DNA from: an uncultured Mycoplasmatota bacterium
Lineage (GTDB): Bacteria; Bacillota_I; Bacilli_A; RF39; UBA660
DNA length: 64,000 nt
Assembly (NCBI GenBank): GCA_900551525.1
Contig: URWD01000001.1
Span: 5,164-69,163, forward strand
Direction of reading: 5' to 3'
The notes beneath the pieces are model-generated. The model saw nothing but the letters and a program-made list of their open reading frames with translations. It searched no databases and was not told where the DNA came from. Below are positions 1 through 64,000 of this stretch, one piece after another. Positions within the stretch are counted from its first letter, which is position 1; each line of letters begins with the position of its first letter. A program made the translations under genes and the position numbers.

Positions 1-258
1 TATATTTCTAGTATAAGTGGGTTTTATGAAAGTACTTTAAGTAATAAGGTCGCTTTAACAGATAAAGCTATAAAAGAATTTGAAAAAGATGTTATAAATG
101 GCAAAAATGTTGATGTTACAACTTATGTAAATAATAAACATGTTGATTATAGTAATAAATTTACAGAAAGTGGTGAAAAGTTTAGTGAAGCTGTAACTAA
201 AATACTTACAGAAGGTTTTAGTGGGGCTTGGGATGCCATAAAAGTACTATTTTTCTAA
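1..258 (+). CDS. 3' fragment of a hypothetical protein (5' end outside window); ...TEGFSGAWDAIKVLFF*
   Basis: Open frame 1 runs from the window edge to TAA at 256-258. No recognisable motif. Confidence 0.4.
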   Translation, partial: YISSISGFYESTLSNKVALTDKAIKEFEKDVINGKNVDVTTYVNNKHVDYSNKFTESGEKFSEAVTKILTEGFSGAWDAIKVLFF

Positions 259-402
259 AAAAACGCAAAAAAAATAAAGAAATTTAAGGCTCATGACAAA
301 TTTCGACATGATGCGCACTTCGAATGTGATAGGATAGAAATCGTTTCTATGAAAGGGGGGCGATTATGCCAGTAGAAACAAAGATTTATATGGCTCACTA
401 AT

Positions 403-1224
403 GATTTGGTATTTAAATATGTTTTTAGTCATGAAGAGATTTTAATGGATTTCTTAAATTCTTATCTTGATTTTGTCGGTTCTGACCTAATAGTTTTAAA
501 TGCTCACATTACACCACAGAAATATGTGCAAAATGACCATATTAAACTTCATGATTGTTATCTTGATATATGTGTAGTTTTATCAAATAGATAAATTATT
601 AATATTGAGATGTATAATAATTTTGGAATGCCAGAATGTAAAAAAAGTCTAACATATGCATCAATGTTATATTCTCATCAGCTTAAGAAAAAAGAACCAT
701 ATGAAAATGCCAAGAAAGTAACAAGTTTAAATATTATGAGAGGTAATTTTAATGAGGAAAATAATAGTTTATTAAATAAGTGTGAATTAACTAATTTAAA
801 AAATCATAAAAAGCTAATTGAAGATGGATTAGAAATGTTGTTACTTAGACTTGACATTTTGGAAAAAGAAGAGTATTCTAAAGATGAATCAAGATGCATA
901 AGGTGGCTAAAATTTATGAATGTAAAAAGTTATGAAGAAGCAGAAGAATTAGCGAAGGGAGATAAGAATTTAATGAGCACAGTAGAAATGGTAAGAGATT
1001 TTGTAAGTGATCCAGAAATCAGAAGTTTGTTTGACAGAGATAAACTAAAAGAAGAGTCAGCAGAGCTACGAGGCAAAGAGGCTGGGATTAAAGAAGGATT
1101 AATTGAAGGCAAAAATCTTGAAATAATTGAAACCGCCAAGAATATGCTAAAGAAAAATTGCGATATTAATCTAATTAGTGAAGTTACTAATTTATCAACT
1201 TCTGATATTAAAAAATTAGTGTAG
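403..1224 (+). pseudogene. Disrupted PD-(D/E)XK nuclease-family putative transposase (Rpn/YhgA-like, TIGR01784-type)
   Basis: The N-terminal NDLVFKYVF motif and the C-terminal GIKEGLIEGKNLEIIETAKNMLKK..ISEVTNLS..IKKL tail are typical of the Rpn/YhgA family. The frame is interrupted by an in-frame TAA at 592-594 between the two listed ORFs (406..594 and 610..1224, same frame). Upstream, the ATG at 366 (MPVETKIYMAH*) sits in a different frame, which suggests an N-terminal frameshift. Confidence 0.55.
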
Positions 1225-1333
1225 TTATAAAGATAGGGAGAAATCTCTATCTTATTTAGTTGTATGAAGAGCTTGACAAGTTTTACAAAAATTAATATAA
1301 TTATTTTTGAAATGTGGCTAAAAGGAGCTCTAT

Positions 1334-1975
1334 ATGAAGAAATTGAAAATTATATATGAAGATAAATATTTAATAATTGTTAATAAATCAGCTGGAGAGT
1401 TTACTATATCTAGAGATAATCATTATGATAATAATTTGTATGATGAAGTAAAGACATATGTTAAAAAACAAAATCCTAAGAATAAAATATTTATAGTACA
1501 TAGACTTGATAAAGATACTAGTGGATTAGTTTTATTTGCTAAAAATGAAAAGGTTAAGTATGATTTACAAAGAAATTGGCAAAATGTTGAAAGAAAATAT
1601 TATGCTGTTGTAAGTGGAAAACTAAATGAAAACAATGGTACTTTGAAAGATTTTCTTTATGAAACAAAAGGTTTAGATGTAGTGGTTACAAACATCAAAA
1701 AAATAGGCAAATTAGCTATTACAAACTTTAATGTTATAGAAAATAATAACAAATATAGTTTACTTGATATAAATATTGAAACTGGTAGAAGAAATCAAAT
1801 CAGAGTACAACTAGCTAATATTGGTCACCCAATCATCGGAGATAAAAAATATGGTAAAGTAAAATATAAAAGAATGATGTTAGAAGCATACTATTTGAAA
1901 TTTGTACATCCAGTTACAAAAAAAGTTTGTTATGCGGAATTACCTTTAAATAATGATTTTGAAAAGTTATTTTAA
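1334..1975 (+). CDS. RluA-family pseudouridine synthase
   Basis: HRLDKDTSGLVLFAKN catalytic Asp motif, GRRNQIRVQLA motif, about 210 aa, typical RluA/RsuA family length. Confidence 0.85.
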   Translation: MKKLKIIYEDKYLIIVNKSAGEFTISRDNHYDNNLYDEVKTYVKKQNPKNKIFIVHRLDKDTSGLVLFAKNEKVKYDLQRNWQNVERKYYAVVSGKLNENNGTLKDFLYETKGLDVVVTNIKKIGKLAITNFNVIENNNKYSLLDINIETGRRNQIRVQLANIGHPIIGDKKYGKVKYKRMMLEAYYLKFVHPVTKKVCYAELPLNNDFEKLF

Positions 1976-1980
1976 AAGGG

Positions 1981-2145
1981 TTGAAATTAATTTTTGATTA
2001 TGCTATAATTTGGTCAATCAGTGAAGATGGAACTTACAACTCTGGAGCTGAATCGTATAATCGCGTTAAGATAATTAAGTTAATTAAAGGATGGTACCGT
2101 CTCAAAGAGACTCCTTTGGGTATCATCTTTTTTGTTTGGAGGAAA
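1981..2145 (+). promoter_or_regulatory. Sigma-A promoter (TTGAAA-17-TATAAT) plus T-box riboswitch leader of tyrS, Tyr specifier UAC
   Basis: TTGAAA 1981-1986 and TATAAT 2004-2009. The specifier-loop context is ggaacTTACAactc, with TAC at 2035-2037 followed by A. The conserved T-box AATTAAAGGATGGTACCG is at about 2083-2100. The overlapping terminator or antiterminator helix gtctcaaagagac..tcctttgggtatcatcTTTTTT follows. Confidence 0.8.
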
Positions 2146-2153
2146 AGAAAAAT

Positions 2154-3383
2154 ATGACAAATTGGGAAGAATTAAAATGGAGAGGTCTTGTTAAAGATGT
2201 GGCTGGTGATGATATTGCTGATAAAATCAATAATGAAAAAGTTACCTTTTACTGGGGAACAGATCCAACTGCAGACTCTTTACACCTAGGACATTATAGC
2301 TCACTTATTACTGCTAAAAGACTTATGAAAATGGGACATAATCCAATACTTTTATGTGGTGGAGCAACTGGTAGAATTGGAGACCCTAGACCAACTGCAG
2401 AAAGAGAAATTATAAGTATTGATACTCTTAATCACAATATTGAATGTATTAGAAAACAAATTGATAAAGTATTTGATGGTAAAGCAAAACTTGTAAATAA
2501 TTATGACTGGTTTAAAGATTATAATTTCTTAGATTTCTTGCGAGATGTTGGAAAGTATATTAATGTTAATTATATGCTTAGTAAAGATATTATTCAAAGA
2601 AGGCTTGATACTGGTATTACATATGCTGAATTTAGTTATATGTTAATTCAAGGCTATGATTTTTTACATATGTTTAATACAATGGGATGTACTATGCAAG
2701 TTGAAGGTTCTGATCAATGGGGAAATATTACTGCTGGTATAGAGTTAATTAGAAAAATGACTGGTAAAGATGCCTATGCTTTTACAATGCCTTTAATTCT
2801 TGATGCAACTGGTAAAAAATTTGGTAAAAGTGAAGGAAATGCATTATGGCTTGATATAAATAAAACATCAAGTTATGAATTGTATCAATACTTAATTAAT
2901 ACTGATGATTCTAAAGTTTATGAATATTTAAAAGTATTTACATTTTTAACACCAGAAGAAATAGATGAAATAATGGTTAAACAAAATGAAAATCCACATT
3001 TAAGAGTAGCACAAAAAGCATTAGCTAAAGAAATAATTACTGATTTACATGGTGAAGAGGAATTTAACAAAGCTTTAAATATTTCTGAATGTTTATTTTC
3101 AGATAGAATTTGGGAATTATCTGCAAATGAAATAATAGATAGTATTAAAGATATACCTAAATTTAATGTGAAAAATGGTGAACTTTTAATAGATGTACTT
3201 GTAAATAATAATGTTGTTTCTAGTAAAAGAGAAGCTAGAGAAATGATAAATGCTGGAGCAATAAGTATAAATGGTAAAAAAGAAATAGATTTGGAAAAAA
3301 ATATTACTAAAAATGATGCTATTGAAGATAAGGTTTTACTTATAAAGAAAGGTAAGAAAAATTATTTTTTAGGACTTATGTAA
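2154..3383 (+). CDS. tyrS: Tyrosine--tRNA ligase
   Basis: Class I HIGH-like motif (DPTADSLHLGHY), KMSKS-like KFGKS, and a C-terminal S4-like domain. The track ORF at 2091 extends into the T-box terminator. ATG 2154 (MTNWEELKW) lies just after the leader. Confidence 0.93.
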   Translation: MTNWEELKWRGLVKDVAGDDIADKINNEKVTFYWGTDPTADSLHLGHYSSLITAKRLMKMGHNPILLCGGATGRIGDPRPTAEREIISIDTLNHNIECIRKQIDKVFDGKAKLVNNYDWFKDYNFLDFLRDVGKYINVNYMLSKDIIQRRLDTGITYAEFSYMLIQGYDFLHMFNTMGCTMQVEGSDQWGNITAGIELIRKMTGKDAYAFTMPLILDATGKKFGKSEGNALWLDINKTSSYELYQYLINTDDSKVYEYLKVFTFLTPEEIDEIMVKQNENPHLRVAQKALAKEIITDLHGEEEFNKALNISECLFSDRIWELSANEIIDSIKDIPKFNVKNGELLIDVLVNNNVVSSKREAREMINAGAISINGKKEIDLEKNITKNDAIEDKVLLIKKGKKNYFLGLM

Positions 3384-3402
3384 AAATAAGTCTTTTTTTT
3401 TT
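3374..3402 (+). terminator. Rho-independent terminator of tyrS (stop codon sits in the loop)
   Basis: gacttat-gtaaaa-ataagtc followed by T9. Confidence 0.7.
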
Positions 3403-3505
3403 ATAATTTTTTTGATAAAATATAAATAGGAAGGTAGGAACAATTATGAAAACTTTAATAAAGCTTTTGTAAATTTTGTTGTTGGTAAAGGACATAAAAA
3501 AAGAA

Positions 3506-3955
3506 TTAAAGTCTTTTAATTCTTGTACTTGCTCCGACGAACCAATCCATAGAAATGTTAAATTCTTTAGCAATTTGATATAAGAATGCTGTTAGGATCA
3601 GAGTATTTCCTTTTTCATAGGCACAAAGGGTAGATGGAGAGGTATTTAGTACTTTAGCTAACTCGCGTTGTTTTAGGTTATTGATATTTCTAATATAGAT
3701 AATTTTTTGACCAATTTCTTCTTTGTTAAGTTTAACATAGTTAAAAAATATATCTTTTTGATTAGAAAGACCTGTTAAATAATCTAAACTAACCTTATAA
3801 TATTTAGCTAAGGTTATTAAATGTTTTAAAGGAATAATCTTTTTACCTTTCTCCCATTCGGCATATGTTTGTTGACGCACTCCGAGAATTGCCCCAACAT
3901 TTTTTTGAGTTAGATTGTTATATTCTCTTAACTCGAATAATCTATCGTTTTCCAT
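3506..3955 (-). CDS. XRE-family transcriptional regulator with two HTH domains
   Basis: Two Cro/C1-type HTH signatures (LTQKNVGAILGVRQQTYAEWEKG and LKQRELAKVLNTSPSTLCAYEKG). Divergent to the small ORF at 4055. Confidence 0.75.
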   Translation of the reverse strand: MENDRLFELREYNNLTQKNVGAILGVRQQTYAEWEKGKKIIPLKHLITLAKYYKVSLDYLTGLSNQKDIFFNYVKLNKEEIGQKIIYIRNINNLKQRELAKVLNTSPSTLCAYEKGNTLILTAFLYQIAKEFNISMDWFVGASTRIKRL

Positions 3956-4054
3956 TTATTCCGCTCACCAGATTAATTTTCCCATTATTTTATTAAATAT
4001 ACAGAAAATTACAGACAAATACGAAATTGTTTGGTATAATTAGAAAGGAAAGAG

Positions 4055-4318
4055 TTGATTGATGTGAAAGAATATATGAAATTAAGTAAAGATTTAGCTA
4101 AAAAACAAGTAGTTGAAAAAATATCATTAGAATTAGTATATGAGTTTTTAATTTTAGATAATGAAGAAATGAATGTTATTAAAGTTGAGGACATTAATCT
4201 TATTGAGGATAATGAATATATGGAACTCGTAGATGAGGCAATTGCTAAATTAAATCAAAAAACAAATTTAGATTTAATTAGAAAAGATGGAAAAATTTAT
4301 TTGGGTAATTGTAATTAG
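4055..4318 (+). CDS. Hypothetical small acidic protein (87 aa, TTG start; ATG 4076 alternative)
   Basis: ORF divergent from the XRE regulator. A -10 TGGTATAAT lies at 4032-4040. No motif. Confidence 0.35.
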   Translation: MIDVKEYMKLSKDLAKKQVVEKISLELVYEFLILDNEEMNVIKVEDINLIEDNEYMELVDEAIAKLNQKTNLDLIRKDGKIYLGNCN

Positions 4319-4363
4319 TAAACATACTTTCTTTACATAATATACTAAAGAAAGGAGTCTTAT

Positions 4364-4579
4364 ATGTATCCAAATTATTATCAAAATCAAAATAGAGGTT
4401 TTGTAGTTCCGTTTTTGCTCGGAGGTTTAGCTGGAGGGGCTGCTGTTGGGTTTACTAGACCAAGGCCAATTTATAATGTAGCACCAAGTAATGGAGGTTA
4501 TTATCCAAATCCTGGTATGCCATACTATAATAGTTCCTATAGTTATTATCAACCTATACCTAGGACATATTATTATTAG
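4364..4579 (+). CDS. Tyr/Pro/Gly/Asn-rich small protein (71 aa), possible spore coat or crust component
   Basis: Strong RBS aaaggag. Composition is YPNYYQN...YYPNPGMPYYNSSYSYYQP..YYY. A sigma-K-like -10 CATAatATA lies about 35 nt upstream. Confidence 0.55.
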   Translation: MYPNYYQNQNRGFVVPFLLGGLAGGAAVGFTRPRPIYNVAPSNGGYYPNPGMPYYNSSYSYYQPIPRTYYY

Positions 4580-4585
4580 CCATAC

Positions 4586-5680
4586 TTAGTATGGTTTTTC
4601 TTTTGAGTTAAAAATGATACCTAAGAAGATAAAATAAATAATGAGTGTTGAACCTCCATAACTTAAAAAGGGAAGAGGTATACCTATAATTGGTAAAAGT
4701 CCTAAGTTCATACCTATGTTTATTATTTGATTAAGAATAAAAATACTTATAAAGCTAGCTAGAAAGTACTTTAAAGTACTTTTTTTCATAGAAATAAATC
4801 TGTTTATTAAATAAATATCTATGATTAAATAACAAAGGAGAATAATAAAACCTGTAATATAGCCAAAGTTTGTAATAGAAAAAGCGAAAACAAAGTCTGT
4901 TGGTGCTTCAGGAATATAGATGCGTGTGCCATTTAAAGTAAGTGATAAGCTACTTGATGAACCTATACCAACTAAAGCATTTTCGAGTTGATAGCTTGAC
5001 ATAGTTTTAAATGTAATAAGTCTTTCAACTCTATAAAAGAAACTAGTACCAATTAAATTAATAAGTAAATCTTTATTAAAGAGGTAAAGAAAAATAAATG
5101 TACCAATAGATAAAGTTATTAGTAATATGGCTAATATATACCAAAATTTATGGATATTACTAAGTACTACTGTAGTAAAAGCCATAACTAAAAAGAAAAT
5201 AATAGCACCTGTATCAGGCTCTAAAAATACAAGTATCGAAGGAATTATAGTCAAAATAAATATTTTTAATATAAATAAAATTTCACTTTTTATGCCAGTA
5301 TTTACAAAACTATTTAAAGTATTACTAAGCATTAAAGCAAGTGATAATTTAGCAAGTTCACTAGGTTGAAATGATAATCCCTTTATAGTAATCCATGCTC
5401 TAGCACCATTTATAACTTTACCAAATATTAAAACATATATAAGAAGTAAAATAGATAAAATATAAAAATATTTAGCATACTTAAATATAAAACTAGTATT
5501 TATTTTTCTAAAAAGTAGAAGAATTATTATACCTAAAGTATACCAAATTATTTGCTTTGTTAAATTGTTATTATAAAGCGTACTTAAATATTTAGCATTA
5601 TACATATCTAAAAAACTAATAATCATTATTATTAGTAAAGGAATAAAAAATAAAAATTTGCTATTTAATACTTTTTTCAT
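4586..5680 (-). CDS. FtsW/RodA/SpoVE-family peptidoglycan glycosyltransferase (SEDS)
   Basis: Polytopic membrane protein with the conserved SEDS C-terminus IPLPFLSYGGSTLI and the WITIKGLSFQPSELAKL motif. Confidence 0.85.
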   Translation of the reverse strand: MKKVLNSKFLFFIPLLIIMIISFLDMYNAKYLSTLYNNNLTKQIIWYTLGIIILLLFRKINTSFIFKYAKYFYILSILLLIYVLIFGKVINGARAWITIKGLSFQPSELAKLSLALMLSNTLNSFVNTGIKSEILFILKIFILTIIPSILVFLEPDTGAIIFFLVMAFTTVVLSNIHKFWYILAILLITLSIGTFIFLYLFNKDLLINLIGTSFFYRVERLITFKTMSSYQLENALVGIGSSSSLSLTLNGTRIYIPEAPTDFVFAFSITNFGYITGFIILLCYLIIDIYLINRFISMKKSTLKYFLASFISIFILNQIINIGMNLGLLPIIGIPLPFLSYGGSTLIIYFIFLGIIFNSKEKPY

Positions 5681-5737
5681 AATTTTAGTATGTGTATTTT
5701 TAGGATATTTATCATAAAATATTGTAGAGGTGTTAAC

Positions 5738-6028
5738 ATGAACAAATTACCTAATGTATTTGCAAGTCCAATTAATAAGAAACTTAATAACTATCAAGAT
5801 ATATATCGAAGTGATAGAGAAGTAAAGTCGTATAATCCAAAGGATATAAATAAAAAAATTAATGAAATATTTGGGTCACTTAATCATGTATATAAAAGTA
5901 AAGTAAGAATTACTATGTCTGATGGTGTAAAAGAAGAAGAAATCGTAGGTAAAACTAATATAAACTTGCTTACTATAGATAATAAACTTATTAAAATAAC
6001 AGATATTTTAGATATAGAAAAAATATAG
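5738..6028 (+). CDS. Hypothetical protein (96 aa)
   Basis: ATG 5738 is preceded by agagg at a good spacing. The track start at 5690 is probably an over-extension. Confidence 0.45.
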   Translation: MNKLPNVFASPINKKLNNYQDIYRSDREVKSYNPKDINKKINEIFGSLNHVYKSKVRITMSDGVKEEEIVGKTNINLLTIDNKLIKITDILDIEKI

Positions 6029-6041
6029 AAAAAAGTATATC

Positions 6042-6359
6042 TTAGAGAATTTCTTCGATATACTTTTTTAATTGTTTAGCATTTTTATCAAATATAATCT
6101 TTAATTGGTTATCTATTTCAACAATACCTTTGGCACCAAGTTTTTGAATGCCTTCTTTATTGGCTAAACTAACATCTTTAAGGATAACTTTAAGCCTTGA
6201 CATATTACATTCAGCATTAATAATGTTATCTTTACCACCTAAATAAGTAATGAGTTTGTTAGCTTCTACTTTGAAATCTCTTTTTGAAAGTTTTACAATA
6301 ACCATTGAAATAATTATTAGAATAATTGCTATTACAATATACTCAATATATGTTTTCAT
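6042..6359 (-). CDS. Membrane-anchored PTS EIIB(Glc-family)-like domain protein
   Basis: N-terminal TM segment followed by LITYLGGKDNIINAECNMSRLKVILKD. This resembles the EIIB motif L..LGGKENI....HCATRLRF.LKD, including the phospho-Cys position. Confidence 0.5.
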   Translation of the reverse strand: MKTYIEYIVIAIILIIISMVIVKLSKRDFKVEANKLITYLGGKDNIINAECNMSRLKVILKDVSLANKEGIQKLGAKGIVEIDNQLKIIFDKNAKQLKKYIEEIL

Positions 6360-6475
6360 TTTTTATCACCATTATCATTTTATCATATTTTATAAAAAAG
6401 TAAAAGTAAAAAGCATACACTTATTTTGATTATTTTCATAAATTATTAGTGAATTAGATGAAAGGGTGAAAGTTT

Positions 6476-6916
6476 ATGAATAGAGAAAGTAAATCATCAG
6501 AAGGCAACTGCATTAATGAAATACTATGTGTCATTTTAGTTCTTCAAGAAAATGCATGTCCAGATAATTGTTTACAAACTTGCGATAGACCAGTACTTGG
6601 TGGAGGAAGCAATTGCCTCGTATGTAACACTAGACCTGTAATGCTTTATACTTGTGGTGGTAATGGTACTCCATGGAGTATGCCAACAACTAAAGACTCT
6701 ACAGCTACATGTACAGGAAGTACTACTACTTGTTCAAATGTTTTCAGAGTAGAAAAAATAGAAGGCAACTGCTGTACATTCCGTGTTTTAGCAGATAATA
6801 CTGATGAAACTAGTGTTTATCCATATGTTGCTACAAATGTTTTCTTTACAATGGATTGCGATTGTCTATGCTGCATAAGATGTTTATCTGATACATATGT
6901 AGATTGTCTTTGCTAA
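6476..6916 (+). CDS. CotY/CotZ-family cysteine-rich spore coat/crust protein
   Basis: 22 Cys in 146 aa. NVFRVEKIEGNCCTFRVL and TNVFFTMDCDCLCCIRCLSD resemble B. subtilis CotY/CotZ (FFRVEKL..CCATL, CFCAIQCL). Confidence 0.7.
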   Translation: MNRESKSSEGNCINEILCVILVLQENACPDNCLQTCDRPVLGGGSNCLVCNTRPVMLYTCGGNGTPWSMPTTKDSTATCTGSTTTCSNVFRVEKIEGNCCTFRVLADNTDETSVYPYVATNVFFTMDCDCLCCIRCLSDTYVDCLC

Positions 6917-6929
6917 TTATTAGGCAAAA

Positions 6930-6958
6930 TAAAAAGCACGTTTTGTGCTTTTTATTTT
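6930..6958. terminator. Bidirectional hairpin terminator between the cotZ-like gene (+) and prsA (-)
   Basis: aaaagcac-gtttt-gtgctttt with T-runs on both sides. Confidence 0.6.
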
Positions 6959-7983
6959 GTAGTTGAACTTGCAATAGATGCTAGTGCATTTTGTATGTAA
7001 TTAGAATATTGTTTCTTAATTTCGTCATCTTGGATTTCCATGCCATATTCTTTTCTATAATGTTGTAAAGCATTAAGTCCAACTGATGAAGAATTATCTT
7101 TGATATATTTGTCTGCAAGTGTTTTAAGAATACTTTCTTTTAGATTTTCTAAAGTGTCTTTTTCATAACTTTTAGTTTTAAGTATTACATGATATCCAAG
7201 TTCTGTTGTAATAACTGATGTACTATATTCACCATCTTTTAATTTTGTAGCAGCATCGATTAATTCATCATAGCTTGAACTTAGTGTGCCATAATTGATT
7301 TTACCTAAAGCACCACCTTTATCCTTAGTGTCATCATCTTTAGAATATTCTTTAGCAAGTTTAGTAAATGTTTCAGTGATGTCTTCTTTATTTTTCTTAG
7401 CTGTATTTAATTTTTCAATTATTTCATTTACAGTTTTTTTAGCAGCTTCTTCAGCAGCTTTCTTTTCATCATCTTTTGCACCATCTTTAACATCAGATGT
7501 TATAAGAATATGACTTACTTCCATATCTCCGATAGATTTGTTTTTGTAATAATCTTCTATTTCTTTGTCAGTTATTTTAGTTTTAGCATATTCTTCGATA
7601 GCATGACTTTGCATGTATGATAAATAGTAATAATCTTGGAATGCTTCGATTGTTTGATAATTTGTTTGACTTTGAATAGCAGCAAGTAATTTATCTTTAC
7701 CATCATATTGTGTAATTAAAGCATTGATTGTTGCTTCAGCATTACTTTTAGCAGTATCAACATAATCTTTAAATTCTTCTTCAAGAATATATGTATCTAT
7801 CATAGTGATTAAAGTATTAAGACCCATACCATCTTTTAATTTAGTATAAAAATCATCAACACTTATCTTTTCACCATTTTTAAAACTAACAATAGCTTCC
7901 TTTCCATTTTCTAATTTTGGCACTTTACCACAGCCACTTGCAAGTAGCATGATTGCACATAATGCAACTAATTTTTTCTTCAT
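6952..7983 (-). CDS. prsA: Foldase lipoprotein PrsA (parvulin-type PPIase)
   Basis: Lipobox LLASGC. The parvulin core is EVSHILI..(about 100 aa)..ELGYHVILK. Length and architecture match PrsA. Confidence 0.8.
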   Translation of the reverse strand: MKKKLVALCAIMLLASGCGKVPKLENGKEAIVSFKNGEKISVDDFYTKLKDGMGLNTLITMIDTYILEEEFKDYVDTAKSNAEATINALITQYDGKDKLLAAIQSQTNYQTIEAFQDYYYLSYMQSHAIEEYAKTKITDKEIEDYYKNKSIGDMEVSHILITSDVKDGAKDDEKKAAEEAAKKTVNEIIEKLNTAKKNKEDITETFTKLAKEYSKDDDTKDKGGALGKINYGTLSSSYDELIDAATKLKDGEYSTSVITTELGYHVILKTKSYEKDTLENLKESILKTLADKYIKDNSSSVGLNALQHYRKEYGMEIQDDEIKKQYSNYIQNALASIASSTTK

Positions 7984-8118
7984 ATTATCTCTCCTTATAA
8001 AGGTATTATAACAATTATTTTTGCATTTTACAACGTTTTTAAGCTTTTTTTGCCCTCACACAATGAAAAATCTACCATAGAATACTAGTGAAAAGACAAA
8101 ATAAAGGAGGAAAGTTTT

Positions 8119-8205
8119 ATGAATCATTGCGGAAATAGCCTTGGTGCTGCTATAATTTTAGTACTATTTATTCTTTTAATCATCATAGTAGGGGCTTTTA
8201 TCTAA
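8119..8205 (+). CDS. YjcZ-family tiny transmembrane sporulation protein (28 aa)
   Basis: MNHCGNSLGAAIILVLFILLIIIVGAFI matches the TIGR01732-type consensus (..FALIVVLFILLIIVG..). Strong RBS aaggagg. Not in the ORF track because it is under 60 aa. Confidence 0.65.
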   Translation: MNHCGNSLGAAIILVLFILLIIIVGAFI

Positions 8206-8234
8206 AGTTTTAAATATATAAAGGGAGGTTAATT

Positions 8235-8357
8235 ATGAGTTGCTGTAAAAAAGATTGCGATTCTACTTCAGGAAATAACTTTACAGCTAGTTATGCATTT
8301 ATAGTTTTAATACTATTTATACTACTTGCTATAATCTGGGGCGGAGCATTCTATTAA
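8235..8357 (+). CDS. YjcZ-family tiny transmembrane protein (40 aa)
   Basis: MSCCKKDCDSTSGNNFTASYAFIVLILFILLAIIWGGAFY. RBS agggagg. A tandem paralogue of the preceding gene. Confidence 0.6.
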   Translation: MSCCKKDCDSTSGNNFTASYAFIVLILFILLAIIWGGAFY

Positions 8358-8361
8358 AAAG

Positions 8362-8390
8362 AGGGAAACCTCTTTTTTTTGAAGTTACTA
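8362..8390 (+). terminator. Rho-independent terminator after the yjcZ pair
   Basis: agagg-gaaac-cctct followed by T8. Confidence 0.75.
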
Positions 8391-8433
8391 AAAAAGTATT
8401 GATATTTATATAAAATTTGGATATAATGTAAAT

Positions 8434-8520
8434 GTAAGGTTATCCGAGAAAGCGGGTAGCGCCTACAAGTTTTTGCTTTGAAGGACACTACACCTAATGG
8501 CTAGTGTCCTTCTTTATACT
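8434..8520 (+). ncRNA. Candidate small RNA (about 85 nt) with its own sigma-A promoter and a 3' hairpin; putative antisense/antitoxin partner of the convergent peptide gene
   Basis: Promoter is TTGATA (8399-8404), a 17-nt spacer, TATAAT (8422-8427). The transcript would run through a GC-rich segment. A perfect 10-bp hairpin gaaggacact/agtgtccttc (8480-8512) follows, then TTTAT. No ORF. Confidence 0.3.
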
Positions 8521-8594
8521 AATTTAATAATAATTAACAGTAACAAAATAATTATTACTAAAAGAGTGTTGTTATCACTAAACTCTTCTTTCAT
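8514..8594 (-). CDS. Candidate 26-aa hydrophobic peptide (MKEEFSDNNTLLVIIILLLLIIIKLV), type I toxin-like
   Basis: Minus-strand ORF with a charged N-terminus and a single TM helix. Partial SD GGTGG lies 7 nt upstream. Minus-strand promoter is TTTACA (8722-8717), a 16-nt spacer, TATAAT (8700-8695). This predicts a roughly 95-nt GC-rich structured 5' UTR. The stop abuts the shared hairpin at 8480-8512. Confidence 0.3.
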   Translation of the reverse strand: MKEEFSDNNTLLVIIILLLLIIIKLV

Positions 8595-8846
8595 ATACTT
8601 ACCACCAGCCCTTTCTCCCCCTTTAGTTTAACCTCGGAAAAGTTCCGAACCGAATAGAAAGTAGGCACTACCACTTTTCGGGTAACAGTATGCTATTATA
8701 CATATAATTTTATATTTGTAAATAGCGATGACAAAACATGTCATAAACCGGCATGCGAATATGTGGCTTTTAAGAAGCTAAAGCTAAATTATATCTTTAT
8801 TTTCATTTTAATTTGTTATATAATCTTGTTAAGAAATGAGGTTAAT

Positions 8847-9743
8847 ATGTTAAAGTTAGAAAATGTTAGAAAAACATATGGAAGTCTAGTTGCTGTAGAT
8901 GATTTATCTTTTACGGTTAAAGATGGCAAAATTTTTGGACTTCTTGGTGAAAATGGGGCAGGTAAAACTACAACATTTAGAATGATAATGGGACTTTTGG
9001 AACCAGACAAAGGAACCATCACCTTAGATGGTAAAAAAATCGATTACAAAGAAACTGATAAAATAGGTTTTGTTACAGAAGAGAGAAGTTTACTTACTAA
9101 ACTTACTGTTTATGAAATGATTGAGTTTTATGGTACTTTGAAAGGCATGAATAAAGAGAAAATAGATAAAAAACTTGATTATTGGTTAGATAGATTTGAA
9201 ATAAAGGATTATAAATTTAAAAAGATAAAAGAACTATCTAAAGGTAATCAACAAAAAATACAATTTATATCAGCAGTTATAAATGAACCTAAACTTCTTA
9301 TATTAGATGAACCATTTACAGGTTTAGACCCAATAAATGTAGGACTTTTAAAAGATGCAGTTAAAGATTTACAAAAAAATGGATGCTCAATTATATTTTC
9401 ATCACATCAAATGGAATATATCGAAGACTTTTGTGAAGAACTTATTATTTTAGTTCATGGTAAAGCAGTTATAAATGGTAATTTAAATGAAATAAAAGAA
9501 AACTATGCTAAAAAGAATATTCAAATAAAAGGTGATAATATTCCTGTTGAAAAACTAGAAAAAATAAATGGAGTAGAAGAGGTCGAAGAAAAAGCAAATG
9601 AGTATGTTGTACATATTAAAGATGCTAGTGTATCAAAAGAAGTATTTGACGTTATTAAAAACTTTAATATAACAAAGTATGTAGTGGCAGATGCTAGTTT
9701 AAATGAGATATTTATCCATTATGTCGGAGGTAAAAATGAATAA
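8847..9743 (+). CDS. ABC transporter ATP-binding protein (ABC-2 exporter type)
   Basis: Walker A GENGAGKTT, signature LSKGNQQK, Walker B LLILDEPFTGLD, H-loop. RBS gagg precedes ATG 8847. The track start at 8763 is an over-extension. Confidence 0.85.
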   Translation: MLKLENVRKTYGSLVAVDDLSFTVKDGKIFGLLGENGAGKTTTFRMIMGLLEPDKGTITLDGKKIDYKETDKIGFVTEERSLLTKLTVYEMIEFYGTLKGMNKEKIDKKLDYWLDRFEIKDYKFKKIKELSKGNQQKIQFISAVINEPKLLILDEPFTGLDPINVGLLKDAVKDLQKNGCSIIFSSHQMEYIEDFCEELIILVHGKAVINGNLNEIKENYAKKNIQIKGDNIPVEKLEKINGVEEVEEKANEYVVHIKDASVSKEVFDVIKNFNITKYVVADASLNEIFIHYVGGKNE

Positions 9744-11013
9744 GAAGTTTTGGTATTTAACAAAGGTTAGTTTAAAAAAGAAAATTGGTTCAAAATGGTT
9801 TATAGCAACTAATATAATTCTTGCTTTAGTTATTATTGCAATTATAAATATTAATTCCATAGTTAAGTTCTTTGGAGGAGATTTTTCTGAAAATTTGACT
9901 ATTTATGCAGTTGATAATGCTGGAGTTTATGATGTGTTTAAAGGCACAATTGAAGCTTTAGATGAAGATAAATTACTTGAAGTAAAACTTGGAGAAAGTT
10001 CTAAAGAAGAACTTATTAAAAATTTGAAAGATAATGAAGTAATAGTGATTCTAAATGAAGACGATAAAGAATATTTAAAAAGTGAAATAATTAGTAATGA
10101 AACTATTGATAATGGATTATATCAAATAATAATTAGTAGTTTAAATAGTTCTAAAAGTACACTAGGTATGATTAAATCAAATATTAGTCCAGAAATTCTT
10201 GCTAATATTTCTAGTCCAGCTACAGTAGAAAGAACAATTCTTAGTGATCAAGGTAGTGCTTCTGAAAATATGAATATTGTTATGAACAGTGTCTTTCCAA
10301 CTTTAATTCTTCCGTTTTTTATGCTTGTTGTGTTTTTAGTCCAAATGGTTGGTGGAGAAATTTGTGAAGAAAAAACTACGAGGAGTATGGAAATAATTAT
10401 TTCTAATGTAAGTCCAAAAATGCATTTATTTTCTAAAGTTTTAGCAAGCAATATATTTGTTATTACTCAAGGTGCTTTATTAATTGTTTTTGCTCTTATA
10501 GGTTTATTAATTAATAAGTATGTAACTGGTACTTCAGCTTTAACTTTAATTAATAGTCTTGTTGGTAATCTAGATTTATCAATATTAAAAGATAAATTGC
10601 TTGTTTTAGTTCCAACAGCTTTAATTCTTATGCTTTTATCATTTTTAGCTTATGCAATACTTTCTGGAGTACTAGCATCTATGACAGTTAATATCGAAGA
10701 CTTTAATCAACTTCAAACACCAGTTATGCTTATTTCAGTTGTAGGTTATTATTTATCTATATCTGCATCATTATTTAATGGTTCAACTTTAATACATGTT
10801 TTATCTTATGTTCCATTCTTATCTGCATTCTTATCACCAACACTTTATATAATTGGTGAGGTTAGTTTGCTTGATATAATAATATCTATTGTAGTAATGA
10901 TATTATTTATCTATATCCTTCTTAAAAAAGGCTTAAAAGTATATAAAAATGGTATTTTAAATTATTCCACTGATAAAGTTTGGGATAGATTTAAAAAATC
11001 AATTAAAAATTGA
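9736..11013 (+). CDS. ABC-2 family transporter permease
   Basis: The N-terminal TM is followed by a large extracytoplasmic loop and then about five C-terminal TMs. Translationally coupled (RBS ggagg, ATG 9736 overlaps the upstream stop). Confidence 0.75.
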   Translation: MNKKFWYLTKVSLKKKIGSKWFIATNIILALVIIAIININSIVKFFGGDFSENLTIYAVDNAGVYDVFKGTIEALDEDKLLEVKLGESSKEELIKNLKDNEVIVILNEDDKEYLKSEIISNETIDNGLYQIIISSLNSSKSTLGMIKSNISPEILANISSPATVERTILSDQGSASENMNIVMNSVFPTLILPFFMLVVFLVQMVGGEICEEKTTRSMEIIISNVSPKMHLFSKVLASNIFVITQGALLIVFALIGLLINKYVTGTSALTLINSLVGNLDLSILKDKLLVLVPTALILMLLSFLAYAILSGVLASMTVNIEDFNQLQTPVMLISVVGYYLSISASLFNGSTLIHVLSYVPFLSAFLSPTLYIIGEVSLLDIIISIVVMILFIYILLKKGLKVYKNGILNYSTDKVWDRFKKSIKN

Positions 11014-11152
11014 CTATTATAGTCTTTTTTTCTTGTTTTTTTCTAAAAAGATGTTAAAATATTTTAAAGCAAATCGGTGATATGTATGTTATGCTTAGGA
11101 AAATTTTGTTAAGTAGAGAGAAAATACATCAAATAGAAGTGGGGTTTATAAA

Positions 11153-12223
11153 ATGAAGGAAAAAAATCAATTAAATGATAATTTATTTATAAAAATGAAT
11201 GAAGAACAAAAAAGGTTGTTATATGAAGGTAAATATTTAAAAGATATTTTAAAACTTAATGAAGAAGAATTTACTTTAATAAAAGATAGAACAAATAAGC
11301 TATTTGTAAATATATTTGGGCCAGATTTATCTTTAAAGGCATCATTTGCAAATACTAGTTATGAAGAAAGATTAATATTTTATATATTTGTTGATAAATA
11401 TGAAGAAAATAAAAATAATCTAAATTGCTATTTTAAAGATTTAACTTTAAGTGAAATAACTAATATACGTAATATATATTTAAAAAAATATTTAATAAAA
11501 TTAGATGTAAATAGTAACAAAAGAAAACTGTTAATTAAATATTTTGGTCCTGATTTAAAAGAAAAATTTAAAGAAAATTTATTTTTTAGTGAAGATATAT
11601 CAGATCTTATAAATATAATTAGTGAGATAGAGGAAGAATACAAAAAATACCTAAATTATTATAAAGAAGTATGGCGTAATAAAACTTTATGTGATTTAGT
11701 TAATTGTCCTAGAGGGAAGCTAGATGGTATTATTAATAAATTAAATAAAAAAGGTTGTGTCTATAAATTGCTTTTAAAAGCATTTGGTAATGATTTAAAT
11801 AATACATGTAATATAGATGCTTTATCTAATAATGAATTAATTGATTTAGAAAGTATATTAATGTGGTTTAGACAAAAATATTATGTTAAGACTGAGTTAA
11901 TACATATTGATATGGATGATATGTATATCAAATTTAAAAATATAGCACGTGCTAAAAAATATTTTTATGATTATTTAGATGAAGCAATTAGTTTAATTCC
12001 TAAGCACATAATAATAATAGAGCGACTTTTAAATGGGATAGTAAATAATAAAATTTATACAATTAATGAGATTGCTAATATGTTTTGTCTTTCTTTAATA
12101 GAAATAAATTATATTTTAGATCAAAGTAATAATTTATTAAGTTTATTATTAAAGTCATATAAAGAGATATATAACATAGATATAGATGTATCTAAAAATA
12201 ATCTTCTGTGTAGAATAAAATAG
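11153..12223 (+). CDS. Hypothetical K/N-rich protein with internal repeats (..IFGPDLSLKASF.. / ..KYFGPDLKEKFKE.. / ..KAFGNDLNNTCN..)
   Basis: ORF with RBS. The repeated F-G-x-D-L module is seen directly. No known domain recognised. Confidence 0.5.
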   Translation: MKEKNQLNDNLFIKMNEEQKRLLYEGKYLKDILKLNEEEFTLIKDRTNKLFVNIFGPDLSLKASFANTSYEERLIFYIFVDKYEENKNNLNCYFKDLTLSEITNIRNIYLKKYLIKLDVNSNKRKLLIKYFGPDLKEKFKENLFFSEDISDLINIISEIEEEYKKYLNYYKEVWRNKTLCDLVNCPRGKLDGIINKLNKKGCVYKLLLKAFGNDLNNTCNIDALSNNELIDLESILMWFRQKYYVKTELIHIDMDDMYIKFKNIARAKKYFYDYLDEAISLIPKHIIIIERLLNGIVNNKIYTINEIANMFCLSLIEINYILDQSNNLLSLLLKSYKEIYNIDIDVSKNNLLCRIK

Positions 12224-12247
12224 AGCTTTTTTCATATGGTTATATAG

Positions 12248-12619
12248 GTGATTAATTTGAAACAAGAAGAATTTAAAAATTTTGTTAGAACTAAACCAGA
12301 ACTTATAAAATTCGTTCAAAATGGGGAAATGACATGGCAAAAATTTTATGAGTTATACGATTTATATGGTACTGATGAAAAAGTGTGGAATAAGTATATT
12401 TTAGATGAAAGAAGTCCAGTTGAAGATAGTATTTCTAAAATAACTAGTATGGTTAAAAATGTTGATGTTGATTCAATTAAAAGCCATATAAATACTGCTC
12501 AGAAAGCTATAGATTTTGTAACTGACTTAACTAAGAAAAATGGTGTAAGTAATCCTGCCCCAAATCTAGCTAAAGGTCCTGTTTCACCTAGACCCCTTAA
12601 TAAATTTTTCGAGGATTAG
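12248..12619 (+). CDS. Hypothetical protein (123 aa, GTG start), possibly YlbD/YlbE-like
   Basis: ORF only. An N-terminal ..PELIKFVQNGEMTWQKF.. motif is shared with the next small ORF. Family assignment is tentative. Confidence 0.4.
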   Translation: MINLKQEEFKNFVRTKPELIKFVQNGEMTWQKFYELYDLYGTDEKVWNKYILDERSPVEDSISKITSMVKNVDVDSIKSHINTAQKAIDFVTDLTKKNGVSNPAPNLAKGPVSPRPLNKFFED

Positions 12620-12841
12620 ATGGAAAAGTTTTTACAAATGTCATTTAGAGAAAATCCTAAAATGTTTGAACTTCTTAAACAAAATTCTTACTATTTTAAA
12701 GGCTTGAATCGAGGAGTAGTTGACTATAAAAAATTTGTTTCTGATATGAAAATAAAATATAAAGAACGTACTTCAGATAAGCTTGAAAGTATTATGGATA
12801 ATATGGAACTTGTTAGTTCTGTATTAAATGTATTAAAATAA
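12620..12841 (+). CDS. Hypothetical small protein (73 aa), YlbE-like?
   Basis: RBS gagga, ATG 12620, which abuts the preceding stop. ENPKMFELLKQNSYYFKGL resembles the YlbE-like small-protein family. Low certainty. Confidence 0.4.
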   Translation: MEKFLQMSFRENPKMFELLKQNSYYFKGLNRGVVDYKKFVSDMKIKYKERTSDKLESIMDNMELVSSVLNVLK

Positions 12842-12937
12842 ATTTCTTGACCATAATTTTAATAGAAATATGTTAAAGTATTATTGACTAATTAGATAAT
12901 TTATAGTATGATTTAATAGTAGAGAGGAGTTCAATAA

Positions 12938-13456
12938 ATGGAAAATATCAAAAATGAACGTGGTTTTACTTTAATTGAATTATTAGCAGTTATTGTTGTT
13001 CTTGCTATTGTATTATTAATGGGAGCGATGGCAGTTATTCCTCGAATGAATGATGCCAGAAAGCAAGTTTTTGCTATTGAAGCTAATACAGCAATTCAAG
13101 CAGCATCAACGGCTTTAATGAATAATGCTTTAAATCCTAGTGCTAATAAACCAACTTATCCAGTAGGTGAAAATGTAGTTTGTATAACAGTTGGAGATTT
13201 AATTTCAAATGGTGATTTTGATGCTGATGCTACTAAATATTCTGGAAGGGTTTTAATTAAAAAACAACCAGGTAATAGTAATGTATATTTATATGTAATT
13301 TCTATGACTAATGGAACTTTAATGGTAAATGGTAAAGGGGTTGAAAGTGGTAATAATAAAGATATTACTGCAAGTGATGTTGAAGATTTTACTACTGGTA
13401 CTACTTGGGCTTGTGGAACAGATCAAAGTGCAAATAATGCTTTGTGGCCAAAATAA
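12938..13456 (+). CDS. Prepilin-type N-terminal cleavage/methylation domain protein (type IV pilin or competence pseudopilin-like)
   Basis: Class III signal ..ERG|FTLIELLAVIVVLAIV.. with Glu at +5, then a globular domain. Sigma-A promoter TTGACT-17-TATGAT lies upstream. A terminator follows at 13462-13495. Confidence 0.75.
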   Translation: MENIKNERGFTLIELLAVIVVLAIVLLMGAMAVIPRMNDARKQVFAIEANTAIQAASTALMNNALNPSANKPTYPVGENVVCITVGDLISNGDFDADATKYSGRVLIKKQPGNSNVYLYVISMTNGTLMVNGKGVESGNNKDITASDVEDFTTGTTWACGTDQSANNALWPK

Positions 13457-13537
13457 TAAAGTTTCTAAAACTTCTTTTTAGAAGTTTTTTCTTTTGTAAT
13501 AAAATTAGTTGTGTTATAATGTTTATGGTGATAGCAT

Positions 13538-14182
13538 ATGAAATTATTTTTAAGATTTGGAAACTATTTAGTGCTTTTTCTTATTTTAATATTAACTGTT
13601 ATTTCTTTTTATAAAACAGGTTTATATGATAAAATATTTAAAAAAAGTAGCACTATAGAAATAATTAAAAGTGATATTGATAAAGATAATGATGGCATAG
13701 ATGATTATAGTGATATATTGGAAGGGGCTAAAAAGTTTATTAAAAGTGAACCAAAGTATAAAAGTAAATATTATAATGGAGGGTATCCTACAGATGAATA
13801 TAGAGTGTGTACTGATTTGATATGGTATGCTTTAGATAATGCCGGTTATGATTTTAAAACTTTAATAGATGAAGATATAAAGACAAATAAAGATGCTTAT
13901 GATAGTGATGTAGGTGATACAAATATAGACTTTAGAAGAGTTAGAAATATAAAAGTATATTTAGATAGAAATGTAAAGTCACTAAGTTTAGATAAAGATT
14001 TTAATCCAGGTGATATAATAGTATATAAAAATCATATTGCTATTGTTAGTGATAAAGTAAATAAAAGGAAAGAAAATTATATTATACATCAACATGCGTT
14101 TTATAATTATGAAGATGATGGTTTATTTAGAGATGAAATAATAGGCCATTATAGATGGGAGATTAAAGATGGAAACAAATAA
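13538..14182 (+). CDS. DUF1287 domain-containing protein
   Basis: TM anchor plus a YRVCTDLIWYALDNAGYDF ... GDIIVY.NHIAIVSD core typical of DUF1287. Confidence 0.65.
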   Translation: MKLFLRFGNYLVLFLILILTVISFYKTGLYDKIFKKSSTIEIIKSDIDKDNDGIDDYSDILEGAKKFIKSEPKYKSKYYNGGYPTDEYRVCTDLIWYALDNAGYDFKTLIDEDIKTNKDAYDSDVGDTNIDFRRVRNIKVYLDRNVKSLSLDKDFNPGDIIVYKNHIAIVSDKVNKRKENYIIHQHAFYNYEDDGLFRDEIIGHYRWEIKDGNK

Positions 14183-14675
14183 AAGAAAAGAAAAATTAGT
14201 AAAAATATTAATTAATAAGGATTTTGAAGTAACTGATGAAGATGAACTTATTGAAATGCTTTTAGATAATCCAACTGCTATTGATTCAGATAAAGAAGAA
14301 GATGAAAGAAGAACTTTTGGGGATAAACTAGCAGATAAAGTTACACAAATTGCAGGTTCATGGGGCTTTATTATTGGTTTTTGTGTCTTTCTAATTTTAT
14401 GGATGATAATAAATACTATTTTAATTGTAAGGTTCGATGAATATCCATTTATATTACTTAATTTAATTCTTTCTTGTATCGCAGCACTTCAAGCACCAGT
14501 TATTATGATGAGTCAAAATAGAGCAGCTAAAAAAGATAGTTTAAGAAGTTTAAATGATTATAAAACAGATTTAAAAAGTGAACTTATTTTAGAAGTTCTT
14601 CATGATCAAATAAAAGATATTCAAATAAGTCAAAAGAAAATATTAAAATTACTTGAAGAAAAAGATGTAAAATAG
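14169..14675 (+). CDS. DUF1003 domain-containing membrane protein
   Basis: FGDKLADKVTQIAGSWGFII..W....DEYPFILLNLILSCIAALQAPVIMMSQNR matches DUF1003 conserved blocks. Confidence 0.75.
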   Translation: METNKRKEKLVKILINKDFEVTDEDELIEMLLDNPTAIDSDKEEDERRTFGDKLADKVTQIAGSWGFIIGFCVFLILWMIINTILIVRFDEYPFILLNLILSCIAALQAPVIMMSQNRAAKKDSLRSLNDYKTDLKSELILEVLHDQIKDIQISQKKILKLLEEKDVK

Positions 14676-14730
14676 ACTATTTAATGAAACATTTTGGTTA
14701 AAACGTGATATAATGTATAAGTGATGTAAA

Positions 14731-15213
14731 ATGAAAATAAAAAAACAAGTGGAATTTAATGACATAATTAGTGATATATTAAAAAATGAAGAAATTATAG
14801 GTTTAAGATATGAATATCACCATGGTATTTCTAGACTTGATCATTCTTTGAGTGTTGCTAAACTAACATTTAATATGTGTAAATTTTTTAAAATAGAAAA
14901 AATTGAAGAAGTTACAAGAGCTGCTTTACTTCATGATTTTTATAAGACTGGTGAAGATTCTAGTTTTAGAGGGCATCCTACTACTGCAGTTAATAATGCT
15001 AAAAGAGTATTTAATGTAAATGATATGCAAGCTGATATTATTTATAATCATATGTTTCCTGCTACACTTAGGTTACCTAAATATAAAGAAACGTGGATTG
15101 TTACAACTGCTGATAAACTTGTAGCTATTAATGAGTGTACAAGATATAAATTACCAATTCAAATAGGTACAGTATTTTTATTCATATTTAATTTTATGAT
15201 GATCCAAAGATAG
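14731..15213 (+). CDS. HD-domain phosphohydrolase
   Basis: H..(HS)..V and LLHDF histidine/aspartate motifs: HHGISRLDHSLSVAKL, AALLHDFYK. Confidence 0.7.
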   Translation: MKIKKQVEFNDIISDILKNEEIIGLRYEYHHGISRLDHSLSVAKLTFNMCKFFKIEKIEEVTRAALLHDFYKTGEDSSFRGHPTTAVNNAKRVFNVNDMQADIIYNHMFPATLRLPKYKETWIVTTADKLVAINECTRYKLPIQIGTVFLFIFNFMMIQR

Positions 15214-15292
15214 ACACCATTTAGGTGTCTTTTAAAATGTGGACTTTTTTAATAAAATTTGGTAAAATATTAATTGAAAAGGAAGTAATATT

Positions 15293-16066
15293 ATGAATAA
15301 TAAAAAATATATAATTATAAGTGTTATAGTGGGGATTGTCTTTTTAGCTATGGGTGTGTTAATAGGTTTAGTTTATTCTAATAGAGATGTTATTTTTAAA
15401 GAAAATAATATATCTAATGAAAATAATATACCTAAAAATGATTTGGAAAATGATAATATAAATGAAATAAAAGAAGAAACTAAAGGGAAAGAAAGATATG
15501 AAGAAGTTCCTAAAAAAAATAATGAAACTATAAAAAATGAAGTAACAAAACCTAGTTTAAGTAATAAAGATAATACTATAATAAATGAAATGGATAATAC
15601 TTTAAATAGTATTAATACAGAAAGTAGTTCATCTAATTTTAGTGATAAAGCTAAAGCGACATTTATATCAATCGTAGATTTTTTATTCTATGATGGTACT
15701 ATAAAAGGTGTTACATTTAATGAACTAACTGATGCTGGTAAACAAAAAGTATTAGAACTTGCAAATAAAATAGATGTGAAACTTGAAGAAAAAGCACCAG
15801 GTTATAAAGATAAAATATCTAGTTCTACAAGTAGTGCTTATAATAAAGCTAGTGAAGTAATTAAAAATGGTGCAAGTAGTTTAAATAATTTTGCTAAAGA
15901 AAAACTTGGGGATGAAAATTATAATTCAATTATTGATGCTAAAAATGAATTAGTTAAGTATAGTAAGAATGCTTTAAATCTTGTAGGTAGTGCAGGTTCT
16001 AAAATATTTTCTAGTACTAAAGATAAATTAAATGATTGGTATCAAAACTTTAAAAATAATAAATAA
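15293..16066 (+). CDS. Hypothetical membrane-anchored N/K/S-rich protein
   Basis: ORF with RBS aaaggaag. N-terminal TM, low-complexity linker. Confidence 0.5.
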   Translation: MNNKKYIIISVIVGIVFLAMGVLIGLVYSNRDVIFKENNISNENNIPKNDLENDNINEIKEETKGKERYEEVPKKNNETIKNEVTKPSLSNKDNTIINEMDNTLNSINTESSSSNFSDKAKATFISIVDFLFYDGTIKGVTFNELTDAGKQKVLELANKIDVKLEEKAPGYKDKISSSTSSAYNKASEVIKNGASSLNNFAKEKLGDENYNSIIDAKNELVKYSKNALNLVGSAGSKIFSSTKDKLNDWYQNFKNNK

Positions 16067-16170
16067 TACTTATAAATTTTATTGTTTAATTTGTAAAAAA
16101 AACTTATATTCTATTTACAAAAATCAAATTATTTGTTATCATTTATTTATGATAAAGGAGTAGTCTAAAC

Positions 16171-17607
16171 ATGGAAAATAGAAAGACAAAAATAATTAGT
16201 GTAGTGGCAGTTGTAGCACTAGCTTTAACAGTAATAACAGCAACATATGCATATTTTAATGCCCAAGTAGGAGATCCAGCAGCAGCGGATGTAAAAATTA
16301 ATGCTAATACAGTGGATACTTTCACATTTGCAAGTGGAAGTGCAATATCTTTTAGTATAAATCAAGATAATTTTGCAAGTGGAGCAGGAAATCAAAGCGG
16401 AAGTACGTATGCTAGTGCTTTGCTTACAGCAAATAATAAGACTAATACTGCAACAGAACATTATTATTTGTATTTGAATATAGAAGATAATACATTTACA
16501 TATTCAATAAATGAAAGTACACCAGAAATAATAATGACAGTAACTGATAGTGGTGGTAATGAAGTAATTGATATAAGTACACTTAATCATGTCATAGTAA
16601 CTGGTGCAAATGGTGATCAAGTATCAGGATATGATATAACTAATAAAAATGGACTTATAACACTATTTAATAATAGAGAAATAACAACAACATCAAGTAA
16701 AGAAGAAAGATGGAATATTAAAGTAACATTTGTTAACTATGATGCAAGTCAAAATGCAAATGCTGGAAAAAGTATGAGTGCAAAGATAATGATACAAAAG
16801 GAAGTAATGCCTTTTCATCAAACATGTAATGATAATACATTAGCATGTCATACAGCAAAATTATACACAGGTACACAAGGACAAAATGGTATTTATTATC
16901 ATGATGCAAGCTTAAAAAATGGAGCAGGAGATAATTCATACAGATTTGCAGGAGCAAGCGATCAAGTAAATAACTATGTATGTTTTGGATCAAACGTAAC
17001 ACCATGCCCAACAGATAATCTATATAGAATAATTGGAGTATTTGGAGATAAAGTAAAACTAATCAAATCAACATCTGTAGGAGATAAAGGATGGAATGGT
17101 ACTGAAGATAATACATGGTCATCATCAAGTTTAAATACATATTTAAATGATGAATTTCTAAATACATTTGATGAAACAATTAAAGGCAAAATAGATACAA
17201 CAACATGGAAGGTTGGAGGATTTAGTAGTAGTGAGCGACCAGCCAAAGCAGTATATCTAAATGAAATTAAATCATCACCAAGTGAAAATAAGAAAATAGG
17301 CTTAATGTATGCAAGTGACTATGGATTTGCGGCGGCACAAAGTGCATGGACAACAAATCTTTATGATTATGAAGGCGAAGCCATCAAAAGTGCAAATTGG
17401 ATGTATATAGGTGCTTCAGAATGGACAATTTCCCGTTTTACGGTCAATTCGATCGGTGCGTTTGAGGTGGGTACAAGTGGCTATGTCGCAGGTCTCGGCA
17501 GCATCGTGACTGATGCGCACGGTGTCCGGCCAGTCTTCAGTCTCACATCTTCCGTGAACTATGCATCGGGAAGTGGTACAACCACTGATCCGATCATAAT
17601 AAACTAG
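16171..17607 (+). CDS. Secreted protein with a TasA/camelysin-type (SipW-cognate-like) signal peptide and N-domain, and a C-terminal C-type-lectin-like domain ending ..AFEVGTSGYVAGLGSIVTDAHGVRPVFSL..
   Basis: The N-terminus KTKIISVVAVVALALTVITATYAYFNAQ resembles the GGTxAxFSD class signal, and TFTFASG matches TasA-like sequence. The C-terminus is paralogous to 59928..61526. The last 180 bp are GC-rich. Confidence 0.7.
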   Translation: MENRKTKIISVVAVVALALTVITATYAYFNAQVGDPAAADVKINANTVDTFTFASGSAISFSINQDNFASGAGNQSGSTYASALLTANNKTNTATEHYYLYLNIEDNTFTYSINESTPEIIMTVTDSGGNEVIDISTLNHVIVTGANGDQVSGYDITNKNGLITLFNNREITTTSSKEERWNIKVTFVNYDASQNANAGKSMSAKIMIQKEVMPFHQTCNDNTLACHTAKLYTGTQGQNGIYYHDASLKNGAGDNSYRFAGASDQVNNYVCFGSNVTPCPTDNLYRIIGVFGDKVKLIKSTSVGDKGWNGTEDNTWSSSSLNTYLNDEFLNTFDETIKGKIDTTTWKVGGFSSSERPAKAVYLNEIKSSPSENKKIGLMYASDYGFAAAQSAWTTNLYDYEGEAIKSANWMYIGASEWTISRFTVNSIGAFEVGTSGYVAGLGSIVTDAHGVRPVFSLTSSVNYASGSGTTTDPIIIN

Positions 17608-17760
17608 GGTCGGACATGCCTGCCTAGCGTGTTCACGTGCTAGGTCAGGCGTGGTGTAAAATAAATGCGAAGTGAAGAAATTGGCGTGGTGGAAGAGCTA
17701 ACTGCCGAGTCTCACGGTTTGTGCGAGGAGAGACAGCGACGCCAAGTTATCAACAATAGT
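17430..17760 (+). other. GC-rich (about 50%) compositional island covering the last 180 bp of the CDS plus 150 bp of 3' flank, with an imperfect GC-rich hairpin at 17617-17649. Candidate DGR variable region, or horizontally acquired or gene-converted segment
   Basis: Abrupt change from about 27% GC. Clustered NNC codons (gtc atc ggc gtc ctc ggc agc atc cac gtc gtc ttc ctc tcc aac acc). Hairpin cctgcctagcgtg..cacgtgctaggtcagg. Confidence 0.5.
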
Positions 17761-17789
17761 TAATAAAATATCTGAAAGGAGATATATTT

Positions 17790-19886
17790 ATGGAAGAAGA
17801 AATATTAGAAGAAATTAATAATAATGCTAATGAAATAGTTGAGATTGATGAAAATGAAGAAATAAGTAATACTCAATATGATATGGAGCAAGTAAATATG
17901 CCTAAAAGTAAAAAGGAAAAGAAACCAAGTAAATGGAGTAAACTTGATAAGAAAAAGAAGATAATTATAATAGTTAGTATTGTAATAGTTTTACTTGTTA
18001 TAGTTGGAGTTATATTATACTTTTTAGTGTTTAAAAAAAATAATACGGTTGATAAACCTAAAGATCCTGTTGTAGTTATTGAAAAAGATAATTATAGATA
18101 TGAAGATGGTAAACTTATATTTATTGATAAAGATAAAAATGAATTAGGTAGTTATAATTGTGAAAATAAAAGTGAAAACTTATGTTATGTAGCAAATTAT
18201 AGTAATGAAGATAGCTTTGATTCATTTAAAAGAGTATATGAAAGTGGTTTACCTATTGATAATAGAACTGATATAATACTTAATAATTATGTATTTGTAT
18301 ATGATAATATGAAAAAAGAAAATGGGAATGTCGTATTATATGATATAAGTAAAGAAAAAGTATTAGATACTTATAACTTAGTTAAAGAAGTTAAAGATAG
18401 TAAAATTATATATAAAAAAGATAATAAATATGGATTAATTGAAATAAGTGATAATGAAGTAAAAGATGTTATTCAAAATTCTTATGAGTATATGGGTTAT
18501 ATTGAAGATACTGATGCTTTAGTAGTTTCTGTTAATAATAATTATTCTTTAGTGGATTTTGAGGGTAAAGAATTATCTAAAAATGTTCCAGGTTCTATTA
18601 AAACATTTGATGGAAGTAGTATTAGTGTTAAAGTTGGAAGTAACTGTTATATCTATGGTTATGATGGAAAACTTAAGGTAGAAGATGGTTATGATTATAT
18701 AAGATTTGTAGATAATTATGCTATTGCAGCCGATGGTAAGAAACTATATGTATATGATAAAGATGGAAGTCCAATGAATATGGATGGTGTTAGAATAAGT
18801 AGTAATAGTTATAATACGAAACTAATATTTAATGATAATTTAAGACAAGTTGGTAAAGAAGAAGCATTTAATGCATCTGTTACTGGAAAAACAATGCGTA
18901 TTGAATATGGTGATGAAGCTGCTAGAATTAATTTAAATGAAGGTGCTTTTAATAAATCTTTAGAATATGTAAGTTATTTTGAAGGAAAATTGTATTTTTA
19001 TAGTGATAGTGAAAAGACTGAACTAATTGGAAGTTATGCTTGTAATTATGCTAATGGTGTTTCTGAAGGTGATGAAGCACTAGGTAACTGTTTTATTGCT
19101 AAAGAAAGTAATATATTTAAAAGCGGAGAAAAAATAGATAATGGATATTTACCAATCTATAATAAACGTTTTGTCTTTATAGCAGATACTAAAGCTCCGA
19201 ATGCAAATGATAATATTATTCTTTGGGATTTAAAAGATAAGAAAAAGATTGCAACATATAAATCAGTTGATGTAGGTTTTCATGATATAACTAATAAAAT
19301 AAATTACATTGATACTGCAGGTACTTTGGTTGTTTCTAAGAGTGCTGAAGATGATGCTTATGGTGTTATAAATATAGCACAAGCTTCTGTAAAAGGAATT
19401 ATTCCATTTAGAATAAAAGATTCTGATGGTAGTGTAAGTGCTAAAAATATATCATTTAAATTAGTTGATGATCATTATGTAATTAAAAGAAGTGATGATA
19501 CATACCATATTTATGATAATAAAGGTAATGAACTTGCTAAAAATGTAAATACTAAATATGAAATTGTTAAGTATAAGAATGGATATTTAATGGTTAAAAA
19601 TAATGATAAATATTTGATATATGATAAAGATGGTAAAATAGTAAGTGATGAATATAAAAATATTATTATGGAAAATAGATTTTATATAACTATTGATAAA
19701 GATAATGTTGTTGGTGTTTTTAAATATGATAGTAAAAATGATTTAACTCGTACTCTTGGAGAAGTAATAAAACTTGATAGTGATGATTATGCTAAAGAGT
19801 TATCATATGTTGTTAAAGATAATATTTTAAAAATAACTTATAGTCATGATGGAAGTACTACAAGTGTAGAAATAAATATTGGGTAG
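17790..19886 (+). CDS. Membrane-anchored WG-repeat (KWG-like beta-propeller repeat) protein, 698 aa
   Basis: Acidic N-terminus, one TM, then many repeats of the (N/D)KYGLI(D/E)..GK.V...Y type (NKYGLIEISDNEV, DKYLIYDKDGKIVSDEYKNI). Confidence 0.55.
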   Translation: MEEEILEEINNNANEIVEIDENEEISNTQYDMEQVNMPKSKKEKKPSKWSKLDKKKKIIIIVSIVIVLLVIVGVILYFLVFKKNNTVDKPKDPVVVIEKDNYRYEDGKLIFIDKDKNELGSYNCENKSENLCYVANYSNEDSFDSFKRVYESGLPIDNRTDIILNNYVFVYDNMKKENGNVVLYDISKEKVLDTYNLVKEVKDSKIIYKKDNKYGLIEISDNEVKDVIQNSYEYMGYIEDTDALVVSVNNNYSLVDFEGKELSKNVPGSIKTFDGSSISVKVGSNCYIYGYDGKLKVEDGYDYIRFVDNYAIAADGKKLYVYDKDGSPMNMDGVRISSNSYNTKLIFNDNLRQVGKEEAFNASVTGKTMRIEYGDEAARINLNEGAFNKSLEYVSYFEGKLYFYSDSEKTELIGSYACNYANGVSEGDEALGNCFIAKESNIFKSGEKIDNGYLPIYNKRFVFIADTKAPNANDNIILWDLKDKKKIATYKSVDVGFHDITNKINYIDTAGTLVVSKSAEDDAYGVINIAQASVKGIIPFRIKDSDGSVSAKNISFKLVDDHYVIKRSDDTYHIYDNKGNELAKNVNTKYEIVKYKNGYLMVKNNDKYLIYDKDGKIVSDEYKNIIMENRFYITIDKDNVVGVFKYDSKNDLTRTLGEVIKLDSDDYAKELSYVVKDNILKITYSHDGSTTSVEINIG

Positions 19887-19891
19887 ATAAT

Positions 19892-20803
19892 ATGAAGGAT
19901 AAAAAGACATTAATAACAATAATTGTGCTTTTGGTAATATTTTTACCTATTGGGCTAGTTGGTACTATTAAACATTTTAGTTTACCTAAACAATTAGATA
20001 ATGGTATAGAAAATCCAGATAAAGAGTTTATACATAATAATAAAGTTTATTTCTATATAGGAGATAAATTAATGAGTACTTATGAATGTAGTACTTGCTC
20101 TATAGCTGATACTGTAATTGATGATAGTAAATATCATACAAATTATTATAAAGGTGATGATTTAGTCTTATCTGGTGTTATAAATAACTTCTTTAGTGTA
20201 TTTAAGAAAGATAATAATTATGTTTTATATAATGTAGTAAGTAAAGGTATTGTTGATCAGTATAAAGAAATTAAAAATTATAATACTGAAGCAACAAGTA
20301 GTTTTTTAATAAATCATAAAAGTAGTGGATGGGGAGTTTTATTCTTTGAAATTGGTAAAGTTGCTATTGCAAGTGAATATGATTATATTTCTTTACCATC
20401 ACATTTAATTAATAAAAAGCTAGATACTTCTAAATTTATTGCTATGAGAAGTAACTTGTGGTATATAATAAAAGATGATGGAACTTCAGTTCATAAAGCT
20501 TTAAGAAGTGAAATAGTAGATTTTAATGATAATTATTATATAACATATGATAATGGATATCATATATATGATTATGAAGATGTAGAATATTTAAGTGCTT
20601 TACCTAAGACTAATGTATATGGTGTTGGAGATTATATATTTATAATTAATGATAAACAATTATTTATTTATAAGAATTTAAATGAAGCTATGGTTAAATT
20701 TATGACTCTTCCAGATTATAAAGATTTATATTTTTCAGTAGAAGAAAAGGGAATTGATATTATAATTGATGGAAATGTTGTAGAAACACTTGAACTTAGT
20801 TAA
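19892..20803 (+). CDS. Membrane-anchored hypothetical protein (303 aa), related in architecture to the preceding gene
   Basis: The N-terminal TM and similar Y/D/K-rich repeats. Confidence 0.55.
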   Translation: MKDKKTLITIIVLLVIFLPIGLVGTIKHFSLPKQLDNGIENPDKEFIHNNKVYFYIGDKLMSTYECSTCSIADTVIDDSKYHTNYYKGDDLVLSGVINNFFSVFKKDNNYVLYNVVSKGIVDQYKEIKNYNTEATSSFLINHKSSGWGVLFFEIGKVAIASEYDYISLPSHLINKKLDTSKFIAMRSNLWYIIKDDGTSVHKALRSEIVDFNDNYYITYDNGYHIYDYEDVEYLSALPKTNVYGVGDYIFIINDKQLFIYKNLNEAMVKFMTLPDYKDLYFSVEEKGIDIIIDGNVVETLELS

Positions 20804-20859
20804 ATTATTTGTTAAAATAAGTTCGTATTTTGATGATTTTTGAGGAGTAATATAATTTA

Positions 20860-21012
20860 TTTTGAAGAGAGTTAGTGGGTGGTGGAAACTAATAAAGATA
20901 TTATATGAAGGTTGCAAAATGAAAAATAATGCAGAGATGCTATAAAATCAATTAAGTTAAATAAAAGGATGGTACCGTCAAGAATTGACTCCTTGGTATC
21001 ATTCTTTTTTTG
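20860..21012 (+). promoter_or_regulatory. T-box riboswitch leader of valS
   Basis: Conserved T-box AAAAGGATGGTACCG (20962-20976) and a terminator ending in T8 (21001-21008). Stem I AG-box gtggaaactaataaag. A possible Val specifier is GUU near 20910. Confidence 0.75.
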
Positions 21013-21032
21013 TATAGAAAGAAGGAAGTAAT

Positions 21033-23552
21033 ATGTTAGAAAAAAAGTATAATCATTTGGAAGTAGAAAATGGTAAATATGAAAAATGGGTTAAGAATGG
21101 TTATTTTGAAGAAAGAGAAGGAGGAAAGCCTTATGCTATTGTTATTCCACCACCTAATGTAACTGGAAAATTACATTTAGGTCATGCTTGGGATACAACT
21201 CTTCAAGATATTATTATTCGTTTTAAGAAAATGCAAGGATTTAATGCTATTTGGATTCCTGGTATGGATCATGCTGGTATTGCAACTCAAGCTAAAGTTG
21301 ATGCTAAGCTTAAAGAAATGGGTATTAAGCCTAGAGAACTTGATAGGGATGAGTGGCTTCGTTATGCTTGGGATTGGAAAAATGAATATGCTGAAAATAT
21401 TCATAAACAATGGGCTAAGTTAGGTCTTTCACTATGTTATTCAAAAGAAAGATTTACTCTAGATGAAGGATTAAATAGAGCTGTTAATCATGTATTTAAA
21501 ACACTTTTTGATGAAGGATTAATATATCGTGGAGAAAGAATTATTAACTGGGATCCTGCTCAAATGACAGCACTTTCTAATGAAGAAGTTATTTATAAAG
21601 AAGTAAAAGGGGCTTTTTATCATATTAAATATTATTTAGAAAATAGTGATGAATATTTAGAAGTTGCCACAACTAGACCTGAAACATTATTTGGGGATAC
21701 AGCAGTTGCAGTTAATCCAGATGATGAAAGATATAAAGACTTAATTGGTAAAAATGTTATTTTGCCAGTAGTTGGAAAGCTTATTCCAATTGTTGGTGAT
21801 GAACATGCTGATCCTGAGTTTGGCACAGGTATTGTTAAGATTACTCCGGCTCACGATCCTAATGACTTTGAAGTTGGTAATAGACATAACTTAGAGAGAA
21901 TTATTTGTATAAATCCTGATGGAACTATGAATGAAAATGCAGGAAAGTTTGCTGGTCTTGATAGATTTGTTGCCCGTGAAAAGTTAGTGGAATATTTAAA
22001 AGAAAATGATTTACTTATAAGTGTTGAAGAAATAATGCATAATGTTGGACATAGTGAGAGAAGTGGAGTAATGGTTGAACCATATCTTTCTAAACAATGG
22101 TTTGTTAAAATGCGTCCTCTTGCTGATAGAGTATTAGAAAATCAAAAGAATAAAGATACTAAAGTAAATTTTGTACCAACTAGATATGAAAAAATTATGA
22201 ATCACTGGATGGAAATAACTTATGACTGGTGTATTTCTCGTCAGCTTTGGTGGGGGCATAGAATTCCTGCTTGGTATAAAGGTGATGAAGTTTACGTTGG
22301 TGAAGTTGCCCCCGATGGTGATGGCTGGGTTCAAGATAGTGATGTTTTAGATACATGGTTCTCAAGTGCTTTATGGCCATTTTCAACACTTGGCTGGCCA
22401 GAAGAAACTGAAGATTTTAAGAAATTTTATCCAAATAACGTATTAGTTACAGGTTATGATATTATCCCATTCTGGGTTAATCGTATGACTTTCCAAGGTC
22501 TTCATTTTACTGGTCAAAGACCATTTAAAGATTGTTTAATTCATGGACTTATTCGTGATAAACAAGGAAGAAAAATGAGTAAATCTTTAGGCAATGGTGT
22601 AGATCCAATGGATGTTATAGATACTTATGGTGCAGATGCCCTTAGATTTTTCTTGACTACATCTAGTGCTGCTGGAACTGATTTAAGATACGATGAAGAA
22701 AAAGTAAAAGCTAGTTGGAATTTTATTAATAAATTATGGAATGCTTCACGTTTTGTTCTTATGAATATTGAAGATTTAAATGGTTTAAGTTTTGATAATT
22801 TAAAAATGGAAGATAAATGGATTTTAACAAGTTTAAATAATACTATTAAAAGTGTAACTAAGAATATGGAACAATACGATTTTAATAACGTTGGAACAGA
22901 AATTTATAGCTTTGTATGGAATGATTTTTGTGATAATTATATTGAGTTTGCTAAGTTTAGTTTGGATGATGTAACGACTAAATCTGTACTTTGTTATGTA
23001 CTTACTTGCATACTTAAAATACTTCATCCATTTATGCCTTATGTTACTGATGAACTTTATAGTAATTTGCCAATGCATGAAGAAAATATAATTTTATCAG
23101 AGTATCCAAAATATAATGATGATGAAGTGTTCGATAAAGAATATGAAGAATTTACAAATATTATTGAATTTATCAAAGTATTTAGAAATGTAAAACTTGA
23201 AAATAAAATTGGTAAAGATTTTGGTATAAAGATAAATAATCATGAAGATTATAGTTTAATAATGAAACTTCTTCGTATAAATTTAGATGAACATAATGAA
23301 ATAAAAGGTACTAAGTATAGTGTTATTTATAAAAATTATAATTTAGATATTTATTATGAAAAAGAAGTTACTGAAGAAGATATGATGCTTTTAAATAAAC
23401 AAATTAGTGAACTTGAAAGCTCAATTGAAAGAAGAAAAAAACTTTTAAGTAATGGAAATTATGTTGCTAAAGCACCAAAAGAACTTGTTGAAAAAGAAAG
23501 ACTTACATTAAAAGCTGAAGAAGAAAAATTAGCAAAATTAAAAAATGAATAA
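21033..23552 (+). CDS. valS: Valine--tRNA ligase
   Basis: [14 protein letters not shown] (HIGH), KMSKSLGN, editing domain, C-terminal coiled coil. 839 aa. Confidence 0.93.
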
Positions 23553-23559
23553 TGTAATT

Positions 23560-23590
23560 GGCTATTAGAGGTGTTCTAATAGTCTTTTTT
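23560..23590 (+). terminator. Rho-independent terminator of valS
   Basis: ctattagag-gtgtt-ctaatag followed by T6. Confidence 0.7.
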
Positions 23591-23787
23591 GTTTGTATTT
23601 TGCACTAAATTAATAAAAAGATTTAAAAAAAGAAAAAAATTGCATGCTTTAGGAAGAAAATGAATGTATATCAAAATAATTGATTATATTTGCTTATTTA
23701 AAAAAGAAATGGAAAAAAAGAAAATATTCTTATTAAAAATTTACAAAATAAAATAAATTTGTTACAATATTGTACGAGGAAAGATAT

Positions 23788-24360
23788 ATGAAAGATGCAA
23801 TATTATATAAAATATTAAGACCTCTAATTACAGGGTTTTATAAATTGTTTTTTACACCAAAATTTATTGGTACTGAAAATATTCCTGCTAGTGGTAGTGT
23901 TGTTTTGGCAGGTAATCATACCAGTAATTTTGATGCACCGCTACTTATAAGTGCTACAAAAAGAAATGTTCATTTCTTGGCTAAAAAAGAGTTATGGGAT
24001 GGCCCCAAAAAAATTATTTTTGCTAATATGGGACTTATTCCAGTAGATAGAAAAAATAAAGATGGAAATGCTTTGATTATGGCAGAAAGATATCTTAAAA
24101 ATGAAAAATTAATTGGAATATTTCCTGAAGGTACAACAGAAAAAACTGGTGAAATGCTTAAGTTTAAAAAAGGTACTGTTAAAATGGCGGTAGATACTGA
24201 TAGCCCAATTGTTCCTTTTGTAATTACTGGCAAATATAAATTATTTTCTAAAGATTTAACGATCAAGTTTTTAGAGCCAATTAAATGTAATGGTGATATA
24301 AAGGAAGAAACAGAGAGACTTATGAATATAATTAAAAAGGAAAGGGAGAATCTAAGATGA
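23788..24360 (+). CDS. 1-acyl-sn-glycerol-3-phosphate acyltransferase (PlsC family)
   Basis: NHTSNFDAPL (HX4D) and FPEGT motifs. RBS gagga precedes ATG 23788. Confidence 0.8.
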   Translation: MKDAILYKILRPLITGFYKLFFTPKFIGTENIPASGSVVLAGNHTSNFDAPLLISATKRNVHFLAKKELWDGPKKIIFANMGLIPVDRKNKDGNALIMAERYLKNEKLIGIFPEGTTEKTGEMLKFKKGTVKMAVDTDSPIVPFVITGKYKLFSKDLTIKFLEPIKCNGDIKEETERLMNIIKKERENLR

Positions 24361-26090
24361 ATTTATTTGCATTTTTAAGAAGAAGAAAACCTATACCTGA
24401 ACCATGGGCTAAATATTATACGAAAGAAGAATTAAATATAAAAATACCTGATATAAGTATGTATGATCAAGTAAAAAAAAGTAGTTATTTGTACCCAAAT
24501 TATATAGCTTATGAATATATGGGGCGGAAATGTAATTATCAAAATTTTATTAAAGAAATAAATGCTTATGCCAAAGTTTTTACGAAAGCTGGAGTTAAGC
24601 ATGGGGATATTGTTACAATAATGCTTCCAAATATGCCAAATGTTTTAGTTAGTTTGTATGCATTAAATAAAATCGGTGCTATTGCTAATATGGTACATCC
24701 TTTATCTAGTGAAGAAGAAATATTATTTAGTCTGACATCTACCAAAAGTAAACATTTAATAATGCTAAATACTTTTTATACAAAGATTGAAAATATTATA
24801 GATAAAACAGATGTAAAAGAAGTTATTTTTGCTAGTGCATCTGATTATATGCCTTTTTTTCTTAAAGTTGGTTACAATTTAAGTCAAATTGGTAAATATA
24901 AAAAACATCCAAAAAGGGATAAATATTTAAGTTGGAAAGGTTTTTATAAAAAATATTATAGTACTGAATATATAAAATTTCCTAAGTTTGGAAAGGATAC
25001 ACCCGCAGTTATAATTCATAGTGGTGGTACTAGTGGAACACCCAAAAATGTTGTTATTCAGAATAGAGCATTTATTCTTGGAGCACTTCAAGAAAAAATA
25101 TCAATGAAAAATTTGCATGCTGGAGATTGTTGTCTTGCTATTATGCCTAATTTTCATGGCTTTGGTTTAAGTGTTTTGATGCATACACCACTTGCACTTG
25201 GCTGTTATACAATTTTAATTCCTCAATTTGATGCTAAAAAGTTTGATATTATGTTTCATAAGAAAAATCCATCATGTGTTTTGGGAGTGCCAACATTATT
25301 TGAAGCTTTAATGAGTAATAATAATGTTAAGAATTTGGATTTATCAAATTTGAAGTATATTGTTTCTGGCGGAGACATTCTACCTAAATCTTTGGAAAAT
25401 AAAATGAATGAATATTTAAAAGAACATAATTCACCAGGAAAAATTACTCAAGGATATGGACTATCTGAGGCTCTGGCAGCTGTTTGTCTTGCTTGTGATG
25501 ATGTAAATAAATCTGGTTCAGTTGGCATACCACTTGCAGGAAATCAAGTTAAGATTATTGATCCAGCAACTAGAGAAACTTTAAAATATGGAAAAGTCGG
25601 GGAAATATGTGTTCATTCAAAAGCTTTTATGCAAGGTTATTTAAATGATGAAAGTGAAACGAATACTGCACTTCAAGTACATAAAGATGGACATGTTTGG
25701 CTTCATACTGGTGATTTAGGTTATATGGATGAAGATGGTTTTGTTTTTTATAAAGGAAGACTTAAAAGAATGATTGTTTCAAGTGGATATAACGTGTATC
25801 CATCACATGTTGAAGAAGTTATTGAATCACATCCTGCAGTGTTGCAATGTACTGTTGTTGGGGTTCCTCATCCTTATAAACAAGAAGTGCCAAAAGCTTT
25901 TATAGTTCTAAAAGAAGGTTATATTGCTATGTTTGTTAAAGATGATATTAAAGCATATTGCAAGAAAAAATTATCTAAGTATATGATACCAGCTGAATTT
26001 GTTTTTAGAAAAAGGCTTCCTAAAACAAAACTTGGTAAAGTAGATTTTAAGAGTTTACAAAAAGATACTCGAGGTGATTACGATGAATAA
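24357..26090 (+). CDS. AMP-dependent synthetase/ligase (long-chain fatty-acid--CoA ligase-like)
   Basis: AMP-binding signature IHSGGTSGTPK, GYGLSE, TGDLGYMDEDGFVFYKGRLKRMI. Confidence 0.85.
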   Translation: MNLFAFLRRRKPIPEPWAKYYTKEELNIKIPDISMYDQVKKSSYLYPNYIAYEYMGRKCNYQNFIKEINAYAKVFTKAGVKHGDIVTIMLPNMPNVLVSLYALNKIGAIANMVHPLSSEEEILFSLTSTKSKHLIMLNTFYTKIENIIDKTDVKEVIFASASDYMPFFLKVGYNLSQIGKYKKHPKRDKYLSWKGFYKKYYSTEYIKFPKFGKDTPAVIIHSGGTSGTPKNVVIQNRAFILGALQEKISMKNLHAGDCCLAIMPNFHGFGLSVLMHTPLALGCYTILIPQFDAKKFDIMFHKKNPSCVLGVPTLFEALMSNNNVKNLDLSNLKYIVSGGDILPKSLENKMNEYLKEHNSPGKITQGYGLSEALAAVCLACDDVNKSGSVGIPLAGNQVKIIDPATRETLKYGKVGEICVHSKAFMQGYLNDESETNTALQVHKDGHVWLHTGDLGYMDEDGFVFYKGRLKRMIVSSGYNVYPSHVEEVIESHPAVLQCTVVGVPHPYKQEVPKAFIVLKEGYIAMFVKDDIKAYCKKKLSKYMIPAEFVFRKRLPKTKLGKVDFKSLQKDTRGDYDE

Positions 26091-26673
26091 AATGCCTATT
26101 TTATATAGAATTGGAAGATTTATACTTGGACCATTTTTTAAATGGTATTATAATCCCACAATAATTGGAAAAGAAAATATACCAAAAGAAGGTGCTATAT
26201 TAATAGTAGGTAATCATAAGCATTTATATGATCAATGTTTATCAATTATTTCTACCAAAAGATTTATTAAATATATGGCAAAAAGGGAATATTTTGATAA
26301 TAGAAAGACAAGATGGTTCTTTAAAGCAGTTGGATGTATTTCTGTAGATCGAAGTGTTCATGATGGTAAAGCAAAAGGAGAAGCAATTGAAACTCTTAAA
26401 AATGGAGGAGCTATTGGTCTTTTTCCTGAAGGCACTAGAAATAAAACTCAAGAGTTTTTACTTCCTTTCAAATTTGGTGCTGTTTCGATGGCCAAAAAAA
26501 CTGATGCTTATTTAGTGCCATTTGGGATTACTGGTGATTACATTTTTAGAAGTAAAAATTTAGTAATTAAATATGGTAAGCCTTTTAAAGTAACGGATAT
26601 GGAACTTGAAGAAGCTAATAATTTGCTATATGAAACAGTAAAAAAATTAATGGAAGATACATTGGAAAAGTAG
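26083..26673 (+). CDS. 1-acylglycerol-3-phosphate O-acyltransferase family protein (second PlsC paralogue)
   Basis: GNHKHLYDQCL (HX4D-like) and FPEGTRNK. RBS gaggtga precedes ATG 26083, which overlaps the upstream stop. Confidence 0.8.
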   Translation: MNKMPILYRIGRFILGPFFKWYYNPTIIGKENIPKEGAILIVGNHKHLYDQCLSIISTKRFIKYMAKREYFDNRKTRWFFKAVGCISVDRSVHDGKAKGEAIETLKNGGAIGLFPEGTRNKTQEFLLPFKFGAVSMAKKTDAYLVPFGITGDYIFRSKNLVIKYGKPFKVTDMELEEANNLLYETVKKLMEDTLEK

Positions 26674-26743
26674 AATATATTCTGCTTTTTTTCTTGTATT
26701 TGAAAGTTTATTATTATATAATTATTTTGAAAGTGAGGTTTTT

Positions 26744-27676
26744 ATGAAAAATATAACAATTTTAGGTGGTGGAGTATTAGGTAGTCAAATTGCATTTCAA
26801 ACATGCTACTGTGGATATAATGTCACAATTTATTTGAGAAGTAAAGAAAGTGTTAAAAGATGTAAGAAAAAACTTGAAGATGTAAAGAAATCTTATATTG
26901 ATGCTATAAATATGATGAAAAAAGATAAAGATATCAATACTTGGTCTTTAGGTATAGCAGATTTTGATAAATTTAATGCTAGTAAATCTTTAAAAATCGT
27001 TGAAGAAGTTCTAAATAAAATCAATTTTGAAATTGATTTAGAAAAATCTGTTTGTGATGCTGATTTAGTAATTGAGTCTATGAGTGAAGATTTTGAAGCT
27101 AAAAAAGAAATTTATCAAAGAATAGCATCACTTCTTCCAGAAAAAACAATACTAGTTACTAATTCATCAACGATGCTTCCAAGTAAACTTGCAAAGTTTA
27201 CGAAAAGAGAGGATAAGTTTTTAGCACTTCATTTTGCTAATTCAATATGGAAAAATAATATTGTTGAAGTAATGATGCATAAAGGTACTAATGAAAAATA
27301 TTTTGAAGAAGTAATAGATTTTGCTAAAAGTATTAGGATGGTACCACTTCCACTTCGAAAAGAAAAATCGGGATATTTACTTAATTCAATGCTAATTCCA
27401 CTTTTGTTTTCTGGTCTTGATTTACTTGTAAATGGCATAAGTGATGTAGAAAGTATTGATACAGCTTGGAAAAGAGGAACTGGATCACCAAAAGGACCAT
27501 TTGAAATACTTGATACAGTTGGACTTAAAACAGCGTATGATATTGTATTAATGTATGTTAAAATTCCTAAATTTCTAGCACCGTATAACTTTAAAGGTAT
27601 GGAAAAGTTACTTAAAAATTATATTGATGAAGGAAAGCTCGGTAAGTCTAGCGGGGAAGGATTTTATAAATATTAA
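26744..27676 (+). CDS. 3-hydroxyacyl-CoA (3-hydroxybutyryl-CoA) dehydrogenase family protein
   Basis: N-terminal Rossmann ILGGGVLGSQIAFQ. A C-terminal 3HCDH-like domain. Confidence 0.75.
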   Translation: MKNITILGGGVLGSQIAFQTCYCGYNVTIYLRSKESVKRCKKKLEDVKKSYIDAINMMKKDKDINTWSLGIADFDKFNASKSLKIVEEVLNKINFEIDLEKSVCDADLVIESMSEDFEAKKEIYQRIASLLPEKTILVTNSSTMLPSKLAKFTKREDKFLALHFANSIWKNNIVEVMMHKGTNEKYFEEVIDFAKSIRMVPLPLRKEKSGYLLNSMLIPLLFSGLDLLVNGISDVESIDTAWKRGTGSPKGPFEILDTVGLKTAYDIVLMYVKIPKFLAPYNFKGMEKLLKNYIDEGKLGKSSGEGFYKY

Positions 27677-28185
27677 TGTATATATGGTTTTATGAAACCC
27701 CATCTGGTTTTGATAATATGGTTATGACATCAGACGGAAAATACTTAACAGCTTTAGTATTTCAAAATTCTAATGATATAGAAAAAATAGAAAAAAATGC
27801 AAAAGAAGAATGTTTAGATATCTTTAAAGAAACAAGTAATTGGTTAGATTTATATTTTGAAGGCAAAATACCTGATTTTATACCTTCATATAAATTAGAA
27901 AATTTGAGTAGATTTACTTTAGAAGTAATAGAGTATATAAAGAAAATTCCATATGGCAAAGTAATAAGTTATGGTGATATAGCAAAATGTATTGCTAAAA
28001 AGAAAAATATAAAAAGAATGTCTGCTCAAGCTGTTGGCGGTGCAGTGGGTAGAAATCCAATTTGCATTATAATTCCTTGTCATAGGGTTATGGGTGCAAA
28101 TAATAAAATTACTGGTTATGGTGGTGGCATAAACAATAAAATTAAATTACTAGAAAAGGAAGGTTATTATGAATACAAGAAATAG
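27676..28185 (+). CDS. ogt: Methylated-DNA--protein-cysteine methyltransferase
   Basis: Active-site IPCHRV plus a helix-turn-helix. The start overlaps the upstream stop (TAATG). Confidence 0.85.
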   Translation: MYIWFYETPSGFDNMVMTSDGKYLTALVFQNSNDIEKIEKNAKEECLDIFKETSNWLDLYFEGKIPDFIPSYKLENLSRFTLEVIEYIKKIPYGKVISYGDIAKCIAKKKNIKRMSAQAVGGAVGRNPICIIIPCHRVMGANNKITGYGGGINNKIKLLEKEGYYEYKK

Positions 28186-28768
28186 AATAATAATGATAAT
28201 ACTATCTGCAGTGATGGCAATAGTTGCAGTTATTGGAGTACGTTTAAAAAATAATGAAAATGAAATAAGTGAAGATGTGCTAAGTGGTAAAACTTTAGTT
28301 GTTTATTTTTCAGCTCAAAATCATACTAAAAATTTAGCAGAGAGAATAGCAAAAAAACTTGATGCCGATATGTTTGAAATAGTGCCCCAAGAAAAATATA
28401 CAGATGAAGACTTAGATTATAATGATAAAAATTCAAGGGTTTCTAAAGAGCATGATGATGAAGCAAAAAGACATATTTTACTTGAAAAAGTGGTTCCAGA
28501 TAACTTTGATAGTTATGAAAATGTTATTATAGCTTATCCAATTTGGTGGGGAATAGCGGCCTATCCAGTATCAAGTTTTGTAATGGGTAATACTTTTGAT
28601 AATAAAAATATTTATCCTGTATGTACTTCAGCATCTAGTGGTTTAGGTGATAGTGCTAAAAATTTAAAATCTATATCAAGCGGAGGAACATGGCATGAAG
28701 GATATCGTTTTTCTGAGAATGCCACAAGTAGTGATATAGATATTTGGCTAAAAACAATTAGTAAATGA
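28169..28768 (+). CDS. Membrane-anchored flavodoxin-like protein
   Basis: N-terminal TM, then KTLVVYFSAQNHTKNLAERIA..IIAYPIWWG, a flavodoxin_4-like signature. Confidence 0.6.
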   Translation: MNTRNRIIMIILSAVMAIVAVIGVRLKNNENEISEDVLSGKTLVVYFSAQNHTKNLAERIAKKLDADMFEIVPQEKYTDEDLDYNDKNSRVSKEHDDEAKRHILLEKVVPDNFDSYENVIIAYPIWWGIAAYPVSSFVMGNTFDNKNIYPVCTSASSGLGDSAKNLKSISSGGTWHEGYRFSENATSSDIDIWLKTISK

Positions 28769-28833
28769 AAAACTAATTGTTTTTTTGAAACTTTTTTAGA
28801 AAATTATGACACTTTATATGCGAGGTGATAAAA

Positions 28834-29322
28834 ATGACTAGTCAAAAAGCCTTAGAAAAGTTTGATGAAGTTTATAATGAAAGTTATAGGGATATTTCTA
28901 GATATGTAGTAGTAAGTAGTAATAATATTGGCGATGTTCAAGATATACTTCAAAATATTTATCTTGAAGTATATAAAAATATTGGTAAAGTTAAAGATAA
29001 AAACTATGTATTTGGGATAGCAAAAAATGTTATGAAAAAATATTATAGGTTTAAATTTATGAAAAAAAGCGATGAAGTACTTTATGATAATATTAGCGAT
29101 AACATTAATTTGGAAAAAAGTGTAATGGAAAAGTTTGATACAGAATTAGTTTGGAATTATTTAAAAAAGAAAGGCGGAAATGTATCTAAAATAATGTATC
29201 TTTATTATTATGAAGATTTTACTATCAAACAAATAGCTGATACTTTAAATTTAACTGAGTCAAATGTTAAAAATTATATTTATAGAACTTTAAAAGAGTT
29301 AAGGAGGATAAGTAATGACTAA
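28834..29322 (+). CDS. Sigma-70 family (ECF-like) RNA polymerase sigma factor
   Basis: The region-2-like N-terminus and region-4 HTH FTIKQIADTLNLTESNVKNYIYRTLKELR. RBS gaggtga precedes ATG 28834. Confidence 0.75.
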   Translation: MTSQKALEKFDEVYNESYRDISRYVVVSSNNIGDVQDILQNIYLEVYKNIGKVKDKNYVFGIAKNVMKKYYRFKFMKKSDEVLYDNISDNINLEKSVMEKFDTELVWNYLKKKGGNVSKIMYLYYYEDFTIKQIADTLNLTESNVKNYIYRTLKELRRISND

Positions 29323-30010
29323 AAAAGTTTTAAAAGATATTTTTGATGAAAAAATAAATAAAGAAGATGTTTATAGGTATGTAACAAATAAGAAAAAAAA
29401 TAATTATTATGGTGTGCTTAAATATTCAGTTTTAATTATTATATGCATTGGAATAGTGTTATTTAAATTTAAAACCAATGTTTTTAAAGAAAATAATACT
29501 TATGATGATAATATTTATATTAATGAAGTAAAGACATTTGGAAATAATGATATTGATGTAACAATAATGAATATTAATGAGTCTACGAATATTTATTTTA
29601 GTGATGATTTAGAAGAGGCTTATCCATTTTTAAAAAGAAGTAAAAGTCTTTATGAAAATGACGATGAAATATTAAAAAATTATGAAACTGATATTTATTT
29701 TGTTATTACTGAAAATGAGGATGAAAATCCATTTAGTAAAATTCATAATCTTATTTATGCTTATAAAAATAAGGATGAAAAAGGAAAAATTACAGTATCT
29801 TTTGATAAAGATAAAAAACCACTTCGTGATTATTTCTTTGAAACTAAAAGTAGTAAACAATCAAGTATTAAAAATAAGAAAGTAACTATTTATAAATATG
29901 AAAATACATATTTTACTGAGTTTCATGATAATGGTATATATTATGATATTGAAAGTACTAATGTAAGTTTTGAAGATTTTAAATATATTTTAGATATAGT
30001 AATTGAATAA
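29315..30010 (+). CDS. Putative anti-sigma factor or membrane protein (single TM), coupled to the sigma factor
   Basis: Overlaps the sigma gene stop. One TM at about aa 25-47 and an extracytoplasmic C-terminal domain. Assignment is by context only. Confidence 0.45.
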   Translation: MTKKVLKDIFDEKINKEDVYRYVTNKKKNNYYGVLKYSVLIIICIGIVLFKFKTNVFKENNTYDDNIYINEVKTFGNNDIDVTIMNINESTNIYFSDDLEEAYPFLKRSKSLYENDDEILKNYETDIYFVITENEDENPFSKIHNLIYAYKNKDEKGKITVSFDKDKKPLRDYFFETKSSKQSSIKNKKVTIYKYENTYFTEFHDNGIYYDIESTNVSFEDFKYILDIVIE

Positions 30011-30082
30011 TTTACAAATTTCACATAATTACCATAGAAAAATACTTAAAAATGTTATATAATATTCTTGTGTGGTGATAAT

Positions 30083-31048
30083 ATGTTCCAAAGTGAATTA
30101 AATTATAAAGAATATTTAAATAAACTAAAGAAAAATGAACTTATAAATATAATAAATGATTATAATAAATTATGTGATATATACGGTTATAAAAAAATAG
30201 AAGATACAAAAAGTAAAAAAGATGTACTTATAGATTTAATTGATAATGTTAAAGAAAATTATGCTAAAGGAATAATAATGTCTTTAGATAAAAGGGATTA
30301 TTTAGCATTAAAAGAAATGGTTAAAAAAAGCTCTATGGAAAGTTTAAATAATAATAGATCTTTAATAAACTTTTTAAAAAGCAAGTATATTTTATTATTA
30401 AATGATACTTTAGAAATACCAAAGAATATAAAATTAAATGAAATACTTAAAGATAAAGTAGTTCAAAAACATATTGGTTATTGGACTAATGTTTATGATT
30501 TTGTAGATGGCATTATTATTGCTTATGGAGTAGTAGATATTTCTTACTTTAATGAATTAATTAATGATGTAAAAGAAAAAGATAATATATTTAAAATGAT
30601 TAATTTTTATTATAAAAAAGATTATGTTGTAACAGAAGATAGACTTATAAGTAATAAACTTAGCAATAAGAAAAGAATTGACAAATATTTTAAAGACAAA
30701 AATTATAAAAAGTTTACAACCAAAGAATATATTGCTTTAGGTAGAAGTTTGTATCATCATAATATTAAATCTTATAAGAAATTTATTAAAATGCTTAAAA
30801 ATTATTATGTATTTAAGAAAAATGATATAGAGTTTGTAGATGTTAATATTGTCATTCCTTATTTATATAATAAAATAAATGAAGAAGATATAGCTAAAAA
30901 TACTTTAGAAGAAACAGTTGTCAGATTATTTGAATTTAAAGGAGATAAACTTAAGGAAAAGATGCTTACTGAAATAATTAAAATAAGAAATGAATTTCCT
31001 TTATGGGAACTTCGTGGATTTAGTAAAGCAGAAGGGAACGAGAAATGA
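30083..31048 (+). CDS. Hypothetical K/N-rich protein
   Basis: ORF. ggtga precedes ATG 30083. No motif. Confidence 0.45.
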   Translation: MFQSELNYKEYLNKLKKNELINIINDYNKLCDIYGYKKIEDTKSKKDVLIDLIDNVKENYAKGIIMSLDKRDYLALKEMVKKSSMESLNNNRSLINFLKSKYILLLNDTLEIPKNIKLNEILKDKVVQKHIGYWTNVYDFVDGIIIAYGVVDISYFNELINDVKEKDNIFKMINFYYKKDYVVTEDRLISNKLSNKKRIDKYFKDKNYKKFTTKEYIALGRSLYHHNIKSYKKFIKMLKNYYVFKKNDIEFVDVNIVIPYLYNKINEEDIAKNTLEETVVRLFEFKGDKLKEKMLTEIIKIRNEFPLWELRGFSKAEGNEK

Positions 31049-31410
31049 AAAAGAATGGATATACAGTAATTGAATTAGTTGTGGTTTTAGCAGTATTTAG
31101 TGTAGGTTATTTTGCTGCTACATGGATTATTTCCGGTAAAGTTAATGTTAATTTTGAAGAAGAACTATATGAAGAAAAAATATCTGCAATTGAAAAACAA
31201 GCAAGCATTTATGCTATGACTGATGAAAGTTTATTTGAAAAAGATAAGGTTGCTTATCTAACTGTTGGTGATTTAGTTGAAAAAAATGCTATTATATCTA
31301 ATGAAAATGGAAAAGTTAATGATCCTAGAAATGAAGAAAAAGATTTAAATGATATTAAAATTAAATTAACTAAAGATAATGATAAAGTGACTGCGGTTGT
31401 GTTAAATTAA
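31045..31410 (+). CDS. Prepilin-type N-terminal domain protein (pseudopilin-like)
   Basis: KKNG|YTVIELVVVLAVFSVG class-III-like signal with Glu at +5. LTVGDL is shared with the pilin-like protein at 12938. Confidence 0.55.
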   Translation: MKKNGYTVIELVVVLAVFSVGYFAATWIISGKVNVNFEEELYEEKISAIEKQASIYAMTDESLFEKDKVAYLTVGDLVEKNAIISNENGKVNDPRNEEKDLNDIKIKLTKDNDKVTAVVLN

Positions 31411-31504
31411 TTAGAAGTGTAAAATTTGTGTCAAATTTTGTCGATTTGCTTGATTAATATTAATAATGTGAGTATCATATTAATGAAAAGGGAGAGTGAA
31501 TGTT

Positions 31505-31714
31505 ATGTTATATCCATCAATAGATAAACTATTAAACATCGTAGATTCTAAGTACAAATTAGTTCATGTAGCTTCAAAAAGAAGTAAGCAAATGCTTGAA
31601 AATAATCACTATCAAATGAAGGAAGCTGATTATAAAAATAAGAAACCTTTAGGTAGAGCACTTGAAGAAGTTGAAGCTGGATTAATAAAAATTGTAGAAG
31701 ATGTGCAAAAATAG
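31505..31714 (+). CDS. rpoZ: DNA-directed RNA polymerase subunit omega
   Basis: MLYPSIDKLLNIVDSKYKLVHVASKRSKQM matches the RpoZ N-terminus. RBS gggagag lies 10 nt upstream of ATG 31505. Confidence 0.85.
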   Translation: MLYPSIDKLLNIVDSKYKLVHVASKRSKQMLENNHYQMKEADYKNKKPLGRALEEVEAGLIKIVEDVQK

Positions 31715-31756
31715 CTTGATTATTTTATCGATATATGATAAAATAATTTTGTTCCT

Positions 31757-31833
31757 GGGGAATTAGCTCAGTTGGCTAGAGCACCACGCTTGCACCGTGG
31801 GGGTCGCGGGTTCGAGTCCCACATTCTCCACCA
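31757..31833 (+). tRNA. tRNA-Ala (anticodon UGC)
   Basis: Cloverleaf with a 7-bp acceptor stem that includes the G3:U70 Ala identity pair, anticodon loop cTTGCAc, T-loop GGTTCGAGTCC, and an encoded CCA. Confidence 0.9.
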
Positions 31834-31844
31834 GAAGAAAATTA

Positions 31845-31869
31845 AACCTCGTTTTTACGAGGTTTTTGT
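31845..31869 (+). terminator. Terminator after tRNA-Ala
   Basis: aacctcg-ttttta-cgaggtt followed by TTT. Confidence 0.7.
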
Positions 31870-31927
31870 ATGTAAAAAATAATGACTTTTAGCTATTTTT
31901 CTGGTAAAATAATAACAGGTGTTGGAA

Positions 31928-33721
31928 ATGAAAAACGAAAATATTAGAAATTTTTCAATTATTGCTCATATAGATCATGGTAAGAGTACTTTAGCAGATA
32001 GACTTTTGGAACTTACTGGTGCAGTTTCTAAAAGAGAAATGAAAGAGCAAATTCTTGATAATATGGATTTGGAAAGAGAAAGAGGTATAACAATTAAGCT
32101 TAATGCTGTGAAGTTAAATTATCATTATAAAAATGAAGATTATGTTATAAACTTAATTGATACTCCAGGTCATGTTGACTTTTCTTATGAAGTTTCAAGA
32201 AGTTTAGCAGCTTGTGAAGGCGCTATTTTAGTTGTTGATGCTGCTCAAGGTATTGAAGCTCAAACACTAGCTAATTTATACCTTGCTATGGAACAAGATT
32301 TAACTATTATTCCTGTTATAAATAAAATAGATTTACCAAATGCTGATATTCCAAGAGTAAAAAAAGAACTTGTGGAAGTTTTAGGTTTTAACGAAGAAGA
32401 TATTATTTTGTGTAGTGCTAAAACAGGTGAAGGTGTTGAAGAAATACTTCATGCTGTTGTTGAAAAGGTGCCTGGACCTAATATTGATATAAATAAACCT
32501 ACGCGAGCTTTAATATTTGACTCATATTTTGATCCTTATCGTGGGGTTGTTTTACTAGTTAAACTTGTTGATGGAAAAATAAATGTTGGTGATACCATAA
32601 AAATGATGGCTAGTAAAAGTACTTTTGAAGTTGTAGAACTTGGAGTTCATACACCAAAAGAGGAAAAATATAATGAACTTAAAAGTGGTGAAGTTGGATA
32701 TATAGCAGCATCAATTAAAGATATAAGTACAGTATCTGTTGGTGATACAATTACAGTTGTGGGCCGTGAAGCAAATGAAGCAATCAAAGGCTACAAGAAG
32801 ATGAAGCCAATGGTATTTTCAGGCATATTTCCAACTGAACCAAACAGATACGAAGAATTAAAAGAAGCACTTATTAAACTCAAATTAAATGATGCGGCAT
32901 TAACGTTTGAACCTGAAACAAGTGAAGCTTTAGGTTTTGGTTTTAGAATTGGTTTTTTAGGATTACTTCATATGGATGTAATAATAACTCGTATTGAGAG
33001 AGAATTTAATATTGGTATTATTGCTACTAGTCCAAGTGTTGTTTATGAGGTTACCCTTACTGATGGAAGTAAAGTAGATGTTGATGCTCCATCAAAAATG
33101 CCAGAAAAAACAAAAATTAGTTATATTGAAGAACCTTATATTTATACAAATATAATTGCTCCATCTGAATATATTGGGGCAATTATGGAACTTTGTCAAA
33201 ATAAGCGTGGTATATATAAGTCAGTTGATTATATTGATGCAACAAGAATTGATGTTCACTATGAAATACCGCTATCAGAAATCGTTTATGATTTTTATGA
33301 TAGATTAAAAAGCACAACAAAGGGATATGCTTCATTTGATTATGAATTATGTGGATATAAAGAAAGTAGTTTAGTTAAAATGGATATTTTGCTTAATGGT
33401 GAAATTGTAGATGCCTTAAGTGTAATTATTCATAAAGATTTTGCTTACTCTAAGGGAAGAGCAATTGTTAAGAAGTTACGTGAACTTATTCCAAGACAAA
33501 TGTTTCAAATACCAATTCAAGCAAGTATTGGTTCTAAAGTTATTGCTAGAGAAAATATTAGTGCTTTAAAAAAGAATGTTTTAGCTAAATGTTATGGCGG
33601 AGACGTTTCTCGAAAAAGAAAACTACTTGAAAAGCAAAAGGAAGGAAAGAAAAGAATGAAGATGGTTGGTACTGTTGAAGTTCCTCAAGAAGCATTCTTA
33701 GCAGTTTTAGGTGATGAATAA
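31928..33721 (+). CDS. lepA: Translation elongation factor 4
   Basis: G-domain [23 protein letters not shown], then the LepA-specific C-terminal domain. About 598 aa. Confidence 0.93.
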
Positions 33722-34209
33722 TGAGTGAAGAAGAAAAGAAAATGTTTTTATTAAAGCAAGCTGATATGTATTTAAGTGGTATGTCATATAGACAAATTGC
33801 TAAAGTTGTTGGTCAATCTTATGTTACAGTTCGTGATAATCTTACAGTAAAAATTAGATATATTGCTCCAAATAAATACATGGAAGTTATGGAAAAAATT
33901 GAAGAAAATAAAGAAAAGTCAATTGAGGATGCATCAGTTAGAGAACGTGTTTTAGAAGCTTATAGACTTTTGACAACAGAAAATAAAACTGTTATAGAAA
34001 TTGCTGATATTTTGGGCACTACTGAGTTTACAATTTATAGAGATTTAACTAATAGATTAAATGAACTTAATAATATAGTTCCGGAAATTGTTACAGAAGA
34101 AATGTTAAGAAAAGTAGGAATATTATTTAAAGAACATAGTCATCATGGATATTTTGACTTTGAAAGTTTATTTGATGAACAAGCAAATGCTGAACAAAGA
34201 GGGCTATAA
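33721..34209 (+). CDS. Hypothetical DNA-binding protein with two sigma-region-4/HTH-like segments
   Basis: SYRQIAKVVGQSYVTVRDNL and TVIEIADILGTTEFTIYRDL HTH-like segments. Inserted between lepA and hemW. Confidence 0.45.
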   Translation: MSEEEKKMFLLKQADMYLSGMSYRQIAKVVGQSYVTVRDNLTVKIRYIAPNKYMEVMEKIEENKEKSIEDASVRERVLEAYRLLTTENKTVIEIADILGTTEFTIYRDLTNRLNELNNIVPEIVTEEMLRKVGILFKEHSHHGYFDFESLFDEQANAEQRGL

Positions 34210-35288
34210 TGGCATCTTCAGTTTATATTCATATTCCATTTTGTAAGAAAATATGTTCTTATTGTGATTTTTGTAAATTTATTTATAATGAGAAATGGGT
34301 TTATGCTTATTTAAAAACTTTGAAAGCTGAAATTAAAGATAGATATATGGGGGATGAAATAAAAACTATATATATTGGTGGAGGAACTCCAAGTAGTCTT
34401 GCTTTTCATGAAATTAAAAGTTTACTTGAGATGACTAAAGTTTTTAATATAAGAAATTTATTAGAATTTACTTTTGAATGTAATCTTGAAGATATTAATG
34501 AACAACTTTTATTACTTTTAAAAAGCTATGGTGTAAATAGACTTAGTATAGGCATTGAATCATTTGATGAGAATAAACTTAAATTTATGGAAAGAAAAGC
34601 AGATTTTAAAGATGCTGAAGCAAAAATTAAATTATGTAGAAAGCTCGGGTTTAATAATATTAATTTGGATTTAATGTATGCAATACCTGGTGAAACTCTA
34701 AAAGCGTTAAAAAAAGATTTAAATATGTTTTTAAAACTAGAGCCTGAACATATAAGTACGTATAGTTTAATTTTAGAAGAACACACTAAAGCTTATGTTA
34801 ATAAAATTACTGTTATGGAAGAAGAACTTGATTATGAAATGTATAAATATATTGAAAATAAATTAAGTGGGTCTCATCACTATGAAGTTAGTAATTTTGC
34901 TAAAAAAGGTTTTGAAAGTATTCATAACTTAGTATATTGGAATAATGAAGAATATTACGGATTTGGGTTGGGAGCTTCTGGTTATTTAGATAAAATAAGA
35001 TATACGAATACGAAGACTCTAAAAAATTATTTACTCGGAAATTACGTCGAAGACAGAGAAATTATTGGTGAAAAAGAAAATATGGATTATGAAATAATGC
35101 TAGGTTTAAGAAAAATAGATGGAATAAATTTAACAGATTTTAAAAATAAGTTTGGTAAAAAACTTGAAGAAGTTTATAATGTGAAACCACTATTAAAAAG
35201 TAAAGAATTAATAAAGAAAAAAGATTATATTTTTATTAATCCAATTTATATTTATGTAATGAATGAAATACTTTTGAAAATAATTTGA
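34209..35288 (+). CDS. hemW: Radical SAM heme chaperone HemW (HemN-like, oxygen-independent coproporphyrinogen oxidase family)
   Basis: CxxxCxxC radical-SAM cluster motif in IHIPFCKKICSYCDFC. Conserved lepA-hemW synteny. Confidence 0.85.
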   Translation: MASSVYIHIPFCKKICSYCDFCKFIYNEKWVYAYLKTLKAEIKDRYMGDEIKTIYIGGGTPSSLAFHEIKSLLEMTKVFNIRNLLEFTFECNLEDINEQLLLLLKSYGVNRLSIGIESFDENKLKFMERKADFKDAEAKIKLCRKLGFNNINLDLMYAIPGETLKALKKDLNMFLKLEPEHISTYSLILEEHTKAYVNKITVMEEELDYEMYKYIENKLSGSHHYEVSNFAKKGFESIHNLVYWNNEEYYGFGLGASGYLDKIRYTNTKTLKNYLLGNYVEDREIIGEKENMDYEIMLGLRKIDGINLTDFKNKFGKKLEEVYNVKPLLKSKELIKKKDYIFINPIYIYVMNEILLKII

Positions 35289-35294
35289 TATTTT

Positions 35295-35720
35295 TTGAGC
35301 ACACTATCTATGGGAAGTGATAGTGTGCTTTTAGATTTGAAAATATTAAATGGAAATATGTTTTTAAAGTTTGATAAGTATGTAAATAATTATACAGTTA
35401 ATGTCGCAAGTGATGTAGATACATTAGAAATAGAATATAAAATTAGGGATACTGATGAAATTAAAATTGTAAATAATGAGATTTTAAATTATGGACTTAA
35501 TTATGTCTTTTTGGAAGTAACAAGTGAAGAAGAAAAAAATGTTTATACCTTAGAGGTTTATAAAGAAAAGATAGAAAATGTTATGAAATATGAAGATGTT
35601 TTAGTAGCTAAAAGTGATAAAGAAGCAAATGAGAATATGCCTTATATAATATCATTTGTATGCTTGGTAGTAATTTTGTTTTTCTTTGTTGTCATATTTC
35701 ATCGAAAAAAGTCGAAATAG
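35295..35720 (+). CDS. Hypothetical protein with a C-terminal TM anchor (start uncertain: TTG 35295 / ATG 35310)
   Basis: ORF. The start region lies inside a perfect 11-bp inverted repeat (35298-35331). Confidence 0.4.
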   Translation: MSTLSMGSDSVLLDLKILNGNMFLKFDKYVNNYTVNVASDVDTLEIEYKIRDTDEIKIVNNEILNYGLNYVFLEVTSEEEKNVYTLEVYKEKIENVMKYEDVLVAKSDKEANENMPYIISFVCLVVILFFFVVIFHRKKSK

Positions 35721-35792
35721 AATAAACTTTACATTTGTTTACATAATGTATATATTTAAAAAATAAAAATATTTTTATAATTATTATTAGAT

Positions 35793-35828
35793 ATTTCTGT
35801 GCAAATTTTAGCCACAGAAATTTTTTTG
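35793..35828 (+). terminator. Hairpin terminator (9-bp stem) upstream of the bacteriocin transporter gene
   Basis: atttctgtg-caaattttagc-cacagaaat followed by T7. Confidence 0.6.
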
Positions 35829-35901
35829 CAAAAAAGTTTAAAAAATAAGGGGGAAAAATTGGTCCATTTAGGAAATATATAAAGTGAAGGGAGAAATTAG
35901 A

Positions 35902-37938
35902 ATGAAGATTGTTAGACAACAAGATGAAAAAGATTGTGGAGTTTGCTCTTTATTATCTATAATTAGATATTATAAAGGTAATGTTCCTCTTGAACAATTA
36001 AGGTTAGATGCTAGAACTAGTAATGAGGGGACTACTGCTCTTAATTTAGTTCTTGCAAGTCAAAAATATGGATTTGATGCTGTTGGAATGAAAGTAGAAA
36101 ATTTAAATGATATTAAAAGATTACCTGCCATTGCTCATTTGAATTTGAAAAAAGGATATAGTCATTATGTAGTTATTGAGAAAGTCACTAAAGACAAAAT
36201 TATATTAATGGATCCGGCGAAAGGTAAGGTGGTAAAGTTTCTTTGGGAGTTTCAAAAAGAATGGAGTGGTGTGGTTTTAATTTTTTATCCTAAGCAAAAA
36301 ATAATGGTTTTAAAAAATGATGTAACATTATTTACAATATTTAAAAAAGTTTTTATTTCTGAAAAGAACTTGATTAAAATTATTGTTTTAGTTAGTTTTC
36401 TTTTAACAATTTTTACAATAGCTTTAGGTTATTACTTTCAAATGTTTAATTCTCTCTATTTAAATAAGTATCCAATAAACTATTTGAAAGTATTGGTTCT
36501 TGTTTTTGCAATATTTACTTGCTTTAAGCTTTTTCTTACTTATTATCGTAGTTATTTAGAAAATCATTTAAATAAAAATATTGATTGTTTGATTACATCT
36601 GATTTTCTAAAACATTTATTTAATCTCCCTTTAAATGTTATTACTTCTAGAAAATCTGGAGAAATACTTTCAAGAGTAAATGAACTTACAAGTATTAAAG
36701 GTTTAATTACGGAGATCTTTATTACTTATACTTTAGATTTTTTAATAGTAGTAATAACAACATTTCTATTAATAAGAATAAGTAGTAAATTATTTTTAAT
36801 ACTTTTTCTAACAACTATTTTTTACTTATTTGTAGGAATTATAACTAAAAAAAGTATTTTTGAAAAAGCATATCAGAATATATCAATTGAATCAGAATTT
36901 AATAATACTGTTTTAGAAAATATCAAAATGATTAATAGTATTAAAAATTTGGATGCTGTTGATGGCACTTTAAATAAGATAGAAAGAAAATTAACTCACT
37001 ATTTATATGACACTTATAAAGTTAATACTATTTTAAATAAAATAAATATATTTAAAGTATCTTGCTATGAAATAGGCTTTTTTCTCATAAATACTTTTGG
37101 GTTTTACTTTGTTTATAAAGGTATTATCAATATGATTGATTTGATTACTTTTAATGCTTTACTTAATCTTTATTTTGAACCATTAAAAAATATTGTGGAT
37201 TCCATACCTAAATATAGTTTTATGAAGGCTAGTATTACTAAAATTAATGACTTTTTAGGTGTTCGTGCGGAAATATTAGGTGAAAAAACTTCAACTGATG
37301 GTTATGATATATCAATAAATAATTTAAATTATTCTTATAATAAATATCAAAATGTTTTAAAAAGTGTAAACTTAAATATTAAAGAAGGCGAGTTTGTTCT
37401 TTTACAAGGCGCATCTGGTTCAGGTAAATCAACCTTATGTAGTATTTTAAATAAATATATAACGGATTATACCGGGGATATATTATTTGGAAAAATGAAT
37501 TATAAAGATTTGAGTATAAAAACTATTCGAGAAAATATTGTATACGTTGGTCAAAATGAAAATATATTTACTGGTTCTATTAAAGAAAATATTACTTTTG
37601 GTAATAAAGTATCTGATTTAAACTTTGATAAAATTTGCAAAATTTGTAAAGTTGATGATGTTGCAAATAAAAAAACTTTTAGATATGAAAGTTTAATTGG
37701 AAGTGATGAAGGTAATATTTCGGGAGGAGAAAAACAAAGAATTATTTTAGCTAGAGCTGTGCTAAAAGATTTTAATGTTTTGATTCTTGATGAGGCTTTA
37801 AGTGAAGTTGATATAAAGTTAGAATTGGAAATTTTGAAGAATATTCGAGATAATTACAAAGATAAAACAATAATTTATATTTCACATAAAAAATATCCAA
37901 ATGTATTTGATAAGGTTATTAGTATGGAGGCTGTATGA
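35902..37938 (+). CDS. Peptidase C39-domain bacteriocin-processing ABC transporter (ATP-binding/permease)
   Basis: N-terminal C39 Cys protease (QQDEKDCGVCSLLSII). Six-TM ABC exporter domain. Walker A GASGSGKST, signature ISGGEKQRI, Walker B ILDEALS. RBS gggag precedes ATG 35902. Confidence 0.9.
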   Translation: MKIVRQQDEKDCGVCSLLSIIRYYKGNVPLEQLRLDARTSNEGTTALNLVLASQKYGFDAVGMKVENLNDIKRLPAIAHLNLKKGYSHYVVIEKVTKDKIILMDPAKGKVVKFLWEFQKEWSGVVLIFYPKQKIMVLKNDVTLFTIFKKVFISEKNLIKIIVLVSFLLTIFTIALGYYFQMFNSLYLNKYPINYLKVLVLVFAIFTCFKLFLTYYRSYLENHLNKNIDCLITSDFLKHLFNLPLNVITSRKSGEILSRVNELTSIKGLITEIFITYTLDFLIVVITTFLLIRISSKLFLILFLTTIFYLFVGIITKKSIFEKAYQNISIESEFNNTVLENIKMINSIKNLDAVDGTLNKIERKLTHYLYDTYKVNTILNKINIFKVSCYEIGFFLINTFGFYFVYKGIINMIDLITFNALLNLYFEPLKNIVDSIPKYSFMKASITKINDFLGVRAEILGEKTSTDGYDISINNLNYSYNKYQNVLKSVNLNIKEGEFVLLQGASGSGKSTLCSILNKYITDYTGDILFGKMNYKDLSIKTIRENIVYVGQNENIFTGSIKENITFGNKVSDLNFDKICKICKVDDVANKKTFRYESLIGSDEGNISGGEKQRIILARAVLKDFNVLILDEALSEVDIKLELEILKNIRDNYKDKTIIYISHKKYPNVFDKVISMEAV

Positions 37939-38336
37939 ACTATTTAGATTTAATTAATATAAAATATTCATGTAAGAAAGGATTATTTGTTTTAATTGTA
38001 ATTTTTATGACTCTTTTAGTATATGTTTTAAATTTAAACATGTATGAAAGTTTTAATACCTATGGTTATGTACAAGATGAATTATTAAATATTAAAATAT
38101 CTATACAAACCCCTGATATGTTAACTAATCTAAAGTATATAAAAATAGGAAGTAATAATTATAAAGTGGAAATTAAAGAGATAAGTGATATGTTACTTGA
38201 TGAAGAAAATTTTATTAATTATCAAATAGTTAAAATGAAAATAGATGAAAGATTAAATAATAACCAAGTATTTGAAATATGTATTTTTTATAATGAAGAA
38301 AAAGTATATAAAAAAATTTTAAAATTGTTATTTTAG
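37935..38336 (+). CDS. Hypothetical membrane-anchored protein (133 aa), possible bacteriocin accessory or immunity protein
   Basis: Translationally coupled to the transporter. N-terminal TM. Role assigned by context only. Confidence 0.45.
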   Translation: MNYLDLINIKYSCKKGLFVLIVIFMTLLVYVLNLNMYESFNTYGYVQDELLNIKISIQTPDMLTNLKYIKIGSNNYKVEIKEISDMLLDEENFINYQIVKMKIDERLNNNQVFEICIFYNEEKVYKKILKLLF

Positions 38337-38345
38337 GAGGTAAAT

Positions 38346-38480
38346 ATGGAGATTTTAAGTAATGAAAAAATGAATAGTATTAATGGTGGAGGAAGGTCAA
38401 TTTGGTTTATAATTGGCGGTATTGGAACCTTTTTATTAGGGTTCTTAAACGGATTTGTAAATCCTAAAAAATGTAACTAA
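38346..38480 (+). CDS. Double-glycine-leader bacteriocin precursor peptide (44 aa): leader MEILSNEKMNSINGG | mature GRSIWFIIGGIGTFLLGFLNGFVNPKKCN
   Basis: RBS aggagg 5 nt upstream. The leader fits LS..E(K)..I.GG. The mature peptide is small, cationic and hydrophobic, with GxxxG (GFLNG). Not in the ORF track because it is under 60 aa. Confidence 0.65.
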   Translation: MEILSNEKMNSINGGGRSIWFIIGGIGTFLLGFLNGFVNPKKCN

Positions 38481-38491
38481 GGAGGAAAATT

Positions 38492-38653
38492 ATGATATTA
38501 AAAAATGAAGAGTTAGCTGTTATTGATGGTGGAGGATTCACTGCAACGTTTTTCAATTCTATTGCTAGACTTGGTAAAACAATATATGATATTGGTTATG
38601 AAGTGGGTTCATCTGTTAGAAGATTGCTTGGAAGAACTTTATGTAAAATTTAA
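38492..38653 (+). CDS. Double-glycine-leader bacteriocin precursor peptide (53 aa): leader MILKNEELAVIDGG | mature GFTATFFNSIARLGKTIYDIGYEVGSSVRRLLGRTLCKI
   Basis: RBS aaggagg. The leader fits L..EEL..I.GG. GxxxG (GYEVG) suggests the second peptide of a two-peptide (class IIb-like) bacteriocin. It overrides the overlapping track ORF 38523..38720. Confidence 0.65.
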   Translation: MILKNEELAVIDGGGFTATFFNSIARLGKTIYDIGYEVGSSVRRLLGRTLCKI

Positions 38654-38852
38654 AAAGGCTTATGCCTTTTTGGTACAGATTGGTATTTGTCTTTGGATGA
38701 AGATAGAAAATATAACTTGATTAAATAAGAAAAAAGTAATATTTGTGGTAAATACTAGCATAACTTTGCGAAAATAGTGCAAAATTTGAAGAAAAATGTT
38801 GATAATGCTTAAACCTGATGTTATAATATTTATTGTAACAAGAAGGGAGGGA

Positions 38853-39044
38853 ATGAATTTGACAAAGGTAGTTGTGCAAAATGGTAATGTTGATTTAGCA
38901 TTAAAAAAGTTTAAAGCAAAAGTTGCAAGAAGTGGAGTCCCTTCTGAAATAAAGAAAAGAAAACATTATGAAAAACCAGGCGTTAGAAGAAGAAATGAAA
39001 TAAAAGAAGGAATTAAAAACTCTCATAAAAGAAATCGAGGCTAA
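38853..39044 (+). CDS. rpsU: 30S ribosomal protein S21
   Basis: TKVVVQNGNVDLALKKFKAKVARSG...KHYEKPGVRRR matches S21. The start may be ATG 38853 or TTG 38859. The track start at 38796 is over-extended. Confidence 0.8.
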   Translation: MNLTKVVVQNGNVDLALKKFKAKVARSGVPSEIKKRKHYEKPGVRRRNEIKEGIKNSHKRNRG

Positions 39045-39046
39045 TT

Positions 39047-39493
39047 ATGTACGAAAAAATTAATGAAGATTTAAAAAATGCAATGAAAAGCAAAGATACT
39101 TTTAAATTATCTGTGCTTAGAATGCTTAAAAGTGCTTTACAATTAGAACAAATATCTAAAAAACATGAGCTAGATGATAATGAAATAGCTGCTGTTTTAA
39201 AAAAACAAGTTAAAGTAAGAAAAGATTCTTTGGAAGAATATAAGAAATATAATAAAGAAGATGAAGTTGAAAAACTAGAAAAAGAAATATCTGTATTATC
39301 TGTTTATTTACCTGAAGAATTAAGTGAAGAAGAAATAGAAAAAATAGTTTTATCAGCTATAGATGAAATTAAACCTACAAGTATGAAGGACATGGGACTT
39401 GTAATGAAAAAAGTTGGTGAGCTTCTAGTAGGTAAAAATGCTGATATGTCATTAGTTAGTAAACTTGTTAAAGAAAAAATAATGTCAAATTAA
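39047..39493 (+). CDS. yqeY: GatB/YqeY domain protein
   Basis: A YqeY-like sequence throughout. Conserved rpsU-yqeY pairing. Confidence 0.8.
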   Translation: MYEKINEDLKNAMKSKDTFKLSVLRMLKSALQLEQISKKHELDDNEIAAVLKKQVKVRKDSLEEYKKYNKEDEVEKLEKEISVLSVYLPEELSEEEIEKIVLSAIDEIKPTSMKDMGLVMKKVGELLVGKNADMSLVSKLVKEKIMSN

Positions 39494-39535
39494 AAATAAT
39501 CATACGGGTTAAAATCGTATGATTATTTTTTTATT
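39493..39535. terminator. Bidirectional terminator between yqeY (+) and the ger operon (-)
   Basis: aataatcatacg-ggttaaaat-cgtatgattatt with flanking A/T runs. Confidence 0.65.
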
Positions 39536-40541
39536 ATTTATTTGATAGTTTCTTTATACTAAACAATAAAATAAATATTATTATAAAACCACCGCATACA
39601 TAAGGAAAAACATTGTATAAAATCATGGCATTATAAAAATTGTTAGAAAAATAAGTATTTACTAAATAAAGAATTCCAAAAGACATTAAAAATGGCACTA
39701 TATTGTTTTTTATATTTAATGTTTCTTTTATTTTAAGAATAAATATACTTAAAGAAATAAATAAATCAAAGAACCAATTGATACATATAAAGTTTTCTAT
39801 ATTTTCAATAAATTTAAAGAACCTAATTCTCCTTAGTATTGTATATTCAGGGTAACTATATACATTTATCATTTCTCCCAGAATTAGACTAATTGTGAAT
39901 GCTACCATAATTAAAGTACATGAAGAAAGTAAATAATATTTTAAACTAGATTTAAATTCTAGTTTTTCATTTATCAAGGTAAATATTGGACTTGTTGATA
40001 TTACGGCATATATTAGTGATGCTTTAAATATTGAGGTTGTTTTAACAGCTAAAATAGGAAATAAATTGTCATAATGAAATTCATTAGTTAAAAGAAGTGT
40101 TTTTAAAACAATTATAAATAGACTAAAAAATATTAAAACAAATGCTACATTATAAATACCTTTTATTTTTTTTGACGCAAGGAATGATGCCAAAATTAAA
40201 AATGGTAAACAGGATATAAGTGATGGAGTAAATGTTAGAAAATACGAATATAAGAATCCAGATAGAATAACAAATAAAATAAGTAAATTAAATAAAATAT
40301 AAATTAAGAATATAAGTTTTATAATAATATTTAAAAATGTATTTTTCTTGATATATTCTTTGAATGGAACATCTGAAGAAACTTTATTTATTAAGAAAAG
40401 TATTATAATTCCAATTAAGGTTCCTAGAATAAATGCTATACAGGTATCTGTGTTACTCAGCTCACAAATTCTAGCAAAACCACCACCTAGAAATAGAAAG
40501 TGAGCTAAAAAGTAAATGAATAAATTAGTATTTTTTTTCAT
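39534..40541 (-). CDS. Spore germination protein, GerAB/GerKB-type (amino-acid permease-like integral membrane subunit)
   Basis: A polytopic membrane protein of about 10 TM segments. Last gene of a gerA-type tricistronic operon. Confidence 0.75.
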   Translation of the reverse strand: MKKNTNLFIYFLAHFLFLGGGFARICELSNTDTCIAFILGTLIGIIILFLINKVSSDVPFKEYIKKNTFLNIIIKLIFLIYILFNLLILFVILSGFLYSYFLTFTPSLISCLPFLILASFLASKKIKGIYNVAFVLIFFSLFIIVLKTLLLTNEFHYDNLFPILAVKTTSIFKASLIYAVISTSPIFTLINEKLEFKSSLKYYLLSSCTLIMVAFTISLILGEMINVYSYPEYTILRRIRFFKFIENIENFICINWFFDLFISLSIFILKIKETLNIKNNIVPFLMSFGILYLVNTYFSNNFYNAMILYNVFPYVCGGFIIIFILLFSIKKLSNK

Positions 40542-41614
40542 GATGCTTTTTCCACCTCGTATATTAGTCCTTTTTTGTTTATATAAAAATTAATATTAGA
40601 TTTTATGTCTAGTTTTTGCCAATATTCTTTATCTTTTTTTCTTGTTTTTTTATAATATTTTTCTGTGATTCCTAAAATATCGCTGCCACTTTCTTGTATA
40701 GTTTTTATAAATTCTTGTAATTGTTCATTTAATAATTCACTAAAGTTATTATCTAATTTTTCTAAATTGTCTTTATTTCTAATATTAAAATTGGGATCAT
40801 TATCAAGTATTCTTCCCATTAAATTACCTTTAATATTTATAACTCCATTTTCTATAGAACTATCTAGTTTTCCATTATTTATAGCAACTGTAAAATCTAA
40901 ATTGTCATACTTTATTGTAAAAGTGGGTCTATCAAATTCATTTCTTAAAAGATTATATAGTTTTACATAATCATTATTTAATGTTTCTTTGTAATCATAG
41001 TCTTTAAATATTATCATGCCATTTATTATAAATTCTGTTTCTTTTAAATCTATATTAGAAAAACAAGTGTCTATTCCAAATGTTGTTACTTCTTCAACTA
41101 TTTCATCAAATTTTTTTAGTACATTTGTATTTGAAGAATAACTTACATTTTCTAGTAAACTTGTTATGGCATTACTTGCAACAGGATTTTCATCTGTAGT
41201 ATTATTAAGTAGCATATCTGGTTTTGTATTCATCGAAGATATAACATAGAAATTTTCCCTGAAATAGGTATTTCTTAAGAATAGGTCTATAATATTATCA
41301 AATTTGTTTTGAACTATGGTATCACTTAATACCATAAGTTTTATATGATTAAAAAGGGGTTGTTTAGCTAGTTTATCTGCAGCACTTTCAATGGCACTTG
41401 TTAAGGTATCACCTGAGCCAACTTTAGTGTAGGAAGTTATTTTTGATGAGTCTTTATCTATCTGATCATTTAAAAGCTCTAAAGTTATAATATATTTATC
41501 ATTATCATAATCTACGCCGATAGCACTTATAATAGCTAAATTGTTTATTTCTTTGTAATCATAACAACTGGTGCAAGTAAAAAGTAAAATAATTAAAATT
41601 AGTATTTTTTTCAT
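40538..41614 (-). CDS. Spore germination lipoprotein, Ger(x)C family
   Basis: Lipobox LFTCTSC plus conserved GerAC-family blocks (ISAIGVD, KLMVLSD). Confidence 0.8.
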   Translation of the reverse strand: MKKILILIILLFTCTSCYDYKEINNLAIISAIGVDYDNDKYIITLELLNDQIDKDSSKITSYTKVGSGDTLTSAIESAADKLAKQPLFNHIKLMVLSDTIVQNKFDNIIDLFLRNTYFRENFYVISSMNTKPDMLLNNTTDENPVASNAITSLLENVSYSSNTNVLKKFDEIVEEVTTFGIDTCFSNIDLKETEFIINGMIIFKDYDYKETLNNDYVKLYNLLRNEFDRPTFTIKYDNLDFTVAINNGKLDSSIENGVINIKGNLMGRILDNDPNFNIRNKDNLEKLDNNFSELLNEQLQEFIKTIQESGSDILGITEKYYKKTRKKDKEYWQKLDIKSNINFYINKKGLIYEVEKAS

Positions 41615-43035
41615 AAGTCCTCCGTTTGCTTAATAATATTTGTATGAGTAAATAAGGTACTTCTTCTTGTATCTTTCTTTAAAGATTTTTTTAGAACTGA
41701 ATTATTAAAATATTCTTTATTATATGGAGATATTGGCGCAAAATATGGTTTATTAAATGATTTTGAGGTTGTCGTATATATTAGAAAATAAAATAGTCCT
41801 AAAGTTATTCCGTATAAACCAAATAATCCTGATAATAAGATAAAAATGGCTCGAAAATATCTTAAAGCGTTATTTATTTCAAACGTGGTAAATGTTAGAC
41901 TTGAAATAAATGTTACGGCAATAACAATAATGGTAATCGGGGAGGCAATGCCTGCTGAAACTGATGCTTCACCTAAAACTATAGCTCCAAGTATGGATAT
42001 AGCTGAACCATAACTTGATGGAAATCTTAAGTCACTTTCTTTTAAAATTTCACAAACAAAGAGCATAATTAAAGTTTCAATAATAGTAGGAAATGGTACA
42101 CCACCACGCTCGATCGCAAAATTTAATAACAAATTAGTAGGTATTGTTTCTTGATTATAATTCATAACTGCGATATATATTGATGGAGCCATCATTGATA
42201 TTAAAAAAGCACTAATACGAAGTATTTTAATAAAATTAATATTTTTACCTTTGTTATAATTATCTGTTCCTGGATTAATAAAATCTATGAAAAAAGCTGG
42301 AATTATTAAAACAAATGGAGTTGTATCTACCACAATAGCTATTTTACCTTCTAAAAGAGAGGTTGCAACAATATCAGGTCTTTCTGTTTGCATGTAAGTT
42401 GGGTATACACTTTTATTTTCATCTTCAAGTAAAAATCCAATAGATGAAGAGTCAACAATTCCATCAATATCAATAGTGTCAATTTTTTCTAAAATATTAT
42501 CTACTAGTTTTTTATCGGCTATATCTTCAAAATAAAGAACACTTATATTAGTTAGGGTTTTTCTACCAATTGTTCTATTTTCAGTTTTTAAGGTACTGGA
42601 TTTAATTCTTCTTTTAATAAGTCCAATATTTATTTGAATATTTTCTGTAAATGCATCTTTTGGCCCATTAATAGATGATTCAACTTGGCTATCTGATACA
42701 GCTCTATTAATATCAGCTCTTGTTTCAATTGCTAGTATTTTATTATCTATTATTACTAAACTAAAGCCATTTGTTAGGTAAAATTCACATTTATCTGTAT
42801 TTTTAATTTCTAAAGTATTCGGAGCAGCAATAAATGAAGCTATATTACCTTTCGTAATATTGTCTTTTTTTAAAATTAAATTTTTTAAGATATAATCGTT
42901 TACTTTATTACTACTTGAAACAGTTTCTAAATATGCAATATAGATTTTTTTAAATATATTGATAGTAATACTTTTAATTACTAAGTCAGGACTTTTATTA
43001 AATTCGTTTTGAAGTCTATTTATAATCTTATTCAC
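41611..43035 (-). CDS. Spore germination protein, GerA (GerAA/GerKA) family
   Basis: GerA-family soluble N-domain plus C-terminal TMs (DIVATSLLEGKIAIVVDTTPFVLIIPA). Confidence 0.85.
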   Translation of the reverse strand: MNKIINRLQNEFNKSPDLVIKSITINIFKKIYIAYLETVSSSNKVNDYILKNLILKKDNITKGNIASFIAAPNTLEIKNTDKCEFYLTNGFSLVIIDNKILAIETRADINRAVSDSQVESSINGPKDAFTENIQINIGLIKRRIKSSTLKTENRTIGRKTLTNISVLYFEDIADKKLVDNILEKIDTIDIDGIVDSSSIGFLLEDENKSVYPTYMQTERPDIVATSLLEGKIAIVVDTTPFVLIIPAFFIDFINPGTDNYNKGKNINFIKILRISAFLISMMAPSIYIAVMNYNQETIPTNLLLNFAIERGGVPFPTIIETLIMLFVCEILKESDLRFPSSYGSAISILGAIVLGEASVSAGIASPITIIVIAVTFISSLTFTTFEINNALRYFRAIFILLSGLFGLYGITLGLFYFLIYTTTSKSFNKPYFAPISPYNKEYFNNSVLKKSLKKDTRRSTLFTHTNIIKQTEDL

Positions 43036-43101
43036 CTAAATCACCATTTATAATATTTACCAAATAGTGGTATTTATGCTAAAATGTTGTTAGTGATGTT
43101 T

Positions 43102-44295
43102 ATGAAAGTTGAAATTTTAAGATTTGATGATTTTGGAAGAGGCATTTGCTATGTAGATGATAAAGTTACTTTTGTACCATTTAGTATCCCCAGAGATGTT
43201 TTAGAAATTGAAATAACCAAAGAAAAGAAAAACTATAATGAAGGTAAAATAGTTAAAATAATAAAACCTTCAAAAAATAGGGTAGTTCCACCGTGCCCAT
43301 ATTTTGGTGGATGTGGAGGATGCAGTTATCAAATGCTTCGTTATGATGAAAATCTTTTAGAAAAACAAAATAATGTAATAAATTATTTTAAAAAGAATGG
43401 TCTTTTGATAAATCCAAGTATAATAAAAAATGATAGACCTTATAATTATAGAAATAAAATTACCTTAAAAATAGTAAATAGAAAAATAGGTTATTTTAAA
43501 AATAATAGTCATGAAATCGTAGAAATTAATAAGTGCCTTCTTGCAGAAAATAAAATAAATGAAGTAATTAAGTTAATACCTAGTTTAAATATTATAAATG
43601 GTGAAGTTATTATAAGAAGTAGTTATAAAGATGAAGTTCTTATAATAATTAGTACAAATGATAATGTAGAGATATCCAAAATTAAAGATATAAAAAATTT
43701 AAAAGGGATTATTTTAAATAATAAAACTATTTATAAAGATAACTATTTTATCGAAGAAGTAAATGATATTAAATATAATGTGGCTTATGATGCTTTTTTT
43801 CAAGTAAATAGATTAGTATGTGCTAAAATGTTTAAATTAGCTCAAGATTTTGTAAATGAAGGTGATATTGTTTTAGATTTGTATTCAGGAGTTGGAACAT
43901 TGAGTCTCAGTGCTGCTAGGAAAGCTAAAGAAGTTGTAGGAGTTGAAATAAATAAAAATGCTGTAGATAATGCAAATTCAAATGCTAAACTTAATAATTT
44001 AACTAATGCTTTATTTATTTATAGTGATGCAGGAGATATTAAAAATTTAGATATAAACTTTAATAAATTAATTGTTGATCCCCCAAGAGCTGGTTTAAGC
44101 GAAGATACTATTAATTTTATAAATAAGCGATTACCAGAAGAAATAATGTATATTTCATGTGATTATCATACGCAAGTAAGAGATTTGAAATTACTTGATG
44201 ATTATGAAATAATAGATTCATATGTTTGTGATTTATTTTCTTATACTTATCATGTTGAAAGTATTGTTAGTTTAAAATTTAAAAGTATTAGATAA
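43102..44295 (+). CDS. rlmD: 23S rRNA (uracil-C5)-methyltransferase RlmD/RumA family (TRAM + 4Fe-4S + SAM MTase)
   Basis: TRAM domain, Cys cluster CPYFGGCGGCSYQ, SAM motif LDLYSGVGTLSL, catalytic IVDPPRAG. The start is ambiguous (43084, 43096 or 43102). Confidence 0.75.
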   Translation: MKVEILRFDDFGRGICYVDDKVTFVPFSIPRDVLEIEITKEKKNYNEGKIVKIIKPSKNRVVPPCPYFGGCGGCSYQMLRYDENLLEKQNNVINYFKKNGLLINPSIIKNDRPYNYRNKITLKIVNRKIGYFKNNSHEIVEINKCLLAENKINEVIKLIPSLNIINGEVIIRSSYKDEVLIIISTNDNVEISKIKDIKNLKGIILNNKTIYKDNYFIEEVNDIKYNVAYDAFFQVNRLVCAKMFKLAQDFVNEGDIVLDLYSGVGTLSLSAARKAKEVVGVEINKNAVDNANSNAKLNNLTNALFIYSDAGDIKNLDINFNKLIVDPPRAGLSEDTINFINKRLPEEIMYISCDYHTQVRDLKLLDDYEIIDSYVCDLFSYTYHVESIVSLKFKSIR

Positions 44296-44631
44296 TTGTT
44301 AAAAGGCAATACTCCGATTCTTTTAATAGAAAAAAACATATATATTAAAAAAATATAATAAATTCTATTAAACATGAATATCATGTATCAAAAGCAACTA
44401 AGCTTATAACTAAAAAAGAGAAAATTGATATATTACGTTAATTTTAAATGCTTATTTTGAAAAAAATAAGTGTTTTTTTATGAAAAAATTAATTTTTTTG
44501 AGGAGTTCGACAAAAAGCAACAAATATCGCATTTTAAATGTGCTTTAATATACATTCGAAGGAGGTACATTATGCCAAAATAAATATTTAATAGAAGAAT
44601 ATAATGGGGAAATAAGAAAGATGAGGTTATT

Positions 44632-45381
44632 ATGAAAGAAAAAAGGTTTGGAAGTAATTGTATATATCCAAGTATTTTTAAAGATTACTTTTTAGAGGCA
44701 ATTAATGAAAGCGGATATAAAAACAAAGTAGTATATAAAGATTTAGATAACTTAGCAATAAATCTTTATAATATTAAAATAAATATGTATTCTGTTAATA
44801 TATTCTTAAGTACTATATTTAAACATTATAAAAAAGCAAAATTTAATGTTTTACAAGTAAAAAAGGTATATCATACAAAAGATTATCAGTTATATAATGC
44901 TAAAATAGCTATAAATTATAAGGGCTCAAAGTGGCTTATGGATTTAGATGTTGGTAATGCTTTGAAAAAATTTCCTGATGGAATAGAAGAAGTATTAATA
45001 CTTAAAACTCTAAAGAAAAGGATTATTATAAAGTCATATACTAAAGAGGAAAAACTTGCAGATTTATTTTATAAAATTACTAATAATTTAAATGTTAATG
45101 CTATTGATTTATATAATTTATATTTACTTTATTATGATGATATTAATGTTCATAATTTAGGTCTAGCTTTAGAAAACTTGTATAATAGTATTTCTAGTGA
45201 AACTGATTTTGATACTATTAATAAGAAAATAATTAAATTAAGTTTTAGTAAAAAGGTAAAAAGTAAATGGTTACTATTTAAAAATATAAATGAAAGTATA
45301 AATATTGAGTATGAAGATATAATATGTTCTCTTTATTTAATACTTCTTAAATTAAAAGAAAGAAAAATAAAAAAGCCTTAA
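44632..45381 (+). CDS. Hypothetical protein (249 aa)
   Basis: ORF with RBS. No motif. Confidence 0.5.
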   Translation: MKEKRFGSNCIYPSIFKDYFLEAINESGYKNKVVYKDLDNLAINLYNIKINMYSVNIFLSTIFKHYKKAKFNVLQVKKVYHTKDYQLYNAKIAINYKGSKWLMDLDVGNALKKFPDGIEEVLILKTLKKRIIIKSYTKEEKLADLFYKITNNLNVNAIDLYNLYLLYYDDINVHNLGLALENLYNSISSETDFDTINKKIIKLSFSKKVKSKWLLFKNINESINIEYEDIICSLYLILLKLKERKIKKP

Positions 45382-45761
45382 AGGCTTACAATAAAGGGAA
45401 TTATAAAAGATATAATCATTACAATAAAATATAATTTATAAAGATATGTTTGCCATGGAGATATAGTATTGTTGGGATTATTTTTTGATACATACATGTT
45501 TAGTTCATCATTTATTTTAGGTTTCCATAGTAGGTTATATTTTAATCTGTCGCTAGTACCATATTCTTCGTTATCAACTTTATACGCATAATGATAGTCA
45601 TAAATATTTTTTTGATATGTTGTTCTATTTATAACATCAGTAACTTGACACTTTATTAAATCCATTTGTTTTATTCTAGTATGAATCATGATCCATTTGT
45701 AAAAACAAATGCCAGAAATTGAAAAGAAAATTATGAAAATTAATGCTATATCTTTAGCCAT
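45378..45761 (-). CDS. Hypothetical membrane protein with TMs at both termini (DUF3592-like topology)
   Basis: ORF. Hydrophobic N- and C-terminal segments. Confidence 0.45.
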   Translation of the reverse strand: MAKDIALIFIIFFSISGICFYKWIMIHTRIKQMDLIKCQVTDVINRTTYQKNIYDYHYAYKVDNEEYGTSDRLKYNLLWKPKINDELNMYVSKNNPNNTISPWQTYLYKLYFIVMIISFIIPFIVSL

Positions 45762-45776
45762 GTTTTATCACCTTAA

Positions 45777-47280
<1,504 letters not shown>

Positions 47281-47286
47281 AGTGTT

Positions 47287-47640
47287 TTATTCACTCTTTT
47301 TATTTATGCCAAGAGATCCACCTAGAGTACTTGCTAATATTAAAACTAAATAGTAAATAAATGTGCTTAAACTAAATATATTTTTAGATGTAAATAAACT
47401 TATAATAATTAATACAAGTAAAAATAAACCACCAACTTTAAGTCCAGCTAGATAACCTTTATTACTTGCTTTCTTACCATTTTTAAGACCAAATATAAAG
47501 AATAAACTAATATTAAATATAAATATTAAAAGGTTAGTTATTGTGGAATTAACACCAATTAAATTAAGTAAACTAGTAATAAAAACTAAAGTTATTAAAA
47601 ATAATGTATAATATCCTAGATATTTTAATAAATTTTTCAA
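47287..47640 (-). CDS. Hypothetical integral membrane protein (4 TM, 117 aa)
   Basis: ORF. Hydrophobic throughout. Confidence 0.5.
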   Translation of the reverse strand: MKNLLKYLGYYTLFLITLVFITSLLNLIGVNSTITNLLIFIFNISLFFIFGLKNGKKASNKGYLAGLKVGGLFLLVLIIISLFTSKNIFSLSTFIYYLVLILASTLGGSLGINKKSE

Positions 47641-47709
47641 AATATAATCACCTAATAAATACTATGTTTAAAAACCTTTCATTATTACCATAATATTATT
47701 GGTGATATT

Positions 47710-48357
47710 ATGCAAATATTTACAGTATTATTTAGAACTATTTTCTTTTATTTTTTTGTTCTTATTGCTTATCGTATTATGGGCAAAAGAGAAATAGGGC
47801 AACTTGGAGTAATAGATTTAATTGTGTCTATACTAATCGCAGAACTAGTAGCTATTAGCATTGAAGAATTTAAACAACCTATGGCTTATACCGTTATACC
47901 TATTACTTGTTTAGTTATTCTTGAAGTTTTATTTGCATTTATTTCTATTAAATCAAGAAAGTTTAGAACCATATTTGATGGCAAACCATCTCTCATTATA
48001 GTAAATGGTAAAATAAATTATAAAGAAATGGTAAAACAAAGATACTCTTTAGATGATCTACTTGTTTCTTTAAGACAAAAAGAAATCAGAGATATAGATA
48101 TGGTCGAATATGCGTTTTTAGAACCAAATGGAGAGTTGTCAGTATTTAAATATAACTTTTTTAAACTTAAAAGTCCTTATCCACAGGCTTTAATACTTGA
48201 TGGACAGCTTCAAACTAAAGTCCTTAAATATATTAAAAAAACACCAGAATGGGTAGAAGAAGAACTATCAAAAAATAATTTATTTATAAAAGATATTTTT
48301 TATGCCTTTTATAAAAATAATAAAATATTTATTATTAAGAAAACAGATGTAAATTAA
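47710..48357 (+). CDS. DUF421 (YetF/YdfS-like) membrane protein
   Basis: N-terminal TM region with RIMGKREIGQL..IDLIVSILIAE, and the C-terminal DUF421 domain. Confidence 0.75.
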   Translation: MQIFTVLFRTIFFYFFVLIAYRIMGKREIGQLGVIDLIVSILIAELVAISIEEFKQPMAYTVIPITCLVILEVLFAFISIKSRKFRTIFDGKPSLIIVNGKINYKEMVKQRYSLDDLLVSLRQKEIRDIDMVEYAFLEPNGELSVFKYNFFKLKSPYPQALILDGQLQTKVLKYIKKTPEWVEEELSKNNLFIKDIFYAFYKNNKIFIIKKTDVN

Positions 48358-48477
48358 TAATAGCACATAAAAATAAAATGACCATAAAATATAGTACATT
48401 ATATAATGTTTAGATAGAATTAAGAAAGAGCTCTTTCTTTTTCTTTTTAAAAATGATATACTTAAGTAGTGATTAAT

Positions 48478-49410
48478 ATGAATTATTTAATAAGTGCTGA
48501 AAGTTATAGAATCATAGATGATGAAATTAAGAAAATGGTTAAAGGTAATAACTATATTCTTTTTAATGCAAATAGGTGTACAATTAAAGAAATAATTGAG
48601 GAAGCTTCTTATTTTAGTTTAGATGATAGTAAAAAATGGATTGTTGTATCAAATGCTGATTTTTTTGGTACTGGTAAAATAAGTGAAAGTGATAATGAAC
48701 TTTTGAGTAAATATTTAGAAAATTCAAATGAAACTACTAATATTATTTTTACGACATTAAATGGAATTGATTTAAGAAAAAAGATTGTAAAAAGTATAAA
48801 AAACAAAGGTTCTATAATTAATATTCCCAAGATGGATAAAAGAAATATTAATAGTACTTTAACAAGTTATTTGAAAAACTATGATTATAGCATTGATTAT
48901 AAAACACTTAATTATATAATGGATAATTCTTATAATAATTTAGATATAATGTTTAATGAACTTGATAAAATTATGATATATTATGGTTTTCCATGTACAA
49001 TCAAATATAATGATGTATTAAATATAGTAGGGGAAGAAAAAACAAATAATAATTTTGCTTTTGTAAATGCTGTAATTGAAAAAAATTTAAAATTATCTTT
49101 GAAAATACTTAAATCATTAAAAATATATAAAGTAGAACCAACTGTTTTGGTTTCACTTTTAGCTAGAGAATATCGTCTTATGTATTATGTTAAAAATTTA
49201 TATAATAAAATGAGTATGAGTGATATTATGAGTTATCTTTCTCTAGCAGATTGGCAAATAAATAAATTCTATACAAATTCTAGTAAATTTTCTAACAAAG
49301 AACTACTCGGAAATTTAGTTAAATTATGTGATATAGATTTAAATATTAAAAAGGGTGTATATGATAAGGATATAAGCTTGTATGGCTTCTTAATGGATGC
49401 TTGTAGTTAG
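48478..49410 (+). CDS. holA: DNA polymerase III subunit delta
   Basis: Blocks align with HolA/YqeN: YLISAESY..IDDEI, KWIVVSNADFF, LSKYLENSNETTNIIF, VSLLAREYRLMYYVK. Confidence 0.75.
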   Translation: MNYLISAESYRIIDDEIKKMVKGNNYILFNANRCTIKEIIEEASYFSLDDSKKWIVVSNADFFGTGKISESDNELLSKYLENSNETTNIIFTTLNGIDLRKKIVKSIKNKGSIINIPKMDKRNINSTLTSYLKNYDYSIDYKTLNYIMDNSYNNLDIMFNELDKIMIYYGFPCTIKYNDVLNIVGEEKTNNNFAFVNAVIEKNLKLSLKILKSLKIYKVEPTVLVSLLAREYRLMYYVKNLYNKMSMSDIMSYLSLADWQINKFYTNSSKFSNKELLGNLVKLCDIDLNIKKGVYDKDISLYGFLMDACS

Positions 49411-49426
49411 AAAAAGGAACTGATTT

Positions 49427-50218
49427 TCAGTTTCTTTTTCTTAATAATAATTTAGCAGTATTTTCTTTTTGACTTGCTAAGTCTTTGTAATTATCTTCAT
49501 CAATTGGAAAACCAATATAAAGATTTTCATCTAATGTATTATTTGTTGTGGCAGCATTTATTTTATACATTAATTCTTCTTCAGTATCTACATTTCTTCC
49601 TTCATTTGCTAAATGTAAATTATATTTATTTAAATATTTGAATACTGGACATCTGAGTATGCCTTTTTCGTAACTATATCCTTGTAAAAGTGCTGAAACA
49701 ATTTCATAATTTATATAATTTTCAAGTGTTTCTTTATCTTTTATTGAAAGCCAATTTGCTAAATTGCTTATTTGATTTACAGCATCAATTCTAGCCATTC
49801 TGCTACATAAGTCTATGGCAGTTGTTTTAAAATGCTCATGTAAATAAATAAGATAAGATGTAACATCATTGTGCTTTTTTGCTTTTTGACATATTTCATT
49901 ACATACTTCTAGTATATAAGTTAAAACTTTTAAATTGTATATGTTTATAGTATCACTTTTATTAAAAAAGTTTTCTACAACTCTTTTTGTATCCATGCCA
50001 CTTTTAATATATAATGTTTTGCTGTTTTCATCAAACATAGGTATTTCAAATAAAATGGCATTTTCACCAATGACGATATCATCAACTTCTCTTTGACATC
50101 TTCTTTTTTCAAGAATAATCTTAACAGCGGTTTTAATAAAATTTTCATCTGCTAATAATCCTTTTTTTTCATATTCTTTTAGTAATTTTAATAATTCATA
50201 ATTTAATAATATTTCCAT
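49427..50218 (-). CDS. Hypothetical protein (263 aa)
   Basis: ORF only. Confidence 0.5.
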   Translation of the reverse strand: MEILLNYELLKLLKEYEKKGLLADENFIKTAVKIILEKRRCQREVDDIVIGENAILFEIPMFDENSKTLYIKSGMDTKRVVENFFNKSDTINIYNLKVLTYILEVCNEICQKAKKHNDVTSYLIYLHEHFKTTAIDLCSRMARIDAVNQISNLANWLSIKDKETLENYINYEIVSALLQGYSYEKGILRCPVFKYLNKYNLHLANEGRNVDTEEELMYKINAATTNNTLDENLYIGFPIDEDNYKDLASQKENTAKLLLRKRN

Positions 50219-50338
50219 CCTTCACACTTCCTAGATTTGATTATATCACTTCTTAGAAAATCAGTAAATAAAAATACATAAAACTACTTAAATAAATTAT
50301 AAATACGTGTTATAATCTACTTATAAGGAGATGCCAAG

Positions 50339-53176
50339 ATGTACATACCACTTAAAGTAACAACTGATTATACATTATTAAAAAGTTTAATTAAAGTTCC
50401 AAATTTAATTAGTTTTTTAAGTGAAAAGAATATTGATGTATGTGGAATATGTGATGAAAATTTATATGGCGTTCTTGAGTTTTATTATGCTTGTAAGAAA
50501 AATAATATAAAACCAATTGTAGGTTTAGATGTAATAATAGATGATTTAAATATATATTTGTATGCTATGAATTTTGATGGTTATAAAAATTTACTTAAGA
50601 TTCATACTTTAAAAGAAAAAAATGAACTTATATTAGATGATTTAAGTGTATATAAAGATAGTATTTTGTGTATAGTGCCTTTTAAAAGTAAAGAGTTATT
50701 TGATAAATTAAAGTTTTTTAATAACCTTTATATAAGTTACAATAACTCTTTAGAAAGATTAAATGCTTTAACAATAACAAGTAATGTATTATATATAAAT
50801 GATTTAAAAGCTTTAAAGAAAGATGATGTTTTATTTTTTGCATATCTTGATAAATTAAGAAAAGAAGAAGTAGGGATGTATGAACAAAATTATTATTTTG
50901 TGCCTGAAATAGATTTGGGTAAGATAGATGAAGTAGTTAGTTTATTAAATTTGGAATTAAAGTTTAATAAAAAGTATATTCCTAAATATAAGGATGATAT
51001 TGACTCTTCTTCATTTTTACATGATTTATGTTTTAAAGGTCTAACTAAAAGATTAAATGGTAAAGTACCTGATATATATTTAAAAAGATTAAATTATGAA
51101 CTAAAAATAATTAATGAAATGGGATTTGTAGATTATTTTTTAATTGTTTATGATTATGTTTTATATGCTAAAAGGCATGATATTTTAGTGGGACCAGGTC
51201 GGGGATCTGCGGCTGGGTCTTTGGTTAGTTATTCTATTGGTATAACTGAAATTGATCCTTTGAAGTATAATTTATTGTTTGAAAGATTTTTAAATCCCGA
51301 AAGAGTTACAATGCCTGATATCGATGTGGATTTTGATGCTTTAAAAAGAGAAGAAATAATTGAGTATGTCAGAAATAGATATGGTGATAAAAATGTAGCT
51401 TTAGGTCTTACTTTTACAACTTTAAAAAGTAAGTTAGTTCTTAGAGAAATTGGTAAATTATTAAAAATTAATGATACACTTCTTGATAATTTTATTAAAT
51501 GTATAAATGGTAATATTTGTTTAAAAGATAATTTAACAAATGAAAATATTAAAAAGTATTTAAATAATTATAATGAACTTAAGAAGCTTTATAATATATC
51601 AATGCATTTAGAAGGTTTAAAGAAAAATACTTCAACTCATGCTGCAGGTGTAGTAATATCAAGCATTAATTTAGATGAAATAATACCTATTCATTATGAA
51701 AATAATACTTTAATTACTGGTGTAACAATGGATTATCTAGAAAGCATTGGACTCTTAAAAATGGACTTTTTAGCTCTTAAAAATTTAACTACCATAAAAA
51801 ATATATTAGATGAAGTAGGCAAAGAAGCTTTAAAAAATATCGATTTAAATGATAAAGCAGTACTAAATTTATTTTGCACTGGAAAAACTGAAGGAATATT
51901 TCAATTTGAAACAAGTCTTATGAGAAATTTAATTAGAAAACTAAAACCTAGTTCTTTTAATGACTTAGTAGCATCACTTGCTTTAGGAAGACCTGGTGCT
52001 TTAGAAGAAGCTGATGAATATATTGCCAGAAAAAATGGTAAGAAAGAAATTACATATATTCATAAAGATTTAGAACCAATATTAAAAGATACTTATGGAA
52101 TAATTTTATATCAAGAACAGATTATTGCTATTCTAGGTAAAATTGGTGGTTATTCTCTTGCAGAAGCTGACATAATAAGAAGAGCTATTTCTAAGAAAAA
52201 AGAAAGTGTTATTAATGCAGAAAAAGAAAAATTTATAAATGGTGCAATAGGTAAAGGCTATGATAGAAGTGTTGCAACTTTAATTTATGATTTGATAGTT
52301 AAATTTGCAAGTTATGGTTTTAATAAAGCTCATTCAGTTGCTTATGCTCGTATAAGTTATGATATGGCATATTTAAAAGTAAAATATCCAGAATACTTTA
52401 TTATAGAAATGATTAATAATAAAGATAATGAAAAGTTTGCTAAATTAGTTTTGTTTTTAAAAAATAAAGGTATAAAACTTGAAAAACCAGATGTGAATTT
52501 AAGTCATAATAAGTTTTATATAAGTGGAAAAGAGTTAATAATGCCACTTTGGCAAATTAAAGGTATTCCAGAAAACTTGAGTGAGAAAATAATAGAAAAT
52601 AGAAAAGATGGATACACTGATTTTTTTGACTTTGTTTGTAAGAATAAGAAAATCCTTAATGAAAATATTTTAAATACTTTAATTAATGCAGAAGCTCTTA
52701 GAAGTTTTAATTTAAATGAAAGAACTTTAGTGGAAAATATTGCCGTAGCCCTTAATTTTGCAGAAATAGATGATGAACTAATTAAGAAACCTGTTATAAT
52801 TGAATTAGATGATTATAGTGATGAAGTAAAAAGAAATAATGAACTAGAAAGCTTTGGCTATTTTATAACAAATCATCCTGCAAGTAAGTATCAAAATGTG
52901 ATGAAACTTGAAATGCTAGAAAAATATTTATTTAAAAATATTAAGTGTGTTGTTTTAGTAAATAGGATAAGTAATATTAAAACTAAGAAAAATGAAAATA
53001 TGGCATTTATTAGTGCCAGTGATGAAACAGGAACATGTGATTTTACTATTTTTCCTAAGAATATGAATTTAATAAATGATTTAAAAATAGGGGATTTAGT
53101 AGAGATTAATGGAAATGTTTCAAAAAGATTTGACAAAGTAAGTATAATCGTTAATAATATAAAGAAGGTGGTTTAA
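50339..53176 (+). CDS. dnaE: DNA polymerase III alpha subunit, DnaE type (short form, 945 aa)
   Basis: The N-terminal PHP domain, polymerase core with PDIDVDF and FNKAHSVAYA, then an OB-fold. It lacks a long C-terminal extension. Confidence 0.85.
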   Translation: MYIPLKVTTDYTLLKSLIKVPNLISFLSEKNIDVCGICDENLYGVLEFYYACKKNNIKPIVGLDVIIDDLNIYLYAMNFDGYKNLLKIHTLKEKNELILDDLSVYKDSILCIVPFKSKELFDKLKFFNNLYISYNNSLERLNALTITSNVLYINDLKALKKDDVLFFAYLDKLRKEEVGMYEQNYYFVPEIDLGKIDEVVSLLNLELKFNKKYIPKYKDDIDSSSFLHDLCFKGLTKRLNGKVPDIYLKRLNYELKIINEMGFVDYFLIVYDYVLYAKRHDILVGPGRGSAAGSLVSYSIGITEIDPLKYNLLFERFLNPERVTMPDIDVDFDALKREEIIEYVRNRYGDKNVALGLTFTTLKSKLVLREIGKLLKINDTLLDNFIKCINGNICLKDNLTNENIKKYLNNYNELKKLYNISMHLEGLKKNTSTHAAGVVISSINLDEIIPIHYENNTLITGVTMDYLESIGLLKMDFLALKNLTTIKNILDEVGKEALKNIDLNDKAVLNLFCTGKTEGIFQFETSLMRNLIRKLKPSSFNDLVASLALGRPGALEEADEYIARKNGKKEITYIHKDLEPILKDTYGIILYQEQIIAILGKIGGYSLAEADIIRRAISKKKESVINAEKEKFINGAIGKGYDRSVATLIYDLIVKFASYGFNKAHSVAYARISYDMAYLKVKYPEYFIIEMINNKDNEKFAKLVLFLKNKGIKLEKPDVNLSHNKFYISGKELIMPLWQIKGIPENLSEKIIENRKDGYTDFFDFVCKNKKILNENILNTLINAEALRSFNLNERTLVENIAVALNFAEIDDELIKKPVIIELDDYSDEVKRNNELESFGYFITNHPASKYQNVMKLEMLEKYLFKNIKCVVLVNRISNIKTKKNENMAFISASDETGTCDFTIFPKNMNLINDLKIGDLVEINGNVSKRFDKVSIIVNNIKKVV

Positions 53177-53177
53177 A

Positions 53178-56100
53178 ATGAATGAAGAACTAAATAGATT
53201 TTTTAAAAGTATTTCTTTTGTTGATGAATTATTTAATGAAGCAAGTTTAGATAGAGTAGTTTTAAAGAAAAATGAAAATAAATTTTATGTATATATTAAA
53301 AATACAAATGTCTTACCAATAAATAATATAAATAGATTGTTTTTAAGTGCTTTAAGTGGTATTAATGGTGAGAAACCTTGTGAAATTATTATGAATTATG
53401 ATAATGTTACACATGAAGATATAGTAAGTTATATAGATTATTTAATTGATGATATTATTTTAAAAAGACCATCTTTAATAAGTGTAAAAAAAAGTAATAT
53501 TGAAGTAGTAAATGATACAATTTATTTCCATGTTTTAAATGATTTTGAGAAAAGTGATTTAATCCATGAAGGAACAGATTTATTAAATAATTTAAAAAGA
53601 TATGGTCTTGGAGATTATAAACTTGAAGTAATTATTAGTGAAGATGAAAGAAAGAATCTTCAAGAAGAAATAGAACTTGAAAAACAAAGTGTAGTATCTA
53701 AAAAAGAAGAAAGCCCAGTTATACTTGGTGTACATAAAGATGGAGAAGTTACTAAATTAAATAATATTCTTGGTGAAATGAAAAATATCATAATTGAAGT
53801 TTATATTTTTGCTAAAGAAGTAGCAGAAAGACAAGGAAAAAAAGGACCAATCTTTATTATGAATTTGAAAGTATCAGATAAAACTGATAGTTATCCGATG
53901 AAAATTGTAAGATTTAATGAAGAAGAATTTGGTATTTTAAATAAAAAACTTAATGTTGGTTCATGGTATAGAATTCATGGACATATGGAAATGGATGAAT
54001 ATTTACATCAAATGGTAATTAATGCTCGAAATATTGAGATTATTCCATCAAAAGATTTAACTGTTAAAGATGAAGAAGAAGAAAAGAGAGTTGAACTTCA
54101 TGCACATACAATGATGAGTATGATGGATGGAGTAGTTCCAACTGCAACACTTGCTAAATTTGCTATGAAACTAGGCCATAAAGCTGTTGCTGTAACTGAT
54201 CATAATTCACTTCAGGCTTATCCAGATATTTATAATGCTTTGGCTAAAGTTAATAAGGGAAAAGAAGATAAAGATAAGTTTAAAGCATTATATGGAGCAG
54301 AACTTAATATTGTTGATGTTGAATCAAATATTGTTTTTAAAAATAAAGAATATTCATTATTTGATCAAGAATATGTTGTATATGATACTGAAACTACTGG
54401 GCTTAATAGTGGTATTGATCAAATGATAGAAATCGGGGCAGTTAAAGTTAAAAATAATGAGATAATTGATAGATTTGATGAACTTATTGCGTGTCCTACA
54501 CCTCTTCCAAAGATTATAACAGAACTAACTAATATTACTGATGAAATGTTAGTAGGTAAAGATAGTGAAGAAAATGTAACAAGAAGATTCTTAGAGTTCT
54601 GTGGAGATAGGCCATTAGTTGCTCATAATGCTCAATTTGATATTTCCTTTGTTACAAGTGCATGTAAAAAATATAATTTAGGTGAGTTTAATAATACTGT
54701 TGTAGATACAATGGGACTTGCAAGAAATATGTATCCTGATTGGAGAAATCATAAGCTTTCAACACTTGTTAAAAACTTAGAAGTTGAATGGGATGAAGAT
54801 AAACACCATAGAGCTGATTATGACTGTGAAGGAACAAGTAAATGTTTTTATAAAATGTTATATGAATTAAAAAGTCAAAATATTAAAACTACTTTAGATT
54901 TAGAAACTTTAGCAGACCAAGAAAATGCTATTAAATTTGCAAGACCTTTCCATTTAACTGTAATTGCTAAAAATCCAGTGGGTCTTAAAAATTTATTTAA
55001 AATTATTTCACTTGCTAATACTAAATATTTATATAAAGGAAAAGATGCTAAATTACCTAGAACCGATTTAATTAATTTGCGAGATGGCTTAATTGTTGGG
55101 AGTGGTTGTGTTAATGGTGAAGTCTTTGATAAAGGTTATGGCATGAGTGATGACGACTTAAAAGATTTAATGAATTTTTATGATTATATTGAGGTTCAAC
55201 CAGCATCCGCTTGTTCACATTTAATTGGTGAAGATAAAAAATTTCATAATACTCTTGAATATAATGGTTATATTACAAGACTTGTAAAACTTGCTAAATC
55301 GATGGGAAAACTTGTTTGTGCAACTGGTGATGTTCATAATTTAAGGCCTGAAGATTTAATATATCGTAAAGTTATTGTTCATCAAAAAACAAATGGTAAA
55401 ATACATCCTCTTAATAGACCTGATATAGAGCTACCTAATATGTTCTTTATGACAACTAGAGAAATGCTGGATGCGTTTTCCTTCTTAGGTGATGATTTAG
55501 CTAAAGAAATAGTTGTAACAAATACTAACAAAATAGCTGATATGGTAGAACACTTGCAAATAATTAGAGATAAATTATATACTCCGGTTTTGGAAAATAG
55601 TGCCGAAGTAACTAAAGAAATGGTTTATAATAAAGCTCATGAAATATATGGTGATCCACTTCCGAAAAATATTGAAGAAAGGCTTGAAGCAGAACTTGCT
55701 GGTATCATTGGTGGGGGATATGACGTTATTTATCTTATCGCGGAAAAACTAGTTAAAAAATCAAACGAAGATGGTTACTTTGTAGGTTCCCGTGGTTCTG
55801 TTGGTTCAAGTTTAGTTGCCACGATGATGGGAATAACAGAAGTTAATGGTCTTCCTCCACATTATGTTTGTCCAAAATGCAAAAAATCTTATTTTGAAGA
55901 TGAAAATGGAGAAAGTCTAGCTAGTCTTTATCCATCTGGCTATGATATGCCTGATAGAACTTGTGAATGTGGAAGCAAACTCAAAAAAGAAGGTCAAGAT
56001 ATGCCATTTGCAACATTCCTTGGATTTAAAGCGGAAAAGGTACCAGATATCGACCTTAACTTCTCTGGTGATAATCAAGCTGATGCTCATAACCATGTAA

Positions 56101-57488
56101 AGGTACTATTCGGTGAAGATCATGCTTATCGTGCAGGAACTATTTCAACTGTTGCGGAAAAAACTGCTTTTGGTTATGTAAAAGCATATTGTGAAGATAA
56201 GGGAATTATTCTAAATAATACAGAAATAGAACGTATTTCTATTGGATGTACTGGTGTTAAAAGAACAACTGGACAACATCCTGGTGGTATTATTGTTATT
56301 CCTCAATATATGGACGTATTTGATTTTACTCCATATCAATATCCAGCTGATGAACCAGATAGTACTTGGTACACAACTCACTTTGATTTCCATGCTATTC
56401 ATGATAATGTTTTAAAACTAGATATTCTTGGACACGATGATCCAACAATGCTAAGATATTTAGGAGATACAACAGGTATAAATATTAAAGAAGAAATACC
56501 ATTTGATGATAAGAATATAATTAGTTTATTTACATCTCCGAAAGCTTTAGGTGTTACGGAAGAACAAATTTTATGTAAAACAGGAACTTTAGGTATTCCT
56601 GAATTTGGTACAAACTTTGCTATAAACATGCTTCTTGAAATTAAACCTACACATTTTGCAGACTTAGTTAAGATCGCCGGTTTATCTCACGGGACTAATG
56701 TATGGCAAGGAAACGTTCGTGATTTAATTGTAAATAACGTAGCTTCATTTAATGAAGTTGTTGGTTGTCGTGATGATATAATGGTTAGTTTAATAAACTA
56801 TGGTCTAGATCCATCTAGAGCCTTCAAAATATCTGAGTTTGTTCGTAAGGGAAAAGCTAAAAAAGAACCAGATACTTGGCTTGAACATGTAGCATACATG
56901 AGAGAGTTTAGTGTTCCTGAGTGGTTTATTGAGTGTTGTAGAAAGATAGAATACATGTTTCCAAAGGCTCATGCATGTGCTTATGTTATGATGGCATATC
57001 GTGTTGCATGGTTTAAAGTCTATTATCCTCTTTATTATTATTCAGCATTCTTTAGTATAAGAAGAAGTGATTTTGATGTAAATGCTATGCTTAAAGGCTA
57101 CGATGGTATTAAAAGAAGACTTATTGAAATTAAAGAAAAAGGCTTTGGAGCATCCGCTAAAGAATCTGCAGTAGGTGATACTCTAGCAGTTGCACTTGAA
57201 ATGTTAGCTCGTGGTTTTACCTTTAAAAATATTGATATAACTAAGTCACTTGCTAAAACATTTTATATTGATGAAGAAAATAAATGCTTATATTTACCAT
57301 TTATGGCTGTTGATGGTCTTGGTGAAAATGTTGCAAATAAAATTGTGGAAGAAAGAAATAAGAAACCATTCTACTGTGTTGAAGATTTTCAAATGCGTGG
57401 AAAGGTGAATCAAACAACAGTTAATGCTCTTCGTGAACTTGGTGTTTTTGAAGGAATGCCTGAATCTGCTCAACTTAGTTTATTTTAA
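53178..57488 (+). CDS. polC: DNA polymerase III PolC-type (Gram-positive replicative polymerase)
   Basis: 1436 aa. DnaQ-like exonuclease (YVVYDTETTGL, HNAQFDISF, HRADYD). PHP domain with Zn finger CPKC..CECG. Pol III alpha core. Confidence 0.95.
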   Translation: MNEELNRFFKSISFVDELFNEASLDRVVLKKNENKFYVYIKNTNVLPINNINRLFLSALSGINGEKPCEIIMNYDNVTHEDIVSYIDYLIDDIILKRPSLISVKKSNIEVVNDTIYFHVLNDFEKSDLIHEGTDLLNNLKRYGLGDYKLEVIISEDERKNLQEEIELEKQSVVSKKEESPVILGVHKDGEVTKLNNILGEMKNIIIEVYIFAKEVAERQGKKGPIFIMNLKVSDKTDSYPMKIVRFNEEEFGILNKKLNVGSWYRIHGHMEMDEYLHQMVINARNIEIIPSKDLTVKDEEEEKRVELHAHTMMSMMDGVVPTATLAKFAMKLGHKAVAVTDHNSLQAYPDIYNALAKVNKGKEDKDKFKALYGAELNIVDVESNIVFKNKEYSLFDQEYVVYDTETTGLNSGIDQMIEIGAVKVKNNEIIDRFDELIACPTPLPKIITELTNITDEMLVGKDSEENVTRRFLEFCGDRPLVAHNAQFDISFVTSACKKYNLGEFNNTVVDTMGLARNMYPDWRNHKLSTLVKNLEVEWDEDKHHRADYDCEGTSKCFYKMLYELKSQNIKTTLDLETLADQENAIKFARPFHLTVIAKNPVGLKNLFKIISLANTKYLYKGKDAKLPRTDLINLRDGLIVGSGCVNGEVFDKGYGMSDDDLKDLMNFYDYIEVQPASACSHLIGEDKKFHNTLEYNGYITRLVKLAKSMGKLVCATGDVHNLRPEDLIYRKVIVHQKTNGKIHPLNRPDIELPNMFFMTTREMLDAFSFLGDDLAKEIVVTNTNKIADMVEHLQIIRDKLYTPVLENSAEVTKEMVYNKAHEIYGDPLPKNIEERLEAELAGIIGGGYDVIYLIAEKLVKKSNEDGYFVGSRGSVGSSLVATMMGITEVNGLPPHYVCPKCKKSYFEDENGESLASLYPSGYDMPDRTCECGSKLKKEGQDMPFATFLGFKAEKVPDIDLNFSGDNQADAHNHVKVLFGEDHAYRAGTISTVAEKTAFGYVKAYCEDKGIILNNTEIERISIGCTGVKRTTGQHPGGIIVIPQYMDVFDFTPYQYPADEPDSTWYTTHFDFHAIHDNVLKLDILGHDDPTMLRYLGDTTGINIKEEIPFDDKNIISLFTSPKALGVTEEQILCKTGTLGIPEFGTNFAINMLLEIKPTHFADLVKIAGLSHGTNVWQGNVRDLIVNNVASFNEVVGCRDDIMVSLINYGLDPSRAFKISEFVRKGKAKKEPDTWLEHVAYMREFSVPEWFIECCRKIEYMFPKAHACAYVMMAYRVAWFKVYYPLYYYSAFFSIRRSDFDVNAMLKGYDGIKRRLIEIKEKGFGASAKESAVGDTLAVALEMLARGFTFKNIDITKSLAKTFYIDEENKCLYLPFMAVDGLGENVANKIVEERNKKPFYCVEDFQMRGKVNQTTVNALRELGVFEGMPESAQLSLF

Positions 57489-57530
57489 AAAAAACAAACT
57501 AGTCTTTGATGACTGGCTTGTTTTTTATTT
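57489..57530. terminator. Bidirectional terminator between polC (+) and tmcAL (-)
   Basis: aacaaactagtc-tttgat-gactggcttgtt followed by T6. Confidence 0.6.
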
Positions 57531-58593
57531 CAAATTCATAAGTATTGGTATTATTAATTAAATCATAAATTAAACTAGCTTTTAATTCATAATCATAAAC
57601 TTTAGTGTTTTTGTAATTGGTTATGCAATTTATTTTTTGTAAGTAATTTCTACCTATGTTATCAAAACCTATTATTCTAAGATAGTTATTATCTATATAC
57701 TTATCTCTTTTTTTAAGCCCAATTAATATATGAATAAACATTCTATTTAATTTGTTATATGTATATCTTTTAGTTTTAACTTTTTCTATAAATTCATCTA
57801 TATTATTAGAAATAATTATATTCTTTTTAAGTCTATATTCTATTCCTTCATCTACATCTAAATAATTATTTAAATTATCATCAGTTATAATCTTACTTTT
57901 TAATAAATTAAAATACATATCTTTATTAATTTTAATTAAATCATCTATTACTTCATTAGGTAAATATTTGCTTATATTTTCATTTAATTTTAGTTTATTT
58001 CTAATATTTGAGGCACTTATTATTTCTTCGTTACTATGTAAATCATGATAATCATTTGTTCTTTTGATGCATTCTTGCTTTATATTAAATTTATTTTCTT
58101 TTATTGCTTTTATATAAGAAATACCAAGTAGATCATTTGGTTTATATTCAAAATCAATTTTTGTTGCTTTAGCAAGTGCAGTAGGATAATTAATACCTTC
58201 ATCTAAATATGCTTTTACTAGTTTTCCAAATTCAGGTTCTAATTGTGTGTCAGCAAGTTTTTCTAAAAGAAGAATATCTGCACATTCACTACCAAATATA
58301 ATTTTATTTACATTTAATTTATTAAGTAATTTAATGCTCATATTTGCAAATGTATCCGCGGATTGTGTTCCATATATAAATGGTAGTTCTAAAACTATAT
58401 TAACTCCGTAGTTTAAAGCTATTTTTGCTTTATTTTCTTTTGTTAAGAGAGATATTTCTCCGCGTTCTAAAAAATATCCATTTAATACTAATATTAATAT
58501 TGAATCAGGATACATTTCTTTTATTTTATTTATGTGATAAATATGACCATTATGAAAAGGATTATATTCTGCGATTATACCTATTATTTCCAC
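57499..58593 (-). CDS. tmcAL: tRNA(Met) cytidine acetate ligase (YlbM/UPF0348 nucleotidyltransferase family)
   Basis: N-terminal IIAEYNPFHNGHIYHI (HxGH-like), and length and architecture matching the YlbM family. Confidence 0.75.
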   Translation of the reverse strand: MEIIGIIAEYNPFHNGHIYHINKIKEMYPDSILILVLNGYFLERGEISLLTKENKAKIALNYGVNIVLELPFIYGTQSADTFANMSIKLLNKLNVNKIIFGSECADILLLEKLADTQLEPEFGKLVKAYLDEGINYPTALAKATKIDFEYKPNDLLGISYIKAIKENKFNIKQECIKRTNDYHDLHSNEEIISASNIRNKLKLNENISKYLPNEVIDDLIKINKDMYFNLLKSKIITDDNLNNYLDVDEGIEYRLKKNIIISNNIDEFIEKVKTKRYTYNKLNRMFIHILIGLKKRDKYIDNNYLRIIGFDNIGRNYLQKINCITNYKNTKVYDYELKASLIYDLINNTNTYEFEIKNKPVIKD

Positions 58594-58772
58594 TATTTAA
58601 ACACCTCTTGTTTCATATAATATCAAAACTTTAATGCTTTTTCAATAATATATTATTTTTAATATTTAAATGTTATATACTTAATGTGTATTAATTAACT
58701 TGCCAAGTGTTAATACCATAAATCTTTAGTCGACAATTTATATTTTTGAGGCAAGCATAATATATCTATTCG

Positions 58773-58802
58773 GGCATTTCCTACGGGAATGCTCTTTTTT
58801 TA
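58773..58802 (+). terminator. Orphan hairpin with T-run: gcatttcc-tacg-ggaatgc followed by T9
   Basis: Seen in sequence. There is no upstream plus-strand CDS, so it may end a short untranslated transcript or act as an attenuator for the ORF6N region. Confidence 0.35.
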
Positions 58803-58819
58803 AAAATAGAAAAATTTGC

Positions 58820-58836
58820 GGTCCCAATTTGGGACC
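58820..58836. repeat. Palindrome ggtccc-aattt-gggacc (copy 1)
   Basis: Perfect 6-bp arms. A second extended copy lies at 58902-58926. Confidence 0.7.
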
Positions 58837-58877
58837 ACAAAAAGACAAAAAATAATTTTGAAAAGGAGGATGAAATA

Positions 58878-58940
58878 ATGAAAAATAATGATGCGAACGT
58901 TCTAAGGTCCCAAATTGGGACCTTAGAATTAAAAAAATAA
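58878..58940 (+). CDS. Possible 20-aa leader/regulatory peptide MKNNDANVLRSQIGTLELKK
   Basis: Strong RBS aaaggagga. The ORF contains the second ggtccc-aaatt-gggacc palindrome. Lies immediately upstream of the ORF6N gene. Confidence 0.25.
   Translation: MKNNDANVLRSQIGTLELKK
58902..58926. repeat. Palindrome ctaaggtccc-aaatt-gggaccttag (copy 2, 10-bp arms)
   Basis: A perfect inverted repeat sharing the ggtccc..gggacc core with copy 1. Confidence 0.7.
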
Positions 58941-58951
58941 AGGAGGTAAAA

Positions 58952-59803
58952 ATGAATAATTTAATAGTTAATAATAATGAAAGAATAGAAAGCTTGATCT
59001 ATAACATAAGAGATAAACAAGTAATGTTAGATAGTGATTTAGCTAGACTTTATGGGGTAGAAACCAAAAGAATAAATGAAGCAGTTAAAAATAATGTTGA
59101 AAAATTTCCAGAAAGGTTTTCTTGGATTTTAAATGATCTTGATGCTTTAAACTTGAGGTCGAAAATTTCGACCTCAAGTCATGGAGGAAGAAGATATAAC
59201 CCACGAGTATTTACTGAACAAGGTGTTGCTATGCTTGCAACAATACTAAAATCCCAAACAGCAACAAAAGTAAGTATTGCAATAATGGATGCTTTTGTTC
59301 TTATGAGAAGATATATTTCCACAAATCTAGTTGAACAAAAATACATAAATAATCAAGTTCTTAAAAATACGGAAGATATAAAAATACTAAAAGAAACTTT
59401 TGATGAATTTAAACCTAAAATTAATTCATTATTTTATGAAGGACAAATTTACGATGCATATTCTCTTTTATTAGAAATTTTAAATAAATCTAAAGATAGC
59501 ATAATTATCATTGATAATTATGCAGGTAAAGAACTTTTAGATATTCTTAAAAATATAAATAAGAATATTATAATTGTTTCAAAAAATATAGATGAGATAA
59601 CTAAAATTAAATATTTAAAACAATATAATAATATAACGTTTATTAATGATGATACATTTCATGATAGGTTTATTATAATAGATAAAGAAATATTATATAC
59701 TTCTGGTGCATCTTTTAAAGATTTAGGTAAAAAATGCTTTTGTATAAGTAAAATAGAAGATAAAGAAATATTAAATAATATACTTGCAAAAATAAAAATA
59801 TAA
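58952..59803 (+). CDS. ORF6N (KilA-N-related) domain DNA-binding protein, phage antirepressor-like
   Basis: IRDKQVMLDSDLARLYGVETKRINEAVKNNVEKFPERF...SSHGGRRYNPRVFTEQGVAMLATILKS matches the ORF6N domain consensus. Confidence 0.8.
   Translation: MNNLIVNNNERIESLIYNIRDKQVMLDSDLARLYGVETKRINEAVKNNVEKFPERFSWILNDLDALNLRSKISTSSHGGRRYNPRVFTEQGVAMLATILKSQTATKVSIAIMDAFVLMRRYISTNLVEQKYINNQVLKNTEDIKILKETFDEFKPKINSLFYEGQIYDAYSLLLEILNKSKDSIIIIDNYAGKELLDILKNINKNIIIVSKNIDEITKIKYLKQYNNITFINDDTFHDRFIIIDKEILYTSGASFKDLGKKCFCISKIEDKEILNNILAKIKI
59152..59178. repeat. 27-bp palindrome cttgaggtcgaaa-a-tttcgacctcaag inside the ORF6N CDS (encodes LRSKISTS)
   Basis: Perfect 13-bp arms. A near-identical copy lies just after the stop (59805-59831). 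Confidence 0.7.
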
Positions 59804-59804
59804 A

Positions 59805-59831
59805 CTTGAGGTCGAAATTTTCGACCTCAAG
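59805..59831. repeat. 27-bp palindrome cttgaggtcgaaa-t-tttcgacctcaag, 2 nt after the ORF6N stop (probable terminator hairpin)
   Basis: Identical arms to the internal copy. Confidence 0.7.
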
Positions 59832-59927
59832 TTACATTTTCTAAACATAAAATTATAAAATTTATTACTTTAATATTTTCTTTTTATAAAATTTATGATA
59901 AACTATTAATAGTAGGGTGATTGACTT

Positions 59928-61526
59928 ATGAAGAAATTTATAAAAAAAATTAAAAGTAATAAATTTTTATATATATTAAGTGTTTTAATTGTGGGAGTAT
60001 TTTTTATACTTATTGCAAGAGTTACTTATGCTTTTTTAGCACCAATTATTAATAATGCTCAGACTAATATAGTTATAAAAGGTAATACTGTAGATGAATT
60101 TAAATTAAAGGTGGGAAATCCTCTTAAGTTAGATGCAACACCAACTACTTTAAAAGAAAATGGTACTAATTATACTACAAGTACTACAGCTACTGCTTCT
60201 TTAAAAGCTAATAGTACTAAAAATACTGCTACTTATAATTATTATTTGTATTTTCAAATAGAAAATAATACATTTACATATACGAGTGGAACCACACCAG
60301 AAATAATACTTACTATAACTAATCCAAATGGTGAAGAAGTTACATCAATTAATGGCCTTACTTATGGGACTTTTAATGGTGTATCAGGGTTTGACGTAAC
60401 AACTCAAAATGGCTTATTTAGTATTGCCAATAACTATCAAATAACATCTAATTCAAGTACAACAGCAACAACCCAAGAATGGACAATAACATTAACTTAT
60501 CTAAATCAAAGTTATGATCAATCAGCAAACTTTGGCAAGAGTATGGAGGTAAATGTACTGTTACAAAAAGAAGAAATTTCATTGCCCTTTCATGAAAGTT
60601 GTAATGGTGATACATTAGCATGCCATGTAGCAAAACTATATACAGGAACTCAAGGAGAAAATAATATTTATTATCATGATGGAAAACTAGAAAATGGTAT
60701 CGATGATAAATCGTATAGATATGCCGGAGCAAGTGAAAGTGTAAATAATTATGTATGTTTTGGAAGTAGTGAAACAACATGTCCAACAGAAAATTTATAC
60801 AGAATAATTGGTGTATTTAATGGTGAAACAAAGTTGATTAAGTCAACAGCTGCAACTAGTACATTACTAGGAACAGATGGAGATTATTATTTGTTAGGAA
60901 CAGATGGAGATTATGAGTTGGATACGATTTACTATTACTGGAATAAGCATGCAACAACAAACAATGGGAAAAACACTTGGAGTTATAGCTTATTAAATAA
61001 AGTGAACTTAAACACAAATTTCATAACAAATATCGGAGATGAGTGGGCAAAAAAAATAGCAATGACAACATGGAAAGTTGGAGGAAATACACGTGCAAAT
61101 ATAGCTGAAGTAGTTCCAGCTATAACGTATCAAAATGAAATCGTAAATCCAGTAACAACAAATACTATGGATAACACAACAGAATATACGGCGAAAATTG
61201 GCTTAATGTATGTGTCTGACTATGGGTTTGCAGCAAGTCCGAGTGCATGGACAAGTACAATGGATTACTATAATGAGCCCTCAATAACGTCAGTGAATTG
61301 GATGCTGATAGAGAAATATGAATGGACAATTACACGTGAATCTAGTGAAACTTACTATGCCTTTTTAGCTGGAATAACTGATGGCTTAAATGGTGTTTTC
61401 GGTTACATGGTGAATAGCTTAGACTCATACTATAGTTTGATTGTTCGCCCAGTCTTCTATCTTGAATCATCAGTAACCTATGTCTCAGGTACTGGTACTT
61501 CAAGTGATCCAATAAGAATCAATTAA
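59928..61526 (+). CDS. Secreted protein, paralogue of 16171..17607 (TasA/SipW-signal-like N-terminus, C-type-lectin-like C-terminus ending ..IVRPVFYLESSVTYVSGTGTSSDPIRIN)
   Basis: Signal/TM KFLYILSVLIVGVFFILIARVTYAFLAP. Blocks conserved with 16171: HESCNGDTLACHVAKLYTGTQGENNIYYHD, NLYRIIGVF, GLMYVSDYGFAA. Composition is uniformly AT-rich (no GC patch). Confidence 0.7.
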   Translation: MKKFIKKIKSNKFLYILSVLIVGVFFILIARVTYAFLAPIINNAQTNIVIKGNTVDEFKLKVGNPLKLDATPTTLKENGTNYTTSTTATASLKANSTKNTATYNYYLYFQIENNTFTYTSGTTPEIILTITNPNGEEVTSINGLTYGTFNGVSGFDVTTQNGLFSIANNYQITSNSSTTATTQEWTITLTYLNQSYDQSANFGKSMEVNVLLQKEEISLPFHESCNGDTLACHVAKLYTGTQGENNIYYHDGKLENGIDDKSYRYAGASESVNNYVCFGSSETTCPTENLYRIIGVFNGETKLIKSTAATSTLLGTDGDYYLLGTDGDYELDTIYYYWNKHATTNNGKNTWSYSLLNKVNLNTNFITNIGDEWAKKIAMTTWKVGGNTRANIAEVVPAITYQNEIVNPVTTNTMDNTTEYTAKIGLMYVSDYGFAASPSAWTSTMDYYNEPSITSVNWMLIEKYEWTITRESSETYYAFLAGITDGLNGVFGYMVNSLDSYYSLIVRPVFYLESSVTYVSGTGTSSDPIRIN

Positions 61527-61545
61527 CAGAAAGGAATTGATATAA

Positions 61546-62484
61546 ATGAAAATATTATGTATAGGTCATTCAAGTTGGGATATAACTGTTCCAGTTGATG
61601 AATACCCAATTGAAAATACTAAATATAGATATAATGAAAAATATTCATCTGGTGGTGGTCCTGCATCTAATGCTGCATATCTACTTGGTAAATGGGGCAT
61701 AGATACAGTTATTGCAAGCACTATAGGTTCTGATGACTTTGGAACAAACATTAAAAAAGAGTTTCAAGATATCCACGTAAATACAGATTATATAGAAACT
61801 AGTTATGATAAAGATACATCTTTATCATTTATCCTTATAAATAAAAAAAATGGCTCTAGAACTGTATTTAATGTTGCAACAGAACATCCTGCATTAAAAA
61901 AACTAAGTTATGATTTTACTCCAGATATTATTTTTACTGATGGACATGATTATGGTGCTAGTCAAAATGCAATTAGTAAATATCAAAATGCAATTAGTAT
62001 AATTGATGCTGGTAGAGTAACACCAGAACTACTTGAATTATGTAAATATATTAAATATATAGTATGCAGTAAAGGTTTTGCTGAAACAGTTACTGGTATG
62101 AAATTTGATTATAGTAATCCAAGTATATTAGTTGCTATATATAATAAATTACAAGATAAATACCCAAATAGTAATATTGTAATTACTTTAGAAGAAAAAG
62201 GGTGTTTATATCAAGTGGGTAATGAAATAAAAATAATGCCAGGTCTTAAAGTAAATGCAGTAGATACTACTGGTGCTGGAGATATATTTCATGGAGCATT
62301 TACTTATGGTATAGCAAATAATTTCGATATGGAAAAAACTATAACACTTGCAAATATTGCAGCAGGTTTATCTGTTACTAAAATTGGATCAAGATTATCA
62401 ATTCCAACTTTATCAGAAGTACTTGATTATTATGCAAAAAAAACTGGTATGGTAAATAATAATGATAACAAGCAAAACTCCTAG
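61546..62484 (+). CDS. PfkB-family carbohydrate kinase (ribokinase-like)
   Basis: N-terminal GG motif (SSGGGPASNAA) and the C-terminal DTTGAGD anion-hole motif. Confidence 0.85.
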   Translation: MKILCIGHSSWDITVPVDEYPIENTKYRYNEKYSSGGGPASNAAYLLGKWGIDTVIASTIGSDDFGTNIKKEFQDIHVNTDYIETSYDKDTSLSFILINKKNGSRTVFNVATEHPALKKLSYDFTPDIIFTDGHDYGASQNAISKYQNAISIIDAGRVTPELLELCKYIKYIVCSKGFAETVTGMKFDYSNPSILVAIYNKLQDKYPNSNIVITLEEKGCLYQVGNEIKIMPGLKVNAVDTTGAGDIFHGAFTYGIANNFDMEKTITLANIAAGLSVTKIGSRLSIPTLSEVLDYYAKKTGMVNNNDNKQNS

Positions 62485-62716
62485 ACTTGATTTACATGGA
62501 GAGATCGTTCCCATGGTAGAAGTACTTGTAAATGAATTTATTAGGGATAATAAGGCTATGAATAATGATACGATTATCATTATTCATGGGAAAAGTACTA
62601 ATATACTTACGGAAGAAGTACATAATGTTTTAAGAAAGCATAAAGATGTAATAAGATATTATAAAAATAATTGGAATTTGGGAGAAACTATTGTAGAAAT
62701 AAATACTAAAAAATAA
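62462..62716 (+). CDS. Small Smr (MutS2 C-terminal-like) domain protein, 84 aa
   Basis: RLDLHG...(E)..V..F......IIIIHGKSTNILTEEVHNVL matches Smr-domain blocks (LDLHG / HGKG). Confidence 0.65.
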   Translation: MITSKTPRLDLHGEIVPMVEVLVNEFIRDNKAMNNDTIIIIHGKSTNILTEEVHNVLRKHKDVIRYYKNNWNLGETIVEINTKK

Positions 62717-62749
62717 ATAAATTAGCAATAAAATAAAACAATAAAATGC

Positions 62750-62948
62750 TTGACATAGTTGCTTTTGCTGGTATATAATATAAATGTACTTGAAAGAGTA
62801 TAACATGAAAATGTTAATCGCCTACCGGTGGTGCGAGCAATAAGTTATCCGGTGTGAGTATGTTAATCGCTTACTGGTGGCGCGAGCAATAAGTTATCCA
62901 GTATGAAAATGTAAAACTTAATAGAAAACTATTGAGTTTTTTTATTTG
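62750..62948 (+). ncRNA. Structured-RNA cassette A: sigma-A promoter (TTGACA 62750-62755 / TATAAT), conserved leader, 2.3 tandem 49-nt hairpin-pseudoknot repeats (units at 62813 and 62862), weak terminator 62925-62948
   Basis: Unit 1 has stem tcgc/gcga, loop cTACCGGtggt pairing with downstream CCGGTG. Unit 2 has loop tTACTGGtggc pairing with CCAGTA. No ORF. Confidence 0.55.
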
Positions 62949-62993
62949 AAATTATAAAATTTATAATAGCAATAAAACAAAGCAGCGATTTGC

Positions 62994-63180
62994 TTGACAT
63001 AGTAGCTATTCCAGCGTATAATATAAATGTACTTGAAAAAGTATAACAGAAAGTGTTTCTCGCTCTCGGATGGTGCGAGTAATAAATTATTCCGAGCGAT
63101 AATGTTTCTCACTAACGGGTGGTGTGAGTAATAAATAATCCCGTTGTTTGCTCAATCTAAACATGTTGAGCTTTTTATTT
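62994..63180 (+). ncRNA. Structured-RNA cassette B (paralogue of A): TTGACA 62994-62999, 17-nt spacer, TATAAT 63017-63022, same leader, two 49-nt units (63055, 63104), strong terminator 63150-63180
   Basis: Unit 1 has stem ctcgc/gcgag, loop tCTCGGAtggt pairing with TCCGAG. Unit 2 has stem ctcac/gtgag, loop tAACGGGtggt pairing with CCCGTT. Terminator gctcaa-tctaaacatg-ttgagc followed by T5. Confidence 0.55.
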
Positions 63181-63248
63181 TGTATTTTTAACAAATAAAT
63201 GTTTGCTTTTGCTATAAGAGTATGGTATTATATTAGTAGGTGGTTATA

Positions 63249-64000
63249 ATGGTTTATTTAAAAGAATTTAGTTTAGTTAGTGAAAATACTGAAAATATAA
63301 TTTTAAGTGAAGAAAAAAGAACATATTTTCATAATCAATATCCATTTAGAATATTTCCAAAAAAAGAATTTAAAGATATTAAATTTAGTGATGTAACTAT
63401 ACTTTATGGTGGTAATGGCTCTGGTAAATCAACAATTTTAAATATAATTGCTAATAAACTTAATTGTGATGGATCATTTGGGGTACATGGAGAAATGATG
63501 ATGAAGTATTTGGAACATTGCAGATTTGAAACATCTATGGAATATTTTGAAGAAGCTAAGATAATAAGAAGCGATGATGTATTTGATTATATATCTAATG
63601 TAAGAAGAATAAATAACCGAGGATTTAGTCAAAGAGAAATGTTATTTAGAGAATACTTTGATAATAAAGATAAAACAATTGATGATATGAATGACTATCA
63701 AAATTTGAAAAATTCAATTGATGCTAAAAGAAAAAGTGCATCAAATTATGTTAGAAATAGAGTACTTGATAAAGATGTAAAAGAGCAATCTAATGGAGAG
63801 GCAGCCCTTATGTATTTTGTATCTGAAATAAAAGAAAATAGCTTATATTTACTTGATGAACCTGAAAATAGTATGTCTGCCGCGATGCAACTTAAACTCA
63901 CTAAATTTTTAGAAGAATCTGCAAGATTCTTTAATTGTCAATTTATTATTGCTACTCACTCACCATTTTTACTTGGTATGAACGGTGCCATAATATATGA
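63249..64000 (+). CDS. AAA_21/AAA_15-type (ABC-like) ATPase, 3' truncated by window edge
   Basis: RBS aggtgg. Walker A GGNGSGKST. The C-terminal block LYLLDEPENSMSAAMQLKL..F....QFIIATHSPFLL (D-loop/H-loop of SMC/ABC-like AAA_21) is as found in OLD/Gabija/PARIS/RloC-type defence ATPases. The frame is open to the end of the window. Confidence 0.75.
   Translation, partial: MVYLKEFSLVSENTENIILSEEKRTYFHNQYPFRIFPKKEFKDIKFSDVTILYGGNGSGKSTILNIIANKLNCDGSFGVHGEMMMKYLEHCRFETSMEYFEEAKIIRSDDVFDYISNVRRINNRGFSQREMLFREYFDNKDKTIDDMNDYQNLKNSIDAKRKSASNYVRNRVLDKDVKEQSNGEAALMYFVSEIKENSLYLLDEPENSMSAAMQLKLTKFLEESARFFNCQFIIATHSPFLLGMNGAIIY

Follow-up and report, generated by a model that had tools for sequence, protein, structure and literature searches.

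The window, a 64,000-nt stretch of DNA from an uncultured Mycoplasmatota bacterium, carries near its 3' end two RNA cassettes, A and B, both on the + strand. These are flanked, as the first-pass annotation had it, by a small Smr-domain gene upstream (62462–62716, +; 84 aa; Pfam Smr, E = 2.8e-12) and a gene for an AAA_21/ABC-type ATPase downstream (63249–64000, +; Pfam AAA_21, 2.5e-15), the latter encoding 285 aa in full and cut by the window end. Each cassette opens with a sigma-70 promoter, which is followed by a 5' hairpin, a pair of 49-nt units and, at the end, a terminator. The sigma-A promoter proposed at the head of each was borne out with a consensus score of 12/12 in both cases, namely TTGACA-N18-TATAAT for cassette A (62750–62779, +) and TTGACA-N17-TATAAT for cassette B (62994–63022, +). 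Similarly, a near-identical leader had been described; it is indeed shared, but spans 32 nt at 97% identity rather than 45 nt. It folds into a 5' hairpin, located at 62786–62801 (+) in cassette A (GUACUU-GAAA-GAGUAU; −3.8 kcal/mol, z = −3.4) and at 63029–63044 (+) in cassette B (−4.0 kcal/mol, z = −4.0). Both arrays end in an intrinsic terminator, as had been claimed. That of cassette A (62913–62943, +) consists of a 12-bp AU-rich stem, an AAAA loop and a U-run, and its fold of −10.2 kcal/mol (z = −4.0) was equalled in stability by 0/200 shuffles; that of cassette B (63150–63182, +) folds with −8.0 kcal/mol (z = −2.2). A simple terminator scan matched the latter and missed the former. The statement that the cassettes contain no ORF was nearly right: mechanically called ORFs of 34–58 aa overlap them, and no support was found for coding in these.

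The units were delineated by analogy with the processing site GA|AAAUG of Eubacterium rectale, following CptI_Er numbering, and the two tandem copies per cassette proposed beforehand were recovered: a degenerate unit pattern yielded exactly four matches in the 64 kb, against zero expected, with a period of 49 nt. Unit A1 (62809–62857, +) was identified from its sequence, from nhmmer and covariance-model (CM) matches, and from covariation of both helices. Its stem S1 pairs 62818–62821 with 62833–62836, loop L1 is 62822, stem S2 pairs 62823–62828 with 62849–62854, and the A-rich loop L2 spans 62838–62848. Unit A2 (62858–62906, +; CM 62.0 bits, E = 6.8e-13; also nhmmer, the D4 repeat and covariation) has S1 at 62867–62870 with 62882–62885 and S2 at 62872–62877 with 62898–62903. 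It is followed by a partial third repeat, GAAAAUGU, at 62905–62912, so that the cassette A array amounts to ~2.2 repeats. In cassette B, which holds 2.0 copies, unit B1 (63051–63099, +; CM 73.6 bits, E = 1e-15) has S1 at 63059–63063 with 63075–63079, L1 at 63064, S2 at 63065–63070 with 63091–63096, and L2 at 63080–63090. Unit B2 (63100–63148, +), recognised from its sequence and by nhmmer, has S1 at 63108–63112 with 63124–63128 and S2 at 63114–63119 with 63140–63145.

All four units share the same arrangement, in which an S1 stem (tcgc/gcga twice, ctcgc/gcgag, and, in B2, ctcac/gtgag) encloses an 11-nt loop, and a hexamer 12 nt 3' of the stem pairs with loop positions 2–7. The S2 partners are TACCGG/CCGGTG (with a first G.U pair), TACTGG/CCAGTA, CTCGGA/TCCGAG and AACGGG/CCCGTT. 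The six-nucleotide pairing noted in the first-pass annotation therefore stands for these units, but its sixth pair, at alignment columns 15–49, does not extend to the family, being unpaired in 76/116 homologous units; S2 is generally 5 bp. In the alignment of homologous units, L1 is 1 nt and the L2 consensus reads YAAUAARUNAU. The compensatory covariation seen among the four units likewise holds on 116 distinct homologous units, where 89.1% of cells were paired versus 79.6% in shuffled alignments (0/500 shuffles as good) and 150 double-sided changes were observed against 47.6 in shuffles. Such changes occurred in 9/11 pairs, with both helices covarying, and slid controls gave 31–53% pairing. 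Pairing was complete (5/5) within units in 130/144 cases, and across units in just 61/144. Taken from alignment data, the covariation supports a fold in which each unit would be able to form an H-type pseudoknot. Nested minimum-free-energy folding of the whole precursors predicted long inter-unit hairpins, a result that is uninformative because pseudoknots lie outside that model.

The toxin-less state of these arrays becomes clear on comparison with sibling strains. A tblastn search found no CptN or ToxN homologue in the whole 64-kb window, in line with the earlier remark that no ToxN/AbiQ-like gene follows the arrays. In sibling L012 and in eight loci of P0121 (L021–L028, the loci shown from the 77 blocks in which P0121 was indexed), the order is Smr gene, cassette A, a 269-aa ORF, cassette B and ATPase gene. 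The 269-aa protein, encoded at L012:2906–3715 in sibling L012, scored 153.9 bits against NCBIfam NF047359, the CptIN-toxin model (cut-off 90), and matched CptN of PDB 4RMO with E = 5.7e-19 in a PDB sequence search; Pfam and PADLOC returned nothing useful for it, and no ToxN match. It is a long CptN with a C-terminal extension of ~115 aa that carries no recognised domain, and its gene starts ~45 nt 3' of the cassette A terminator. A long toxin of 46% identity occurs at another locus (L029–L033) with the same cassette and A-type units. In the window, the corresponding place is occupied by a deletion scar (62944–62966, +) of ~20 nt where the siblings have ~850 bp, the absent segment being the 269-aa ORF together with the ribosome-binding region of cptN. 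Global alignment to L021 places the end of homology at window 62943 (L021:2956) and its resumption at window 62962–62967 (L021:3806–3814), which is the toxin stop codon. The cptN gene belonging to cassette A is deleted in this strain. Other toxin-less strains have cassette A deleted or recombined to a mismatched single unit; in L010 this unit is a hybrid with a C.A mismatch. A strain-level series runs from array-toxin-array through array-array and hybrid array to single unit. Cassette A looks like a decaying relic.

Cassette B differs in its history. No toxin was found beside it in any examined strain of this species, and its toxin loss was therefore earlier; its unit B2 is without the 3' GAAAAUG site, in contrast to canonical arrays. 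Both features count against its assignment to CptI. At the same time, B1 is near-identical to units 5' of short CptN genes in other species (e.g. L041 and L054), and B-type arrays with the toxin directly 3' were found in ~75 loci of other species.

These loci derive from a wider survey of GTDB species-representative genomes (one genome per species, with some genomes contributing more than one locus), in which CptN relatives are encoded in 448 stretches. The 80 loci kept from these are from uncultured gut Bacilli, and nearly all have a promoter, a hairpin, two 49–51-nt units and a terminator, followed by the toxin. Arrays 5' of cptN genes are headed by the same promoter type as cassette A, and arrays of other species have an equivalent of its leader hairpin at their 5' end. 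Within an array, S2 differed between the two repeats, with compensatory changes, in 51/72 cases. Intermediate states occur in other species as well: cptIN loci in tandem, a second toxin with a frameshift, and arrays left as orphans. A pattern scan of viral contigs found no orphan arrays in phages, returning one chance match plus a single contig that carries a cptIN locus in full. We found no description of this gut-Bacilli cptIN clade, with its non-identical 49–51-nt repeats, in the papers on type III toxin-antitoxin (TA) systems that we consulted.

The type III antitoxin architecture inferred from the window at the outset is therefore corroborated, as a CptIN toxin sits between the cassettes in siblings and the cassette lies 5' of CptN elsewhere. 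Both cassettes are very probably antitoxin RNA genes of the CptI type, belonging to type III cptIN loci from which the toxin genes have been lost. As the window itself has no toxin gene, this assignment rests on the sibling strains and other species, and the window holds antitoxin genes of the cptIN family and not a complete cptIN system. The earlier view of an undescribed arrangement or novel structured RNA gives way to a known family.

Published cptIN systems are matched in layout and fold. In common are the promoter, ~2 tandem repeats and Rho-independent terminator followed by an NF047359 toxin (in the siblings); H-type pseudoknot repeats whose L1 is one nucleotide long and whose L2, long and A-rich, includes an AAUAA-type stretch with a U; tails of the form GA|AA(A)(U)GUU, single-stranded, between the units; and a chromosomal location in a gut Firmicute. 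In the reference system, CptIN of E. rectale (PDB 4RMO), the antitoxin CptI_Er forms an H-type pseudoknot of 45 nt whose L1 is a single nucleotide and whose long, A-rich L2 has a U kink (PMC4627078). The E. rectale cptI locus, which we obtained through a CptN_Er homologue, has a repeat that agrees with the published numbering of CptI_Er, and MAFFT aligned it to the units of the window in register. A CM of window-type units found it at the right place and in register, if weakly (17.1 bits, E ~0.06 in a 70-kb search), and this weak sequence similarity to the only CptI solved experimentally counts against the assignment. Differences are also evident. Neither cassette of the window has a toxin gene. 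Published arrays, all chromosomal, have repeats of 40–48 nt in 1.9–3.4 copies (PMC3401426), whereas the period here is 49–51 nt, 1–3 nt above that range. L2 has 11 nt compared with 9, and the S2-to-S1 junction 4 nt compared with 2–3. The two repeats of an array are usually unlike in S2, in contrast to published cptI repeats, which are described as nearly identical (PMC12283969), and the partner toxin of cassette A is long at 269 aa.

More distant relatives share part of this picture. ToxIN and AbiQ/antiQ likewise rely on a repeat array that the system's own endoribonuclease toxin cuts into pseudoknot monomers inhibitory to it, but the sibling toxin belongs to the CptIN family, without a Pfam ToxN match, and the RNA has no sequence similarity to theirs. 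ToxI in particular has 36-nt repeats, up to 5.5 of them, whose pseudoknots are triplex-based and whose complexes are heterohexameric (PMC4627078), compared with units of 49 nt here. Phage pseudo-ToxI resembles the window in having antitoxin-type arrays without an adjacent toxin gene; it is, however, encoded by phages and works against a toxin of the host (PMC5086642), whereas the arrays here are chromosomal remnants at the toxin locus of the siblings, and no evidence was found for a counter-defence role. An Rfam scan for type III antitoxin and pseudoknot families, as recommended in the first-pass annotation, gave no relevant match: the whole window at the gathering threshold and the region at E <= 10 returned only tRNA and a chance sRNA match. 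This negative is uninformative because the authentic cptI array of E. rectale likewise matched no Rfam 15 family.

Several explanations of the cassettes other than CptI were weighed. The ATPase gene had been suggested as a functional partner typical of phage-defence operons, and a new RNA antitoxin or regulator of this ATPase would fit with cassette B standing directly 5' of it in every strain of the species and with its domain-level likeness to the defence ATPases PtuA and AriA. The terminator closes cassette B, however, and the ATPase gene is preceded by a promoter of its own (63203–63231, +, read from the sequence as TTGCTT-N17-TATTAT, with TG upstream), an element that recurs in the 63-nt NUDIX–ATPase spacer of a cassette-less sister species (L014, L018). 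In that species, with 70% ATPase identity, the synteny ATPase-ireB-ruvX-mltG is kept and the cassette is absent; elsewhere, it is CptN and not the ATPase that comes after homologous cassettes. The ATPase is a single gene followed by the housekeeping genes ireB-ruvX-mltG in every locus, with no defence genes, and its 90% and 70% homologues lie in core synteny; the partner nuclease or effector gene found in Septu PtuAB, PARIS AriAB, Gabija and AbiL is absent. Searches with Pfam, PADLOC and NCBIfam gave generic AAA_21/ABC matches at domain level only. The hypothesis centred on the ATPase was accordingly rejected, on the generic domain matches, the core synteny and the 70% homologues without a cassette. 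It is largely refuted and we consider it highly improbable; the link of the ATPase to the cassettes is incidental and the gene is unrelated to the system. The Smr gene as functional partner was not supported either; it is a neighbour outside the system and lies upstream in all sibling loci, with the toxin present or absent. Even less credible are two readings of the repeats themselves. Pseudoknots akin to preQ1-I or SAM-II, acting as tandem riboswitches or cis-regulators of a downstream gene, would share the pseudoknot topology, with a short S1, a 3' tail pairing with the loop and A-minor contacts of an A-rich minor-groove loop with S1 (the A-minor twist of CptI is common to SAM-II; PMC4627078), as well as the order promoter, aptamers, terminator and gene. 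Such an identity is barely conceivable given that Rfam had no match even at E <= 10, that cassette A is followed by a promoter and not a gene while the ATPase has its own, that no regulated downstream gene is present, and that the array family is tied to CptN toxins; moreover, S2 varies freely and the flanking single-stranded tails are conserved, as in tandem repeats processed by a nuclease. Equally far-fetched are repeats acting at the DNA level (iterons, recombination sites or a degenerate CRISPR-like array), although the units are intergenic tandem direct repeats whose copy number varies between strains. The complementarity is interleaved, as in a pseudoknot, and not palindromic, a point already made from the four units and with which the G.U pairs, sensible on the + strand only, agree. 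In strains L001, L006, L008 and L009, S1 of B2 is CUCAC/GUGGG with a U.G wobble, which leaves + strand RNA as the sole sensible reading; in addition, a promoter and a terminator frame each array, and covariation shows pairing to be kept better within than between units.

A more serious contender, still unlikely in our estimation, is that selection maintains the toxin-less arrays, either as trans-acting immunity (anti-addiction) RNAs that would neutralise CptN toxins from other parts of the genome or carried in by mobile elements or phages, or, for cassette B, through a terminator that insulates the ATPase promoter. Cassette B, at least B2 and its terminator, is kept in 21/21 loci of the species complex, toxin-bearing ones included, and therefore may retain some role. 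Compared with lineages whose ATPase 4-fold sites have diverged by 22%, B2 shows 1–3 differences in 49 positions and the terminator with its spacer shows none in 57 nt, a degree of conservation that counts against a pure relic. The B1 variants of different lineages carry double compensatory changes, both cassette promoters are still perfect, other species repeatedly show orphan arrays next to cptIN loci, and phages evade ToxIN via pseudo-ToxI repeats (PMC5086642). On the other hand, high specificity of CptI antitoxins for the cognate toxin has been reported (PMC5086642), neither the window nor the 20-kb sibling loci contained a second cptN, and cassette A decays or disappears after toxin loss. 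B1 has diverged at close to the neutral rate; in L004 it has decayed and in L006 it is deleted. The conservation, measured over few sites, could also stem from recent recombination or from constraint by the adjacent ATPase promoter. A narrower form, in which the arrays, cassette B above all, are selected as free-standing immunity RNAs against CptN encoded elsewhere in the genome or on mobile elements, we hold to be somewhat more doubtful still. If it were true, two non-identical pseudoknots per array might provide a wider toxin range or less inter-unit misfolding.

Under the favoured assignment to cptIN, an intact locus, with the layout known for cassette A from siblings and for B-type cassettes from many other species, would be transcribed from the strong sigma-A promoter into a 5' hairpin plus ~2.2 repeats of 49 nt, with a leaky terminator restricting read-through into cptN. 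By analogy with E. rectale, the CptN endoribonuclease would cut the precursor between units at GA|AAAUG sites. Each 49-nt monomer is predicted to adopt an H-type pseudoknot fold with a 5-bp S1, a 1-nt L1 and a 5–6-bp S2, with the A-rich L2 placed in the minor groove of S1, and would bind CptN to give an inactive complex. As the toxin genes have been lost from both cassettes, the arrays of this window probably yield unprocessed RNAs of ~150 nt that have no target in cis and may now be without function.

With these cassettes a known system gains a new example; no new kind of RNA is involved. Minor new points are the orphan arrays, the non-identical repeats, the 49–51-nt period and the long-toxin variant. 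A genuinely structured, covarying RNA was picked from the sequence alone, and comparative data then placed it in a known family. The AAA_21 ATPase gene, adjacent to the arrays and unrelated to them, cautions that adjacency does not equal function. Since Rfam 15 misses the E. rectale cptI array, the present alignment could seed a new family, which could stop cptI arrays from being flagged as unknown. For the biology of these bacteria, the locus documents the decay of a type III TA system, in which the toxin is lost first and the antitoxin arrays linger, and it points to a large cptIN clade in uncultured gut Bacilli.

The two RNA cassettes are flanked on the 5' side by a small Smr gene (62462-62716; Pfam Smr, 2.8e-12) and, from 63249 onwards, by the gene for an AAA_21/ABC-type ATPase; the region reads as the first-pass annotation described it. 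Each cassette is headed by a perfect sigma-70 promoter (12/12 consensus positions; 62750-62779 in cassette A and 62994-63022 in cassette B), followed by a 32-nt leader that is 97% identical between the two and folds as a 5' hairpin (z = -3.4 and -4.0), two units with a period of 49 nt, and an intrinsic terminator (-10.2 and -8.0 kcal/mol). In every unit, helix S1 comprises 4-5 bp around an 11-nt loop, positions 2-7 of which are complementary to a hexamer starting 12 nt past the stem, and the four loop-hexamer pairings, each of a different sequence, were confirmed. A degenerate unit pattern had exactly four matches across the 64 kb of the window, versus zero expected. The Rfam scan suggested at first pass was run and returned no match for the cassettes at the gathering threshold or at E <= 10; the sole gathering-threshold match in the window was a single tRNA gene (31757-31830; 63.7 bits).

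Sibling strains carry a gene between the cassettes. A 269-aa ORF was located exactly between the cassette A terminator and the cassette B promoter in the sibling locus L012 and in 8/8 loci viewed (L021-L028) for protein P0121, which was indexed in 77 blocks. Its residues 1-150 match CptN of Eubacterium rectale, the endoribonuclease toxin of the cptIN type III toxin-antitoxin system (PDB 4RMO; E = 5.7e-19), and it scored 153.9 bits against NCBIfam NF047359 ("type III toxin-antitoxin system CptIN family toxin"; cut-off 90). The window aligns with the toxin-bearing loci as far as the U-run of terminator A, after which ~20 unrelated bases follow (62944-62966) and homology restarts at the toxin stop codon; ~850 bp are thus absent, and no CptN-like sequence was found anywhere in the 64-kb window. 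Of the two initial readings, "type III antitoxin-like" is upheld by the CptIN-family toxin between the cassettes in siblings, and "novel RNA" is not supported, as the same cassette precedes CptN relatives in other species.

At first pass the ATPase was described as of a type typical of phage-defence or abortive-infection operons. In sibling contigs it is encoded by one stand-alone gene (285 aa); the genes after it are ireB, ruvX, a small ORF, mltG/yceG, an O-methyltransferase gene, two U32 peptidase genes, greA and tig, which is housekeeping synteny and not a defence operon. A sister species (ATPase 70% identical) retains the gene at the same position and with the same promoter (TTGCT-N17-TATTAT plus an upstream TG), with no cassette 5' of it and a spacer of 63 nt. 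Given these surroundings and the position and promoter kept in a cassette-free species, the ATPase is not the partner of the RNA.

For the fold, 247 unit matches obtained with nhmmer were reduced to 116 distinct sequences and aligned, and pseudoknot pairs were counted on this alignment. Standard pairs occupied 89.1% of cells, compared with 79.6% after shuffling (observed value reached in 0/500 shuffles), and 150 cells were changed on both sides, compared with 47.6, so that the compensatory covariation proposed for the pseudoknot holds on the 116 units. When the 3' partners were shifted by 1 to 3 columns, pairing fell to 31-53%. The second helix, S2, covaried at every pair from columns 16-48 to 20-44 (pair 20-44: GC in 70 units, AU in 42), and S1 did so more weakly but consistently (pair 12-29: GC in 105 units, AU in 9). 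Five pairs of the loop-tail helix, first drawn with six, were therefore retained; the sixth, at columns 15-49, had no support in the alignment, so S2 is generally 5 bp. The S2 cores differed between the two units in 51/72 two-unit arrays, and 5/5 pairing was obtained in 130/144 cases within the own unit versus only 61/144 across units. Variants with G.U pairs, among them CUCAC/GUGGG in the second unit of cassette B (B2) of several strains, are compatible with the + strand only.

GTDB species-representative genomes were scanned with a CptN alignment, which yielded 448 stretches encoding a relative, and the best 80 of the 448 loci were retained. These 80 came nearly all from uncultured gut Bacilli, "Tenericutes" or Erysipelotrichaceae MAGs (e.g. 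Candidatus Onthousia faecipullorum), and nearly all comprised a promoter, a 5' hairpin, two 49-51-nt units very similar to the window B units, a partial repeat (GAAAAUG) and a terminator ahead of the toxin. A long toxin of 46% identity at an unrelated locus (L029-L033) also has this cassette 5' of it, there with A-type units. Most relatives span 155-163 aa; a long subgroup of 250-272 aa (L012:2906-3715, from the sibling strain and absent from the window, P0147, P0176 and P0188) accompanies A-type units (UAAUCGC...GCGAGCAAUAA) and has a C-terminal extension (~115 aa) that is poorly conserved and matched nothing in Pfam, PADLOC or NCBIfam. Tandem cptIN loci or extra toxin-less arrays are often found in these Bacilli, and three loci (L072, L073 and L092) have a pair of arrays 5' of one toxin gene.

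CptI_Er, the E. rectale antitoxin, is a 45-nt H-type pseudoknot with a one-base loop L1 (G13) and a long, A-rich L2 (A27-G35) with a kink at U30 and an A-minor twist, and it forms a 2:2 complex with CptN (Rao et al. 2015, PMC4627078). The E. rectale locus, found through a 97%-identical CptN, holds an array of 45 nt x 2.1 (TGAAAGTTTACCACTGACCGATATGTGGTATATAAATGGTCGGGT). Starting the monomer at AAGUUU reproduced the published numbering exactly (A7-A10, G13, G22-G24, A27, A29, U30, A31, A33 and G35), so that processing would fall at UUGA|AAGU. The window units align with this repeat in register and share its order of parts: an AAGU/AAAU-GUU tail, 5-bp S1, 1-nt L1, S2, a short junction, the S1 3' strand, an A-rich L2 with U after AA, the S2 3' strand and a GA tail. 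A covariance model built from the 116-unit alignment located the E. rectale repeat correctly, as a weak match only (17.1 bits, E ~0.06); homology at the RNA level is plausible but not proven. Published cptIN arrays have 1.9-3.4 repeats of 40-48 nt and are chromosomal only (Blower et al. 2012, PMC3401426), with repeats said to be nearly identical (PMC12283969), whereas those of the window and its relatives are mostly non-identical within an array and slightly longer in period. Of note, a 63-kb IMG/VR contig classed as viral contains a complete cptIN locus of this subfamily, with array and toxin (62.7% identity; L117:4560-5220; IMGVR_UViG_3300011008_002676); either a phage or prophage carries the locus or the contig is misclassified.

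By analogy with CptIN_Er, for which cutting and inhibition are established, transcripts of the array in intact loci would be cleaved by CptN at GA|AAAUG sites, and each pseudoknot monomer would hold CptN inactive. A decay series is visible in the data, with the window assigned to its end: two full cptIN loci in tandem (L035, L038), a frameshifted second toxin (L050), array, toxin and 3' orphan array (L021 here; L040, L051, L052, L077 and L105 elsewhere), two orphan arrays (window), and recombined or single units (L001, L006, L010). Prior loss of the toxin fits toxin-antitoxin logic, since losing the antitoxin first is lethal. Strains differ in the length of the Smr-ATPase spacer (242 to 532 nt), and some match the window. 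In L004 and L010, cassette A has shrunk to a single hybrid of A1 and A2 whose S2 contains a C.A mismatch; a single cassette joins the A promoter to B units in L001, L005 and L008 and is B-type in L009 and L011, and L006 has a single unit. Cassette A was intact in 9/9 toxin-bearing loci examined and eroded or absent in toxin-less strains, which points to relaxed selection after toxin loss.

In none of the examined strains of the species is cassette B accompanied by a toxin gene, and it lacks a 3' GAAAAUG site. B2 and the terminator were present in 21/21 loci; versus lineages with 22% diverged ATPase 4-fold sites, differences amounted to 1-3/49 in B2, 0/57 in terminator plus spacer and 8-10/49 in B1. 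This conservation beyond the 4-fold sites, over a small number of sites, may reflect a residual function, for instance immunity in trans to further CptN toxins or a role as insulator for the ATPase promoter; broad immunity is disfavoured by the reported toxin specificity of CptI antitoxins (PMC5086642). Recombination or promoter-linked constraint could likewise have produced the conservation.

Several neighbours were also recorded. Many contigs of this species from human-gut metagenomes encode the exact Smr protein; Smr alleles have 83, 84 or 87 aa, the last found with L021-L028, and the Smr ORF overlaps the pfkB-family kinase gene (61546-62484) by 23 nt, which suggests translational coupling. 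Two genes 5' of Smr, the product of 59928-61526 has a hydrophobic segment at its N-terminus, and its equivalents in the homologous loci L001-L012 are hypervariable (491-537 aa; some alleles match DUF6273, others nothing), probably a strain-variable surface or secreted protein beside conserved polC and pfkB. One strain has its ATPase gene broken, probably by a frameshift, into ORFs of 220 and 75 aa (L008:10548-11398), so the ATPase may be dispensable in at least some strains. A ~300-nt non-coding spacer 5' of ireB (L002:11646-11957, just past the window end; L014:4859-5144), strongly conserved between species with ATPases only 70% identical, has a promoter-like TTTACA-N17-TATAAT followed by conserved sequence and no significant Rfam match, and could represent a leader or sRNA not yet annotated.

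For the cptIN family, the orphan arrays, the non-identical repeats within an array and their slightly longer period are modestly new, as are the long-toxin variant and the large cptIN clade in uncultured gut Bacilli.
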